Shown here: positions 1 to 64,000 of the stretch, piece after piece
How positions within the stretch are numbered: the first letter of the stretch is position 1
Layout: the number at the start of each line of letters is the position of its first letter
Assembly (NCBI GenBank): GCA_951406725.2
Contig: OX597835.1
Span: forward strand, 35,650,001 to 35,714,000
Reading direction: 5' to 3'
Origin: Octopus vulgaris
Taxonomy: Eukaryota
DNA: 64,000 nucleotides
The notes under the pieces: generated by a model
Databases searched by the model: none
The model's input: the letters and a program-made list of their open reading frames with translations, nothing else
What the model was told of the DNA's origin: nothing
Made by a program: the position numbers and the translations under genes

Positions 1-374
1 CAATAAGAATTCATAATTTTAGTTCACGTATTGCATGACTCGGTGGTGTAGCCATCGTTGTGTGTATTGGGGTGCATGTGAGTGCACACATACACACACA
101 TACGCGCAAACAGAAACACACACACATACACTCAGATGCACTCACACACACACACACACACGCAGAAGTACACACACATGCATATGCGTCTGTATACGCG
201 TGCTTAATGTGTACTTGTGTACGTACGTATGTGTGATTGTTTATACGTGAATGTGTGTGTGCGTGCGTGATTGCTTATATGTGTATGCGTGTGCTGAGAT
301 TTATATATATGTATGTACCTATATACATCTGTATACCTATATTTATATAACTCTCTCTCCCTCTCTCTCTCTCT

Positions 375-510
<136 letters not shown>

Positions 511-698
511 CGCCATCATAGATCGTTAGCCACTACACACATTTTTACTCTCCTTGTTTTTTCTGTGTCCCTTTCTGTAGGAGAGCATAGGCTCGAAACG
601 TTAAAGACTCTTTCTATTCCTGAGCGTTATACTAATACATCTGTTTGTTTTGTACACCACCTGTTTTCGTCTTTTGTTTGTTTTCGTAAACTCTCCCT
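511..698 (+). mobile_element. PLE pseudo-LTR fragment, family A
   Basis: Homologous to 45168-45395 (-) and 57180-57372 (+); all carry a hammerhead-like motif. PLE assignment is inferred from the HHR type. Confidence 0.65.
571..606 (+). ncRNA. Minimal type I hammerhead motif, degenerate core
   Basis: cttt CTGTAGG A GAGC-ATAG-GCTC GAAAC GTT aaag: stem I cttt/aaag, 4-bp stem II, palindromic ACGT stem III; core differs from CUGANGA at A6 and A9. Confidence 0.55.
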
Positions 699-1744
699 AT
701 ATATATATAGATAGATAAGGACACTACAGAGTTCGCCTACAGTTTACCTATTGCATTACATACAGACGACTCCTATCCACTCTCCCAGATTAGATTTGGA
801 GCGCCTTGATTATTACGAAACATATGTTCACTCAACCGTGTTGGTCTTCTTTTTAGACGCAAAATATACTCTCACGTGACACGCAAGGGCGTGACGGGAA
901 ACGTACAAAAGGTTATAAACTTAATCATTCTCCAGAAACACTTGACAGAAAACATTCAGAGCATTGATTGTTTGAACTTGTTCACTCAAATACGCCAGCC
1001 TGAACTTACGACGCCAAACATTGTTACTTAATAGTAACACACAGACGTAGCGAGGGCTCTACAAAATTTCTATGACCAGTCATATGACTATCTTCTACCA
1101 ATCAAATACTATCCAAAGCATATAATAATTTGAGCCATGAGCTTCCTATAACAACAGGGCAAACTTCAAACACTATTCCGCAGCAAGACAACTGCTCATA
1201 AGCCACGCCTTTCTATTTGAACTTTTGAAAATCACTGCACGTGTAAATAATTATAAATGATAATATACTATTATATTAGTAATATATAACAACTATTCTC
1301 TATTATTTCAAGTTATTGATATAATAAAAATAATGAAAAATTGTTTAAAGAGATTAACAAAAAAAATGTTCTTTATTTATTTAGTTTATTAGAAGGAGAA
1401 TTCCGAAATAAATATGAAGAGAAACCTAAAAAAGATGTTCTTTACTTACTTAATTCATCGGAGGGAGAATTCCGTAATGAACATGAAGATAAATTTAGAG
1501 CTATAATAACTACAATCTATATTATTACCCCATAGATATAGAGTTAGGCTATTGTAATGGATATCAAAATATTATCAGTTTTTCAGAAGTAACCAGATTT
1601 GAAGTTTCTTGAATACGGATTATTCACAGTAACTAACAAGTAAATGTACCAATAATCGTATATTATAGAATTATGTTCTCAAACATTATCTGCAGTAAAT
1701 TATCTGCTGCAGAATTGTTTCCGGAATTTAGCGCACCAGAGCTC

Positions 1745-1792
1745 AGGCATTTGAAAATAACCCCAATGTAATCGGTGAAACTAAGCATGTCT
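1745..1792 (+). ncRNA. Degenerate type I hammerhead motif (U3:A8 core)
   Basis: aggcat TTGAAAA TA ACC..GGT GAAAC TA AGC atgtct: 6-bp stem I with one GU; cleavage triplet is mutated (AGC). Confidence 0.4.
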
Positions 1793-1849
1793 CAGGTTTT
1801 ATATAGAAAACTAGTGTTTAGTTTTACAAATTATATTGAATGTGGAACG

Positions 1850-1919
1850 ATCGTACTGATGAGTCTACGGACGAAGAATTACGTAATATATTCGGTAATA
1901 GAAGAAACCGGTATACGAT
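1850..1919 (+). ncRNA. Type I hammerhead ribozyme motif, canonical CUGAUGA box
   Basis: atcgta CTGATGA g-tcta...taga-a GAAAC CG GTA tacgat: perfect 6-bp stem I, palindromic ACCGGT stem III, GUA triplet; the 10.1-11.1 pair is a G/A mismatch. Confidence 0.75.
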
Positions 1920-2184
1920 TAATTCTTGATTTTTTGTAATTTTCATGTCTTGCCCGACTATGTTCTGGTGTTCTCTGAATTTTCTCTGAAGAGCATTCTT
2001 TTTTTGTAGTTAGATCGTATGTGATCTTCTTCTAGCATATGGCTATCCATCTAGTGGATTTTTTAGCCCTAAATATACACATGTATTGAAATTTTTTCTG
2101 ATTTTTCAGATTTTTTATATGCTAGGCTACTCGTTTTAAATTGATATTAATTAAATTAATGTTCAATTTATCTCCCTCGTTATT

Positions 2185-2242
<58 letters not shown>

Positions 2243-2444
2243 CGAAGAGAAGATCGATGTTGGACGTGGCGAAAAGCACGCATATATCTAACATATGTAC
2301 AAAGATATCTATCACTGTGGCATATGTATCTAGATTTTATACTCTTGTATACATAGATACACCCACACTCAACTCCCTCACAAACACAAAGCCCCACACA
2401 CGCACACACACACACACACACACACTCATATAGACATGTTTTTA

Positions 2445-2498
<54 letters not shown>

Positions 2499-2778
2499 CC
2501 AATTAAATATTTACACCCACACCTACACTCACTCACACATGTATCTATTAATGTATATATGCATGTGTCTATATGTGTGTTTATTCATGTGTGTGTGTGT
2601 GTGTGCATAAACAAGGTATATGTTTATATCCATATAGAGTATACACACGCGTGTGTGATTATGTATGTATGCGCATATACAACACTGTATATTACGTACA
2701 ATCATGTTAGTTTCCAGTTTACTTTGAAAAGTTTCATCACCTTTTTTATATGCACGAAAAGAAAACTATATGTATGTT

Positions 2779-2818
<40 letters not shown>

Positions 2819-2836
2819 TACAAAAACACACGCTTA

Positions 2837-2892
<56 letters not shown>

Positions 2893-4025
2893 TGTATATG
2901 CTGATATGTATATGGATATATATATATGCATGTACACCGGTTCCGTTTCCTCCCCTGTTTCCTGTAACGTATTTCATCCTAACACGTCCTCAGATTTACA
3001 AACAGATAATACACCAAACAAAGATATATAAATACTTATTCAGAAATCAGCCAAATACAAAATTACAAATATACAAATATTTAGTGTGTGTGTCTTTGCA
3101 TGCATGTGTGTGCTTCCCTGTGTGTGAGTGTGTGTCTGCATGCATATATTTGTGAATATATATATATATATATATATGTATATACATACATATATATATA
3201 TATGTATGTATATACATACATATATGTATATATATATATATGTGTGTGTGTATATATATATATACATACATACATACATATATATAAATATAAATCTGTG
3301 TGTGTATTGAAAAGCATATGAATATAGTTATACATATATACACATATATGTTTGTATATATGTATATATATATACAAATATACATACATATATATGTATA
3401 TATTAATAAATATATCGACAAATAAACGTGAGTATGTATATACTTACATACATACACATACAAATATATATACGTATATATATATATATATTAATGAATA
3501 TATAAACAATGTGTGAGTATATATATATATATATACTTATATAGTTACAAACACAGACACACACACACACACACACATATATACACTGAAGATGAGAAAG
3601 AGAGTAAGACCTATAGATAGAAAGATAGATAGATGACGTTTGTAGAAAATCATATAGACATGAAATGTTAGTTGGTCGTATATTATCATACACTAAAATA
3701 AAAAATGGAAAATTGAACGTAAAAAAAAATGGCGAAATATTTTTGTTGGCGTTATTATGTCTTGCCTGTGCCGTTAAAAAGTTTTGCTTGCAGCTCTTCG
3801 TGTGTGACGTGACTAAAGGCGAATCTTGAGAACAGGAAGAAACATTTACTCCGGTTATTGCTTTTGATTCTTGTTTTTTGAAAAATCCCTGCTTCTTCTT
3901 TCACTTCCTATCTCGCTCCAACCTCACACATAAACGCAGACACATCCTCACATACCCCCATATATAAGCCCTTTAATATATACATACATACATATATAAA
4001 TATATATATATATATACATACATAC

Positions 4026-4099
<74 letters not shown>

Positions 4100-4164
4100 C
4101 ATGCATATATGCATATGTATATATGTATACATGCATATATATATATACATATATATATATATGC

Positions 4165-4195
<31 letters not shown>

Positions 4196-4324
4196 CATAC
4201 ACATTTACATTTACACATTGTAGCATCACATATATTAAAATTGCGTTGTGTGTTTATGTATATATATTCACATATATATGTGCATATATATTTATATATA
4301 TTTATATATATATGCACATATATA

Positions 4325-4375
<51 letters not shown>

Positions 4376-5179
4376 AATATTAGGGAATAAATCCAAACTT
4401 ACGATCGTAGTGTGATATTAATTATATTTTTTAAATAATTTTGTTATATATTTAAATAATATAAATTAAATAATCTTATGTATTGGCTTAAGTTTTTCAT
4501 TGTTTGATTTGCCTAATAGTGGTTTTGTCTCTAATTTAATATAATATATATATATATATATAAAATCTTAGTACATATATAGACGTATACGTATAGTTAA
4601 ATATTTGTTTGTGTGTGTGTGTGTGGTGTGTACCTGTGTGTGTATGCGTGTGTGTTTGAATGTACTGTTTTGAATGAAAATTGGGCGGAAGAAAGATTGA
4701 AAGGACAAATGAGAAGGAGGTAAGCTGTAATTTGAACTCTGAACAGCTTGTAACAACATCAAATCTAAAATGTTACCAACATCCGAAGCAAACAATAGCT
4801 CAAATAATAGCTCAAATAATAATTACAACAACAACAACGATAATAACAATAATAACTGATTGGAAGTGTTAGCTTGTATGAATGATTGGAAGTGTTAGCA
4901 TATATAACTGATTGGAAGTGGTTTCATGTACATTGTTTTGTTTTGGTATAAAAGATGGGTTACAATAAATATTTTGTTCAGTACCACAGACTTGCTTGTC
5001 AGTTGGTTGACCTTAAAGCGGTTGAGCAGGTTCCTTAGGGTTTTCTTGTAAACACCGACAGAACGATCCAGGATAATCGACCAGATATAGGAGGGAATAA
5101 AATATTTGTAGGTGGCTTGTTCTTTGCAAATAATTATGTTTCTGCATAGAACATCATCTAAAATTTGCTTCGCTTCCGT

Positions 5180-5675
5180 AAAGTATGTACAAGATGGTGC
5201 TAAGAGAGCTTATCAAAGAGCATAATCGCAATCGCGTGGAGATCTGTTGATGCTTGCTCGACCGCTACAACAATGAAGGCAAAACTTTTTTGCAAGGAAA
5301 AGCCACAGGAGATGAGACTTGGGTTTATCACTTTGAGCCAGAATCCAAGAGGCAGATTTTGGAGTGGAAACATCCCGTATTGCAAATGCAAAAGAAATTC
5401 AGAACTTAATCTTCCACAGAAAAGTTATGCCAACCAGTTTTGGAGATGAAGAAGTACCCCTATTGGAGTATTACATGGAAAAAGAGCCTTCAGACAAAAG
5501 TGTAGGCTACAATAAAATGCTGGCCAGCAAACTGAAACCAGTAATTCGCACCAATCGCGCCGAATTGTATTGCCAAATCAAGTGTTATTGTTGCACGGCA
5601 ATGCCCGTCCAAATACAGCTGCCCACACCGTTGAAAACATTGTAAAATGGGGTTTCGAGTTGCTTGAACACCTTC
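5180..5675 (+). pseudogene. Mariner transposase remnant
   Basis: Frameshifted segments DETWVYHFEPESKRQILEWKH and VLLLHGNARPNTAAHTVENIVKWGFELLEH match mariner catalytic motifs (DETW; HDNARPH). Confidence 0.85.
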
Positions 5676-5856
5676 GCGTATTTACATGCATACATCCATA
5701 CATGCACGCGCGTACGCACACATACACACATGTATATAATTTTGAAGTTTATTTCTCAGCACTGAAAAATTATGGCATTTTGTATTGGAATCCGTTCATG
5801 GAAACAATGCGATCGAAGACAGAAAAATAGGTAACTGGTATATATGCACATTTCAA

Positions 5857-6087
5857 GGCGGCGAGCTGGCAGAATCGTTAGCATGCCGGGCGAAAAGCTT
5901 AGCAGTATTTCGTCTACCGCTACGTTCTGAGTTCAAATTCCGTGAAGTCGACTTTGCCTTTCATCCTTTCGGGGGTCGATTAAATAAGTACCAGTTACGC
6001 ACTGGGGTCGATATAATCGACTTAATCCGTTTGTCTGTCCTTGTTTGTTCCCTCTGTGTGTAGCCCCTTGTGGGCAATAAAGAAATA
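5857..6087 (+). mobile_element. tRNA-derived SINE with Meta-like central domain (MetaSINE-type), full length
   Basis: tRNA-like head ggcggcgagctggcagaatcgttagc, central gtcgactttgcctttcatcctttcggg..gtcgat..aagtaccag; ~20-bp TSD ggtatatat(g/a)cacatttca at 5837 and 6088. Confidence 0.85.
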
Positions 6088-6179
6088 GGTATATATACAC
6101 ATTTCAAGAGATATTGCCCTTTCATCAGCACCACATCCAAGCCATCAACTATTCACCAACGCTTAGACTACTACTACTT

Positions 6180-6237
<58 letters not shown>

Positions 6238-6655
6238 AACTACTACATCCACCACTAAGTTTAATGGTGGAACACTGCTGGATAGACCAATTAACATAAA
6301 CACATTCCTGGATGCTGCGTTGATTTAACCCTTTCAATGTGGTAACTGAATATATCCGCTCCAAATTTTATTACCGTTAGCTGGAAAGCGGTTTTACCCC
6401 CAAGGCTTTTAAAGAAACCCTCTTCATGCTGCAGGAAGCGGAGATCCCCCCGGTGTCGTTTTCAAAAGTCAATTTTTCAGATCGTAAAAGATGTTATTAA
6501 TATGTCTCATTAAGTATGTCTTTGCAGAGCTTGGATTAAGTAGTTTTAGCGTTGGATATGATGAAAATCGTATCTACAACAGGGACAGGAGATACTAGAA
6601 AAATATTGCCGAAGAGAGGGAAATTTTTTTTTCTATGGATAATAAATAAATAAAA

Positions 6656-6829
6656 GGCATAGGAGTGACTGTGTGGTAAGTAGCTTGCTTACGAACCACA
6701 TTGTTCCGGGTTCAGTCCCACTGCGTGGCACCTTGGGCAAGTATCTTCTACTATAGCCTCGAGCCGACCAATGCCTTGTGAGTGGATTTGGTAGACGGAA
6801 ACTGAAAGAAGTCCATCGTATATATATAT

Positions 6830-6916
<87 letters not shown>

Positions 6917-7140
6917 CGTGTGCGTGTGTGAGGTGTATATATGTTTGTGCCCCCCAACATCGTTTGACAACCGATGCTGGTCTGGTGTGTTTACGTCCCC
7001 CGTAACTTATCGGTTCGGCAAAAGAGAACGATAGAATAAGTACTAGGCTTACAAAGAATAAGTCCTGGGGTCGATTTGTTCAACTAAAGGTGGTGCTCCA
7101 GCATGGCCACAGTTAAATGACTGAAACAAGTAAAAGAGAG
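6656..7140 (+). mobile_element. tRNA-derived SINE family B, full length, with internal microsatellite
   Basis: Head gg(c)rcaggagtg..tgtgtggtaag, B-box-like gggttcagtccc, CORE-like accttgggcaagt, internal (TA)/(TG), tail tgctccagcatggcc..gactgaaacaagtaaaagag; more than 10 copies or fragments in the window. Confidence 0.85.
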
Positions 7141-7499
7141 TAATTAACATCATTACGGGAATAACTATGAATTTAATTTCACAGTCAAAGAAATAAACAG
7201 TCCACTGTTTCGTATTTAGTCTTTGTGAAACATTGCAACAATGACGTCTCCAGAAAAAAAAATGAAGGAAAGAAAGAAAGAAGAAAAATAAGATTTGAAC
7301 TGAAAGAATCCTATCAGCAGTATTCATTCATTCCTACTCGTTTTATCCCTAGTTCAAATCCGCCAAAGTCAAACTCGGCGTCTATTTTCTCCATTCGGGG
7401 GCAGTAAGATATAGCACCAGTGAAAGACTAGGATTGAGTTAATCGATTTATTACCAATCACATTGGCACAAACTTGCTTGAAATTAAAAATTCTCCCCC

Positions 7500-7698
7500 G
7501 TCCTCCTCCTCCTTCTCCTCCTTCTTTTTCTTTTTCTTCTTGTTCTTGCTCTTGTTCTTCTTAATATTCTTCTTCTTAATCTTCTTCTTCTTCTTAATTG
7601 TCTCCTCCTCCTCCTCCTCCTGCTTCTTCTTTTTCTTCTCCTCCTCCTTCTTCTTTTTCTTCTTCTTCGTTTCTTCTTCTTCTTCTTCTTCTTCGTTT

Positions 7699-7747
<49 letters not shown>

Positions 7748-7947
7748 CACTACCACTACTACTACCGCCGCCACCACCACCACAATTGAGAGTAGTAGTA
7801 ATATATGACAACGTCATTACCACTTTCAATGCTAAATAATTAATTATCGTTCTTAATCATCATTAATGTAATAAGCAAATAATGGAAAATTTTAACTATT
7901 TTAACCAGAAGAAAACATAAAACAAAGATCAATAAGTCTGTAACGAC

Positions 7948-7981
<34 letters not shown>

Positions 7982-8125
7982 GCTGCATTATTAATAATAA
8001 TGATAAAATAGATATTAAAACAATAACAGCAACAATAACAACTAATGATAACAATAACAATAATAATAATGATAATAATAATAATAATAATGATGATAAT
8101 AATAATAATAATAATAATAATGATG

Positions 8126-8191
<66 letters not shown>

Positions 8192-8260
8192 TTGATAATA
8201 ATGAAAATATAGCTATTACAACGTGAATAGTCATACGATGATGATGATGATGATGATGAT
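7500..8260. repeat. Compound trinucleotide block (CTT/CCT, CTA, CCA, AAT, GAT)
   Basis: Directly visible. Confidence 0.9.
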
Positions 8261-8486
8261 GGTACATGACAAATAATAGAAAAAACACAAAACGAATATT
8301 TTAAAAATTTAATTATTCATTTACACATCTACACAGCCACGCATACACTCACACACATACGCGCACACGCACATACATATATATATATGATATATGCATA
8401 CAAAAATACATATAAATATATACACAAATGCAAGCATGTACCTATAAAGTATTAAAAAATATTACTACAAATGCAGTGTAGGTAAG

Positions 8487-8574
<88 letters not shown>

Positions 8575-9249
8575 ATATATATATATATATGCATATGTAT
8601 GTATGTGTATATATATGTATATATGCATATGTATGTGTGCGTATGTGTGGGTGTGTGTATACATTTAATGTTGCACACTCCAAGTAGAAAGCAGATCAAG
8701 ATGTTGGATCTGATGACAAAGAACGAATTGCAAAAGAAAAAGTAAATGAGACAATGAGAGTGGCAGTAACATTAACAATAGTAAAATATTCATAAGCACA
8801 ACAACAACAGCAACGACAACAAAAATATCAATGATGATAACGATAATAACAACAATATTCATAACAAGAACGCCATCAACATCAACGACAATATCTATAA
8901 CAATTTACAATAATCAGGAACAATTTTGAACAAAGATGATATGAATGGAATACGTTCAAACACCATATATATATGTATATATATATATATATATACATAC
9001 ATATATATATATATATAGATAGATATATAGATAGACACATATATGCATGATATAGACGTGTGTGTGTGTATGTATACATATTGCCGAATGTGCATAATTA
9101 ATAGGATACGAAAGGAGGGAAAAAAAAAGATTAGCGAACGTGAAAACACTTCCTTTTCACCAAAAATTCATCACCACAAACGACATGAACAACAGTTATA
9201 AAAACAATGACACACAATGCCGTCAACGATAACAACAGCCGCATGAGTA

Positions 9250-10575
<1,326 letters not shown>

Positions 10576-10997
10576 GTTGCAAGACGGTGATGATGTCAAA
10601 GATAATACGTTACAGTAAAATAAAACCTGGACGAGGAAACAAGAAAAACAAAAGAAAAAATAACCACTCACAAAACACACACAAACACACACACACACAC
10701 ACACCTACACCTACCCACCCATACACACACACACACACACCTACACCTACCCACCCATACACACACATGCACACTCACAGATGTACATATGCATGACGTA
10801 TTTTAATATTCATATAGAAATATGATATGTTCATATGTACATGCGTATATATATATATATATACATACATGTATATATATGTGGTATGTATGTATGTATA
10901 CATGTATCATAAAGCGAAGCAGCTCGGCAATGAGATTCCTGAAAAGAAATTTGAATCGCAAAAATCTACATATCCGGCCTTACGCGCCTTTCCGCTC

Positions 10998-11012
10998 GCC
11001 GTAGGTGGCGCT
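10998..11012 (+). promoter_or_regulatory. Candidate CTCF-binding motif
   Basis: GCCGTAGGTGGCGCT resembles the CTCF core, in a short GC-richer unique island; motif match only. Confidence 0.3.
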
Positions 11013-11086
11013 GTTCACGAAAACCTCGCAGCGGTTTTCCATAAGTCATGATTCGAAGTATTTTGGCCGCAGGCAGGAGAATGTAT

Positions 11087-11215
11087 CTTCTTCTCTTCTT
11101 CTTCTTCTTCTTCTTCTTCTTCTTCTTCTTCTTCTTCTTCTTCTTCTTCTTCTTCTTCTTCTTCTTCTTCTTCTTCTTCTTCTTCTTCTTCTTCTTCTTC
11201 TTCTTCTTCTTCTTC
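11087..11215. repeat. (CTT)n microsatellite
   Basis: Near-perfect run. Confidence 0.95.
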
Positions 11216-11630
11216 CTTTTCCTCTCTGTCCTCTCTTTCTCTCTCTATGTCTCTGTCGATACTGTATTATTCAAATGTGTTGTTATGTTGGCTGTTTTTT
11301 TTTTGTCTGCTTCTTTCTATCATTTTCACTTTCTCCTTTTTCTCTTTATTTAAATCATTCAGTCTTCACGTCTCACCTTGTCTGTCATTCTTCTCACCCT
11401 CCATTTTTTGGCATTACATACATGTTCTTCCTCCAATGAGACACGGAGAGAGAGAAAGAAGTTACAGAGGAAGAAAAAGAGGAGAGAGAAAAAAAGAGAG
11501 AGAGAGACAGTGGGAATGAGGGCGACAGAGAGAGAGAGAGAGAGAGAGAGAAAGAAATACACATCAACATGAATGCACACCAAAAAGACAGAAATTCATA
11601 TAAGACCACACACACACAGAACACACATTC

Positions 11631-11695
<65 letters not shown>

Positions 11696-12120
11696 CATAT
11701 ATACAAACATATATACATACACACTTAGATACATAAATGCATACATACATACATACATACATACATACATACATACATACATACATACATACGTACATAC
11801 ATACATACAAACATACATGCATGCATACATACGTACTACTTACTTGCATGTCCTTACGTACAATGAGAAGAGCAAAAGGAAGATTTTTGAGATTTTGAGG
11901 AACGTCTGCACAGGCACATTGAAGCACATATTCACATGCAATTACGCATACACACACACAAACACACACACGCGCACACACACACACGCATACACACACA
12001 CATACAGAGGCTCAGGTACGCGCACACACAGAGACACACAGAGACACACAAACACATATATATATAAATTTAATACAACATACGTACATGTATTTTGGGG
12101 TTATGCCTCTCAGTGAGTGT

Positions 12121-12161
<41 letters not shown>

Positions 12162-12354
12162 TGTGTGTATAGTTCTTATCCGAATTTGTACTTACAATTA
12201 AACGCTATAGTTACTATTGTCCAATACGTGGTCAACACTGATGAAATCATAAAACTATCACCGCATCGATAATTATCGATGTCACTTTCCTAGTCACAGA
12301 GTCCAGTAATCAGTACTTAAATGTAGTACCAATGTTCGCCCTCTAATAGAGCAT

Positions 12355-12720
12355 TACCTCCTCCTTCCTCCTTCTCCTCCTTTTCCTTCTCCTCCTCCTT
12401 CTTTTTCTTCATCATCATCAACATCATCAGCGTCATCATCGTCACCATCATCATCATCACCACCACCACCACCACCATCATCATCATCATCCTTACCACC
12501 ATCACCACCACCACCACCACTGCCACCGCCGCCACCACCACGAGCACTACCATCAGTACCACCACAACCGTCATCATCATCAGCATCATCATCCTCCTCA
12601 TCAACATCATCCTTACCACCACCACCGCCACCACGAGCACTACCTGTACCACAGCAGCACCATCATCGTTGTCGTCGTCGTCATGATCGTCGTCGCCATC
12701 ATCAACATCATCTTCATCAA

Positions 12721-12752
<32 letters not shown>

Positions 12753-12760
12753 ACATCATC

Positions 12761-12820
<60 letters not shown>

Positions 12821-12850
12821 GTCGTCGTCGTCGTCTTCGTCGTCGTTGTC
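12355..12850. repeat. Compound (CAT/CAC/CGT)n low-complexity block
   Basis: Directly visible. Confidence 0.9.
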
Positions 12851-12981
12851 ATCGTTTCTTTTTTCATTATTATCAAATACGTATCACGGAGTGAGTTTAA
12901 CTCATATTTGTCCAAAATGCTAATTAATTACATAACCAATAGATATATGAAAATTAATTAATTAATTAATTAATCAATTCG

Positions 12982-12995
12982 ATTGTTATGCAAAT
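12982..12995 (+). promoter_or_regulatory. Candidate Sox-POU composite element
   Basis: ATTGTTATGCAAAT is 14/15 of the canonical CATTGTTATGCAAAT; motif match only. Confidence 0.3.
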
Positions 12996-13516
12996 TAGAG
13001 CAGATCAATTCAGTTCAAAACATGTTTGGTTACAGGCGAAAATATTTCGTTTAACCGCAGGATTGTCTACGTAGAACATCTCTCCCTCCTTCTCTCCCTC
13101 TCCCTCTCTCTCTCTCTCACACTTTCTCTCACACACTCTCTCTCCCTCTTTCTCTCCCTCTCTCTCTCCCTCATATATATATAAATATATGGCAATGGAA
13201 CAAGTAATTACGTAATAATCTTCATTAGCTTACAGCTGTTTTTACTAAAAGATGTATTGCATTCACACTTTATGGCTTCGATTTCTCTCCTCCTGTCTCC
13301 CCATCACTCTCCTCTGTTTATCCCGCTTTCCCCATTCTCTGTCCTCCTCTGTCCCTGTCTCCCCCCTCTTTCCCCGACTCTCTTCGCTCCCTCTCTTCCT
13401 CTCCCGTCCCTATGTCTCTCAGTAGATCTTCGCTTCTGTCACTTTCTTCCTGACGCCATTTTCCTCCTCTTATTTGTCTGGGGTCTTTATGGTCACTAAT
13501 ATGTACAATCTATATT

Positions 13517-13901
13517 TATTTCTTTATTGCCCACAGGGGGCTAAACATAGAAGGGACAAACAAGGACAGATAAACGGATTAAGTCGATTACATCGACCCC
13601 AGTGCATAATTTGTACTTATTTAATCGACCCCGAAGGGATGAAAAGCAAAGTCGACCTCGGCGGAGTTTGAACTCAGAACGTAACGCTGGACGAAATACC
13701 TATTTCTTTACTACCCACAAGGGGCTAAACACAAAGGGGACAAACAAGGACAGACAAACGGATTAAGTCGATTATATCGACCCCAGTGCGTAACTGGTAC
13801 TTTTTTAATCGACCCCGAAAGGATGAAAGGCAAAGTCGACCTCGGCGAAGTTTGAACTCAGAACGTAACGCTAGACGAAATACCGCTAAGCATTTCGCCC
13901 T
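13517..13901 (-). mobile_element. MetaSINE-type SINE, 5'-truncated, tandem-duplicated body
   Basis: Two head-to-tail body copies; 13-bp TSD tacaatctatatt at 13504 and 13902. Confidence 0.85.
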
Positions 13902-13944
13902 TACAATCTATATTAATATACTTAGTCTTTCTAGAGAAGAAAGT

Positions 13945-14130
13945 GAGCGCATGGGTAATCGTTTGGTTGTTGCACTCATGACATAGCAAACGTAAGTTCA
14001 ATTCCTTGACTGGGTGGTGCATTATGATCTTGAGCAAATCTCTTCTTCTCACGCTGCTCAGCGATCACATCGACACCAGACGCGTGGTACACGGTGCCAC
14101 TGTTCAGAAAACGTCGGTTTTGCAGATCGT
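13945..14130 (+). mobile_element. Old tRNA-derived SINE fragment
   Basis: Degenerate tRNA-like head with B-box-like aagttcaattcc and cttgagcaa motif; similar to 30077-30200. Confidence 0.4.
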
Positions 14131-14228
14131 TCGGCAAAAGCTGAACGCTCATACCGCATCTTCGACAGATGAGTCCATTATTCTCTCTATATTTTATTTA
14201 TGCGTACGAATAGTTATTTATATAAGGA

Positions 14229-15103
14229 CTAGCAGAATTGCCCGGCGATGCTCGGGGCTGAATTGCTTGAAAGTACTGTTAATGATTGCACTGAATTATG
14301 ATGATTATTCAGGCAAATATTGATATAAGTTTACGGTGGGAGATAAGGACTTAACGATCAAACGTGTGCCATTGCATTGTTTTGGGGGAACCAAATTTCT
14401 AATGAGCATTATAGGGGCACCAACTTTAAGTTTGAGAATGTGTGGTGGTAGTCCGGGGGGCTCAAAGGAATTGAGTACCTCTATTGGATAGTTGATGACG
14501 TCCTCTGGGTCAGGAGTTGTATCGATAGACTTATATACATAGACTTCCCCAGGAATGATTTTTTGCATTTCATCATTAATATGGTGAACAGTTTTATTCC
14601 TCGGGGCCAGAATAGCCCTTTGGCCAATCCAATCCATATTCTGATAATTAGCTTGTAGATCTGGGAACACTGCATCTCTGAGATCAGAAGGCGTTTTAAC
14701 AATGGTACAAATGGAATCGATGGCAATATTACCATTTTCATCCCCTGGTATTTTGCCTTCGCCAAGTTGAGAGTTAAAAAGGTCGAGTTGCGTCCCCTAG
14801 ACAGTCTGTACCAGGAATAGCTGGATATTGATGGAGTTGAGGGTTAAAAAGGTCGAGTTGCGCCCCCTAGACAGTCTGTGGTTTATGTTTCTGATTCTCG
14901 ACCCCATGTCAAATTTATCGATTTTTTTCAGAACTGGGGAAACTTTTCAAAATTTTCGCTGCGTTAGTTTTGAATTATGACATTGGGCTATGTGTGTGTC
15001 AAGTTTCATCAGAATCGGTTGAAAACCGTGGTCAGAGTGAGGGTACAACCTAACAGACACACAGACACGCACACAGACAAACTGCCGTTTATATATAGAG
15101 AGA
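14229..15103 (-). mobile_element. Internally deleted Helitron with both ends
   Basis: 5' TCTCTCTATATATAAAC at 15103, 3' hairpin cccg-agcatcgc-cggg then CTAG at 14229, inserted between A and T; carries a helicase fragment and a 44-bp internal duplication (14766/14836). Confidence 0.9.
14305..14670 (-). pseudogene. Helitron RepHel PIF1-like helicase fragment
   Basis: RAILAPRN..V..IN, LNSFEPPGLPPHILKLKVGAPIMLIRNL..CNGTRL are hallmark Helitron helicase motifs. Confidence 0.92.
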
Positions 15104-15218
15104 TTCGGCGTATACCCATCTATATACACATACAGAATTAGCTAAACCTACATAATCCTGGGAGTAGTTTTCTCCATTAATCTCGATACTCCATTGCAGC
15201 GATAATTTCTAATACACA

Positions 15219-15580
15219 GGCGCAGGAGTGGCTGTGTGGTAAGTAGCTTGCTTACCAACCAAATGGTTCCGGGTTCAGTCCCACTTCCTGGCACTTTAAG
15301 CAAGTGTCTTCTACTATAGCCTCGGGCCGACCAAAGCCTTGTGAGTGGATTTGGTAGACGGAAACTGAAAAAAGCCAGTGTGTCTGTGTTTGTCCCCCCC
15401 CTCCCACATCGCTTGGCAACCGATGCTGGTCTGGTGTGTTTACGTCCCTGTAACTTAGCGGTTCGGCAAAAGAGATCGATAGAATAAGTACTGGGCTTCC
15501 AAAGAATAAGTCCTGGGATCGATTTGCTTGACTAAAGGCGGTACTCAAATGACTGAAACAAGTAAAAGAGTAAAAGAGTA
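15219..15580 (+). mobile_element. SINE family B
   Basis: Colinear with 6656-7140, without the internal microsatellite. Confidence 0.88.
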
Positions 15581-15619
15581 TACAAATGCTTTACTAAATA
15601 AAAATTAAGGTTGACATTG

Positions 15620-15880
15620 TTGACTGAAAAAGTCCAAACAATCTATGCTCTGAAAGTTTTCTCTCAAGTGTTTGTAGAGAATGAACACATGATTAAGTTT
15701 ATAGCCTCTTGTACACTTCTCGCTAGGTCCGAGCGTTAGTGTCACGTGACAATATATTTTGCGCCTAAAAAGAAGGCCGACACGGTTGAGTGAAGAAGTC
15801 TACTTATATCCTAGGCACTCCAAATTTAATTTGTCTGGTGGGAGAGTGGACAGTTGTTTGTATGTAGTCCAATGGCTAAC
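15620..15880 (-). mobile_element. PLE GIY-YIG C-terminal remnant
   Basis: Reverse complement aligns to 745-990; broken frame FTQPCRPSF*AQNILSRDTNART*REV-QEAINLI. Confidence 0.5.
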
Positions 15881-15949
15881 ATTTAGATTGTTAGCTGTGT
15901 TAGCGGCAGAATGAATTTTGCGTGTGAATAGTTATTTGCGTATGTACAC

Positions 15950-16338
15950 TTTTACTGCGGCCATGCTGGAGCGCCGCCTTTAGTCGAGTAAATCGACCCC
16001 AGGACTTATTCTTCGGAAGCCTAGTACTTATTTTATCGGTCTGTTTTGCCGAACCGCTAAGTTACGGGGACGTAAACACACCACCATCGGTTGTCAAGCG
16101 ATGTTGGGGGGGGGACAAACATACACACACAAATATACACACACATACAAACATATATATATACATACATATATACGATTGGCTTCTTTCAATTTCCGTC
16201 TACCAAATCCACTCACAAGGCATTGGTCGGCCCGAGGCTATAGTAGAAGACACTTGCTCAAGGTGCCACACACTGGGACTGAACCCGGAACCATGTGGTT
16301 CGTAAGCAAGTTACTTATCACACAGTCACTCCTGCGCC
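15950..16338 (-). mobile_element. SINE family B
   Basis: Reverse-complement copy, tail-to-tail with 15219-15580. Confidence 0.88.
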
Positions 16339-16621
16339 TATTTAACTTTGTTAAAGATTGCTAAGTCTTGGTTTGTACTTTTGTATGAAAATATTTTCTT
16401 TGGTTATCCGTGCTTCATCTGTAGTGTTTGCTGAACATAGGTAGTGGTAAGACCTGGAATTTGGGGGACTTAGGTGTAAAAAAACTGACTATTCTCTACC
16501 AATTAAATCATATTCAAAACATACTAATTTGAGCTATGGACACCCTATAAAAACAGGGCAAGCTCCGAACACTAGTCAGAACCAAGACAGCTGCGACATA
16601 AGCCACGCCTTTCTATTTGAA

Positions 16622-16658
16622 CTTTTTGAAAATCACTGCACACTGAAACCGGTTAAAG
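16622..16658 (+). ncRNA. Minimal hammerhead motif (U3:A8 core)
   Basis: cttt TTGAAAA tcactgcacact GAAAC CG GTT aaag: stem I and palindromic stem III intact, stem II decayed. Confidence 0.5.
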
Positions 16659-16835
16659 CTTCAAATCTATTAATAAAATTATTTTAACTATTCTCAGTGC
16701 ATTTTCAACTTCTATTGTTCATATATTTTTACCCGTGTGGAATAAAATAACTTTCTTTATGTTATTTATCCTTTATAAAAGGTTAGCAATATGTTCCTAT
16801 CCTTTTATATGTTGCTATCATTGTACCTTGTGAAG

Positions 16836-16923
16836 CATCCTGTTGAGGGGGCGGTGTCTCTCTCATTAAAATATGAAATATATATCATATTATCGGACAC
16901 GTCTCCGAAACGGCCCGTCGATG
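16836..16923 (+). ncRNA. Type I hammerhead motif with long stem II (A6U core)
   Basis: catc CTGTTGA GGGGGC-G-GTGTC...GACAC-GTCTCC GAAAC GGCCC GTC gatg: all three stems pair, GUC triplet. Confidence 0.7.
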
Positions 16924-17567
16924 GAACATTATCTTCGTGTATTAATATGCCACGTATAATTGTATAATTGTATAATTTCAAATTTTCCACCGGACTCTGT
17001 GTTGTAACTTGTGAATATTTATTACCTTGTATCTTATCGTGTGAATTAATAATTATCGTGTAAATTATTAATTCCATAAGTCTTATATTATGTTGATGTT
17101 TTATATTTTGCCTGTGTATTTATATATATATGAGCATTTTTGAATATTTTTAGATATCTACGAGTTTTATCTTATATCATATCGACGTTTTATATCTGTT
17201 TTTTTTTATATCTATTTGTATATCTATTTATGTATTTATATATTTATTATGCCAACGTATTTTTTTTTATATTTTCAAAATATTTTTAGATATTTGCGTA
17301 TTTTTAAATATTAAATATTGATATGTTCATATACTTACATATTTTAATACGGTATTATCTGGAGATTTATATTGATTTATTAATGTCCAATGAAAGTACA
17401 CATATATATTGAATATTCTATCGGATAATAGGTCATGTTCCTCTAGTTTTCCGCTGGTATTTCCTCTATTGAAATCATAAATTGGAACTTAGCTCAATTG
17501 GAGCACTTTCATTCTAGCCCGTTTCTGGGCATTGTTAAAGTTAACAATCTCTACTTAAAATTGTATA

Positions 17568-17610
<43 letters not shown>

Positions 17611-17753
17611 AAAATTGAGGGAGATAAATTTGCCCGCCAAAGTTGGTTCTGGTGTTCGCTGAATTCTTCCTCTAGAGAATTTCCCTTGTAGTTTGATCGT
17701 TGATGATCTTTTTCTAGCATTCTGGCCGGCTACCTAGCAGGCCAGCCCTGCCA

Positions 17754-17824
<71 letters not shown>

Positions 17825-18017
17825 TTATAAATTAGGGTATGTACGAAATCCCACCATGCTGAAAATAGCAGCCATGATCTGACTTTAAAACCACCTAGGT
17901 GGTATCTCGTAGACACCCTAATTTATAATTTTAATAATTATTACCTTTGAAGGTTATTTTTTTCCATGCTGACCACTTGATAAAATCGTTGTTTCATTTT
18001 TAAATTAACGATCTTAT

Positions 18018-18078
<61 letters not shown>

Positions 18079-18089
18079 ATATATATATA

Positions 18090-18290
18090 CAGTAGTGGCC
18101 AAAATTAGAGAACAAAGATAAAAAATAAAGATATGAACATTTCTACTTCAATTTTTCGAATGGAATTTTCCCTGTATATACTTTAAAACATGTTTCTAAT
18201 AAATTTTGTAGGAAGTGATTAATAACTAAATAATTTATAAAAGAAACAATGTATTCGAAAAGTACAAGCTGGTCAAAATTAGAGAACGTA
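18090..18290. mobile_element. Tc1-like transposon end (IR/DR type)
   Basis: TA|CAGTAGTGGCCAAAATTAGAGAAC with inner direct repeat GGTCAAAATTAGAGAAC at 18271. Confidence 0.6.
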
Positions 18291-18588
18291 TGACATAAAT
18301 TTCAAGAAATCAAAATTTTACCAGAAATGTGTATAAGAAACAATATAGTTTTCACTCTAAAACTACACCTTCTCTACTCAAACAAACTATGTGAACTTTA
18401 GATTGTCAGTACAGTTCATATCCTAGTAGCTTACTGAAAATAACCATAGAGTTCCCCACAAGCCCTTTTACTATAAATAACTTTATTAAACGTGGTTGTT
18501 TCCACGTAGCTAATGATTTTATGTATTCTATGCCATGTATTATGTTTATACACACACACATATAGATAAACAAACGCTCATATGCATA

Positions 18589-18619
<31 letters not shown>

Positions 18620-19257
18620 GTAATCAAAGGTGCAGAAATAGCGTACTCCGAATAAATGAGGTGACGTAATACCATGGTAGAGAGACATCCATCAGTCGTG
18701 TACTCCAAAACTGTCGGAAGGACGTGGGGTTCATGTGAGCGTGCAGGACATAATCCAAAAAATGATTTAAAAAACGGAGAAAAAAATCAAAGAAAAATAC
18801 AAGAAGCATCGTGAGGAAGTAGTAGATGCAAAGTATTAATGAGACGCTCAGAGAAAGAAAAAAGTAGTTGTTTTATATTTCGAAACAGGAAAAACAGAAA
18901 AGTCCAAAGAAAAAGAATCGCCAGTAGACCACGGGTAGTTACATTTTTGAAGTGCTCGGGAAGGTTGGGTGGTAAAGTGACTACAGCGCCTGGGAGCGGA
19001 GTGGGGGAGTAGGATCGGAGAGAAGGGGGTAAAAGTGTGGGAAGAAGGGTTGGAATGGATAGGTAGGAGTGTCTAGGTGGAGAGCATGTGAGGGTTGGGT
19101 GCGGAAGTGGAAGGTGTAGTGATAGGGAGGGGAAGGTGTGGTGGCGCGGGTGGTGAAGATCTAGAAGGAAGCGGAGAATAGGTTGGATGAAGTACGGAGG
19201 GCAGAGGGAGGAAAGGAAAAGGTAAGCGTGCGGGAGTTGGTGGACAAGGGAGTGGTT

Positions 19258-19356
19258 GAGTGAGCGGGTGGAACGGATGGTAGCATGGATGAGTGAGCGG
19301 GTGGAACGGATGGCAGCATGGATGAGTGAGCGGGTGGAACGGATGGTAGCATGGAT
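19258..19356. repeat. 33-bp tandem repeat x3
   Basis: gagtgagcgggtggaacggatgg(t/c)agcatggat three times. Confidence 0.95.
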
Positions 19357-19988
19357 GAGGAGGCGGGAAGTGCAGGCGAGGATGGGTTCGATGAAGGGAG
19401 AAGAATAGGGGGTAACGTAGAACTTTAAGGGGAAGTCACGCGGTGTGACGTGATGATGGAAGCAACGGCTACGGAAAGAGAGATGGGTTGACTGGCGAGT
19501 TTTTTAAACAGCAAGTGAGAGATTTATATAAAGGATTGCAGACATTGAGGAGGAAGGTTGAAAAGAAAACGGGAGAGAAGAGGATGAAGGAATGGAGGTC
19601 CGGTGTGAATGTAGGTGGTAGGTGTGGGAGATGGTGAAGAGGAGGAAAAAGGAAGGAGGGTGGAAGGAGAACTGAAGTAAAATCAAGGGAAGGGAAGTGA
19701 AGCGGAAGAGTCACTGACAAATGATAAAGATTCACAATCAAAGGTGCAGAAATGGCGCGCTACGAAAGAATAAAGTGATGTAACACAATGGTAGAGAGAA
19801 ATCCAAGTATTAGGTTCTCCAAAACAGTCGGAAAGATGAGGGGTCCAGGTTAGCCTGCAGTAAATAATTAATTCAAAAAACGGAACAAAAAAGAAATAGA
19901 GAAGTCAACAAGAAAGAAAAAATAAAGAACGCCAGTACGTAGTAGATGCAAAGTGTTAATAAGGCGTTCGAGGGCGAAAAGAGTAGTC

Positions 19989-20023
19989 GTTTTACATTTC
20001 GAGCCTAGCTCTTCTTCGGAAAC
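19989..20023 (-). ncRNA. Minimal hammerhead motif (U4C core)
   Basis: Minus strand gttt CCGAAGA A GAGC-TAG-GCTC GAAAT GTA aaac. Confidence 0.6.
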
Positions 20024-20289
20024 AGGAAAAACAGGAAAGTCCAAAGGAAAAGAATCGCGAATAGTCCACGTGTAGTTATATTTTTTACACGTGGAATATT
20101 GGCGATTTTCCTTCCTTCTTTTTCCTTTGGACTTCTCTCTTTTTCCTGTTTCCGAAGGGAAGCTAGGCTCGAAACCTTAATCATCTACTCTTTTCCTTCT
20201 CCGAGGGCCTTATTAATACATGGCATGTGCTACGTCCTGATTTTGTTTTTCTTGTTGACTTTTTTCTCTCTCGGTATGTGTGCGTGTGT

Positions 20290-20565
20290 GTGTGAATAAA
20301 GCTGAATTTGAGACACTGTGCATTTTTCTCGCGTACGCGTAGTATCGATCGCAACAGCTGATATACTTGCGCGTACAAATGCATGTTCCCACGGCTTTAT
20401 CGATCGCATTATCACCTGGAATCAACTTTTGTAATTTTTTCAAGACTTATACACGCCCTGATACCGTCGGTATCTACATATCAAATTTGAGCGCAATCGG
20501 ATGGAGGATGCCCGAGATCCTAGAACACACACACACATACAAACAGAACAGATTTTATATAATAC
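20290..20565 (-). mobile_element. Helitron-like 5' end fragment
   Basis: Minus strand TATTATATAAAATCTGTTCTGTTTGTATGTG...CCGATTGCGCTCAAATTTG parallels the 5' region of the 14229-15103 Helitron. Confidence 0.45.
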
Positions 20566-20582
20566 ATACATACATACAAACA

Positions 20583-20639
<57 letters not shown>

Positions 20640-20644
<5 letters not shown>

Positions 20645-21100
20645 ATATAATTAGGGTTCAGCGACGATTAGCTTCACCACACACCGAAGTTTAGAAATAG
20701 CAGTCAAAATCCTAGCTATTCTTTCTACTTTAAAGGGAGTTCCCAGGAAAACCAAAGCACTTGAAAACAAATATTTGTGAAATATGTGAAATAATTGAGA
20801 TACGATTATTTATGATTATGGAATCCTACGCTGAAGAGACGAAAATAGTCGGGTAAGGTATGATTATTTATTATTTATGCTTTATAGTGGCTTAATTCCG
20901 AAACGTGCGTCCGTAGGCAACGTATTATAGAATGATTTTCGTCATTTTTTCCCCTTTTGCCTACGTGGTTTGTTTTCAAGTGCTTTAGTTTTTCTGGGAA
21001 CTCCATTTAAAGTAGAAAGAATAGCTAGGATTTTGACTGCTATTTCTAAACTTCGGTGTGTGGTGAAGCTAATCGTTGCTAAACCCTAATTATATAGTAT
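20640..21100. repeat. 132-bp inverted repeat enclosing a hammerhead (PLE fold-back unit)
   Basis: Arms 20640-20771 and 20969-21100 are near-perfect reverse complements; 197-bp spacer. Confidence 0.9.
20825..20917 (+). ncRNA. Type I hammerhead ribozyme motif, fully canonical core
   Basis: cctacg CTGAAGA G...C GAAAC GTGC GTC cgtagg: perfect 6-bp stem I, G10.1-C11.1, ACG/CGT stem III, GUC triplet; predicted cleavage after 20911. Confidence 0.8.
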
Positions 21101-21199
21101 TACTTAAACTTACCATAAAATGGTTTTTTTCATGCCGAATTCTACTTGGTGAAATTACTAATTACTTCTTAATTTAAAAAATTTCACCCTTTGTTATTA

Positions 21200-21244
<45 letters not shown>

Positions 21245-21246
<2 letters not shown>

Positions 21247-21720
21247 TTTTCTCCTCGCAGCCATTCCCTTTCTTCTCTCCCTTTCTCTTGCTCCTCTTCC
21301 CCCCTCCCGTCGTTCACCCGCGACGAGACTTCCGCTGCTGTCTTTCTGGTCTGGCCCTCTCAAGGTAATGGACGACAGTTCTTTTTGCACCGCTCGTCGT
21401 TCATAAAAAATTCCGCGTTCGCAATACTTTTTTTCGTTCGGCGTTAACAGCAATTCTTATCTTGTTTTTCCTTGTCCTGTCTTTTACTGTTTATAATTTG
21501 TACTGTCGTTATTGTCCTGTTTTTTTACCATTTTTACCCTCCTGCGAAAAGATCTCAGAATTTTAATTGATTTGCTTTTCGCAGGAAGGAAAGTTTCTTG
21601 TCGAAGATACGTCTCGCTTTTATCCTTCGAAACGTAGAGTAGATGAAACCATAGCGACTGAAGAAGGGTTTTTTTCTTTGTGTTAATTCTCCTGTACTCT
21701 ATTTTTTTGTTGTTTTAAAA
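21245..21720 (+). mobile_element. Probable PLE-related repeat fragment
   Basis: (TA)n-flanked, pyrimidine-rich; 11-bp hairpin at 21541/21575 and scattered HHR-like boxes. Family identity is inferred. Confidence 0.3.
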
Positions 21721-21948
21721 ACATGTATATATATATATGTATGTATGTATGTATGTATTTATACGCATATCTGATTTATATGCGGTGACAGATTCTAAAT
21801 AGTATCTAACTACATAATTGGCGATCTCGGGACTACGTAGGATACTCATGATCCATGTGTTGTAGAGGAAGATCAAACAGACTCACCACACGCGCACGCA
21901 CACACACATGTAGGTAGATAGATACATAACATGTGTATGTACATAAAT

Positions 21949-21995
<47 letters not shown>

Positions 21996-22303
21996 GTTGA
22001 AAATCAAATTCTTATATATAAAAGATGGAGGTGGAAAGAGCACAGAAGTATAACTAAGACATTTTAGTTTATTTCAGTTTCAGAAGGAATTTAATAAAAA
22101 CTGATTTAAAATATCATATAAAGAAAATATCACCGCTTTTGATGATGAATATCATCTTATCAAATATCAGTAAAAAATTATAAAAACGTGAAGCAAAGAG
22201 AGTTCAAATTCCGTCTGGGGATCAGAAACACACACACACAGACACATATACTTATATGTATGTTCAACGTAAGTTTAACACGCTTCAATAATGTGTACAT
22301 ATA

Positions 22304-22382
<79 letters not shown>

Positions 22383-22384
<2 letters not shown>

Positions 22385-22500
22385 GCGTAAGCACATAAAT
22401 GTAAAGCAAGGTGGAAAACTTTTAACAAAACTGTTCGACGAACAGGAAAGTGAAACTCTGAGTAACAGCTTTTGTTATATTTCTGCTGCCTTAAATAAAG
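22383..22500 (+). mobile_element. PLE pLTR fragment family C with HHR motif at 22431-22468
   Basis: ctgt TCGACGA ACAGGAAAGT GAAAC TCTGA GTA acag; homologous to 34030-34268 and 42212-42356. Confidence 0.65.
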
Positions 22501-22524
22501 TATATATATATATATATATATATG

Positions 22525-22725
22525 ACCGCGTGTGTATCGTTGGCGATTTTCTTTCTCTGTCTTCCCTTCCTTGGACATTTCCTCTCTAGGTTTCTGACGA
22601 AGAGCTCTGCTCGAAACGTTAAATCCTTCTTCATTCTTTCCTTTCCTGAGCGTCCAATAACACTATACTTGTTCCACGTTCTAGCATTGTTGTGTTTTCT
22701 CTTTGTTCATGTTTGGATTAATTAT
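22525..22725 (+). mobile_element. PLE pLTR fragment family B
   Basis: Homologous to 27110-27293 (downstream of the GIY-YIG ORF) and 56435-56625 (-). Confidence 0.7.
22589..22625 (+). ncRNA. Minimal hammerhead motif, canonical CUGACGA box
   Basis: ggttt CTGACGA A GAGC-TCT-GCTC GAAAC GTT aaatc: 5-bp stem I (one GU), loopless palindromic ACGT stem III. Confidence 0.72.
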
Positions 22726-23189
22726 ATATAAACATGCGTACATACGTGCATCCATCGATGTGCAAACACGCAGATACATATATATATATACGTATACAAA
22801 CATGTACGTATATATTTTCCCTGATGAAATATGCCGTAAGTCTTATATAAAACGAAGATCAATAATTATTTTAAGCCCTTTCAGTAACATTTATAATTAC
22901 CATCATAGTATTCCTGTTTATTCCCTCTTTCAAATCACTCTCGAGTAAAAAAACTTCATTTTGTAATTTGAAACGGAAACAGAAATACAAAATATTTAAT
23001 TTTTTCCCAAAATCAACTAAATAACTTAATCGACGATCGATACTATATAAAGTTTGTTTTATTTAAGGAAATTCCGATATTTTTTGACAGATATGCTAAA
23101 ATAAGGCACAGTAAACCTAAGTTATATTCAATCCATAGACTCTAGGACCTAGAGGCTTAGTAATAGATATATCTTAATGTGTATCTAAG

Positions 23190-23310
23190 GTGTGAGTGTG
23201 TTGTAAGAAACCACATGATTCCAGGTTCAATTCCACTGTGTGGTACCTTGGGCAAATTCTTCTACAATAGCTTCGGGCTGACCGAATCCTTGTGAGTTGA
23301 TTTTCTTGAC
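23190..23310 (+). mobile_element. Degenerate SINE family B head
   Basis: ccaggttcaattccactgtgtggtaccttgggcaa...ccttgtgagt. Confidence 0.65.
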
Positions 23311-23327
23311 GCATACTATAGGAAGCT

Positions 23328-23378
<51 letters not shown>

Positions 23379-23509
23379 AACACACAGACTAAGGCACAAA
23401 CATACATACACACACACACGCACACGCACACACACATACACAAACACATAACTATACATACATAATGCATACATATATATATATGTATGTATGTATCTAT
23501 CTATCAATA

Positions 23510-23548
<39 letters not shown>

Positions 23549-23549
<1 letters not shown>

Positions 23550-24320
23550 GCCGCGACCAGGATTTCGAGACCCAGTCTCAATACCTGGCCCGCCTGTTCA
23601 GGCTTCGAGGATACCCACCTACCCTGGTCTTGAACGCCCTCGCCCGCGCTCGTCGCATCCACCGCACCACCGCCCTTTCTCCTTCCAATCACCCATCACC
23701 CAACCGCACCCCCTTTCCCCTCCTTTTCCCCCCCTCTACTCTACCCCTTCGTCGGAAGATACTTCGTGCCTTCCGTCGTCTCCAGCTCGATTCCACGACT
23801 CACCGCATTTTTCTCCAACCCACCCCTATCCTCCTTCAAACGAGCCCGGAATCTACGCGACCTCCTGGTCCGTAGCACCCTCCCTTCTTCCCCCTCGGCC
23901 CCACTCGGATCCTTCCCGTGCTCCAGATCCCGCTGCAACTTCTCCCCCTTCATCACCCACACCACTGCTGTCACCGGTTCCAACCGGCGAACTGTACGTA
24001 TCAGGCATTCTTTTACGTGCACCTCGTCTGGACTCATATACTGCATTAAATGCAACCTCTGCGGAATGCTGTATATAGGACAGACGGGACGCCAGTTGTC
24101 AGACCGATTCGCCGAACATCTGATTGATGTTCGTCTACCCTCCGATTCTCCCGTCGCACGTTACTTCCGCTCGGCCAGCCATTCCCCCGATGACATCTCG
24201 GTGTTTGGTCTTGCCCCACACAACGGCTCTCCACAATCTAGGCTTCACTTGGAGCATCGGCTCATATTCCTTCTACAGACTCTAACCCCACACGGACTCA
24301 ACACAGCCCCCTCCTCTTAG
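23549..24320 (+). pseudogene. PLE (Neptune-type) RT thumb plus GIY-YIG endonuclease, 5'-truncated, one frameshift
   Basis: LFRLRGYP thumb motif, then FKRARNLRDLLV, C..RC linker, FTCTSSGLIYCIKCNLCGMLYIGQTGRQLSDRFAEH...LEHRLIFLLQTLTPHGLN. Confidence 0.92.
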
Positions 24321-24469
24321 TGACTGCGCTCCACTTCTCCCAAGCATCTTTTATTTTTTATTTTTTATTTTTTTCATTATTTTTTAATTATTATTTATTT
24401 TTTATTTTTTTTTTTTAATTTTAAAGATTTTTTTAAATTTTTTGAATTTTTATAATTGTCCTTATGCAG

Positions 24470-25446
24470 TCACACACACACATACTCACGTACACACGAA
24501 CAAACCTACTCCCAACACACCACACACACACAACGTACATGCACATGTACGCACACATACTTCCACACCTATACACACACCCACACACCCAAACACACCC
24601 ACGCGCACACACACACATGCCCGAGCACAAACACCAGTGACAATACTCATAGAGATACGCAAACTCCTATAAACACCTAGCTGAGACGCACAGATACACG
24701 CACGAAAGTGCACACACGCACAGAAGCACGCGCATGTACCTTACGCCCACACAACTCCAACCCCCCCACACGCATACATTCACACACACACATACATACG
24801 TACACGCACATAATACATACATACATAAACACACACGCATACATACACACACACGCATACATACATACATAAACACACATACATACACACACATACACAT
24901 ATGCACACATACATACATTCACACACACATACATACACACATACATACATACATACATACACACATACATATACATACACAGATACACACACACACATAC
25001 CCACACACACACGCACGCACACATACACACACATACATACATACATACATACACACACGTACACACATACATACATACATACATACATACATACATACAT
25101 ACATACATACATACACACATATATACACACATACACACACACACACAAACATACATACACACACATACACACTCACATACACATACACACATACACACAC
25201 ATACACACATACACACACATACATATACATACATACATACACACACACATACACACACTGACACATACACACACTGACGAATACACACACACATACACAC
25301 ATACATAGATACATACATACATATACATACATACGTACACACACGCACATACACACATACACGCATGCATACACGCATGCACAGATACATACATATATAG
25401 ACATAAATACACACATACATACGCACATACATACACACAGACACTT

Positions 25447-25477
<31 letters not shown>

Positions 25478-27015
25478 TACACACACACATACACACATAC
25501 ACACATACATACACACACACATACAAACACATACATACATACATACACACATACTTACATACACACACGCATACATATACATACATACACACACACACAT
25601 ATACACATACATACATACACACACATACATACACACATACATACATAGACACATATATACATACACACACACATGCACACATACACGCATGCACACATAC
25701 ATACATACACATACATACACACCTACATACTATACACACATACACATACACATACATACATACACACACGCGTACATATACATACATACACATACACATA
25801 CACACACACTTACACACATACACCCGTACATACATACATACACACACACATACACACACATACATACATACTTACACACATACACACATGCATACATATA
25901 CACACGCATACATATACATACACACACATACACACATACATACATATATACACACATACATACACACATACATACATAGATACATACATACACAAACATA
26001 CATATACATACATACATAAACACATACACACACATACACACACACGCACGCACACCTACATACATACACACACATATATACACACACACGTACATACATA
26101 CATACACACACACACTTTCACACATACACACACACATACATACATACGTACATACATACATACATACACACATACATACACACACATACATACATACATT
26201 CATACATACATACATACATACACACACACATACACACATACATACATATACACACGCATACATACACACATACACACACATACACACATACATACATACA
26301 TACACACACGCATACATATACATACATACATACATACACATACACATACATACACACATACATACATACACACATATAAACATATAAACACACATATTAG
26401 CCTCTACATTGTACACACACGCACACATATATACATACATTCACTCTCACGCACGTACTCACACACGCACACACACACACATTTACATATATATACTATA
26501 CACGCACACACACATACACACGTACAAACACACACAAACTCACATACACACCGACAGATATACATACACAAAATACACCTATACGCGCACGCACACATAC
26601 ACATAAACACATACAAACGCACACACACACGCACACACATACACGTACATACATACACACTCACACAAATGAACCCACACATACATCCCTACAGACACGC
26701 ACGTACAAGCACACACGCACACATACACTAGGTTAAGCAGTTACTCGCCACACACCCACACTCTACGCATACACACACGAACACACACATGCACACACAC
26801 ACACACTACAAACAACACACACATGATACATATACCCCTTTGTTTTTTGACCTGGCTTTGACCTGGCTGGATACAAACAAGCTAGCTGTCATAAAGGAGT
26901 GCCTTGTGACAGCTAACTTGCCATGCTTTATTCACCATACATACACACACACACGCACGCACGCACAAACACACTTATCATCCTTGCACACACACACACA
27001 CACGCACACACACAC
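24470..27015. repeat. 2.5-kb degenerate (CA)/(CATA) array
   Basis: Directly visible; lies between the PLE stop codon and a same-strand pLTR. Confidence 0.9.
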
Positions 27016-27029
27016 ATTCATTTTTTTGA

Positions 27030-27293
27030 AACTCTCTTGTTTTTAAAAATCATGATTCGTCTACCTCTCAACTTCTGTTCTTTCAACATGTGATCTCTTG
27101 AGCACCACCAGCAAAAATATTTTTTTCGTCTGTCTTCCCTTCTTGGGATCTTTCCTTCTCCTTGTTTCCGACGAAGAGCTCCGCTCGAAACGTTAAACCC
27201 TCCTTCCCTTCTTTCCTGAGCGTCAAATAATACTTTAATTGTGTCACGTCCTCGCGTTGCTGTTTTTTTCTGTGTTTTCTTGTTTGGATTATC
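27030..27293 (+). mobile_element. PLE pLTR family B with HHR motif at 27164-27198
   Basis: gttt CCGACGA A GAGC-TCC-GCTC GAAAC GTT aaac. Confidence 0.7.
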
Positions 27294-27311
27294 TATATAT
27301 ATATATATATA

Positions 27312-27387
27312 TGTCTTCTGCCATAGTCTCGGGCCGACCAAAGCTTTGTGAGTGAATTTGGTAGACGGTATCTGAAAGTAGCCCGTC

Positions 27388-27454
<67 letters not shown>

Positions 27455-27560
27455 AAGCTTTGGTCGGCCCGAGACTATGGCAGAAGACACTTGTCCAAGA
27501 TGCCATGCAGTGGGAATGAACGACAGTTGGAAAGTAAGCTTGTTACCACACAGCCACGCG
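27312..27560. mobile_element. Rearranged SINE family B with internal inversion
   Basis: Plus-strand piece 27312-27390 and minus-strand piece 27451-27560 share a perfect 39-bp inverted overlap. Confidence 0.8.
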
Positions 27561-27581
27561 CACACACACACACACACACAG

Positions 27582-27650
<69 letters not shown>

Positions 27651-27664
27651 CATATATATGTATG

Positions 27665-27698
<34 letters not shown>

Positions 27699-27704
27699 TA
27701 AATT

Positions 27705-28255
27705 TTGAGTGCTACTGGTAACATGTAACCCAGTACAACCTGTTGCGTGGTCGGGTCGTCGGCGACTAAACCGGCGACCCCACCAAGCTTGCTTGGTGAG
27801 GAGGGTGTTTATTGGACACCCTGCGAGATGAAAAACAAAACCCGTCAAAGGGCGGAGGAACTCTTGAGAGTCAACGGCCATCCAATAGATGTCTTAAGGC
27901 TGTATCATGCGCGGGGACATAGAAATAATCTGACTGAATACCCGATCGCGCGGTTAAACCATTGGGAGTGAAGGACTCCTAGCCTTTGTTAACGGCATCC
28001 TTCTAGGAGAAGGTAACTCAGGTAACTGGGATAACTCCGACATAAAACCTGCGGCTCAGTGGTTACCGATGATGTTGACTTGTTCTTCTTTTCGGATTAT
28101 GACTGTTGTTGCTTAGGAAGTGGGATTGACTCAGTGCACATCCTTTCTTCACTTTAAAAAAAATCTTGCACAGGCATTGCACGATAACAACATTGATTAA
28201 GCTTCGTGCAATGGCCATACTCGATAACGAAGGGGCAGCCACCATGTATAAGTTA
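27705..28255 (+). mobile_element. Structured repeat with Ceph-domain/RTE-5'UTR-like motif
   Basis: ggcatccttctaggagaaggtaactc resembles the Ceph-type motif from memory; four consecutive hairpins at the 5' end; microsatellite-flanked. Confidence 0.4.
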
Positions 28256-28367
28256 AATAGACATATTCCATTGACAATTCAATTATCTGTTTATATTATA
28301 ATATAATATAATATAATATAATATAATATAATATAAGGTAACAAAAAATACCATTAAAAAATCAGGG

Positions 28368-28448
28368 AGCCAACAATTTGTTTCGACTTATATACATTAT
28401 TTGATTTATAAAATATTCATTTCCTCTAATATATGTCTCTTCACAGCT
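28368..28448 (-). ncRNA. Type I hammerhead motif (C3G mutation)
   Basis: Minus strand agct GTGAAGA GAC-ATATA...TATAT-AA-GTC GAAAC AAATT GTT ggct. Confidence 0.55.
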
Positions 28449-29109
28449 TTGGTTCAAATACAGACGAAAATCCGTGTGAAAAGACGGCTGGGTTGTAAGA
28501 ACATAAATTAAATACCTATGTATTATGAGCATGAGCATTAACCTCTCAACTGAAGAACAATTACAATAATAAAAAGAAAAACTGCAAAATTATAACGGAC
28601 GAAATAATTAAATAAATCGGATCTACAACTATCGAAATATATTTCTATATATCTCAAATACAGTAATATTAATACAAATTCCTGTAAGCCGAAGACAATC
28701 TTTGGCTATTATAATAACATACAACAATAATATATAGGTATATATATATTAAGTATCAGGGTATTACTTAATCTAGAGACTGTAATAAAATGTGTAAATG
28801 ATAATATACTAGTATATTCGTAATACGTAACAAATCTCTTTTGTTTAAAGTTAATGATATAAAAAAATATTGTTAAACAATATTTTTTTTTTATATCATT
28901 AAACAATAAAAAAAAATTTCATTATTTAATATTTAATATTTAATTTCAAGTAACGATGGACGTAAACAAACAAACGGAGTTTGCTTTAGAAATGTTGAGA
29001 TGTCTTAAAAAGTTAAAGAAGTGATTTATAATTCTCAAACGCAGGATAATGCTAATAATATAGCCTGAACAGGATGAGCTACCCCTATTTTGTGGAAAAA
29101 AGTGCTGGC

Positions 29110-29185
29110 GGACGGCTATGAGACACGAACTCACACCTCTATGATTACGCGTCTCGGTGCTGTGAACCAATTAAGTTAAACCGGC
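29110..29185 (-). pseudogene. tRNA-Thr(CGT)-like pseudogene or SINE head
   Basis: Acceptor GCCGGTT/AGCCGTC (6/7), A-box-like TAACTTAATTGG, anticodon loop CG-CGT-AA, T-arm GTGAG-TTCGTGT-CTCAT, T6 run just downstream. Confidence 0.55.
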
Positions 29186-29447
29186 AAGTGGAACGGGCTG
29201 AGAAAGTTTATGAGATTTTTTTCTGTTTTCCTCCTATCAGATATTCAGTTCCAGCGTACGTCTTAGATGGCGCTCCGGTCATCTGCTGACAGTAATAAGC
29301 GAATTGCTTGAAGGAATGTTTCGAGACATCTGTAGATATCCGGTTGAACAGAACACTAGAGTCGTAAAACTCTGCCCCATGGACAACCCTACACATCCAT
29401 TATTATTCTGGTCGAGAGAAATTGCGTTTACCTTTACGTCCAAGGTT

Positions 29448-29574
29448 TCGACCCCGAAAGAATGAAATACAAAGACGACCTCGGCGGAATTTTGACTCAG
29501 TAAACGCCAAGACGGACGAAATGTCGCTAAGTAATTTACCTGGCATGCAAACGAATCCGCCAGCTCATCGCCTT
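29448..29574 (-). mobile_element. MetaSINE-type fragment, degenerate
   Basis: tcgaccccgaaagaatgaaatacaaagacgacctcggcggaattt...gccagctcatcgcc. Confidence 0.7.
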
Positions 29575-29741
29575 GATGGTATTAGGAAATAATGATTGAG
29601 TTTTTGTTCGTTTCCAAAAGCGGCGGACAGACAGACACGTTGGGTTATAGAACAAAATTCCTTGTGGAATTTGTTCTAGGTCTCTTCCACGGAGCCACTT
29701 TACCTTCAAATTGTTGAGATTAATAAAACGATGTACTGGAG

Positions 29742-30018
29742 GGAAATGTTGGATAATCTGTCTGGCACTATTTATTCGATGTCCTTGCGCTCTGAATTTT
29801 CGGTTGGTTGATTTAATCTGCCACCCGGTGTAATAACACCTCTGGGTACGCTGTCGTCATTGACACACTTTAAAAGACGATGAATTGGAGTAAATGTTAG
29901 ACTATCTGTCTGGCAAGATTTGTTCGATATTTTTGCGCTCTGATTCTTCGGTGGTTCATTTAATCTACCACCCCGTGCAATAACACTCCTAGGTATCCTG
30001 TGGTCATTGGCACACTTC
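29742..30018. repeat. Diverged ~148-bp tandem duplication
   Basis: Two colinear units aaatgtt.ga..atctgtctggca...tttaatct.ccaccc...tcattg.cacactt. Confidence 0.8.
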
Positions 30019-30289
30019 ACTATGTTATAAGCTTTCGGGTCAACACCCCATTTTCAAAATAACTTTCTCCCTTCTTCGCATGGCCTGGTGGTCATGGTGC
30101 TGCACTGACGCTCGAAAGATGTGGTTTCGATTCCCGACCAAGCAGTTTGTTGTGTTCCTGAGCACAATACTTCATTTCTTTTCCTTTGATTTCAAATCAC
30201 TCAGCTGTAGATGAATAATAGGCTGATTTCTCATTCGAGGGGTGGAATAGCAATGATGTGATCTCGGTCGCTTATACACTGCGCAAACC

Positions 30290-30709
30290 GGATCTTTTCG
30301 GTTTGAACGGCAGATTTTTCTAGCGGTGTCATATGAAATTGTCACCCATAATTATGACCCTAGTATCGATCTATTGCATTTCAATCTGTTTTAGGGTTAG
30401 TGTTAGGGTTAGGGGGGAGGAAGGGTATCTTTTTTTCTTCAGAAATGTAAATAAACCCAATCTGTTTCTTAAACGAGGGACATATTCATACGGCACAGAA
30501 TGTTTTCACATCAATAGACGTCATTGATTGGTTGGAATTGCAGAAATTGCAGAAAAAAACAACAAATATCTTACAAACTATAGAATTTTCTCAATAAAGC
30601 CAAGAGAAAAAGATGTTTTATAAACACATTCTACAAGTATACGAAATTTAAAAGTGTTTAGTTACGTGGAAATTATTTTTAAAAACTGCCGTTCAAACCG
30701 AAGAGATCC
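30290..30709. mobile_element. MITE with ~29-bp TIRs and 8-9-bp TSD
   Basis: ggatcttttcggtttgaacggcag / ctgccgttcaaaccgaagagatcc; flanks cgcaaacc and cgtaaacc; internal TTAGGG units at 30391-30414. Confidence 0.85.
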
Positions 30710-32097
30710 CGTAAACCGAGTACTTGGTCCTGTGAATTCTAGTCAACGAGGCAGTACTTATTCAAAGATATTAAAAATTTTCCACATTTTTCAGTTCAGC
30801 CCCACCTATTTTTCTGCTAGGGCACATGCACCGTGAAATTCTTGAGAGAGTATGATGCATTACGTCTGGCTTAGCTGGGTCGTTAGTGACCCTAAGTTAT
30901 CGCAGGCGTTTGAGAATTGTTCGTTGCGTATTGTATGTACAAGACAGTTGTAACTACCAGGAGTTGTTGTTGGTGATGATGATAATAATGATGACGACGA
31001 CGACGACGACTATTGCATAGCGTGAAAAAGACAGTGCCCGTGGCCCTTTCTTTCATCAGAACCCTCATTGATTACTGAGAATCAATAAAAATAGTAACAT
31101 CGATAAGAAGAACCCCCCCCCCCAAAAAAAAAAAAAAACAATATTTAGTATGTCGTCAAAGAGTGCTAACGATTCCGACTGAAAGATTTGGTATCTGATT
31201 TTTACTTAGGTTCGCAATTACGCCCCCATTCACTCACGTATATGTTAATTCCTACATTTGTCGGTCTCTACTGCCACCGTTAAATGTAACCTGTACAACT
31301 AACATATCTACCTACCTATCTACCTGTCTACCTCCCCCTTCATAGACACCTTGCATGTACTTAGCAAACACACCTGTCTAAAAAACAACACACCTGCCTA
31401 CGTAACAAGCTACCTATCTTCTTTCTTAGATAGCTAGATACGATTTCCTGCCTACCTACCTACTTACCTTACCTACCTACGTACAGAAAGATCTACCTAC
31501 TTACCAACATCCATGTCTAACTACCTCACATGACCGACCTACCTATCAACCACCAAACCATCTTCCCTACCTTGTCTCAAACTATCAACCTACATGTCTG
31601 TCTACCTTCTCGGTTGCTTACCTACGTACCTACATTGCAACCTACCTAACTACCTGTCTGTCCACCACCCTGTCTGTCAACATATGGAGCATGACTACGA
31701 TACAGATGAAGGTAACGGAAGAGAGGACATGAAGAGAGAAGACAGAGAGAGAGAGAGAGCGAGAGATAAAGAAAGAAAAGGAAAGATTGTGAAAAAGACA
31801 GTGAGTAGAAAAAAGTGGGGAGGAAAGGATCTGTTGTAGGTAATAGGACCAAAATGCAGGGGTTGGGGAGAGAATAGAAAAAAAAACCCCAAAAAACTCG
31901 AAACCTAGACGCACACATATAGAGGAGCATATACCCACCCATGTATAAATATTTATATAAATTTACATACGTGTATATACATAAAAGAGAAAAGAGAAAG
32001 AGATACACGTACATACTTACGTACATGGGCACACGCATATATATATATATATATATATATATAGATATATGTATATACTTATACATACATTCATACC

Positions 32098-32146
<49 letters not shown>

Positions 32147-32342
32147 GTATATGGGTATATAGTATATTTGTTGATAAATGAGTAGAAAAATCAATCTATG
32201 GCGAATTTCGTTGAAAATGTCATCAGACATCATATCAATTATAATATATATTTTTCATATGAAGAAATGTATTTTAGAAAGATCTACTACACATACAAAC
32301 GGAGACACAGACACACACACATATATATACACACAGCATGTG

Positions 32343-32402
<60 letters not shown>

Positions 32403-32556
32403 GGGATATTCTACACCTTTTATCTGTCACTGATTTCATATAATTACAGATCTAATAATAGACTATTACATACCTACATATCTATAACTGTCTGTCCTAC
32501 CAACCTGTCTGTCAGCCTACATCCGCATCTACCTGACTGTCTGTCTCGGAGCCGGG

Positions 32557-32627
<71 letters not shown>

Positions 32628-32628
32628 C

Positions 32629-32659
<31 letters not shown>

Positions 32660-32822
32660 ACTATCTATCTATCTATCTGTCTATCGATTTATATAAGTAA
32701 AGTTATATATATATGCTAGGAAATGCATATATGTATCATGCATGTATTATGCGCACAAACATACACACATACATACATACATACACACATACAAACGTAC
32801 ATACAGACATGCGCACACATAC

Positions 32823-32854
<32 letters not shown>

Positions 32855-33137
32855 CATACATGTATATATAGATGGATAGATACATACAAACATACATACA
32901 TACATATATATATATATATGATATTTATGTATAAATATGAACGTATGTATGTGTGTGTGTTTATGTGCTCGCATATATCGATTCACATATAAGTAAATAT
33001 ATATACGTATGTATATGCAAAGACAGTACGCGCACACACTCACACACATATAATACGTATATAAAAAGAATACAAATATATATAAATATATATAGTTAGA
33101 TACATGCACACACACACCTATATATATTTATGTATGA

Positions 33138-33333
<196 letters not shown>

Positions 33334-33881
33334 TGTATGTATATATCAAAGTATGCGTGTATATCGTGTATATATAACTAAAGTGGCTTGTTACTTAAAG
33401 CGGTACAACTCAGAAGACGGCAAATGTGATTTAAAACTACTTTAACGCTTTTTACTCATTATTTTTTCTCGCTGTGGCATATAATAAATTTAATAAACGT
33501 ATTTCCGCGTTAGCTTTCTAAGGTACACCATCCTTACTTTGAAGAATTTAGTATGGAGTGACACACTCATGTGTCTCTTAATATAGACACACACACACAC
33601 GCACACGCACACACACACACGAACGCACGCAGACACACACACACACGCACGTATATATTTCACTTACACAAATACACACGCATATACTAAATTACATAAA
33701 CACACGTCAAACATACACACATAAATCCGCATTCACACAAACACATATCAGGAAAAATTAATACGTTAGAATAATAATTTCACTGCACACACATACACAC
33801 ACACTCACACACACACATACACACTCCCCCCCCCACACACGAACATATGTATGTTGATATCCAACTCCCCCACTATTTATA

Positions 33882-33971
<90 letters not shown>

Positions 33972-34029
33972 TACATATGTGTGTGTATGTATGTATATAT
34001 ATGAATCTCTCTCTCTCTATATATATATA

Positions 34030-34268
34030 CCGGAGTAAACACATAAATGTAAAGCAAGGTGGGAAAAGAGTACTCAAATACCAGGGGTTGAGTAATATGC
34101 TTTATTTAAAAACAGCAGAAATTCAACAAAACCTGTTACGCTGAGTTTCACGTTCCCGTTCGTCGGATAGTTTTTGTTAAACAATTTCTTTTAACAAAAA
34201 CTGTCTAACGAACGGGAACGTGAAACTCAGAGTAACAGGTTTTGTTGAATTTCTGCTGTTTTTAAATA
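34030..34268. mobile_element. PLE pLTR family C fold-back with an HHR motif in each arm
   Basis: 78-bp arms 34103-34180 and 34191-34268 (4 mismatches), 10-nt spacer; HHRs at 34133-34170 (-) and 34201-34238 (+). Confidence 0.8.
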
Positions 34269-34387
34269 TATATATATACAATACATATTTAGACATATAC
34301 ACACGCGTATACCCAGGGATATTTTATATATTATGCTGTATACATATATATACAGCATAATTTATGTTTATAAATATATATACACTC

Positions 34388-34786
34388 GTGGTTGTGTGGT
34401 AAGAAGCTCGCTTCTCGACCACATGGTTCAGGGTTCAATCCCACTGCGTGGCACCTTGGGCAGGTGTCTCCTACTATAGTCTCGGGTCGACCAAAGACTT
34501 CTGAGTGGATTTGGTAGACGGAAACTGAAAGAAGCCCATCATATATATATGTATGTATATATTTGTGTGCGTCTGTGTTTGTCCCCTCACCCGCCATCAC
34601 TTAACAACGGATGCTGGTGTGTTTATATCCCCGTAAATAGTCGTTCAACAAAAAATACCGATAGAATAAGTACTTGGCTTACAAGACTATGTCCTGGGGT
34701 CAATTTCTTCGACTAACACCCTTTAAAGCAGTGCTCCAGTATGGTCGCAATCAAATGACTGAAACAAGTAAAAGAATAAAAGAATA
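34388..34786 (+). mobile_element. SINE family B
   Basis: Colinear with 6656-7140. Confidence 0.85.
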
Positions 34787-34872
34787 TATATATGTATAAA
34801 TACATATATATATATATGTGTGTGTGTGAGTGTCTGTGTGTCTGTGTGTGTGCATGTATATATATATATATG

Positions 34873-35601
34873 TGTGTGGCAGGATGGATACTGAGATCCT
34901 TGAAGATAAGAGACCAAGAAAGTATGTTGACCCTGTGGAGAACCTTTAGTTTCAGCACCCTGGACTACTGTTCCCAGTTATGGTCAGCACATCGTGCCAA
35001 ACTAATAGCGGAGCTTGAAGCAACCCAACGCCTCTACACTAAAAAGATTGAAACAGTGCAGTCAATGAGCCATAGGGAGAGTCCGAGAAAACTACAGCTT
35101 TACTCATTGGAGCGAAGGCGTGACAGATACGCAATAATATACATATGGAAAATCCTAGAAGGGCTAGTACTTAACTTTGGCATTGAGTGTTATACAAATG
35201 CCAGAACTGGCCACCATTGCATTGCACCAAAGGTACCGTCCAGTCCATCTAAATTCAGGAGCAGAGGCTGCAATAGTCTAGGGTTCAAAGGCCCACAGCT
35301 CTTCAAAGCTCTGCCACAAAAATTAAGAAATTTGCATAAGATGGAAGTAGATGTCTTCACAAAGGAACTAAACATCCTCCTCTCCACAATGCCAGATAAA
35401 CCAACGGTCCGACATGAGATACAAACAAGAGTTGCGGAATCAAACTCAATTATACATCAAATGAGCCAGAAGATGGGAAAAAGGCACATATAGGTGTGGT
35501 GATGGGAAACACCCAGGTTCAGGAAGTCAGAAAGACCATGGGGCTGCTCCAGCATGACCACATGACCCATGGCTGAAACGAGTAAAAGTGAAAGAGTAAA
35601 A
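34873..35601 (+). pseudogene. CR1-group LINE 3' end (RT C-terminus plus 3' UTR)
   Basis: GWILRS...LDYCSQLWS...LEATQRLYTKKI...LQLYSLERRRDRYAIIYIWKILEG...PQLFKALP...PDKP; the tail resembles the SINE B tail. Confidence 0.88.
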
Positions 35602-35690
<89 letters not shown>

Positions 35691-35836
35691 CACATACATA
35701 TACATACATACATATATATATATATATATTTATATATTTATACACACACACACACATACACACACATATATATATATATATATATACACACACGCAGAAA
35801 TATATATATATAAGAGAACAAAGTGTACGTACGTCG

Positions 35837-35880
<44 letters not shown>

Positions 35881-35884
35881 AAAG

Positions 35885-36153
35885 TAAAATACAAAATGGG
35901 ACAAGATCAGAACATCCGGACAACTAGGTGATACAAAAAGGGACAACAAAACATCCAGATAGACGATACAAAAAAATACGGACGGGTCATTCGAAGCCTT
36001 TTACCTTCAGTCAAGGACCGGATCATCCTCGTATTTTCGGCTAAATGACCCATCCGTGAATTTTTTGTATCGTCTACCTGGATGTCTTGTTGGCTCTTTT
36101 TGTATCACATAGTTGTCCGGATGTTTTGCGTTCTTGTCCCATTTTGTATTTTA
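35885..36153. repeat. ~108-bp inverted repeat, probable PLE fold-back
   Basis: Arms 35885-35991 and 36044-36153, 52-bp spacer, embedded in (TA)n. Confidence 0.85.
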
Positions 36154-36154
36154 T

Positions 36155-36223
<69 letters not shown>

Positions 36224-36406
36224 AATTATATATATTTTTTGTGCGTGTGCTATCTCCCGATTTAAATAGGTAAATAGCATATACTCAACGTGCACGTACA
36301 TGTTCCCACGTATCATATATATGTATACATTAACAACTATAATAATTTTAACGTTCTAACGATTTATATGTATGTAGAAATATATATATATATATATATA
36401 TATGTT

Positions 36407-36498
<92 letters not shown>

Positions 36499-36718
36499 GT
36501 TGTGTGTGTGTGCGTGTGTGTGTGGATAAATATGTATTAATGAAAGGATGTCTCTTACGGAAGCATGAGAAATGGTTGAAGATAAAAATGCGTTTCCAAC
36601 TTTAGAGAAATTACTGTCAATGTTGAAAACAGACCCATTAATTGACAAGATCAAATACTGTACTGCGATAAATGATTTAGATGAAATTACATCCCCACAG
36701 CAGGGTTCTCTCAATTCA

Positions 36719-36761
<43 letters not shown>

Positions 36762-36804
36762 TTATATACAGACAGTTTTAGACGCACTCACGCGTATATG
36801 TATG

Positions 36805-36892
<88 letters not shown>

Positions 36893-36998
36893 TATTTTAT
36901 GTGTAAGTATAGATTTATGTATGCATGTTCATATATGTATATAAATGCATACATAAACACATGCATGCAAACATATGCATACATATATACATACATAC

Positions 36999-37041
<43 letters not shown>

Positions 37042-37613
37042 AATATATGTGTGTGTGTATTTATATAAACATATAAATAAATACACGTACATACGTTCAT
37101 ATAGATATACATACAGATATGTACGTACATGCGTGTGCGTACTATACATGAATATGTACATAACAATATGTATATATATTTACATGTGTATGTGTATGTG
37201 TATGTGTATGTGTGTGTGTGTGTGGATACGTGAATATGGATAAGTACGAACACTTGTCATTGTGTGATTCTGCGTATGTGTATTTGCTTTTCTATGTACG
37301 AGTATATATAATCGTGCATATACGCGTGTTTGCATGTACAGGATCGATATTTTATTTCTGTGAAATAATTAACAGCTAATTTTCGTTTTTGTTGACTCAA
37401 TCCGAGGAAAAAAAAAGAATTTCTATATTAATTCGGCTTTCGCTCCTTCACCGCCATTGCACAGATTTATTTTTACGCAAGAATACATTTATACATTTGT
37501 ATGTGTGACAATATATATATATGTATATGTGTTTGACTCCACGTGTGTGTGTGTTTACATGTATATACGTATAAACATATGTGTGTATGAGTGTATGTTC
37601 ATATGTGTGTATG

Positions 37614-37661
<48 letters not shown>

Positions 37662-37921
37662 TGTATAAACATACATGTATGTATATGTATATACCTGCAG
37701 ACGTGCACATAGGTGTTAGAGTGAATGGGTGTGGACATTTAGCTTATACATAAATGATTACATGTTTATGAGCATATCTACATAATTATGGCGAAGTATA
37801 TATACATTAAAGTAGGTATACATTTATATAAATATACACACATACATATCCTGAAATATATACACTCGCATAATGTATTATGTAAATTATGGAAGTATCT
37901 ATAATGAATAATGTAAAATGT

Positions 37922-37958
<37 letters not shown>

Positions 37959-38215
37959 TATTTAAACATATATATATATGCATACATATATGTATATATA
38001 TATGTGTGTGTGAGTATGTAGATATATGTATGTATATGTATTTATATGTATGTGTGTATATATATACGTATACTTTGTATGCACTCATATGAAAATAAAC
38101 AACTTCTACATACTCAAAATATTCATATAATAACTACGTTTAAATAACGAAAATAAGTAATATTACGAAAAATAAACTTACGTTGAAATATATTAAGCAT
38201 CTTAAATATACCTTA

Positions 38216-38254
<39 letters not shown>

Positions 38255-38682
38255 AGATATATAGATATAGATATACATGCAGATATAGATATATATACGT
38301 ATATATATGTATGCATATAGATTCATAAAACTATATATATAGGTCGAGGTGTATATTTAAATGCATGTACGTTTGAAGTTTAATATATATCTATATTATA
38401 TTGAGTGTCTAAATATTTTGATGCTTTTAAGTGGCTTCATTTGGCTGTGCATTGAAATTAAATCTTCGCCGTCATTAACACATGCAGACGAACAGGGGCT
38501 TATTAAATTACATTTATATATAATGTTATAATGCCTTGCATCATCATTTTTTCAGCACCCCACCACGCACACTCATAAATATACCCGTCTCTACATACAC
38601 GTATATATAGTTACATATCTATTTATATGTATACATATATATGTATATATATATATGCATACATATATATTTATATGCATAC

Positions 38683-38772
<90 letters not shown>

Positions 38773-39054
38773 GCATATATATGTATAAACACACATATAT
38801 ATATATAGGCAAATTTGTTATTTCCTGCGTGGAAATATGCCCCCTCTTCTGTTATATCTATGTGTGTGTGTGAATCTGTTTGTGTTTGTGTGTATGTGTG
38901 TGCATATGTGTTTATATATTTATGCATAAATACATGTATATGTGTGTGTTTGTATATATATACATGTATATGTATATATATATATACATATGTAGAAGTT
39001 TGAAAAGGAATACAGGAATATGTATATGGAACAAAAGTGAAGGTAGAAAATGCT

Positions 39055-39392
39055 AAAATATTTTTATATAAAACAATTCAGTACCAGTTTCGGTCATTGA
39101 GACTTTTTCAACAGTAAGTATGGAAAACAATTAAATTTTGGAAAAATTTTAATGAAAACATTTTTAATGAAATCTTGTGGGTTCGAGGTCGTTCGAAGTC
39201 ACAAGAGTAAACAAGAGAGACAGAGACAAGCAGAAACAAGGAAAATGACCATTGCATTTGGATACAATGCAAATATTCTTTTAAAACAGTTTTCATATAA
39301 TTTTTCCAAAATGTAATTGTTTTCCATACTTAGAGTTGAAAAAGCCTCAATGACCGAAACCAATACTGATATGTTTTTTATAAAATTATTTT
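39055..39392. repeat. ~110-bp inverted repeat with a U3:A8 HHR motif in each arm
   Basis: Arms ~39055-39167 and ~39281-39392; TTGAAAA AG(T/C)C-TCAAT-GACC GAAAC at 39079-39114 (-) and 39333-39368 (+). Confidence 0.75.
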
Positions 39393-39415
39393 TCCATATA
39401 TATTTACATATATAT

Positions 39416-39492
<77 letters not shown>

Positions 39493-39659
39493 GCATGCAT
39501 TTGTGGTGGTGTGGTACCAATTTTCCTTCTGTAGCACATGATCTAGGTTTAGTCGTCCAACTGCGTAGCAATTTGCTCTAGTGTCTTCTAGACTTCACGC
39601 GGATTAAATTTTCTGAGTGTATTTCGAAGACGAAAATTGAACGAATCCTCATATATATA

Positions 39660-40253
39660 CAATGTGGTATGAGAAGATTCTAGTTGTGTTTAATAAATAA
39701 CTTATTTACCTAAATCTTAACTTCTCCGAAAAAGTCACTCTGCGCAACAACAAACCTGTCCAATCATTACTACTCCGTTTGGGATTCTGCTTAGAAGTCG
39801 TTTAATATGATTCGCTCTTGATCTGGACCACGACGTTAGAACGGCGACCTTGAGTTGCATTTACATCTAGGGGAAGAGATGGACGTACGCATGTGGTAAA
39901 TCTGGCGAATAGGGTAGATGCGGTGTCGTTTGGTGAGAACCTAACGATTGAGGAAATCTCGGTGACAAGGTGAATTTTCGCCGTGTAGAATCCAATTCTC
40001 TGCGTGTGCTAGAATTGCCTGCACGGATCCTTACGACAGGCCGACAATATCAACTATGTTGTTGATTGTCCTCCGACGGCCCTTACGAAAAAGGTAATGA
40101 AATTTCCTCATATTTCCGAGGGTGACGCTCGTTGCAGGTCTTCCAGATTGCTCATCGTCTTTCAGGTACTTTCTCCCGCTTTTGAAGAACCCATGTCATA
40201 CGAAACAATGAGTACGACCCACTCCTCATCGCTGTTATTTTGTGAAGAATACT
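39660..40253 (-). pseudogene. Decayed mariner element (HTH region)
   Basis: Minus frame FKSGRKYLKDDEQSGRPATSVT...RRRTINNIVDIVGLS*GSVQAIL matches the mariner DD.RSGRP/HTH region. Confidence 0.75.
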
Positions 40254-40379
40254 CGGGTTCAGTCCCACTGTGAGGCACTTTGAGCAAGTGTCTTCTATTA
40301 TAGCCTCGGGCCGACCGAAGCTTTGTGAGTGAATTTTGTAGACGGAAACTGAAAGAAGCCCGTCGTATATATATGTATT

Positions 40380-40418
<39 letters not shown>

Positions 40419-40550
40419 ATGCTTGTGCGTTTGTGTTTGTCCCACCAACATCGCTGGTGTTTTTATGTCCCCGTAACTTAGCGGTTCAGGCAAAGTGACC
40501 GATGGAATAAGTACTAGGCTTACAAGGAATAAGTCCTGGGGTCGATTTGC
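40254..40550 (+). mobile_element. SINE family B, truncated
   Basis: Colinear with the family. Confidence 0.85.
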
Positions 40551-40749
40551 GTTCATCGTTGGATTTGTGGATTGAAAACAGGGAACAAGCTTCAACAATT
40601 CTATTGTGTTCGGAGTCGTACATCCAGTATATATATATATATATATACACAACACACATATACACACAGTTACACACACACTTCCATACACTGACACACA
40701 CAGATCTCTATCTCTATGTGTATTTATATATATACACACGAGTATATAT

Positions 40750-40856
<107 letters not shown>

Positions 40857-40965
40857 ATATATACATATATACTTGTGTGTATATATATATATACACATAT
40901 ATATATAACATATATATATATGTGTATATATATATATATACACATATATATATAACATATATATA

Positions 40966-41039
<74 letters not shown>

Positions 41040-41454
41040 TATATATATGTGTGTGTGTATGTATCTACATGAATAGATTTAAATAAATATAGAAATATTC
41101 CAACACAATTAAAGGCAGTCTGGAGAGTGAGACAGGTAAATTAGCCATGCTATAATAGACTGACAGGCAGAGCAAATGGGAATAATAAATATAAGACATA
41201 AATTTCATTTATGAAATCAAACGCCGACAAGAAACGCTCATAATAATTGCGTCTACGCCCCATGTACAGCATTGCTTTCCTTTCTGTATTTCAAATATCA
41301 TTGCAAATATTAATTTGTTGTCTTGTAATTGCAGACAAGCAAATTTTGTATTTCATTTTCATTTGATTTTCCTTTCGAAGAATTTTTCGTTCTCCGATAT
41401 TATATTCTTATTCTTCTATTTTTTTAAAATTCTTTTATTCCAGTAATTTTATAG

Positions 41455-41645
41455 CGACCATGCTGGAGCTCCGTCTTGAAGGGTTTTTAGTCGAGGAAAT
41501 TGACCTTAAGACTTACTTTTTTTTTAACTCTAGTACTTTTCCTATCGGTTTGTATTGACAAACTGCTAGGTCATGGGAACGTAAACACACCAACACACGT
41601 TGTCAAGCTTTGATTGGGCGACAAACAGACACAAAGACATACAAG
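41455..41645 (-). mobile_element. SINE family B 3' half, degenerate
   Basis: ccatgctggagc...tagtcga...ggaacgtaaacacaccaac. Confidence 0.65.
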
Positions 41646-41681
41646 CAGAAACATATATACATATACACATATGTATGTGTA

Positions 41682-41889
<208 letters not shown>

Positions 41890-42211
41890 TTAAAATTATT
41901 ATTCCAAACTAACAGGGAAAAATTCAATTAAGAAATGCTAAATCAAATTTCACAAACTATATTATATATATATATGAATAAGAAAAAACACATTTTATCA
42001 ATACAACAATGAAAAAATTAAATTATACCATATAGAAAAAAATAAATATAAGATAAAAACATATACCAATGATTAAGTAATGTGCAAAATAATAAATAAA
42101 ACATATATTTGGTAAATATTATACACACACCCACACACACACACAGAAACACTTACACACACACACACCCACACACATATATATATGCCTGAGTATATAT
42201 ATATATATATA

Positions 42212-42356
42212 TACCAGAGTAAGCGCATAAATGCGAAACAAGGTGAAAGAAATAGTACTCGAATACCAGAGGTAGAGTAATATGGTTTATTGAAAAGCAG
42301 CAAAATTATCACAAAAACTGTTACTCAGAGTTTCATGTTCCCGTTCGTCGGATAGA
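42212..42356 (-). mobile_element. PLE pLTR family C with HHR motif at 42318-42355
   Basis: Minus strand ctat CCGACGA ACGGGAACAT GAAAC TCTGA GTA acag. Confidence 0.65.
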
Positions 42357-42376
42357 CATAACTATATGTATAAGTG

Positions 42377-42423
<47 letters not shown>

Positions 42424-42451
42424 ATGTATGTGTGTATGTGTGCGTGTGTGT

Positions 42452-43073
42452 TCTCTTTTACTGTTTTACTCGTTTCAGCCATGCGGCTGCTGTCATACTG
42501 GACGACAGGCTTCTTTCTGTTTCCGTCTACCAAATCCACTCACAAGGCTTTGGTCGACCCGAAGCTATAGAATAAGACACTTGTCCAAGGTGTCACGCAG
42601 TGGGACCGAACCCGGAAAAATATGTGTATGTTTGTTTGTGTGTTTGTGCATGTTTGTCCGTGTATGAGTATGAGTATGTGTGTGTGTATATTTATATGTA
42701 CGAATATGGTTCTTACATATGTATATATTTCACACATACACACACACATACACACATATATAATAGACATAGGTATGCGCGTATGGATACCCATGCATAT
42801 ACCTTTTTTTTTCTTTTATTTCCTATTCTTATTCTTTTATTCTTTTGCTTGTTTCAGTCATTAGGCTGCGGCCAAGCTGTGGCACCGCCTTGAAGAATTA
42901 TTTTTTCGCATGAATCAACATCAGTACATACTTTTGTGTTTACGTCCCCGTAACTTAGCGGTTCAGCAAAAGATACCGATAGAATAATTCCTGGGGTCGA
43001 TTTGCTCGACTAAAGGCGATGCTCCAGCATGGCGGTAGTGAAATGAATGAAACATGTAAAAGAGTAAAAGAGA
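42452..43073. mobile_element. Cluster of SINE family B fragments, both orientations
   Basis: 42452-42616 (-), 42830-42930 (-), 42935-43073 (+). Confidence 0.75.
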
Positions 43074-43845
43074 AAGCGTGGAAGTGTTTTCCTTTTAGGG
43101 AACCACATTCTCCACCGGAACCCATGTCTAACGCTTTCTCAACCTTCCACACATCACTCTGTCTCAATTTTCCCATTTATTGTGCGAGTGCACACTTCAT
43201 ATACACTCTCTCGCGCACAGTAATAAGTATTTTTTAGAAAATTCTTTCATAGATTCAAACAAACTTTCAAAACATTGTTTATAACATTCTTTTCTTTTAA
43301 TTAATCATTTTCTCTTTTATGCAAATTTTCATTTACCTTTTGTGCAGGTTATCATTATCATTTTATTTATTATTATTTTTTTCTTTTTGCTATAGCATCA
43401 GACTGACCAAATCCTTGGGCAGGTAATTTTTTCTCATTTAATATAGCGGTTGTCATAATTTTCATCTTAATTTGGGACAACCCGACTTATTTGAATAGAG
43501 TCCTGCATATGTCCAGAAACAACCATTAAAAATACCCATTATGGCGTCTTCAGTAGAGACTTCTCAGTCGGCATATATCAGTACAGATGGAATGAAATTG
43601 GGTATTAACCTTAATCCTACTCACTATCTCCTACCTACTACCTAAATGAACCTCTTCTCTTTTTGTTACAGCGTGCCACATGTAAATTCTTTCTCCTGAA
43701 CGCGATATATTTAAATATTCAGATTTATGCAACATGGAAGGGTTTATGTAACTCATACTTTCCCCTTCTTTTCAGAACTTGTTTGTTAAACTAAACGCTG
43801 AAATTATAAAGCCTCGCATTGATCACAAGAAGGTTACAGCAGTGA

Positions 43846-44198
43846 GAAGGCGGCGAGCTGGCAGAAACGTTAGCACGCCGGGCGAAATGCTTTGCGGTAT
43901 TACGTCTGCCGTTACGTCATCCTTTCGGGGTTGATTAAATAAGTACCAGCTACGCAATGGGGTCGATATAATCGACTTAATCCGTTTGTCTGTCCTTGTG
44001 GGCAGTAAAGAAATAGGTTCTTCGTCTGCCGTTACGTTCTGAGTTCAAATTCCGCCGAGGTCGACTTTACCTTTCATCTTTTCAGGGTCGATTAAATAAG
44101 TACCAGCTACGCACTGGGGTCTATGTAATCGACTTAATCCCTTTGTCTGTCCTTGGTTGTCCCCTCTATGTTTAGCCCCTCGTGGGTAGTAAAGAAAT
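43846..44198 (+). mobile_element. MetaSINE-type SINE with tandem-duplicated body
   Basis: 15-bp TSD aggttacagcagtga at 43831 and 44199. Confidence 0.9.
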
Positions 44199-44888
44199 AG
44201 GTTACAGCAGTGATTGTCCGTGAAAGAGGTGAGTGATCGTAAATCGTTGCAAGTACAGAGATGTATGCAGCAACTGCCAGTTGACTGTGTCCTGGAACAT
44301 AAAATTTTGTGGAAGATGTGACTCCAGTGACTCCTATAGAAAGTTCAGATCGCTCTTGTTTACTCCCCAGAAGAGTTTTTTCTAGAAGACAGGCTACATG
44401 GAATAATCCTACCGTACAATTTTGCAACAATGATTTTGTGTTCTCTGTCACATTACCACAGCGAGAAACATGAAACAACTCTCTAGAAAAACATAGCTAA
44501 GCTCTCAGAGCGAACGATGAACTTCGCTTGCAGCGAATAAAGGCAGTACGAACAAAGACGTGAGTGGACTCGTATTTCACGGCGTGAATGATCATCATTG
44601 CCATCTGCTTGAAGGATATCAGTATATCGGACACAACCGTATCTTGTGGTATGGTACGAATGGTGCTATTGTTAGAATGGCGAGTCTAAAGTCCATAATT
44701 GCAGGCAACACTGCTCATAGATCGTAAATAGATAACAGAAACACGGAAACGACAGGAGGGGAAGTTGAGCACCATTCTAGACCATCTTGTAAGCCGGAGA
44801 ATAAATCGTTCTCTCGTATAATTTTCTGGCAGTGAATTGAAATTTGCTTTCTCCATTTGAACAACGGTCGATGACATTAAATATTATG

Positions 44889-44960
44889 ACACTCACAATC
44901 GAAACCGCGATCCTACGACCGTAAGTCCACTGCTCTAACCACTGGGCCATTGCGCCTCCA
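44889..44960 (-). mobile_element. tRNA-derived SINE family C head
   Basis: Minus strand tggaggcgcaatggcccagtggttagagcag...ggatcgcggtttcgat; homologous to 58663-58973. Confidence 0.75.
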
Positions 44961-44964
44961 CAAG

Positions 44965-45028
<64 letters not shown>

Positions 45029-45059
45029 ATATTTAAAATATATATATATATATATGTAA

Positions 45060-45092
<33 letters not shown>

Positions 45093-45116
45093 TGCATATG
45101 TATGTATGTATGTATG

Positions 45117-45167
<51 letters not shown>

Positions 45168-45171
<4 letters not shown>

Positions 45172-45395
45172 AGAGTTTACGAAAAAAACAAAAGACGAAG
45201 ACAGGTGGTGTACAAAACAAACAGACGTATTAGTATAACGCTCAGGAATAGAAAAAGTCTTTTACGTTTCGAGCCTATGCTGTTCTACAGAAAGGTACAC
45301 AGAAAAAACAAGGAGAGAAACAAGGAGAGAAAAAATGTGTGTAGTGGCTAACGATCTATCATGGCGACTAGTGCCAGACAGAAGGGTCAAACACG
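45168..45395 (-). mobile_element. PLE pLTR family A with HHR motif at 45259-45294
   Basis: Minus strand cttt CTGTAGA A CAGC-ATAG-GCTC GAAAC GTA aaag. Confidence 0.65.
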
Positions 45396-45923
45396 ATATA
45401 TATATATACACATATGTGTATATGTATGTATGTAGATATGTATGTAAGGTAGATAATTTCATATATGTATATATTTTAGTCTTAGCTATTGAGCATCGGT
45501 AGCAATTTCATAATTGAAGGCAAGGCTTAAGATTTTGCTCTCCATCCAGAATTCGGAAGTTAAAATCGTGATCCGATGGTATTGTCAAGCGGAGTCAAAG
45601 GATTGTGGATTTTCTGTACAATATTGATAATGCGGCTCGCAGTACTAAGATCCATAATGCGCATATATGTATTCACACGCACACACACACACATACACAC
45701 ACGCGCACACACATACACACACACACATACACGCACACACACACATACACACACACAAAAACACACACATACATACATGCACGCATACACGCACACACAT
45801 ACACACGCATACACACCACACATACATAGTCTACATGCATACATACGTGTGTATATAGGTAATTAAACACACACACATATGTATACATATGTGTGTAAAT
45901 ACTTGTATCTGTGTGTCTGTCGG

Positions 45924-45924
<1 letters not shown>

Positions 45925-45969
<45 letters not shown>

Positions 45970-45970
45970 A

Positions 45971-46010
<40 letters not shown>

Positions 46011-46050
46011 GTCTGTCTATCTATCTATCTATCTATCTATATCTATCTAA

Positions 46051-46135
<85 letters not shown>

Positions 46136-46300
46136 GTTTTTCTGTCTGTCTATCTATCTATATCCGTATCTATATCAATATGTATGCATGTGTGTGTATG
46201 TTGCGTGATAAATACATAGATAGAGCGATAGATGGCTAGATAGATAGATAAATAGACGGACAGAAAGACATAGAGATAGATAAATAGATAGATGGATACG

Positions 46301-46362
<62 letters not shown>
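45925..46362. repeat. (TATC)n followed by (GATA)n
   Basis: Complementary tetranucleotide arrays in opposite orientation. Confidence 0.9.
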
Positions 46363-46363
<1 letters not shown>

Positions 46364-47146
46364 GTACACAAGGGATTTAGAGAGTTATAATGACAAGAGA
46401 CACCCAACGTGTGTGGAATACGTACATACAGACATAGATTTGGAAACACACACACACACACAAACAAACACACACGAACAAATAAAGAAGCAAAATGTTA
46501 TCGTCTTTACATGTGTTTGTTTCAATAAACCTCCATTGATGTCGGAAACTAATTGAACTGTATCAATGTATCAATACGGCAACAAGAAAGCGATGTTTCC
46601 TATTTCAAAAGAGCAACGAAAATTAAATTCTACTTGATAATTTCAATGTTGGAGGATTTTTGAAAGGGAATCGATAAATATGGAAGAAAAACGAATTTGG
46701 AAAAACGGTAAAACGCCACACTAATAATATATCGCATGTCAACGTTTAGTTAAAACACGTCACACCAACGAGAAGTATTAAATTAACAATTTCATTTAAG
46801 TGTTTATTAACAATCAATCTGAGAATGAAGCATGAAGAAGCTATTAGCAGTAAATTCATTCTCCCGAAATTCTTTAATTCTTTGCAACACGAAATGTTTG
46901 AATTCATAATTCGTAGACGTTCGTCATCTTGTTTCATTTATTCGCGAATTATTGTAATCTTTTTTTTAAATTTAAAAATCTTAAATATGTATGTATACAC
47001 GTATGTTTATATATATATGAAATTGTGTGTGCTCGTGTATACATACATTCATACACACATAAATGCATGCATACGTACAAACAAGCAGACATACATACCC
47101 ATATATCCGTACATATATATAATATATATATATATACATGCATATG

Positions 47147-47209
<63 letters not shown>

Positions 47210-47674
47210 TTATATAAGCATATATATAAATATATGAGCGTATATATGTACACTCAGACACTCGATGTATCTGTGTATATATTGATGTGTGTTTCGTGTT
47301 TCAAAGGGTGTGTGTATGAACGTTCCCCTTTTGCTCCCTTTCTGTGTATACGTAAGATTATGAAGTATGTATTCCAGTTTCAAAATGACGGAGGAATGTA
47401 GGGAAAAAGGGTTTGAGGTTCAACAATATTGACAGAAACGTGTATTTCCTATATGCACATATATTTACGTTCAAATGCATACACACGCACAGACAACGCA
47501 CACACACAAACACACACACATACACACACATACAGATATATATATAAATACATACATATATGCATGTATATATGTGCGTACATATGAATATGCTTATATA
47601 CATGTATAAATTTATATATATATATACGTATATATATATATGTATATACGCATATATATATATGTGTGTATATA

Positions 47675-47737
<63 letters not shown>

Positions 47738-48615
47738 GAGGGCAGCTGCATCGAACTCTCTCATGCACCAAATGGCAATTGCTAGAGGACATTCGTGAAG
47801 TAAAATCATGTAGCAACACCAAATGGCGGTGCCCCAGCATGGCCACAGCTTGTGAGCTGAAACTAGATAAAAACAAAAAAAAATATATATATATATATTC
47901 ATATATATACATATACCTACATATGTATATACTCATAAATACATATATATATATATACATACATATATGCACACACACATGCATACACACACAGAGAGAC
48001 ATATACATACATACATACAAACACACATATAAAGATATATTCAAGTTTCTGTTTTCTCGTAAGTGCTGAAAAGCTATTAAGCTATTAATAATAATTGCCA
48101 GAGAGGAGGCTTTGTAATGCTCATATTAGTTTAATAATTTTTAAAAAATTTATATTCATTAAACGATATCAATATTTAGACACAATTAAAATAATTCAGT
48201 GAAAAATAAAAAAAAAGTAAAATAACTAAAAGTAAAAATTAAGTGCCAATACCACCAGAGGATGGCATGAAATCATTTGCCATTTTTTTCCCAAATTATG
48301 ACAAAATTTTTATATAATTTACTTTTTATAATTTCTTAGTAGTTCTATGAAAAGAAGAGACTTAAACATCTTGATCGTATCGCAAGATTTTCAATGTATG
48401 TATGTATGTATGTATGTATGTATGTATGTACATATGTATGTATGTATGTGTATGCATGTATGTATGTGTGTATGTATATATATATATGCATATATATGTA
48501 TAATTGAATGTATGTATGTATATTTATGTGTGCATGCGTTTGTATGTGTCTTTTCATGCGTGTATAGATGTCCAAATATATATGTGTTTATATATATATA
48601 TGTATATTTATGTAT

Positions 48616-48674
<59 letters not shown>

Positions 48675-48681
48675 GTATATA

Positions 48682-48712
<31 letters not shown>

Positions 48713-48723
48713 TCATACATGCA

Positions 48724-48762
<39 letters not shown>

Positions 48763-48993
48763 GCATGTATATATATGTACATATGTATATAGATGTATGC
48801 TTCTGCAAATTCCACTGTATTGATAAGAATCATTATCATATTCCATGTTCTTATTGGATCGTCAATTTGAAAATAATATTCTTCACTTAAGAAACAAACT
48901 TCATTGGAAGAAAAACAGAAACATACGCACTCACACACACACATACAAATATGCAAAAAGAACACATATCACAACATATCTGCACACACGCCC

Positions 48994-49036
<43 letters not shown>

Positions 49037-49665
49037 CCAACGCAAAAAAAGCGTCCGTCGTCCCAGCGAGTATTATGAAACAAAACCGTTGCATGATAAA
49101 ATATTTATTTTTCTTTTAAATTCTCGTATCGTGCAAATATCACATAGTTATTGCAGTGGGAATGAAAAATTAAGTTCAATAGATCATTTACAGCTTTTTG
49201 AAAATGTTTCTTTATGTCGGAGAGGCGTCCTGATAATTTAAAAAAAAAAAAAGAAATATTTACTTGTTTAATTTTAGACGTAATATGTTATGTGATTTTC
49301 GCTTAATTTTTCCATCGAGTTTTTTTGGCAAACAAACTCACACACACACATACACACACATGCATATGTACATATGCATATGTGAGTTTTTGTATCTTTT
49401 GATATCGGGGAGAAATCTTCTAAATGAAATAAAGCTCAACAGGAATATATTTTCAATACACTGTTGTTATATATCATCTTTATTATTATTTTCTTTTAAA
49501 ACTCGTATTATTAACTGAAGCCTGAAACCAATTGCTGCTTCTTTTACAATGTTGAATAAATTGTAAATCTCTGTGTTATTAGAGAAAGTGTGCGAGAGAA
49601 ATGCAAGACCGGATGAAAAGAAAATACGAAAATCCACAGAAATTATCCACAAAAATTCTTCCTAT

Positions 49666-49816
<151 letters not shown>

Positions 49817-50489
49817 CAGGCACATAAATGGAGAGAAAGAATGAAAGGAAGAAAATGACAAAGAAAAACGTTAAAACAGAAAGAATAGAAAACTGAAAAG
49901 AAAACAAGATGGCGGATCTAGACAGGCTTCGAGATTTTCACGACAGAATAGCTTTAAGTGAGATAATATATTGTGAAATATATCGATATATGAAAATAAG
50001 GTAGTTTAAATTAAAATACATAAATAAATAAAACATTAATAAATGGAATAAATATATAATAAATAAAAAAAAAAAGATATCATAATGATAGCCCTGTCGC
50101 TACGTTATATTCCATTATGAAATTTCATTTTTTCGATGAGAGAAAAATTAAAGGCAAAAATAAAATAGAAAATTTAAAACAGCCAAAATGTTAATGGTAA
50201 TCATTTATTCTTCTAGGAAAATTATGAGAATTATTGGAAATAATTCTTTCTAAAGGAAAAATTTTGTGATTTTATGAGAGGTGAGGTTTATTGGAATCGC
50301 TTCTTACGTACATATACGTGTATGTATGTATATGTGCATATACATATGTATGTATGTTTGTATGTATGTATATATATATATGTATGTATGTATTATGTAC
50401 ATATAGAAGGTTGTGTGGATGAACGATCAACGGGTATTTCTATATACATATATGCGTATGTATACATGTGTGTGTGTGTGTTCACGCAG

Positions 50490-51170
50490 TGGAATTACGC
50501 TGTTCGTTTTGCAACCTCGTGGTTCAACGTTCAATCCCAGTGCGCGGCTGCTTGGATACATGTGTTCTGCATTAGCCGCGTGAAGCCAATCTCATGTCAA
50601 TGAAGTTGGCAGACGGAAACTGTGTGGAAGCCCATCGCATATATGTATGTATATATAAATATGCGCATGCCTGTACGCGTATGTAAATATATATCTACGT
50701 ATATATATATATTACTGGTTTCATTTCTTGGACTGCGGCCAAGCTGGGGGCATAGTCTTGAAGAATGTTAGTTGAGCAAATCCACCCCAAAACTTATTTA
50801 ACCAAAGCCCGGAAGCCATTCTATGGTTCTTTTTGCCGAACCGGTAATTTACTGGTACTGAGACGCACCAACATCACTTGTCAATCAGTGCGGGGTGACA
50901 ACGATAAACACAACGGCCCATATATGAATATATATCTATATATATTACATCTACCAAATTCATTCACACGGCTCTGATTGGTCTCGGACGATAGCAGAAT
51001 ACCCTAGCATAGGGTGTCAAGCAATAGGACTGAATCCGGAGCCGTGTGTTTGGAAGGAAACACCTTAGTTCACAGCGAGGTTTGCGTCTAAAATCGACTA
51101 CGGCGGAATTTGAACTCAGATAGTAAAATGCCGGAAGTAAAACCGCTAAGCATTTTGTCAGACGTGGTAG
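50490..51170. mobile_element. Cluster of old SINE fragments (B +, B -, Meta-type -)
   Basis: Degenerate matches such as gacggaaactg..gaagcccatcg, ttttgccgaaccg and cggcggaatttgaactcaga. Confidence 0.6.
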
Positions 51171-51245
51171 CGATCTTTCCTATGTACATCCATATATATC
51201 TAGTTATGAACGCGTGGGCTTGCACATTTTCTAATTTGTATCTGC

Positions 51246-51650
51246 ATGATGTGGAAAATATTCCATCAGTATTGCCCAAATGATGTTGGCATCACCTTTA
51301 AGATACACCCAAGACTTGGGCCCCGTGCTGTCCATCCACAACATAAATCATACTCGCATTAGATAGCTACAATACGGCACAATTATTTCACCTCAATTGA
51401 CCCAGCTCTCTTTAACATTACAGCAAGACACATTAAAGCACAAACAGACCTCATAATGTTCAAGAAGTCTTTCGACAAATTCTTTCAAGAAATCCCGGAT
51501 AAACCTCCCCCACCTGGATATCTCTGCGTAAACAATAACTCTCTACTCGAGTGGGCCATGTTGTCCGATTCCTGATTTGAATGACTTTGCCAGGTGGTGC
51601 TATTAAGTTAGACATGGCCTAGGCAAATACAGGCCGAAACTTATCAAAGT
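51246..51650 (+). pseudogene. Second CR1-group LINE 3' fragment
   Basis: MMWKIFHQYCPNDVGITFKIHPRLG...PALFNI...FKKSFDKFFQEIPDKPPPPGY..NNNSLLEW with one internal stop; parallels the 34873 copy. Confidence 0.75.
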
Positions 51651-51740
51651 TTGTAACCATGCATATGTATGAGCTTGTGAACCTCTGTAATAATATTTTG
51701 CTCGAACATATTTCACGAACAAAATGGGTTTTATCAGTAA

Positions 51741-52134
51741 CTAGCAGTATAGCACAGCGTTCCTTGGATTTGTTTCGACCCTTTAGAATTGGAATTTTTG
51801 AAAAGTAAAAGTTTTGCATTATGTAGCTTGTTATTCTCTTCAAGTGAACATTTTTCTGGTTGAAATACACCGAAAAATGGCGACACAGCAGTAAAAAAAT
51901 CGGGAAAAATCGGGATTTTCATAGGTAAAACACACATTTTTGATGTAAATAAGTTTTATTCACAACATGGTCGGATTTGAATTTTTTCTTCTACGGAAGG
52001 AAGAGCAAGACTTCTTCTATCATACTCTTAATTTTGGTCAACTTGCGCCGCAGGGTCTCGGAGGAGATAGTGTTAGTTGAAGACTACCAAACCTGCCACA
52101 CACACACAGACAACTTCAGCTTTATATATATAGA
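51741..52134 (-). mobile_element. Non-autonomous mini-Helitron
   Basis: 5' TCTATATATATAAAGCTGAAG at 52134, 3' CTAG at 51741, A|T target, degenerate subterminal hairpin. Confidence 0.8.
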
Positions 52135-52588
52135 TTGAAACAGTACCGTCTCTGTTACAGTTAGTTTGATATGGAATTACATTGAGAATTCACCAATCTT
52201 TGGAGTACCTAGTCACTGATGCCATTGTTTTAATGGGTTTTTCAAGCATCAAGGTTCCTTATTATCGAAAACTTTGGAGATTTATATAGTAGTTTTAGGT
52301 ATGTACATATTTACATATATTTGCTTATGGATGTGTACGCATTTATATAAAAACAGGTGCACATGCACATACACACACATACACACACAGATATATGCAT
52401 ACACATGCACACATACACACACATATATACATATAATACATGTGTAATCTGCCTAATTATATTCACATATATGTGTGTATGTGTCCATGATTCTGTGTGT
52501 GTATGAATGTCTTGAGTACAGGGGTGTAGTGCGTGTGTACGAAAATATTTACGCACACACACACACACACTCTCTCTATATATATATG

Positions 52589-52641
<53 letters not shown>

Positions 52642-53264
52642 GCATATATATATGTTTATATATGTATATGTATATATATAAGTATATGTATGTATATATG
52701 TGCATGCATGTGTGCATGTGAGTATACTCGTACTTGTTGTGCACATGATTACAAATGTGTACATATGGATGCGCATGTATGCCGAAATGCATTTATTTAT
52801 GCATTTGTGCAAGTTTCTCAACTCATGGGTATAAATGTTTGCAAAATGGCGCCTTTTCACTTTATGTGTTTGAATATCTGTGTTCACGTGTGTATCTTTA
52901 ATGTGTGTGTATGTATGTATGTATAATTATGTGATCATGCGCATACGTGTTTGTTGCGTTTTGTGTTTGGCGGGTGAGTAGATGTAATTATTATGATCTT
53001 TTCGTCGGAAAATATTTGTCTTTATAAAATATTCACTAACTGTAATAATGTAAAAGAAAATATAATTAAAAAAAGAATTATTTATATTCAGCGTTAGTAT
53101 TTCCACCCACCACCTCTGCTGTCTAACAACAATAACAATAAAATAAGCAAGAAAAGTAAAAAAAAATGACATTAACAACATCTAAAACACCAAAAACAAT
53201 AGAAAAATAAAAGCAAACACACACAGGCCATAGAAGGGGGGAGAGAAGGGAAACGAGAAAGAGT

Positions 53265-53305
<41 letters not shown>

Positions 53306-53379
53306 AGAATCATGATGAGAGCATAAAATGGGAGCTGTAATGATTTCACCAACAACGAAATCAACGAGAACAACAACAG

Positions 53380-53435
53380 GAACGGCAGCAGCAGCAGCAA
53401 CCGCAGCAACAACAACAACAACAACAACAAAAACA

Positions 53436-53479
<44 letters not shown>

Positions 53480-53646
53480 GTGAGGGCATATGAACGCAGA
53501 AACAACAGCTATACAAAAGAAAGTGAGATCCTAAGAAAGTTACATAAAAATGAAGGAAAGAATAAAACAAAAAGGAAGAAAAAGAAGACGAAGAAGGAGA
53601 AAAAGAAGAAAAAGAAGAAGAAGAAGAAGAAGTAGTAGTAGTAGTT

Positions 53647-53687
<41 letters not shown>

Positions 53688-54272
53688 TGTAGTAGTAGTA
53701 GTTGTAGTAGTAGTTGTAGTAGTTGTTGTAGAAGAAGAAGAGATTTTGCTGATGGTGCCGTTGCACATTATGATAATAATGATGTTGTTGATGATGATGA
53801 TGATGATGACGACGACGATGTGATGGTGACGATGCGATGCAGCTGTTACTGCCGGTGATGATGACGACGATGATGACGACAATGATAATGCTGCTGCTGC
53901 TGATGATGATGATGATGTTGATGATGATGATGATGTTGTAGAAGAGCAACCACAACATCAAGAATGAGACAAAGATAGATGAATAAGGACAAGAGGAAAA
54001 AAGAAGGAAGAAGACGGTGAAGAAGAAAAGGAAGAAAAGAGAAGAAAAATAAGAGCAAAGAAGAAAGTAAAAAAAAAGACACCAACGAAAAAGAAGAAAA
54101 AAGTAGGAAAGCAGTGAAACAACAAAAAACAATGAAGAAGAAGAAGAAGAAGAAGAAGAAGAAGAAGAAGAAGAAGAAGAAGAAGAAGAAGAAGAAGAAG
54201 AAGAAGAAGAAGAAGAAGAAGAAGAAGAAGAAGAAGAAGAAGAAGAAGAAGAAGAAGAAGAAGAAGAAGAAG
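53380..54272. repeat. Compound trinucleotide block (CAG/CAA, CTA, AGT, GAT, GAA)
   Basis: Directly visible; perfect (GAA)n at 54134-54272. Confidence 0.9.
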
Positions 54273-54628
54273 AGTGATTGTACAAAGCAGATATTATTAA
54301 AGTTTGAAGAAAAATAGAAATAAGATCCTAAAAAGTAAGAAAGGAAAAACGAGGAGAAACGAAGAAAAAAGTGAGTTTGAAGAATTATTAGATGCACATA
54401 AGCGGCCTAGCTGCTAAGACTTTGGTTTGAATATTAGGGAAACGGGAACTGATTTTAATGGCTTCTACCCAGGAGGTGAGATAGCTGTCGTCTGTTTTAA
54501 TCAATAATCTAGGCGCATGCGCTCATACACACTTTATCTGTCTTTTCTCCGTCATTCTGTTTCGTCGTGTCTCGCTCTGTGTCTCTGTCTCTCTCTTTCT
54601 TTCTCTCTCTTTCTTTCTCTCTCTTTCT

Positions 54629-54659
<31 letters not shown>

Positions 54660-55663
54660 GTTTTCCCTCATTTCTTTTCTTCTCTTTCCCTCTCCGTCGC
54701 CGCTTTCAGATTTTTCACTCTTTCGTTTGTATTCTCCTGCTGCTTACCATTAAAAAAAAAATATCCCCTTCCTTCTTCATTTCTCTCGTATTTTCTCTTT
54801 CATCCTACCTCTCTCTGTCTTTCTCTCACTCTTTCTTTCTTTCATTCTCTCTCTCTCCCTCTTTCTTTCTCTCTCATTCTTTCTGTATGAGCATATGTGC
54901 TACTTTGTCGTATTTGTCTGAGTGGCTGATAATGTGTGTGTATATGTCTGTCTCTCACACTCTTACGATATGTGTGCATCCCTAAATATACTCACGTGCA
55001 CACAACCCGTACACAGATATATAAAAGGGATGAGAAAGTGATATTACGTGTATATATTTATACACAGATGTGTATGTATATGTGTATGTATACACAAAAA
55101 TATAGACTTACATATATATGTATGTATGTATACGTACACTTTTATGTATGTATAAATAGATTTAAATTATTGTAAATATATATCCATATATTGTATATAT
55201 ATATCCATAAATATATATATATACACACACAGGTATATAGTTATAAAAAAACTGGCATATATATGTATACACATATACATATATACATACGCACACACGT
55301 GCACCTTTCTGTCTCTTTCCTTCTCTCCCCCTCTCTCCCTCTCTTTCATCCCCGATCTGTACATACGCCTTTTGTCTTCATTAGGAAAATATGGCAAAAC
55401 TTCTGTAGGCGAAATTCTATGTTGTCCTTGATAATTTAATTGGCTCCGTTAAGTTGATTCTTTCTTTTTAAACATTCTATATTGAGATTAGAAGGAAAGG
55501 AAGGAAGAGAAGAAGAAAAGAAGGGGAATCAGAAGAAGCGAGGAATTAGAAGGTAAAGTGAATTACATGCACATATACTAACACAGACACACACGCACAC
55601 TCATGTATATCTGCAGTCATCCATGTTTGCAAACATATTCATGGGTCCCTGTGAAATATATAT

Positions 55664-55718
<55 letters not shown>

Positions 55719-55853
55719 AATGTACACATACATAGACACACACATATATATATAGTAATAAAAAGGATCGATATAAATCTTTTTCACATGGTGAATTGTA
55801 GTGAAAAATATAAAAAAGAGCAAAATTCACAAACATTTTATGTTAGAGAATAT

Positions 55854-55904
<51 letters not shown>

Positions 55905-56324
55905 TGTATATAATTACATATTCAACCGGTTTCGCTTGTGCTAATCATGACTAAGAATTTAGAGATATTGTTACAATTTCACGCTGTCATAAGCAGTTTT
56001 CTTTCTACGTTTGTAGTGGACAGAGAGACAGACTGTCAAGGAGCAAATCGGTTATAAAAATGGAACAGAGAGCGGGTATGATATACAAATATCAAGATAG
56101 AGACAGACGAGATTAAAAAGTATATAAAATATCATGCAAATATAAAATATCTAGATAAATTCAAACCCAGAATATATAAACATACTTTCACATATACAAA
56201 TAGTTACATTTAACATTTTGATAGAGACACAGATGAGATGATACCGCTAAGCTTATTGCACACATAAATTACTCCCTTTCGCTTTCTGTTTATAACTTTA
56301 TAAAAAATACACACACTCAAATAG

Positions 56325-56625
<301 letters not shown>

Positions 56626-57179
56626 ACATGTGTGTACGTGTGTGTGTGTGTGTGTGTGTGCGTGTGTGTGTGTGTGTGCGTGTGTGTGTGTATGTATTAT
56701 CTCCGTATGCATGTATGAATGTAATGTTTACGAGTAGATAAGTGTTAGTTCATGTTACAAGATATTTTAAAATCACTGAGTGGGGCATAAGATGAACGCA
56801 CAGTTTCTTTTTTGTAAGGAACCAGTGTAAATCAAGCAAGTAATTTGAAAACTGCTTGAAGAACATTGTGTTCCAATGATTGCTTTTGGAACTACATGTA
56901 ACGGGAACTCACTCTTTGCTTGTGATAGTATTTAAGTTAAACCATTTTTTGTCATATAACGCTTAATTGAGTAGTACACGAACACACACACAAACATACA
57001 CATGTACAAACGCATACACACACGCGTGCGCGCATTGACCACTTCCCAGCACCTACATCATCATCCAAACACCTACACATGCATACACGCACACGTCAAG
57101 GTCACCAGTCCTCTTCCACACGCACCACGCTCTCATATACACACGCACGCGCATCTCCTCTTCTTCCTAGCTCTCCTGT

Positions 57180-57372
57180 GTGACACCTCTGTCCGGCATT
57201 CGCCATGATGGATCGCTAGCCACTAAACCTTTTTCAGCCTTCTCTCCCTGTTTACTTCTGTGTTCCTTTCTGTTGAAGAGCGTAGGCTCGAAATGTAAAC
57301 GACTTTCTTACTTCCCGAACGTTAAACTAGTACATCTGTTTGTTGTTTATACACCCGTTTTCGTCTTTTATA
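57180..57372 (+). mobile_element. PLE pLTR family A with HHR motif at 57266-57301
   Basis: cttt CTGTTGA A GAGC-GTAG-GCTC GAAAT GTA aacg. Confidence 0.65.
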
Positions 57373-57625
57373 AGTTGAATGATATTTCGACGGCTAGCCT
57401 GTCTTCGTCGAGTTCAAAATGAAAAGTGATAAAAATTCAAAATTAGAGAAATTCAAATCCAAGATATGAACGAGAGCAACCAGTGTTCACACGCTGTTGG
57501 AATGACATCATCAGTCTTCAAATTTCAATTTCATAACAGGCAAAAAGAAAAAGAAGAGAAACAGAGGAAAAAAGAAAGAAAAGGGAGAAGAAGAAGAATA
57601 TTTGATCAAAGAGTTTTGTGTAATT

Positions 57626-57936
57626 AACACTTATCGCCAAGCTAATATGGCAGTAAATAAATATAGGACGAAAGCTGCCGTTGATTACCTCCAAGAGGCC
57701 ATCGCTAGAGGAGATGGTCAGCAGCGATGCCTGCTGAGTTTGGCTACTCTTCATTGATAAAGGGCAAATACCCTGAAACATGTCTGCGGATGCTTGACCA
57801 CCAAGGGGAAGCGGCTGACCTCCCCTGTTCGAATGAATACATGTTTGTGTGTCATATAGCTAGCCTCTTGGAACTAATCAACGGCAGCGTTCGTCTTATA
57901 TTTATGGACTGCTGCATTAGCTTGGCGATAACTGTT
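57626..57936. repeat. 74-bp inverted repeat enclosing a hammerhead
   Basis: Arms 57626-57699 and 57863-57936. Confidence 0.85.
57748..57790 (+). ncRNA. Type I hammerhead ribozyme motif, U3:A8 compensatory core
   Basis: tcttca TTGATAA AGGG-CAAATA-CCCT GAAAC AT GTC tgcgga: palindromic ACATGT stem III, GUC triplet, stem I 5/6. Confidence 0.72.
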
Positions 57937-58178
57937 GATATCCAGTATCACTGTCGTATTCTCCTTTAGGGAGACTTAGAAATAATATTTCTAGTTTTGT
58001 GTAAAGTTGATAAAATCCTTCTGTCATTTTATTCATTCCTCCAGGGCGTGATGTTAATAACCCACAAACGTATTTCTCCTGATGCATTTTGCTGACTAGA
58101 ATTGTAGCATACACACACAGACACACACAGACACACACACACAGCCACACACACACACACACACAAACACATATATAC

Positions 58179-58252
<74 letters not shown>

Positions 58253-58253
<1 letters not shown>

Positions 58254-58394
58254 ACGGGCTTCTTTCAATTTTCGTCTACCAAATCCACTCACAAGGCTTT
58301 GGTCGGCCCGAGGCTATAGTAGAAGACACTTGCCCAGGGTGCCACGCAGTGGGACTGAACCCGGAACCATGCGGTCTGTAAGCAAGCTACTTAC
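58253..58394 (-). mobile_element. SINE family B 5' half
   Basis: High identity to the family head. Confidence 0.85.
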
Positions 58395-58397
58395 TTA

Positions 58398-58640
58398 AAA
58401 ATCCGTGATCATGGAATGAAAAATAATTTTACAAAACGAAAGAATATCCAATAATATAGCCCGGATGTGGCTAGAATCTGTATTCTTGCAATATTCTTTT
58501 GTTTTGTAAATTTACTTCTCATCTCATGATTACGGTCTTTTATGATGACGTCATGTTCTCATTCTTCTATTAAAAAGATGCGTAAGAAACAGCTGTTATG
58601 AGCTGGCAATCATCCATCGTCCGTTATTATTCATTTGATT
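58398..58640 (+). mobile_element. Fold-back PLE fragment with degenerate HHR at 58537-58602
   Basis: Inverted arms 58398-58447 and 58491-58541, then ATGATGA...GAAAC AGCT GTT atgag. Confidence 0.45.
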
Positions 58641-58662
58641 ATATATATATATATATATATAT

Positions 58663-58971
58663 ATCACGTAATCACCGTGACCGACCAGGCTATCAGATGT
58701 TGCTACATATCGCTGGTCACAATGCGCTTCGCATTGTTTTAGCCTTCAAATGACGCCACCCCGCTGGCTAAGCGAGCAGGCCAATAGAAGAAAGAGTGAG
58801 AGAAAGTTGTGGCCAAAGAGTACAGAAGAGACCGCCACCACCCCCTGCCGGAGCATCATGGAGCTTTAGGTATTTTCGCTCAATAAACACTCACAAAGCC
58901 CGGTCTGGGAAACGAGACCGCGATCCTACGACCGCGAGTCCGCTGCCCTAACCACTGGACCATTGCGCATC

Positions 58972-58973
<2 letters not shown>
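58663..58973 (-). mobile_element. tRNA-derived SINE family C, full length
   Basis: A-box tggtccagtggttag, B-box-like ggtctcgtttccc, unique body, flanked by microsatellites. Confidence 0.8.
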
Positions 58974-59062
<89 letters not shown>

Positions 59063-59617
59063 ATGAATATATATGTGTATATATATGTGCGTGTGTATGT
59101 GTATATAAAGATATATACACAGAAATTCACACACACACGCGTACACACACACGCGTACACACACACGCGTACACACACAAACATATATTGGTATGTATAC
59201 ATATATAAACATTTATACGTATATATGTATACATATATATAGGTGTATATACATATATGGACATACAACTGTGTTTGTCATTGTGTGTATATATGTATGT
59301 ACGTATGGATGTATATGTATGAATGAATTTAGGAATGAATGCATGATACGCGTAAGGGAAAAAGCGAAAGAAAGATGGCTACTTTGGTTTGTGTGGTTAA
59401 TTCGTTCAAGATATTGGCTGCCGTAGCAAGTAATATCAGATTGCGTCACTAATTTCTTTTCTCTAACTTGTCTTGATTTAAAAAGAGTTAAATACAGGCA
59501 ATAATACTTCTTATCGGCTTTCGTAATTAATTTGCAGAATTAAAATCCTTTAATTAAGTGCCAAAACAAAAGTTGTATACAGTTGTATGTATGTATGTAT
59601 GTATGTATGTGTCTGCA

Positions 59618-59681
<64 letters not shown>

Positions 59682-60424
59682 TACGTACATAGTATATTTT
59701 TTCATATGTATATATTTATAGATGCATATATTTATACATATATATGTATATATATGTATATATGTGTGTGTGTGTGTGTGTGGATATGCATACATACATA
59801 CATATATATATTTATGTATATGTATTCACGCACAAATATATGCATACACAGATATATTTATCTACATACACACACACACGCACACACATACACACGCATG
59901 CATCTATATACATATAAATGTATATATATGTATATGGAGATATATACACAAATATATATTATATAGATACCGCATGTGTGTATCCATATTTGCATATATA
60001 TACACACACACACTATCTTTCCCCCACACACACATACACACACACAGACTCACACACACTCACACACACACATACATTGTAGTAAATCCAGAAAAGGTCT
60101 GACGCTCCGCATTTAAGATGGCGCTCAAAACCAGATTATGCTTCTGTTTCTCTTTTGCCTTCTTACATCTAATTCCTTCTTAATATTGTTGAATTAATTT
60201 GTTGTTTTTGTTGTTGCTGATGGTGGTGACGACGGCATTACGGTTGTTTTTATGTTTTTATTCTTGCCCTTTTTTTATGTACTTTTAGTGGTTTTGTGGA
60301 ATTTGGTCTTTTTGTGTGTTTTTCCTCGTTTGGTTTATTCTAAGCATTTTTTTGTCTCAAATTGAAATATTTTGCTTCGTCGACATTAATTAGTCAAACA
60401 GAATAATGTAAAAGATTAACATGG

Positions 60425-61040
60425 CGACGAGAAGGAAAGATATGGTGTTGATGATGATGATGATGAAGATGACGACGACGACGATGATGATGATGATGGT
60501 GGTGGTGATGGTGGTGGTGATGATGATGATGATGATGATGATGTTGGTGGTGGTGATGATGCTGATGATGCTGACGATGATGATGATGATCATCATCATC
60601 ATCATCATCATGATTATGATAATGATGATCATGACGACGACAATGATGGCAACGACGAGGATGATGAAGGTCGTGGTGGTGATGTTGATGATGGTGTTGG
60701 TGATGATGAAGGCGATGAGGATAGTTGTGATGATTGATGTTGAAGGTCGCGCTATCGATGATGATGATCATCATCATGATGCCTATGCTGATGATGACGA
60801 CAATGATGCTACTACTGTTGCTGATGATGATTATGCCGACGATGATGCTGGTGGTGATGATAATGACGATGATGATGAACATGAAAAAGTAGAAGAGGAG
60901 TGATAGAAGACAAGGAGAAGGAGGAGAAGTTGGATGATATGGAGGGGGAAACAAATGAGGATAAAGGGAAGAAGAAGGTAAGTAGAAGGAAGGAAAGTAG
61001 TATGAGACAGAAGAGGAGGAGGAGGCGGAGGAGGAGGAAG
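60425..61040. repeat. Compound (GAT/GGT/GAG)n low-complexity block
   Basis: Directly visible. Confidence 0.9.
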
Positions 61041-61281
61041 TAGAAGGACAAACAAAAAGAAATGGCGTCAAGAATTTTATACGGTGCGCCAACGAATCTG
61101 CCAGAATTCAAAAAAGTAATGTGAGTTTGGACAAAATCTAATAATTTGAAAGTGCCAAAATATCATTTTGGTGCCATTCAGGACTAACATCCCAAACGTC
61201 CGATTTTCCATTCCTCAAGACAACCAAACATATTGCTGCATAGAAATACACTTCTTTTAAAAGTAAAACGAACCTGATATA

Positions 61282-61594
61282 TCAATATCTATAAAGCTGA
61301 ATTGCGAAAAAGGAGTTTGATTTCTTGGTTATTTGTCTCATTTTGGGATGGGAACGGTTTAACGGGCGGTAGATGGGATCGGATTGGCGCTAAAATTTAC
61401 ACTGGGGGGTAAAATGGTGTGGGCAATGGTGTGAGGAGGGTTGCAAGTCGCTCGGGGTTACCGTTTGGTTGCCATGGTGAGGAATATGGGAAAGGCAAAG
61501 AAGACGAACAAAAGAAGAAAAGGAAAAAGGACACAACACGCACAAAACAACACTACCACCAAAACCCGAGCGAAGCATGGGTCCAAATAGCTAG
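61282..61594 (+). mobile_element. Non-autonomous mini-Helitron
   Basis: 5' TCAATATCTATAAAGCTGAA (like the 52134 end), 3' hairpin acccg-agcgaagca-tgggt then CTAG|T. Confidence 0.7.
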
Positions 61595-61654
61595 TCGTCA
61601 TATAAATGGTAAACAGCGAGAATGAAAACGGTGAGCAGCAGTTAAGGTGAGATG

Positions 61655-61970
61655 TGTCACGTGACAACTTGCTGGGGTTGCCTGCTGGAGCCTATGCGGC
61701 AGGTATTTAAAGGAAAAATTTGACAAGACAGTCAGTCACCGGCTGACACTCGCTGACGACACATCGAAGAGGCCATGGAACAGAAGAAAGAAGAAGAAAG
61801 AAGACATGTACCCAACACCAGAGCTGAAGACACCTCGGAAAGGGGGAAGTGCCCCGCCACGTCAATACGGTAGAGGAGTAGGGGCCGAAACCGGACGTGG
61901 TTCCTCCTGATGATGTCTTGAGCTAACTGGATCCTATAAAGGAGCTGTTGAGGTTGCAGACCACGTAACA
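61655..61970 (+). mobile_element. Possible solo LTR
   Basis: TGTCACGTG...CACGTAACA inverted termini (8/9), TATA-like tatttaaa; no TSD seen. Confidence 0.3.
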
Positions 61971-62399
61971 CGGTTGTAATTCCTCCTTAGTTCTTAATGC
62001 GTTTGGGCGGATTTGAGTTGGAATATGCGCACCGTTGTCGTGTTTGGTGACAGCTTCTCCTTCACGACAAATATGTATTACGACGTACTCGAGTTATTCG
62101 TTCAAGAGATCTGGGACACCCGTTGTTTCGACATCGTCCTTACTAGTCAGCCTGTTGTACCATCGGCACTAACGTATCTTACAAGCATTTGTGGCTGTTT
62201 GCTGATTGGTGCTGGTATCTGCCAACCGATAATAATTCCTCGGAACAACAACTGTCACTTGTAGTTGTACTTATACATTCGCCGTAGAGAATAAGTGTTT
62301 TTCCTGTGACGAAGCAAAGCGGCGATTAGCACATTCACATTTGAATATGTCGAAACGTATTCAGAATATACAAGGCATAGAAAAATAAAATTAGATCTA

Positions 62400-63137
62400 C
62401 AGGGGTTGGACAAAATAATGGTAACGCCTTAAAATTTCAAACAAATTTATTTTAATAAGGAGTAGGACCGCCTTAGGCAGTAATTACAGCTTCAATTCTA
62501 CAAGGTATGGTCTCGTAAAAGTTTGAATTGTTTCAATTTTTATCAATTCTTCAGATAAAACAGTCTCCAGTTCTTGTAGTGATGATGCTGGAGGATATCG
62601 ACTCCTTACTTATTTTTCTAAAATGTACCATAAATGTTCAATGATATTGAGATGTGAGGACAGATAAGATGTTCAACTTCACCAGAATGTTCCTCGTGCC
62701 ATTCAGTAACAACCTTAGCTGTGCGAATTGGTGCATTATCATCCTGAAAGATTGCGTTCCCCTCCAGAAACAGTTCCGCAGCCATAGGATGCGCTTGATG
62801 AGATAAAATGCTTAAATAGTCTTGACTATTAATTCTGCAATGAAGGAAAACCATTGGGTCGGCGGATTTCCAAGATATAGCCCCCGCCACCCAAACCATA
62901 ACAGTTGGATGAAGGCGGTCTGGGTCAAATGCTTCTTTTGGCTGTCTCCACAGATATACTCGGCCGGTGGTCGGAAATAAGGTAAAGAATGATTCGTCCG
63001 AAAAAATAACATTCTTCCACTGCTCTAGGAACCAATTCTGGAGGTTTTTAATCCACTCTAAACGCTTTGCAACATTTGTTTTTTGGAAATAGTGTTTTTC
63101 TGATTGCAGATCTCCCGTGAAATCCGACTTTGCAGGC
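62400..63137 (-). pseudogene. Tc1-like transposase remnant with one TIR
   Basis: TA|CAGGGGTTGGACAAAATAATGG terminus; MVW..AIS...INSQDYLSIL...IFQDDNAPIRTAKVVTEW catalytic region, frameshifted. Confidence 0.9.
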
Positions 63138-64000
63138 CATCACTACTGTAGTGGTGTTGCCAGGTAGAAAGTGATAACTGTGATCGACAGTTTCACTTCG
63201 AAAATGACATTCCACCACAGAATCTTGAAGGCCGACCGCTAAAGTCGAATTGTAGAGGACACTTTGAGAATTCTGTTCCTTAGATTAGAAATGAACTCTA
63301 TATTTGAGTTGAAATAAATTTTCATTCTCTCATAATTTTCAGCCATGGAGCGAGTAACAAAATATCAGACCAGACCTCCAAGGAATGGACGACTTAACAA
63401 GATAAAGCAATAAAATTTACAAATAAAACCTTCTGGACAAACAAAACGAAATATAATTTTATTGAGTTTCTCGCACATAATCAGACACCTCGGAGGATGA
63501 AGAAGAAGAAGAAGGAGGAGGGGGAGGAGGGGGAGAAGAAGAAGAAGGAGGAGGAGGAGAAGAAAAAAGGAAAGAAGGAGAAAGCAAATGAGTAGAAAAA
63601 GGATGTGGAGGAAAAAGAAGAAAACGGTGGATGATAAGAAGAGAAAATAATTAGAAAAATAAAATTAAGAAGGATGAAGAGAAAGCGAAATCGTTGAAGG
63701 AAGAGGAAGAAGAACAAAAGGATATCACACCAAGATTCAGACATGTTGATAACGACGATCATGATCATGATGATTATGATGAATTTCATGTAATTTAAAA
63801 TTAAGATGCGTTTGAGTATCCATATATCAATACATAATGCGTAGGCACACGCGCACACATACTTGCATACATACATACATACATACATACATACATGCAT
63901 ACATGCATACATACATACATACATACATATATATATATATATCCGCCACAAGTGCATAGACACGTGTATCTATAGAGGCATAAGTTAGCATAAACTTATA

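Follow-up and report, generated by a model that had tools for sequence, protein, structure and literature searches.

The region described here lies in a 64,000-nt stretch of the Octopus vulgaris genome (contig OX597835.1), referred to below as the window, with positions counted from its first letter. Read on the minus strand, the insertion consists of a short inverted pLTR copy C (20087 to about 20265), a direct pLTR copy B (20085-19736), a 787-nt spacer, a second direct pLTR copy A (18948-18622) and a (TA)n tract. Copy A (18622..18948, 327 nt, minus strand) forms the 3′ end of the insertion and abuts the (TA)n at 18621. Copy B (19736..20085, 350 nt, minus strand) is positioned upstream of the body, which is made up by the C-rich spacer (18949..19735, minus strand). 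Copy C, on the plus strand and ~180 nt long, faces B in head-to-head orientation, with an 11-nt loop between the two, and adjoins a (TG)n tract. The left target is a (TG)n(TA)n microsatellite (18581..18621), and a similar tract occupies 20275-20298 on the right side. As both flanks of the insertion consist of microsatellite, a target-site duplication is not resolvable. A preliminary description of this DNA had reported direct repeats of ~330-350 bp, a third, inverted copy, and a strand-biased spacer of ~790 bp with a 3x33-bp repeat and no RT; all of these features are recovered here, with the inverted copy starting at 20087.

In an end-to-end blastn alignment the direct repeats A and B are 73% identical (E 1.6e-55). 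Over ungapped columns, the identity amounts to 78% between A and B (326 columns, K2P 0.26) and to 81% for both A-C and B-C, so that the three copies are ~20% diverged from each other. Within 147 shared columns, private changes are evenly spread (11 in A, 12 in B, 13 in C), and three columns differ in all copies. Such a star-like pattern would be expected from one old insertion in which identical copies have decayed by ~10% each; equal distances also fit three separate subfamilies. The preliminary description further noted a similar decayed frame in each repeat, which we find in A and B and which is absent from the ~180 nt of C. Considered as a constrained coding motif, this frame was rejected: changes between A and B number 11, 7 and 10 at codon positions 1, 2 and 3, and 6 of the 24 changed codons are synonymous. 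On the evidence of these substitutions it is a by-product of nucleotide similarity, with no coding constraint seen. Another pLTR frame in B, tried as a GIY-YIG core, was likewise discarded (P 0.046 as the best of six frames; missing in A, P 0.84).

Copy A reaches ~155 nt past the 3′ end of C, far more than a typical PLE tail of 30-40 nt; C may be eroded. This stretch (18622-18777; counterpart in B, 19736-19890) outruns the 3′ ends of both C and the solo pLTR copies described below, yet closes in a similar TTTGATTA motif. It is possibly explained by a second RT start site or by an unusually long tail. Within the 64-kb window, A has the only other copy of the distal 145 nt of B. B also contains a pyrimidine tract ending in CAG at 19855, which could be a candidate splice acceptor.

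Copy B harbors a minimal type I hammerhead (19988..20024, minus strand), composed of a 5-bp stem I, a core with U4C, a bulged A, a 4-bp stem II and U15.2-G16.2. The descriptor used, which assumes a fixed geometry, predicts the cut after GUA at 19993, and when the hammerhead is folded alone, stems I and II are present in the lowest-energy structure. Its geometry agrees with the published alignment of PLE pLTRs (PMC4209133 supplement). Rfam gives no match in the window at the gathering threshold, and even with E values up to 10 none of the three sites is called as a hammerhead. In A, 18 nt spanning the core and stem II are gone, while the hammerhead of C is altered by U4C, A9G and a stem II reduced to 3/4, with 2 bp in stem I and no palindrome in stem III. 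Judged by these motifs, one of the three hammerheads, namely that of B, is intact and of the minimal PLE type, and no 1.1-kb monomer can be cut from the locus at present. The position-17 nucleotides at 19993 and 18874 are indeed 1119 nt apart, as initially described, but this distance is not the unit length: the true unit measures 1137 nt, and the shorter value is due to the deletion in A. Similarly, the loss of core and stem II in A stands, whereas the microhomology at the deletion is 2 nt (TC) in the alignment and not the proposed ttcg.

Several properties bear on the activity of the hammerhead in B. U4C is common to B, C and the solo copies E and F and may be a family trait; in a viroid context it reduces activity in vitro (PMC3088659). 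Minimal hammerheads of PLE pLTRs are described as needing a dimer partner and cleaving poorly (PMC4209133). In a transcript reading through C, 31 of the 36 nucleotides of the B ribozyme are computed to pair with C. The palindrome U15.2-A16.2 is used by natural minimal hammerheads (PMC4209133 supplement), and the U15.2-A16.2 of A may represent a functional variant instead of decay.

The window contains further pLTR-like copies. A profile constructed from six copies (A-F) detects nine pLTR-like places at E values up to 0.01, comprising the six by construction and three of a second family. The solo pLTRs D (22522-22712, plus), E (27100-27295, plus) and F (56632-56436, minus), each of ~190 nt, lie between microsatellites and carry well-formed minimal hammerheads. 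They feature a palindromic AACGTT, U4C in two of three, and matching 3′ ends. Furthermore, a 5′-truncated 3′ fragment of a Neptune-type PLE is located at 23550-24320 (plus strand), with thumb, Cys linker and GIY-YIG (Pfam E 0.006, below the cut-off). It starts at a (TA)n and is followed by a T-rich tract and no recognisable pLTR; by eye, its part at 23634-24320 resembles the Neptune rows in Fig. S2 of PMC8557442. PLE expansions have been reported in Octopus vulgaris (PMC13282606).

The unit offset of the insertion is 1137 nt, and the 5′ edge of A (18948) is in exact register with the 5′ edge of B (20085), at the inversion. The predicted ribozyme cut is situated 93 nt 3′ of this unit edge. In the alignment, A and B begin in the same column, C, D and F begin within 12 columns, and E begins ~16 columns in; the edges of D, E and F were placed by eye, and these copies are only ~60% identical to A, B and C. 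The common edge suggests that the RNA had a fixed 5′ end at this position, upstream of the cut by 93 nt, and such an end combined with a template jump would explain the exact register of A and B. A linear ribozyme-cut monomer would be expected to halt RT at the cut and a circle anywhere, neither of which matches the observed edge. We infer that the pLTR carries the hammerhead as a passenger, and that the ribozyme does not determine where the unit ends. As the end of B defines the visible repeat, the edge argument is partly circular, and it leans on the solo copies and on a presumed ORF boundary. In agreement with a fixed RNA 5′ end and a template jump, RT of an Anolis PLE in vitro is initiated internally, close to the 3′ end of the pLTR, on AT-rich DNA; mutants of the ribozyme insert normally, and no RNA ending at the cut is seen (PMC11167929).

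The minus strand of the spacer contains 44.5% C and 7.9% G. Among window stretches, the combination of a GC content of at least 0.45 and a GC skew of at least 0.4 is confined to the spacer and the GIY-YIG fragment at 23.6-24.3 kb, both of which are C-rich on the reading strand. A frame of 184 stop-free codons extends from KTRQSTHLSF to GAVVTLPPNLPEH (18952..19503, minus strand), and the run continues into A; just upstream, at about 19500-19530, are a stop and a probable frame change. Taken alone, a run of this length lacks significance (P 0.5, from 5000 Markov simulations), and it was set aside as evidence by itself. A codon-position model trained on the GIY-YIG fragment places the stop-free frame on top (-683.7 versus -690.6 and -699.5), a weak preference that is reversed in the spacer part after the 33-bp repeat. 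The presence of zero stops in 184 codons fits 11% neutral decay (P 0.30). The 33-bp (11-codon) tandem repeat at 19253..19367 (minus strand) comprises 3.5 copies with 93% matches. Its units differ by just one or two bases, and the repeat is therefore likely younger than the insertion and the divergence of A, B and C, having expanded locally after insertion, and is probably no feature of the element. The spacer has no second copy in the 64-kb window, where six other pLTR-like copies are present.

We take the translated spacer to show four successive stretches of resemblance to the N-terminal part of Neptune ORFs from corals and fish, namely TRQSTHLSFRSRCF, TSRLLIHATIRS, LSSLCPPYFIQ and VVTLPPNLP, the last being presumably the motif ahead of the conserved pre-RT block. 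VVTLPPNLP ends 9 nt before A. Based on these presumed motifs and on composition, the spacer is probably the N-terminal head of a Neptune-type PLE ORF, ending before RT. Pfam gives no match to RT or GIY-YIG in any of the three minus-strand frames of the element, which argues for a derivative and not an autonomous element. The spacer frame itself has no Pfam match (a HEAT match in another frame, E 0.13, is below the cut-off) and no match in a word-index search against longer proteins. Full phmmer returns two matches, both discarded as they comprise only the 11-residue repeat over many stretches. The top ESM Atlas scores of 0.82 and 0.76 are under the lead level, and a single-sequence AlphaFold prediction (pLDDT 46.6, helices 38-117, no fold match) is uninformative. 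The GIY-YIG fragment, serving as positive control, reaches a Pfam E of 0.006, below the cut-off, and no animal PLE was returned by the other searches run on it, one of which gave a single bacterial GIY-YIG locus that was not used. The libraries tried with this control, a set that excludes the full phmmer library and ESM Atlas, thus seem devoid of animal PLEs, and their negative results for the spacer therefore weigh little. No Neptune N-terminal sequences for comparison were found in the published supplements searched.

Compared to EN+ PLEs, the locus shares a pLTR with a minimal type I hammerhead, a partial tandem with an adjoining inverted 5′-truncated copy and an AT-rich or microsatellite target, and differs in that Pfam finds no single ORF with RT and GIY-YIG in the three minus-strand frames. 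The link to PLEs made in the preliminary description, which noted pLTRs with hammerhead motifs and no RT, is supported. The general layout of PLE insertions is described in PMC8557442 and PMC8969392, and the order of inverted short copy, direct copy, body and direct copy is published for Pen2a_Av, for a deletion derivative and for captured host sequences between pLTRs (PMC3846280). In these Adineta vaga elements (Pen2a_Av, the Pen2 deletion derivative and Pen3a-NRPS), two direct pLTRs are likewise accompanied by a shorter inverted one with a palindromic junction, and bodies are deleted or replaced, with movement in trans (PMC3846280). They are of Penelope/Poseidon type, with target-site duplications of 8-10 bp and pLTRs of ~200 bp (PMC3846280), whereas the octopus locus has pLTRs of ~345 nt, a microsatellite target and a body that is probably the ORF head only. 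Neptune-clade PLEs share with it a pLTR-borne minimal hammerhead, in which a bulged base precedes stem II and stem III has 2 nt, as well as (TA)n targets and many solo pLTRs in the genome (PMC4209133; PMC8557442). In contrast to these elements of ~3 kb, the unit measures 1137 nt and lacks RT and GIY-YIG matches, and its clade is assigned from presumed motifs and from a separate neighbouring fragment. R2 SIDEs, according to PMC6765202 and PMC3414825, are also ribozyme-bearing, ORF-less derivatives of an autonomous retroelement that are moved in trans; they belong to a different superfamily with an HDV-like ribozyme and are proven to be multi-copy, whereas the present locus is known from one copy in the window.

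Our preferred reading, with a probability of roughly one half, is that the locus represents a one-off, old and inert PLE insertion, probably of Neptune type, that already had a short body at the time of its insertion via a template jump. While the layout, registers, divergences and ribozyme states are observed, the following four steps, like the identity of the ORF, are our reconstruction. A PLE RT-endonuclease acting in trans would have nicked the (TA)n tract. cDNA synthesis would have started inside the PLE RNA at the pLTR 3′ end and run to the fixed RNA 5′ end, giving rise to A. The RT may then have jumped to a PLE RNA whose end or point of entry lay ~790 nt inside the body, ahead of the RT region, and copied body and pLTR to the same 5′ end, producing the spacer and B. 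Fold-back priming would finally have yielded the inverted C. Later, A, B and C would have decayed separately by ~10% each, A would have lost its ribozyme core, and the 33-bp repeat would have expanded. A one-off deleted PLE was the fallback of the preliminary description, and it turns out to be the better reading than a retrozyme family. At the level of a single locus, a one-off event and a family that such an event founded look alike.

Such a family would be a non-autonomous, SIDE-like PLE mini-element, in which a Neptune RT acting in trans makes repeated copies of a 1137-nt pLTR plus ORF head from linear RNA; the RNA 5′ end and the start site of RT, and not the ribozyme, would define where the unit ends. 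We regard such a family as rather unlikely. The common 5′ edge fits a family equally well, the unit has the cis parts that suffice in Adineta to mobilise unrelated sequence in trans (PMC3846280), and non-autonomous PLEs that form pLTRs exist (PMC8557442). Against this, the 64 kb, albeit a small sample, contain no second copy of the spacer and, A aside, none of the distal 145 nt of B, and all copies are ~20% diverged. The more specific proposal of a multi-copy Neptune mini-element arising from an end-to-end template jump, which would have kept the pLTR and an RT-binding ORF head and dispensed with the enzymes, appears unlikely. Alternatively, a full-length PLE may have inserted in this layout and subsequently lost ~2 kb, including RT, endonuclease and 3′ UTR, by DNA deletion. 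Internally deleted copies between inverted pLTRs have been reported (PMC3846280), and hammerheads of a coral Neptune are spaced 3033 nt apart, compared to 1137 here (PMC4209133 supplement). The last ~35 nt of the spacer are also faintly similar to the sequence following the stop codon of the 23.6-kb GIY-YIG fragment (shuffle P 0.05), but 24 of 148 windows along the spacer equal or exceed this resemblance, and the spacer end was rejected as a native 3′ UTR. Moreover, the right breakpoint of such a deletion would have to hit within ~10-35 nt of the 5′ edge of A out of ~2 kb, and we consider a later deletion improbable.

Rather than deriving from a single event, the locus could be a chimera, in which template switches or nested insertion brought together pLTRs of different subfamilies, or in which non-PLE (host) RNA was captured; it could then be younger than the divergence of the repeats implies. 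The identity of only 78-81% between A, B and C would be compatible with this, as would an 11-nt insertion in C where D, E and F hold extra sequence and the fact that no tool supports the ORF identity of the spacer; for Pen1_Av, spacers acquired by capture and measuring 0.9-1.5 kb have been reported (PMC3846280). The star-like divergence, the damage at conserved ribozyme positions in A and C, and a spacer composition that agrees with the PLE coding strand in the window weigh in the other direction, making a chimera decidedly unlikely. The preliminary description favored a retrozyme family with a 1.1-kb hammerhead-to-hammerhead circle; in a long non-LTR retrozyme of this kind, two hammerheads would release a ~1.1-kb monomer that is circularised and re-inserted by rolling reverse transcription. 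The plausible minimal hammerhead in B and a total of 1.29 units at the locus are in line with this, circles have been proposed for PLEs (PMC4209133), and animal retrozymes are proposed to be pLTR-derived, with consensus lengths of up to 972 bp (10.64898/2026.07.22.740005). Nevertheless, with one of three ribozymes intact, and this of a type that requires a dimer partner, carries the activity-lowering U4C (PMC3088659) and would pair largely with C, with the 5′ stop neither at the cut (93 nt away) nor arbitrary, with repeats ~20% diverged, with no excess self-pairing and with an ORF-like spacer, we consider it a very remote alternative.

The comparison with known retrozymes leads in the same direction. 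Animal retrozymes are described as tandem units of ~170-400 nt with less than 45% GC, high self-pairing and canonical type I ribozymes (PMC7229834), and a 2026 survey, which ascribes them to a pLTR origin, requires two consecutive complete hammerheads at a period of at most 1000, with units up to 972 bp (10.64898/2026.07.22.740005). At the octopus locus, the hammerhead of A is deleted, that of C is damaged and inverted, and that of B alone is intact, with minimal geometry and U4C instead of the canonical type I form and no Rfam match at the three sites. The unit, at 1137 nt and 48% GC, is longer than the tandem units of animal retrozymes (about 150-450 nt, in one survey up to 972) and above their GC limit of 45%. 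Its circular fold is 27% paired, at -103.5 compared to -102.9 +/- 5.8 kcal/mol for 12 shuffles (z -0.1), unlike the self-paired animal monomers (PMC7229834). With regard to a non-coding nature, the unit holds 184 open codons (chance P 0.5) and a presumed likeness to a PLE ORF head, with no database match. Animal non-LTR retrozymes share with it the lack of enzymes, a type I hammerhead, more than one unit and a probable PLE origin; they form arrays of short, low-GC, self-paired units with a complete hammerhead in each, whereas here 1.29 units are found, with one intact minimal ribozyme, no structure in excess and what is probably a remnant of an ORF (PMC7229834; 10.64898/2026.07.22.740005). As far as the sequence allows, the unit is related to retrozymes by origin, and any retrozyme-like working is putative.

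Published examples exist of the layout, of deleted bodies and of solo ribozyme pLTRs, and as a single decayed insertion the locus is of minor importance, given that PLE insertions with such a layout and with deleted or captured bodies are known. No description of the element or of ORF-head mini-PLEs was found in the literature, mostly open-access, repeat databases aside. Its mechanistic interest is that both direct repeats and most solo copies have a common 5′ limit, which precedes the cut by 93 nt. If this edge holds genome-wide, it would favor a fixed RNA 5′ end and template jump over hammerhead-cut circles as the origin of partial tandems in PLEs. If the unit is multi-copy, it would constitute a new kind of non-autonomous PLE, a SIDE-like parasite intermediate between PLEs and animal retrozymes. 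Were the mini-element reading true, it would provide direct genomic evidence that pLTRs form by jumping from a fixed RNA 5′ end and not by ribozyme-cut circles.

The window as a whole is rich in microsatellites and contains further repeats. The second solo pLTR family, located at 510-716 (plus), 45396-45150 (minus) and 57174-57369 (plus), carries U instead of A at core position 6 in all three copies, which may be a family-wide core variant or derive from a dead ancestor; the fixed-geometry descriptor mis-scores these copies (G, H and J), and its rows for them were disregarded. At 20640-21100, inverted arms of 132 nt (95% complementary) enclose a 197-nt core, with a weak Rfam match to a type I hammerhead at 20825-20917 (plus strand, E 0.058) whose stem II is long and whose position 17 is G. 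The element is without other copy in the window and probably represents either an inverted insertion, of younger age, from another PLE family or a MITE. A single-copy stretch at 21480-21720 (plus strand), with CGAAACGTA at 21628 and CTGAAGA downstream, is possibly a decayed or permuted hammerhead. A dispersed repeat family with internal inverted arms is represented by three copies (22383-22505, 33990-34268 and 42178-42355) of 81-91% identity. Judged by eye, we take 14305-14843 (minus), 34780-35493 (plus) and 62618-63139 (minus) to be pieces of a Helitron PIF1-like helicase, a LINE 3′ end and a piece of a Tc1/mariner transposase.

What the first reader, a model, noticed from the sequence alone, without database searches (positions are those of the whole stretch)
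20640..21100. Canonical hammerhead caged inside a 132-bp inverted repeat, with a competing anti-stem
The 197-bp loop of a near-perfect IR holds the best HHR in the window (cctacg/cgtagg stem I, CUGAAGA, GAAAC, GUC). A downstream ttgcctacg (20957-20965) can pair 9 bp with cgtaggcaa (20912-20920), out-competing stem I. The unit resembles a MITE, but its RNA would be a long hairpin with a switchable self-cleaving loop. Inverted pLTRs are known in PLEs; whether such units move or function on their own is my inference.
Basis: partly seen in the sequence, partly recalled or inferred. Interest (0 to 1): 0.8.

Follow-up and report, generated by a model that had tools for sequence, protein, structure and literature searches.

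The report
Two-armed retroelement stub with latched hammerhead
The mirror-image repeat, the hammerhead ribozyme motif and the downstream blocking strand are all in the sequence, but the unit is most likely one ordinary head-to-head insertion of a ribozyme-carrying jumping repeat rather than a mobile RNA switch, and the blocking strand is a family trait predicted to latch the ribozyme off once it has been transcribed.

Summary
The 132-bp inverted repeat (126/132), the type I hammerhead core and the 9-bp anti-stem are real. The hammerhead is not canonical: 62 nt separate the core halves without a clean closing stem II, stem III is a dimer-type palindrome, and Rfam gives 22.3 bits against a cut-off of 34. 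The unit is not a MITE. Contigs from four public runs show the repeat family running about 100 bp past the right arm into a TA microsatellite, and other copies folding back at about eight other points. This is the described head-to-head layout of Penelope-type insertions: an inverted truncated copy, a longer forward copy and a tail. The cage is an accident of unequal truncation. The anti-stem is shared by the family (mostly with one G·U) and exceeds chance (0-12 of 5000 shuffles). It is predicted to abolish stem I irreversibly, so it is a latch, not a switch; such blocks are known from viroids, plant retrozymes and some mussel retrozymes. Cleavage, transcription and circles are untested. Earlier scan notes describe the same layout, and a long-stem-II family, on other DNA of this genome. 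Verdict: new member of a known kind, interest 0.25.

The parts
20610..20642 (.). Left target: (AT)n microsatellite, preceded by (ATAC)n from about 20561
   Evidence: Sequence
20643..20771 (-). Inverted, 5'-truncated copy of the repeat (left arm), equal to 20969-21097 of the forward copy; its outer end matches the family's first preferred end (~21100)
   Evidence: 126/132 identity to the right arm; loose ends behind 21087 run into TA-rich flank in 14, 18 and 6 contigs of X1, X3, X4
20767..20778 (.). 12-bp palindrome at the head-to-head junction
   Evidence: Self-match in blastn
20772..21202 (+). Forward, 5'-truncated copy of a non-coding hammerhead-bearing repeat (431 nt; longest stop-free frame 52 codons)
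   Evidence: All 30 bins covered by repeat contigs in 4 of 4 runs; frames
20825..20917 (+). Type I hammerhead motif: stem I 20825-30/20912-17, core 20831-37, GAAA 20900-03, predicted cut after 20911
   Evidence: 0 of 11 listed differences in this span fall in the 27 core and stem I positions (p about 0.018, from the 40 of 78 differences shown)
20838..20899 (+). Over-long stem II region (62 nt); either one long irregular helix or a 3-bp hairpin (20838-50) followed by a second helix
   Evidence: Constrained folds; 6 of 9 listed differences at paired positions keep the long helix (p about 0.04, weak)
20903..20910 (+). Stem III: 2 bp with a 4-nt loop; self-complementary 8-mer suited to a dimeric hammerhead
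   Evidence: Self-duplex -8.8 kcal/mol; 20907 G>A in 21-41% of depth makes it a perfect palindrome
20912..20965 (+). Blocking hairpin: 9-bp anti-stem (20912-20/20957-65) enclosing an 8-bp inner hairpin (20929-48); would be the 5' end of the cleaved RNA
   Evidence: (z -3.4, 2 of 200 shuffles); 20963 A>G in 76-86% of depth in 4 runs turns one pair into G·U
20969..21100 (+). Right arm: ordinary internal part of the forward copy, not a terminus
   Evidence: 5 of the 32 listed contig pieces (3593 in all), from X1, X2 and X4, bridge 21100 with 31 or more letters on each side
21101..21202 (+). Tail present on one side only (~102 nt), ending at the family's second preferred end
   Evidence: Summed depth 1e4-3e5 at 21126-63; loose ends behind 21174 in 34, 34, 38 and 9 contigs match the window's last 30 nt and then TA
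21203..21244 (.). Right target: (AT)21 microsatellite
   Evidence: Sequence

Best explanation
This is most likely a single insertion of a non-coding, hammerhead-bearing retro-repeat (retrozyme or pLTR type), probably copied by a Penelope-like reverse transcriptase/GIY-YIG enzyme into an (AT)n tract, and it consists of a short inverted copy joined head to head to a longer forward copy with a one-sided tail. Shown: the layout, the TA target, the two preferred outer ends (~21100 and ~21202), variable apices among other copies, and the family-wide anti-stem. Inferred: the arms were made in one event, either by priming from both ends of a cut or by fold-back of the cDNA. The hammerhead sits in the loop only because the inverted copy stopped at 20969 while the forward copy reached 20772. 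Predicted for the family RNA: stem I can form for a short time after 20917 is made, allowing cleavage during transcription, probably as a dimer in tandem copies. The anti-stem then captures the 3' strand of stem I, which would release the 5' product and stop re-cleavage of a ligated circle. This particular copy has one hammerhead, no tandem partner and private changes, so it is probably an inert fossil; any read-through RNA would be a long double-stranded hairpin with the ribozyme off.
For:: the family continues past the arm (5 of 32 listed pieces bridge 21100); two end clusters run into TA; 15 of 17 joints were shown, and the 12 rows with letters between collapse by eye to about 8 distinct apices (inverted arm to / forward copy from: 20703/21039, ~20727/21043, 20767/20966, 20685/~21114, 20708/21031, ~20729/~21020, ~20737/~21003, ~20727/~20914). 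The apex bin 20784-802 has 6-20 times lower summed depth than the hammerhead bins in 4 of 4 runs. Both arms depart from the family majority in the same way at three mirrored places (20670/21070, 20675/21065, 20712/21028), as expected for one template. The layout matches the passages read in PMC8557442 (inverted 5'-truncated copy, tail, (TA)n bias), PMC3846280 (head-to-head, palindromes at the junction) and PMC8969392. Folding. Blocked hammerheads in circles: PMC7229834 discussion, PMC4918200 passages. Dimeric short helix III: PMC4209133 passages. A GIY-YIG fragment lies at 23634-24317 (Pfam E 0.006, below cut-off), so such elements occur in this genome.
Against: No autonomous partner was linked to this family. 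The tail is about 102 nt, against 30-40 nt in PMC8557442. No tandem copy or monomer length was seen, so retrozyme versus bare pLTR is open. The runs hold at most 28% of the stretch's words, so they mostly show relatives or other copies, not this locus. Summed contig depth is no copy number; joint sides are short (20-48 letters, one 82); only 32 of 3593 pieces, 40 of 78 differences and 24 of 371 loose ends were shown. 3 of 9 differences break the long stem II, and the commonest one at 20839 breaks the small hairpin. The active fold costs about 7 kcal/mol even without the anti-stem (no known active ribozyme was run as a control). None of the 6 other hammerhead-like motifs tested in the window has a comparable anti-stem, so the latch is not general.
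Confidence: 0.75

Rival explanations
1. A MITE (TA or TAATTA target) of a cut-and-paste DNA transposon that captured a hammerhead fragment between its terminal repeats.
For: Long near-perfect arms, no coding capacity, TA on both outer sides of the arms. This was my first reading (55%).
Against: The right arm is not a terminus: the family continues about 102 nt. Apices differ among copies. The loop is family sequence continuous with the right arm (pieces spanning 20912-21034 and 20926-21069).
Confidence: 0.05
2. The fold-back unit is itself a secondary mobile RNA or regulatory device: a hairpin RNA with a ribozyme that can be toggled.
For: The anti-stem is beyond chance and wins energetically by about 6 kcal/mol. 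The arms are young (4.5% apart). Some contigs do cover the apex bin (depth 46-513).
Against: No trigger: P(anti-stem) 0.97-0.98 with and without arms. With the left arm present, stem I already falls to 0.12 by 20925. The anti-stem belongs to the family, not to the fold-back. None of 32 listed pieces bridges the apex.
Confidence: 0.05
3. Same insertion history, but the hammerhead of this family is catalytically dead or the anti-stem is incidental: a relic of an old local inversion or duplication, with no selected role.
For: Non-canonical stem II base; sub-threshold Rfam score; 8 of 9 tested Xenopus retrozyme dimers did not cleave (bioRxiv 2026.07.22.740005); no compensatory double change was seen in the anti-stem; a weak internal duplication 20789-20821 vs 20843-79 (26 of 2000 shuffles) shows local rearrangement.
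Against: Listed differences avoid the core and stem I (p about 0.018); the 20907 and 20963 differences keep or improve pairing; one other copy's forward arm starts at about 20914, 2 nt after the predicted cut (1 of about 8 apices, read by eye).
Confidence: 0.15

Closest known systems
Insertions of endonuclease-positive Penelope-like elements with inverted pLTR and tail (PMC3846280; PMC8557442 Fig. 2 legend; PMC8969392; passages read)
   Same: Inverted 5'-truncated copy head to head with a forward copy, palindrome at the junction, one-sided tail, (TA)n target without discernible TSD, type I hammerhead in the repeat.
   Different: Tail about 102 nt instead of 30-40; no ORF remnant and no partner element identified; hammerhead has a 6-bp stem I and a 62-nt stem II region rather than the minimal PLE form.
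Animal non-LTR retrozymes (PMC7229834: results part 1 of 3, section 14 and discussion read; bioRxiv 10.64898/2026.07.22.740005: parts 1-3 of 5 read; supplements of both not seen)
   Same: Non-coding, AT-rich, a few hundred nt, type I hammerhead with 6-bp helix I and short palindromic helix III, proposed mobilisation by PLEs.
   Different: No tandem copy here. Most metazoan retrozyme circles are predicted to leave the hammerhead free, whereas this family blocks it by self-pairing, as reported only for some mussel circles. Stem II is far longer than the 4 bp given as typical in PMC4209133.
Blocked hammerheads of plant LTR retrozymes and viroid-like circles (PMC4918200 passages; PMC7229834 discussion)
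   Same: A complementary strand pairs with the ribozyme in the finished RNA and is predicted to prevent cleavage.
   Different: There most of a type III motif is paired within a long rod; here a local 9-bp strand 40 nt downstream takes only the 3' strand of stem I. No LTR, PBS or PPT was looked for.
MITEs (PMC8969392 passage)
   Same: Short, non-coding, long inverted repeats on a self dot plot.
   Different: The inverted repeats are not terminal, and copies do not share internal junctions.

Membership tests
MITE | Inverted repeats form both termini | tested here: not met
   Family sequence continues 21101-21202 on the right only
MITE | Many copies of one uniform unit | tested here: not met
   About 8 other apices; apex bin least covered in 4 of 4 runs; no second copy in the window. 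Contigs of other samples only, so not final
MITE | Superfamily-specific TSD and a cognate transposase | tested here: inconclusive
   Both flanks are (AT)n, so no TSD can be read; no genome is held for a partner search
EN+ Penelope-type insertion | Inverted 5'-truncated copy head to head with a forward copy | tested here: met
EN+ Penelope-type insertion | One-sided 30-40 bp tail | tested here: inconclusive
   One-sided tail present but about 102 nt
EN+ Penelope-type insertion | Microsatellite (TA)n target | tested here: met
   20610-42 and 21203-44; TA-rich loose ends in other copies
EN+ Penelope-type insertion | Homology to the pLTR of an RT + GIY-YIG element | not testable with these tools
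   No genome; no match elsewhere in the window
Non-LTR retrozyme | Type I hammerhead in a short non-coding repeat | tested here: met
Non-LTR retrozyme | Tandem units each with a hammerhead | tested here: inconclusive
   Single sub-unit copy here; no go-back joint among the 15 of 17 shown, but contigs break in repeats
Non-LTR retrozyme | Self-cleavage and circular RNA | not testable with these tools
   Needs bench work or raw RNA reads
Canonical type I hammerhead | Consensus core and cleavage triplet | tested here: met
   CUGAAGA, GAAA, GUC
Canonical type I hammerhead | Helix I 6 bp; helix III 1-2 bp with palindromic loop | tested here: met
   definition from PMC4209133
Canonical type I hammerhead | Helix II about 4 bp closing the core directly, with loop 1-loop 2 contact | tested here: not met
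   62-nt region; one pair plus bulge, or an inserted hairpin; Rfam 22.3 < 34 bits
RNA switch | Two near-isoenergetic states and a trigger | tested here: not met
   Stem I state 6-11 kcal/mol above the ensemble once the anti-stem is present; no trigger sequence in three contexts. A protein trigger cannot be tested here

The most novel reading that the evidence does not exclude
An animal retrozyme family has evolved a built-in timer: a hammerhead with an extra-long, possibly branched stem II that can cut only during the roughly 45 nucleotides of transcription before a local anti-stem snaps shut, after which the same hairpin caps the 5' end of the product, protects the ligated circle from re-cutting, and stalls reverse transcriptase so that inverted arms break off at its foot. 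That would give a concrete answer, for this family, to the open question in PMC7229834 of how animal retrozyme circles avoid self-cleavage.
Probability: 0.3. Interest if true: 0.5.

Novelty: new member of a known kind. Interest (0 to 1): 0.25.

Why it matters
As a locus it matters little: it is one of many two-armed stubs. It is a useful warning that Penelope-type insertions mimic MITEs and caged ribozymes. The family-level point is modestly useful: a compact, natural stem-I latch and an unusual stem II in an animal type I hammerhead give a simple bench test of how retrozyme circles keep their ribozyme off, and the two preferred ends about 100 nt apart bear on how Penelope-type enzymes build inverted insertions.

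Tried and rejected
No whole genome is held, so no copy census or family alignment could be made. No second copy of arm, loop or tail in the window. Metagenome scan with a short hammerhead motif: 14 loci, 0 of 14 with an upstream core; all look like chance matches in GC 45-69% DNA and were dropped. Whole-window Rfam: the 150 of 480 rows shown were microsatellite-driven miRNA matches below cut-off; 0 matches at gathering level. Bacterial promoter scan is irrelevant to an animal locus. ADAR-type hyperediting (lead from e1-8673030): only 6 arm mismatches, mixed in direction (20663 looks like A>G, 20987 like G>A against the majority), so rejected. A 35-nt GT-AG stretch inside stem II (20853-87) was considered as an intron; removing it would not restore a normal stem II (by eye), not pursued. 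A second 9-nt complement (20935-43 to 20838-46) is borderline (69 of 5000 shuffles) and competes with a local hairpin; not used. Stalling at the anti-stem foot: 2 of about 9 apices lie within 8 nt of 20965, roughly p 0.16 by a hand estimate; kept only as a lead. In one search the control at 1915 was set one base off, so its anti-stem count is approximate. In one search the pair 20852-20887 was added after I had seen the difference there; without it 5 of 8 differences keep pairing. Earlier-findings look-ups by sequence and by nearby place found nothing.

Full report
Setting. The window is AT-rich, microsatellite-laden animal DNA (GC 26-43%). Earlier scan notes call the genome octopus; I did not test that. 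No whole genome is held, so family evidence comes from one laying of public contigs.

Observation. The inverted repeat is exact as described: 20640-20771 and 20969-21100, 126 of 132 identical, no gaps, fold -256 kcal/mol, z -29. The hammerhead elements are at the stated places. TTGCCTACG at 20957-65 is the perfect complement of 20912-20. Shuffles of the downstream sequence gave such a helix in 0-1 of 5000 trials for the next 54-104 nt, 2-12 of 5000 with one G·U allowed, and 8-10 of 5000 for 174-277 nt. The region was chosen after the fact, but 0 of 6 other hammerhead-like motifs tested in the window show more than 5-6 bp.

The hammerhead is not canonical. Sixty-two nucleotides (20838-99) lie between CUGAAGA and GAAA. 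Constrained folding closes the core either with one G-C pair, a 2-nt bulge and a long irregular AU/GU helix, or with a 3-bp helix after an inserted 3-bp hairpin. The loop of that small hairpin resembles loop 2 of canonical animal motifs; this is recalled and untested. Rfam scores the motif 22.3 bits against a cut-off of 34. One-pair stems II can be active (PMC3088659, passages). Stem III has 2 bp and a self-complementary loop (self-duplex -8.8 kcal/mol), the form that PMC4209133 (passages) and PMC7229834 (passages) associate with cleavage as a dimer. Among the 40 of 78 differences shown, 11 fall in 20825-20917 and none in the 27 core and stem I positions (p about 0.018). The one in stem III perfects the palindrome. 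Six of nine at paired stem II positions keep the long helix and three break it (p about 0.04; unphased, one pair added after the fact). This suggests the family's ribozyme was under selection; it does not show that this copy cuts.

What the unit is. Contigs of four runs (coded organisms A, A, B, C; at most 28% of words shared) were laid at 80% likeness. All 30 bins are covered in all four. (i) The family continues past the right arm: 5 of 32 listed pieces bridge 21100 by 31 or more letters each side, and loose ends behind 21174 (34, 34, 38, 9 contigs) follow the window to about 21202 and then TA. (ii) A second end cluster lies at about 21100 (14, 18, 6 contigs in X1, X3, X4), where the left arm stops. 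(iii) Joints from the left arm to the right side mark other fold-back copies; reading the letters between by eye gives about eight distinct apices, several with almost no loop. (iv) The bin just inside this copy's apex has the lowest summed depth in each run (265, 513, 269, 46, against 1900-7300 over the hammerhead in X1-X3 and 350-510 in X4), and no listed piece bridges it. Depth is no copy number and 3561 pieces were not shown, so this is suggestive only. (v) Both arms differ from the family majority in mirror fashion at three places. Both flanks are (AT)n and a 12-bp palindrome sits at the junction. The unit is therefore 20643-21202: inverted truncated copy, longer forward copy, tail. One X4 contig matches 20924-21035 with no difference, so this locus or a very close copy may be in that run.

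Comparison. PMC8557442 (passages) describes an inverted 5'-truncated copy at the 5' end, a 30-40 bp one-sided tail and (TA)n targets. PMC3846280 (passages) describes head-to-head arrangements with palindromes at the junction and reads them as self-priming. PMC8969392 (passages) notes inverted pLTRs and short 3' extensions. The bioRxiv preprint 10.64898/2026.07.22.740005 (parts 1-3 of 5; supplements closed) links animal retrozymes to PLE pLTRs and found cleavage in 1 of 9 dimers tested. The tail here is longer than described, and no autonomous partner was tied to this family; a GIY-YIG fragment at 23634-24317 (E 0.006, below cut-off) shows only that such elements are nearby. My first reading was MITE at 55%. 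and the earlier notes arrived together and changed it; I took PMC3846280 and PMC7229834, and the wording 'two-armed, two fixed ends', from those notes. Notes e1-8666544 and e1-8667016 describe a 492-495-nt long-stem-II family in this genome. This copy may belong to it or to a relative, but sequence look-ups returned nothing, so identity is untested.

The anti-stem. It is a family trait: 76-86% of depth in four runs carries 20963 A>G, which turns one pair into G·U and keeps nine pairs; no compensatory double change was seen. Equilibrium folding of growing transcripts gives P(stem I) 0.64 at 20917, 0.12-0.46 up to 20961 and 0.00 from 20965; with the left arm in front it is 0.95 at 20917 and 0.12 by 20925. 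The anti-stem adds about 6 kcal/mol against the active fold, and nothing in the arms or tail reopens it. The 3' cleavage product is predicted to begin with this hairpin. So the prediction is a one-way latch. PMC7229834 (discussion) says viroid and plant retrozyme circles block their hammerheads by complementary sequence, that most animal circles do not, and that some mussel circles are the exception; PMC4918200 (passages) describes the plant case. The latch is thus a known principle in a local form. One other copy's forward arm starts about 2 nt after the predicted cut (1 of about 8 apices), while this copy reads 140 nt through an intact site; together these fit copying from cleaved and from uncleaved or circular RNA, but this is inference from two cases.

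Literature reach. Seven full-text searches listed no paper on this family or on a local stem-I anti-strand in an animal type I hammerhead; only listings were seen except for the seven papers named. Supplementary figures of PMC7229834 (S4-S6, mussel structures) were not seen and could already show a similar block.

Verdict. Observation mostly right, interpretation partly right. New member of a known kind; interest 0.25. Best explanation 0.75; dead-relic variant 0.15; MITE 0.05; mobile switch 0.05. The most novel reading not excluded, a timed ribozyme whose latch protects the circle, has probability about 0.3 and interest 0.5.

Noticed in passing
window 1849-1921 (+): A second hammerhead-like motif with a 7-bp stem I, CUGAUGA, a small hairpin right after the core and about 40 nt before GAAAC, cut triplet GUA. 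Same general design as the finding's long stem II but no sequence similarity (13 of 200 shuffles), no Rfam hammerhead match, and stem I not predicted.
   Followed up: partly
window 22586-22623 (+), 27160-27198 (+), 56534-56570 (-), 19990-20027 (-), 20144-20181 (+); weaker matches near 572-627, 45256-93, 57267-304: A family of minimal Penelope-type hammerhead motifs, about 80% alike over 150 nt, several ending in TA tracts; some have C in place of U at the second core position.
   Followed up: partly
window 19903-20260: Another fold-back (about 72% over 305 aligned nt) with a decayed minimal hammerhead on each strand, and a further copy of its left part at 18622-18948, about 1115 nt upstream: an older head-to-head insertion of a different family.
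   Followed up: partly
window 39055-39392 and 57623-57939: Two more inverted repeats (113 bp, 87%; 77 bp, 86%) with 113- and 163-nt spacers; no hammerhead motif passed my scans inside them.
   Followed up: no
window 61816-61910 (+) and 62100-62174 (-): Two hammerhead-core-like motifs with 28-56 nt between the core halves and poor stem I; could be rearranged motifs of the kind in earlier notes, or chance.
   Followed up: no
window 23393-24320 (+): Frameshifted fragment of a Penelope-type ORF end with a GIY-YIG motif (Pfam E 0.006, below cut-off), 5'-truncated after a TA tract.
   Followed up: partly
window 14305-14796 (-) and 62618-63139 (-): Pif1 helicase 2B fragment (E 1e-14; Helitron-like by recall) and a DDE_3 transposase fragment (E 0.0015).
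   Followed up: no
window 20789-20821 vs 20843-20879: The sequence before the hammerhead resembles the inside of its long stem II (26 of 2000 shuffles); the long stem may have grown by a local duplication.
   Followed up: partly
window 15218-15541 / 15974-16339: Inverted pair (77% over 373 nt) of a dispersed SINE-like repeat seen several times in the window.
   Followed up: no

Follow-up and report, generated by a model that had tools for sequence, protein, structure and literature searches.

The locus at 57626..57936 of the window, by which we mean the whole stretch of 64,000 nucleotides of Octopus vulgaris DNA analysed here, raises the question of how a hammerhead ribozyme motif came to lie between the arms of a long inverted repeat, and whether the ribozyme had a part in forming it. 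The locus is a 369-bp insertion of an abundant hammerhead repeat, likely pasted in by the enzyme of a Penelope-like element (PLE) that likely primed two cDNAs off a staggered cut, one from each strand. The shape and the core variant of this insertion (57624-57992) are already in print, and the copy is an ordinary decayed insertion. The recurring ends and variable inner junctions of its family are nevertheless data on the formation of inverted repeats and tails by PLEs, a step left unvalidated in the in vitro PLE paper (PMC11167929).

At the coordinates given in the first-pass annotation, 64 of the 74 arm positions of the inverted repeat match, and the loop in between contains a compact hammerhead motif (57741-57795). 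Local alignment widened the arms to 57623-57699 and 57863-57939 (66/77 positions matching) around a loop of exactly 163 nt, BLAST of the arm pair gave an E value of 4e-18, and the predicted fold had a z score of -14.4, which was equalled in 0 of 100 shuffles. Arms and loop were thus read correctly. The unit extends further than annotated, as a 12-bp target-site duplication (TSD) and a 53-nt tail (57940-57992) had been overlooked. The left TSD copy, AGTTTTGTGTAA (57612-57623, plus strand), is identical to the right one (57993-58004, plus strand), forming a perfect direct repeat. This 12-mer occurs twice in the whole window, which consists of AT-rich, microsatellite-laden DNA, and no more; a 12-mer repeat of any kind was obtained in 29 of 20,000 flank shuffles. 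The sequence to the left (57420-57611, no strand assigned) is part of a host repeat that resumes at approximately 57993-58090 in copies without the insertion. Among the contigs of four runs on 57420-58100, 57470-57555 was joined to 57993-58024 in nine of the 15 joints listed out of 61, and five of the nine resumed at exactly 57993; the empty site is known from these paralogous copies of the host repeat, not from an orthologous locus. The direct repeats and the host-repeat joints therefore define the insertion as 57624-57992, with a length of 369 bp. Two further samples contain contigs that read across the left junction (X4 record 24, 57512-57652, three differences) and across the private deletions described below (X3 record 16, 57806-57935, one difference). 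An assembly artefact is thereby excluded, and the insertion occurs in more than one sample. In agreement with the first-pass annotation, no similarity was found between the unit at 57626..57936 and the unit at 20640, and none to anything else within the 64-kb window.

Within its limits, the insertion is composed of two copies of one family sequence in head-to-head orientation. The left arm (57624-57699, minus strand) is an inverted, 5'-truncated copy of the 3' part of the family. On the outside it stops where other family copies repeatedly end, a position referred to here as site 1. The adjoining junction (57700-57711, strand undefined) probably consists of six more nucleotides of the inverted copy and then six nucleotides of the same family segment in sense, as read from this one copy. 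The sense copy (57712-57992, plus strand), delimited by contig comparison, is 5'-truncated and 281 bp long, and comprises the hammerhead, the right arm and the tail. In the alignment, the right arm (57863-57939, plus strand) is that section of the sense copy which is present a second time in the inverted copy. The tail (57940-57992, plus strand) is one-sided: its 53 nt of family sequence end at approximately 57992, site 2, and are absent beside the left arm. Both 3' ends point outward, the tail equals the stretch between site 1 and site 2, and the "loop" is the extra length of the longer copy. The family segment present at 57700-57711 is missing from the sense copy before 57863, as a comparison of the window with loose-end letters at 57705 and 57863 indicates, and private deletions are located in the sense copy near 57834, 57863 and 57985 (the family differs at 57833, 57863 and 57984). 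Arm and tail are bridged in contigs of other copies (X10 record 6, 57866-57987; X2 record 24, 57878-57986). The end of the tail, 57977-57992, is a near-palindrome for which loose-end letters suggest an 18-bp palindrome in the family, and an AT-rich palindrome at site 1 resembles it.

The family was present in 8/8 public runs with five organism labels (A-E), at 396-2665 contigs per run; these runs, all of them contigs, were chosen from 24 listed. Summed against single-locus depth hints at thousands of copies, but depth is not copy number, and only abundance is claimed here. A run guessed to be RNA, a label that is itself a guess, contributed 111 family contigs; the search of sequencing runs listed no RNA run with the sequence, which has no bearing on expression. 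At least approximately 335 nt of family sequence were seen. Contigs ending at 57623 with heterogeneous flanks were found in two runs (26 and 22 contigs, agreement 0.51 and 0.47), and this family end mirrors 57939; family depth drops after approximately 57990. In 11 and 19 contigs the family runs on upstream of 57712, and the sense copy is therefore 5'-truncated. The arm-to-sense junctions of other copies lie at 57791, 57798 and approximately 57830. After insertion, both arms of the present copy drifted from the family and stem I gained a private mismatch. Of the 11 arm mismatches, the right arm deviates from the majority letter of the family in six and the left arm in four, while one is ambiguous; both arms share one minority letter (57628/57934). 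These letters would fit a single template followed by independent decay. At 57889 and 57896, either letter is frequent among family copies, and these two mismatches are compatible with two templates; for 57673/57889, the two variant tables contain conflicting rows, and this position is left unassigned.

The motif at 57741-57795 is a type I hammerhead on the plus strand, as are all its parts, according to the pair table and covarying variant rows, and cleavage is predicted. The pair table places an outer helix I and then a UAC bulge (57745-47) before helix I (57748-53/57785-90), of whose 6 bp five pair in this copy, including one wobble. The core TTGATAA (57754-57760) contains U3 at 57754 and A8 at 57759; helix II (AGGG/CCCT, 57761-64/57771-74) carries the loop CAAAUA; GAA at 57775-77 belongs to the hammerhead core; and helix III (ACATGT, 57778-83) is palindromic and loopless in the pair table. 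From the motif position, the predicted cut falls after C17 at 57784. The core thus reads N3-UGA-N7-N8-A9 ... GAAA ... UH with positions 3 and 8 paired. Instead of G10.1:C11.1, the family copy has A57761:T57774, and G at 57761, found in 10-39% of the depth, results in a wobble. A compact motif of equal score arose in 1 of 5000 loop shuffles, as judged by a self-made descriptor that was defined after the motif had been seen. Local Rfam scans gave no hammerhead match at the motif, their sole hammerhead match being HH9 with 13 bits on the left arm (threshold 52 bits). In the whole-window Rfam scan, dominated by microsatellite miRNA, there was no hammerhead at the motif among the matches listed (150 of 480), and metagenome scans for the hammerhead motif returned 0 matches.

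The first-pass annotation had described the U3:A8 core as compensatory, and the variant rows bear this out: U3:A8 is the norm of the family, not the product of chance decay. The 36 variant rows at or above 10% include none on 57754-60, 57775-79 or 57782-86 in 4/4 runs; rows do exist for 57751 and 57761, from contigs spanning the core, and U3 and A8 also appear in the junction letters of another copy. An absent row is not proof of identity, because 57959 is a majority variant in one variant table and has no row in the other. Paired changes were observed at 57751/57787 (G:C or A:U), 57750/57788 (U:A or C:G) and 57743/57793 (G:C or A:U); 57780 and 57781 swap together, which keeps the palindrome, and 57761 is A or G opposite U. 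The family therefore displays a helix I of 6 bp, a helix II of 4 bp and a short palindromic helix III with covariation in rows that are unphased, except that one loose-end consensus (X10, 57797) connects two paired changes. These covarying stems show the ribozyme fold, with its U3:A8 core, to have been retained as subfamilies spread, so that nature provides a ready construct for a 3:8 rescue assay. With the family letters at 57950 and 57954, a stem of 9 bp would be complete (57881-89/57949-57), a putative sign of structured RNA. In the present copy, stem I has a U.C mismatch at 57751/57787 plus a wobble, and the T at 57751 is essentially private (G + A account for 10068 of 10084 depth in X2). 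Given this mismatch and the drift of the arms, the copy is predicted to cut poorly. Predicted pairing is alike with and without the left arm (0.93-0.99 for helix II, no more than 0.17 for helix I), and the ribozyme is thus neither formed nor obstructed by the arms.

In its helix lengths, the CAAAUA loop, the UAC bulge and the U following helix I, the family ribozyme agrees with the canonical type of Schistosoma and not with the minimal form of PLEs (PMC4209133, PMC2632901). With the canonical hammerhead of Schistosoma mansoni (PMC2632901) it shares loop 2 CAAAUA, the UAC before helix I and the U after it, which are loop-loop contact positions, whereas U3:A8, A10.1:U11.1 in place of G10.1:C11.1 and a shorter 3'-strand internal loop set it apart (PMC2632901). 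The min-HHR variant of the S. mansoni Cercyon PLE (PMC4209133) has the same core swap, and its report also describes pairs of ribozymes on opposite strands at distances of 100-700 bp. However, min-HHRs are described with a helix II of 7-8 bp, a helix I of 4-5 bp and a bulged base before G10.1 (PMC4209133), in contrast to the canonical helix lengths and the mostly A10.1:U11.1 pair of the family studied here. Publications on U3-A8 date from 2011 and 2014: it has been reported in approximately 1,300 Schistosoma motifs (PMC4209133), and U3/A8 are natural covariants with activity in vitro (PMC3088659). We found no paper pairing C3U with G8A.

The insertion has a head-to-head inverted, 5'-truncated copy, a one-sided tail and a short TSD with an empty site, and this layout matches the published signature of PLE insertions. 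An inverted 5'-truncated copy with a one-sided tail is described as general among PLEs, including Naiads that lack canonical hammerheads (PMC8557442), and 8-10 bp TSDs and microhomology junctions accompany inverted truncated copies (PMC3846280); Pen2a_Av is built alike, and its TSD measures 9 bp (PMC3846280). With the reported pLTR insertions of endonuclease-bearing PLEs (PMC8557442 Fig. 2; Pen2a_Av, PMC3846280; PAc, PMC11167929), 57624-57992 shares the head-to-head copy, the single tail, the short TSD, junction microhomology and a hammerhead near the 3' end. It differs from them by the absence of an ORF in this copy and by a tail of 53 nt and a TSD of 12 bp, compared to 30-40 and 8-10 bp in the published examples (PMC8557442, PMC3846280).

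In the mechanism proposed here, the GIY-YIG endonuclease of a PLE would nick both target strands 12 nt apart. The right 3'-OH would prime at site 2 (57992), from where the RT would copy approximately 300 nt, passing the intact ribozyme and ending at 57712. The left 3'-OH would prime at site 1 (57938/9), and this second cDNA would halt after approximately 82 nt at a small RNA hairpin, before microhomologies of 2-5 nt join both cDNA ends. Twin priming of this kind appears likely from the end positions; a search of the literature on Penelope twin priming yielded nothing on the topic by title or abstract start. The copy is unbroken through the cut site, and its template was therefore uncut or re-ligated. 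The 12-nt junction is made of both strands of a short family hairpin, 13 nt of which are absent from the sense copy. The hairpin-derived junction together with this gap suggests that both cDNAs stumbled there, in one copy in which a later deletion is possible. The layout is repeated at 34030-34270, where the tail of one arm is approximately 73 nt longer.

The same family and carrier could also have produced the inversion from one cDNA that either snapped back to prime itself or switched templates, with an antisense template as suggested for the Penelopes of rotifers; self-priming on an antisense template is what the authors of the Pen2a_Av report favour (PMC3846280). The junction 57700-57711 carries both strands of one family segment, like the palindromes that were read as self-priming in that report (PMC3846280). 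Nevertheless, we regard an origin from one cDNA as unlikely: self-priming alone does not account for a pair of outer ends that recur in the family and border a TSD copy each, and the anole PLE protein cuts both target strands in vitro and extends them from two internal starts, which bound the tail (PMC11167929). The first-pass annotation had proposed a direct role of the ribozyme, in that cleavage makes an RNA end near which priming or fold-back happens, tying the inverted repeat to the cut site. Hammerhead motifs are in fact enriched among the fold-backs of the window, the junctions of other copies at 57791 and 57798 are only 7 and 14 nt 3' of C17, and a short inversion sits inside the ribozyme. 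The comparison of breakpoints with the cleavage site that the annotation had suggested argues in the opposite direction, since the cut is spanned unbroken: the nearest breakpoint, the 5' start, lies 73 nt 5' of C17, the inner arm end 79 nt 3' of it, and the outer ends 155 and 208 nt 3' of it. Furthermore, the distance from cut to end is not the same in every family, being 34 and 107 nt at 34103, the junctions listed scatter over 57726-57864 with none listed at C17, and self-priming at a sense 3' end would yield tail-to-tail instead of head-to-head repeats (PMC3846280). Dead hammerhead mutants of the anole PLE insert equally in vitro (PMC11167929), and Naiad PLEs without canonical hammerheads show the same inversions (PMC8557442). 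Priming near the cleaved RNA end is therefore very improbable for this locus.

Long inverted arms and a TSD would also be expected of a MITE or another DNA transposon whose TIRs enclose a hammerhead by chance. In that case the TIR should abut the TSD, but on the right the arm and the TSD are 53 nt of family sequence apart; in addition, the family extends upstream of 57712 and the inner junctions vary among copies. Because the tail is one-sided, an origin as a DNA transposon is largely refuted, and we assign it a very small probability. An even smaller one is left for selection on the hairpin as a holder or regulator of the ribozyme within a transcript of the host. The very stable predicted fold and the occurrence of the insertion in more than one sample would agree with selection, but 11 of 77 arm pairs are broken with both arms affected, the stem I mismatch is private, and the predicted pairing of stems I and II keeps the values given above whether the arms are present or not.

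Priming of two cDNAs by a PLE enzyme, which we prefer, can be combined with different parent RNAs. This RNA may have been a non-coding unit of the retrozyme type, which is moderately favoured, or, less likely, the end repeat of an autonomous PLE. Retrozymes consist of units of 150-450 bp that are repeated in tandem and carry canonical type I hammerheads (PMC7229834); a proposal derives them from PLEs as non-autonomous elements (bioRxiv 10.64898/2026.07.22.740005). The family has in common with non-LTR retrozymes, as described in these two sources, the 6-bp helix I, the 4-bp helix II, the palindromic helix III, the abundance, a length that with at least approximately 335 nt falls inside the 150-450 bp range and, putatively, the lack of coding capacity. 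It differs from them by the U3:A8 core and by the form of 57624-57992, a sub-monomer inverted insertion; this copy is shorter than a unit. No clear tandem joint of the unit was present among the joints listed (15 of 61, plus 4). There is no RT or GIY-YIG ORF in this copy, none was connected with the family, and family sequence is readable for at most 30 nt upstream. The open frame of 85 codons at 57712-57966 has no Pfam match, and a coding reading of it was rejected, its two phmmer matches being unnamed singletons with tandem-repeat translations scored by summed stretches. We found no paper on this family in a search that covered few subscription journals and no supplements, and the octopus retrozyme literature contains no such family by title or abstract start. 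A more detailed reading can be put forward tentatively, with somewhat less than even confidence: a non-coding retrozyme with a full-length hammerhead of the Schistosoma type, its U3:A8 pair fixed in several species, would have been copied either uncut or as a re-ligated circle by a Penelope enzyme. Priming would start from each strand of the target, at a pair of constant sites within the RNA, with a small RNA hairpin stopping one cDNA and being skipped by the other. If this is true, thousands of scars would make the unresolved mechanism of Penelope integration readable from genomes. Elsewhere in the window, an open frame at 23634-24320 resembles a PLE C-terminus (weak GIY-YIG match, E value 0.006, below the cut-off) and was not linked to the family of 57624-57992.

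The recurrence of hammerheads in fold-backs, on which the first-pass annotation had built its proposal, holds for the window. Out of ten local inversions, three pairs of SINEs, which have a cephalopod appearance in this window, were set aside by hand. Six of the remaining seven fold-backs contain the motif (p = 2.5e-5), although 0.88 would be expected to. If a match at 20761 that is likely due to chance is left out, the count is 5/7 (p = 3.5e-4; expectation 0.8-0.9 over both counts), and with the SINE pairs kept it is 5-6/10 versus 1.8-1.9 expected (p = 0.002-0.014). The scanner scored this likely chance motif at 20761 and missed an evident one at 20831-20911 with a decayed helix II; six of 11 compact matches lie outside any fold-back. 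The motif is in the loop at 20640, as at 57626, but in the arms at 34103, 39055 and 20087, and the idea that the arms cage the ribozyme is not supported; at 58398 the motif straddles an arm end. As the location varies by fold-back, placement in loop or arm depends only on the truncation of each copy. Fold-backs and hammerheads co-occur because the hammerhead lies near the 3' end of elements that insert head-to-head, as reported for the published cases (PMC8557442, PMC3846280, PMC4209133). The scanners detected no hammerhead in the fold-back at 35878-36160, which lies in (TA)n. Around the other six of the seven fold-backs, several of them in (TA)n, there was no exact non-simple direct repeat of at least 8 nt.

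Further hammerhead sequences were noted in the window. A second U3:A8 family at 39055-39392 has head-to-head arms with a core in each (39111, minus strand; 39336, plus strand). Another hammerhead family is represented by three copies (34030-34270, 22383-22500 and 42214-42355); at 22383, nothing but the far tail, inverted, adjoins a sense copy whose end is the near site, in keeping with two fixed ends. The hammerhead at 20831-20911, in the loop of the 20640 fold-back, combines a long decayed helix II region with a perfect 6-bp helix I. Hammerhead-like motifs scoring 13-15 are located at 1856 (plus), 6128 (minus), 16840 (plus) and 58523 (plus), and the one at 6128 has a helix II like that of the hammerhead at 57741-57795, but a C3:G8 core. 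Compact hammerhead repeats at 20019, 22594, 27168, 45290, 56562 and approximately 57270 are copies of a single repeat or of two related ones, and several of them have C in place of U4.

Other mobile or repeated sequences in the window include a Helitron-like Pif1 helicase fragment (14305-14796, minus strand, E value 1e-14), a DDE_3 transposase fragment (62618-63139, minus strand, E value 0.0015) and a LINE-like frame with no Pfam match (34780-35493, plus strand). A repeat family with a tandem unit of approximately 184 bp was found at 13517-13900, 43847-44202, 5855-6096 and 29448-29576, and a tandem pair of 150 bp at 29720-30017.
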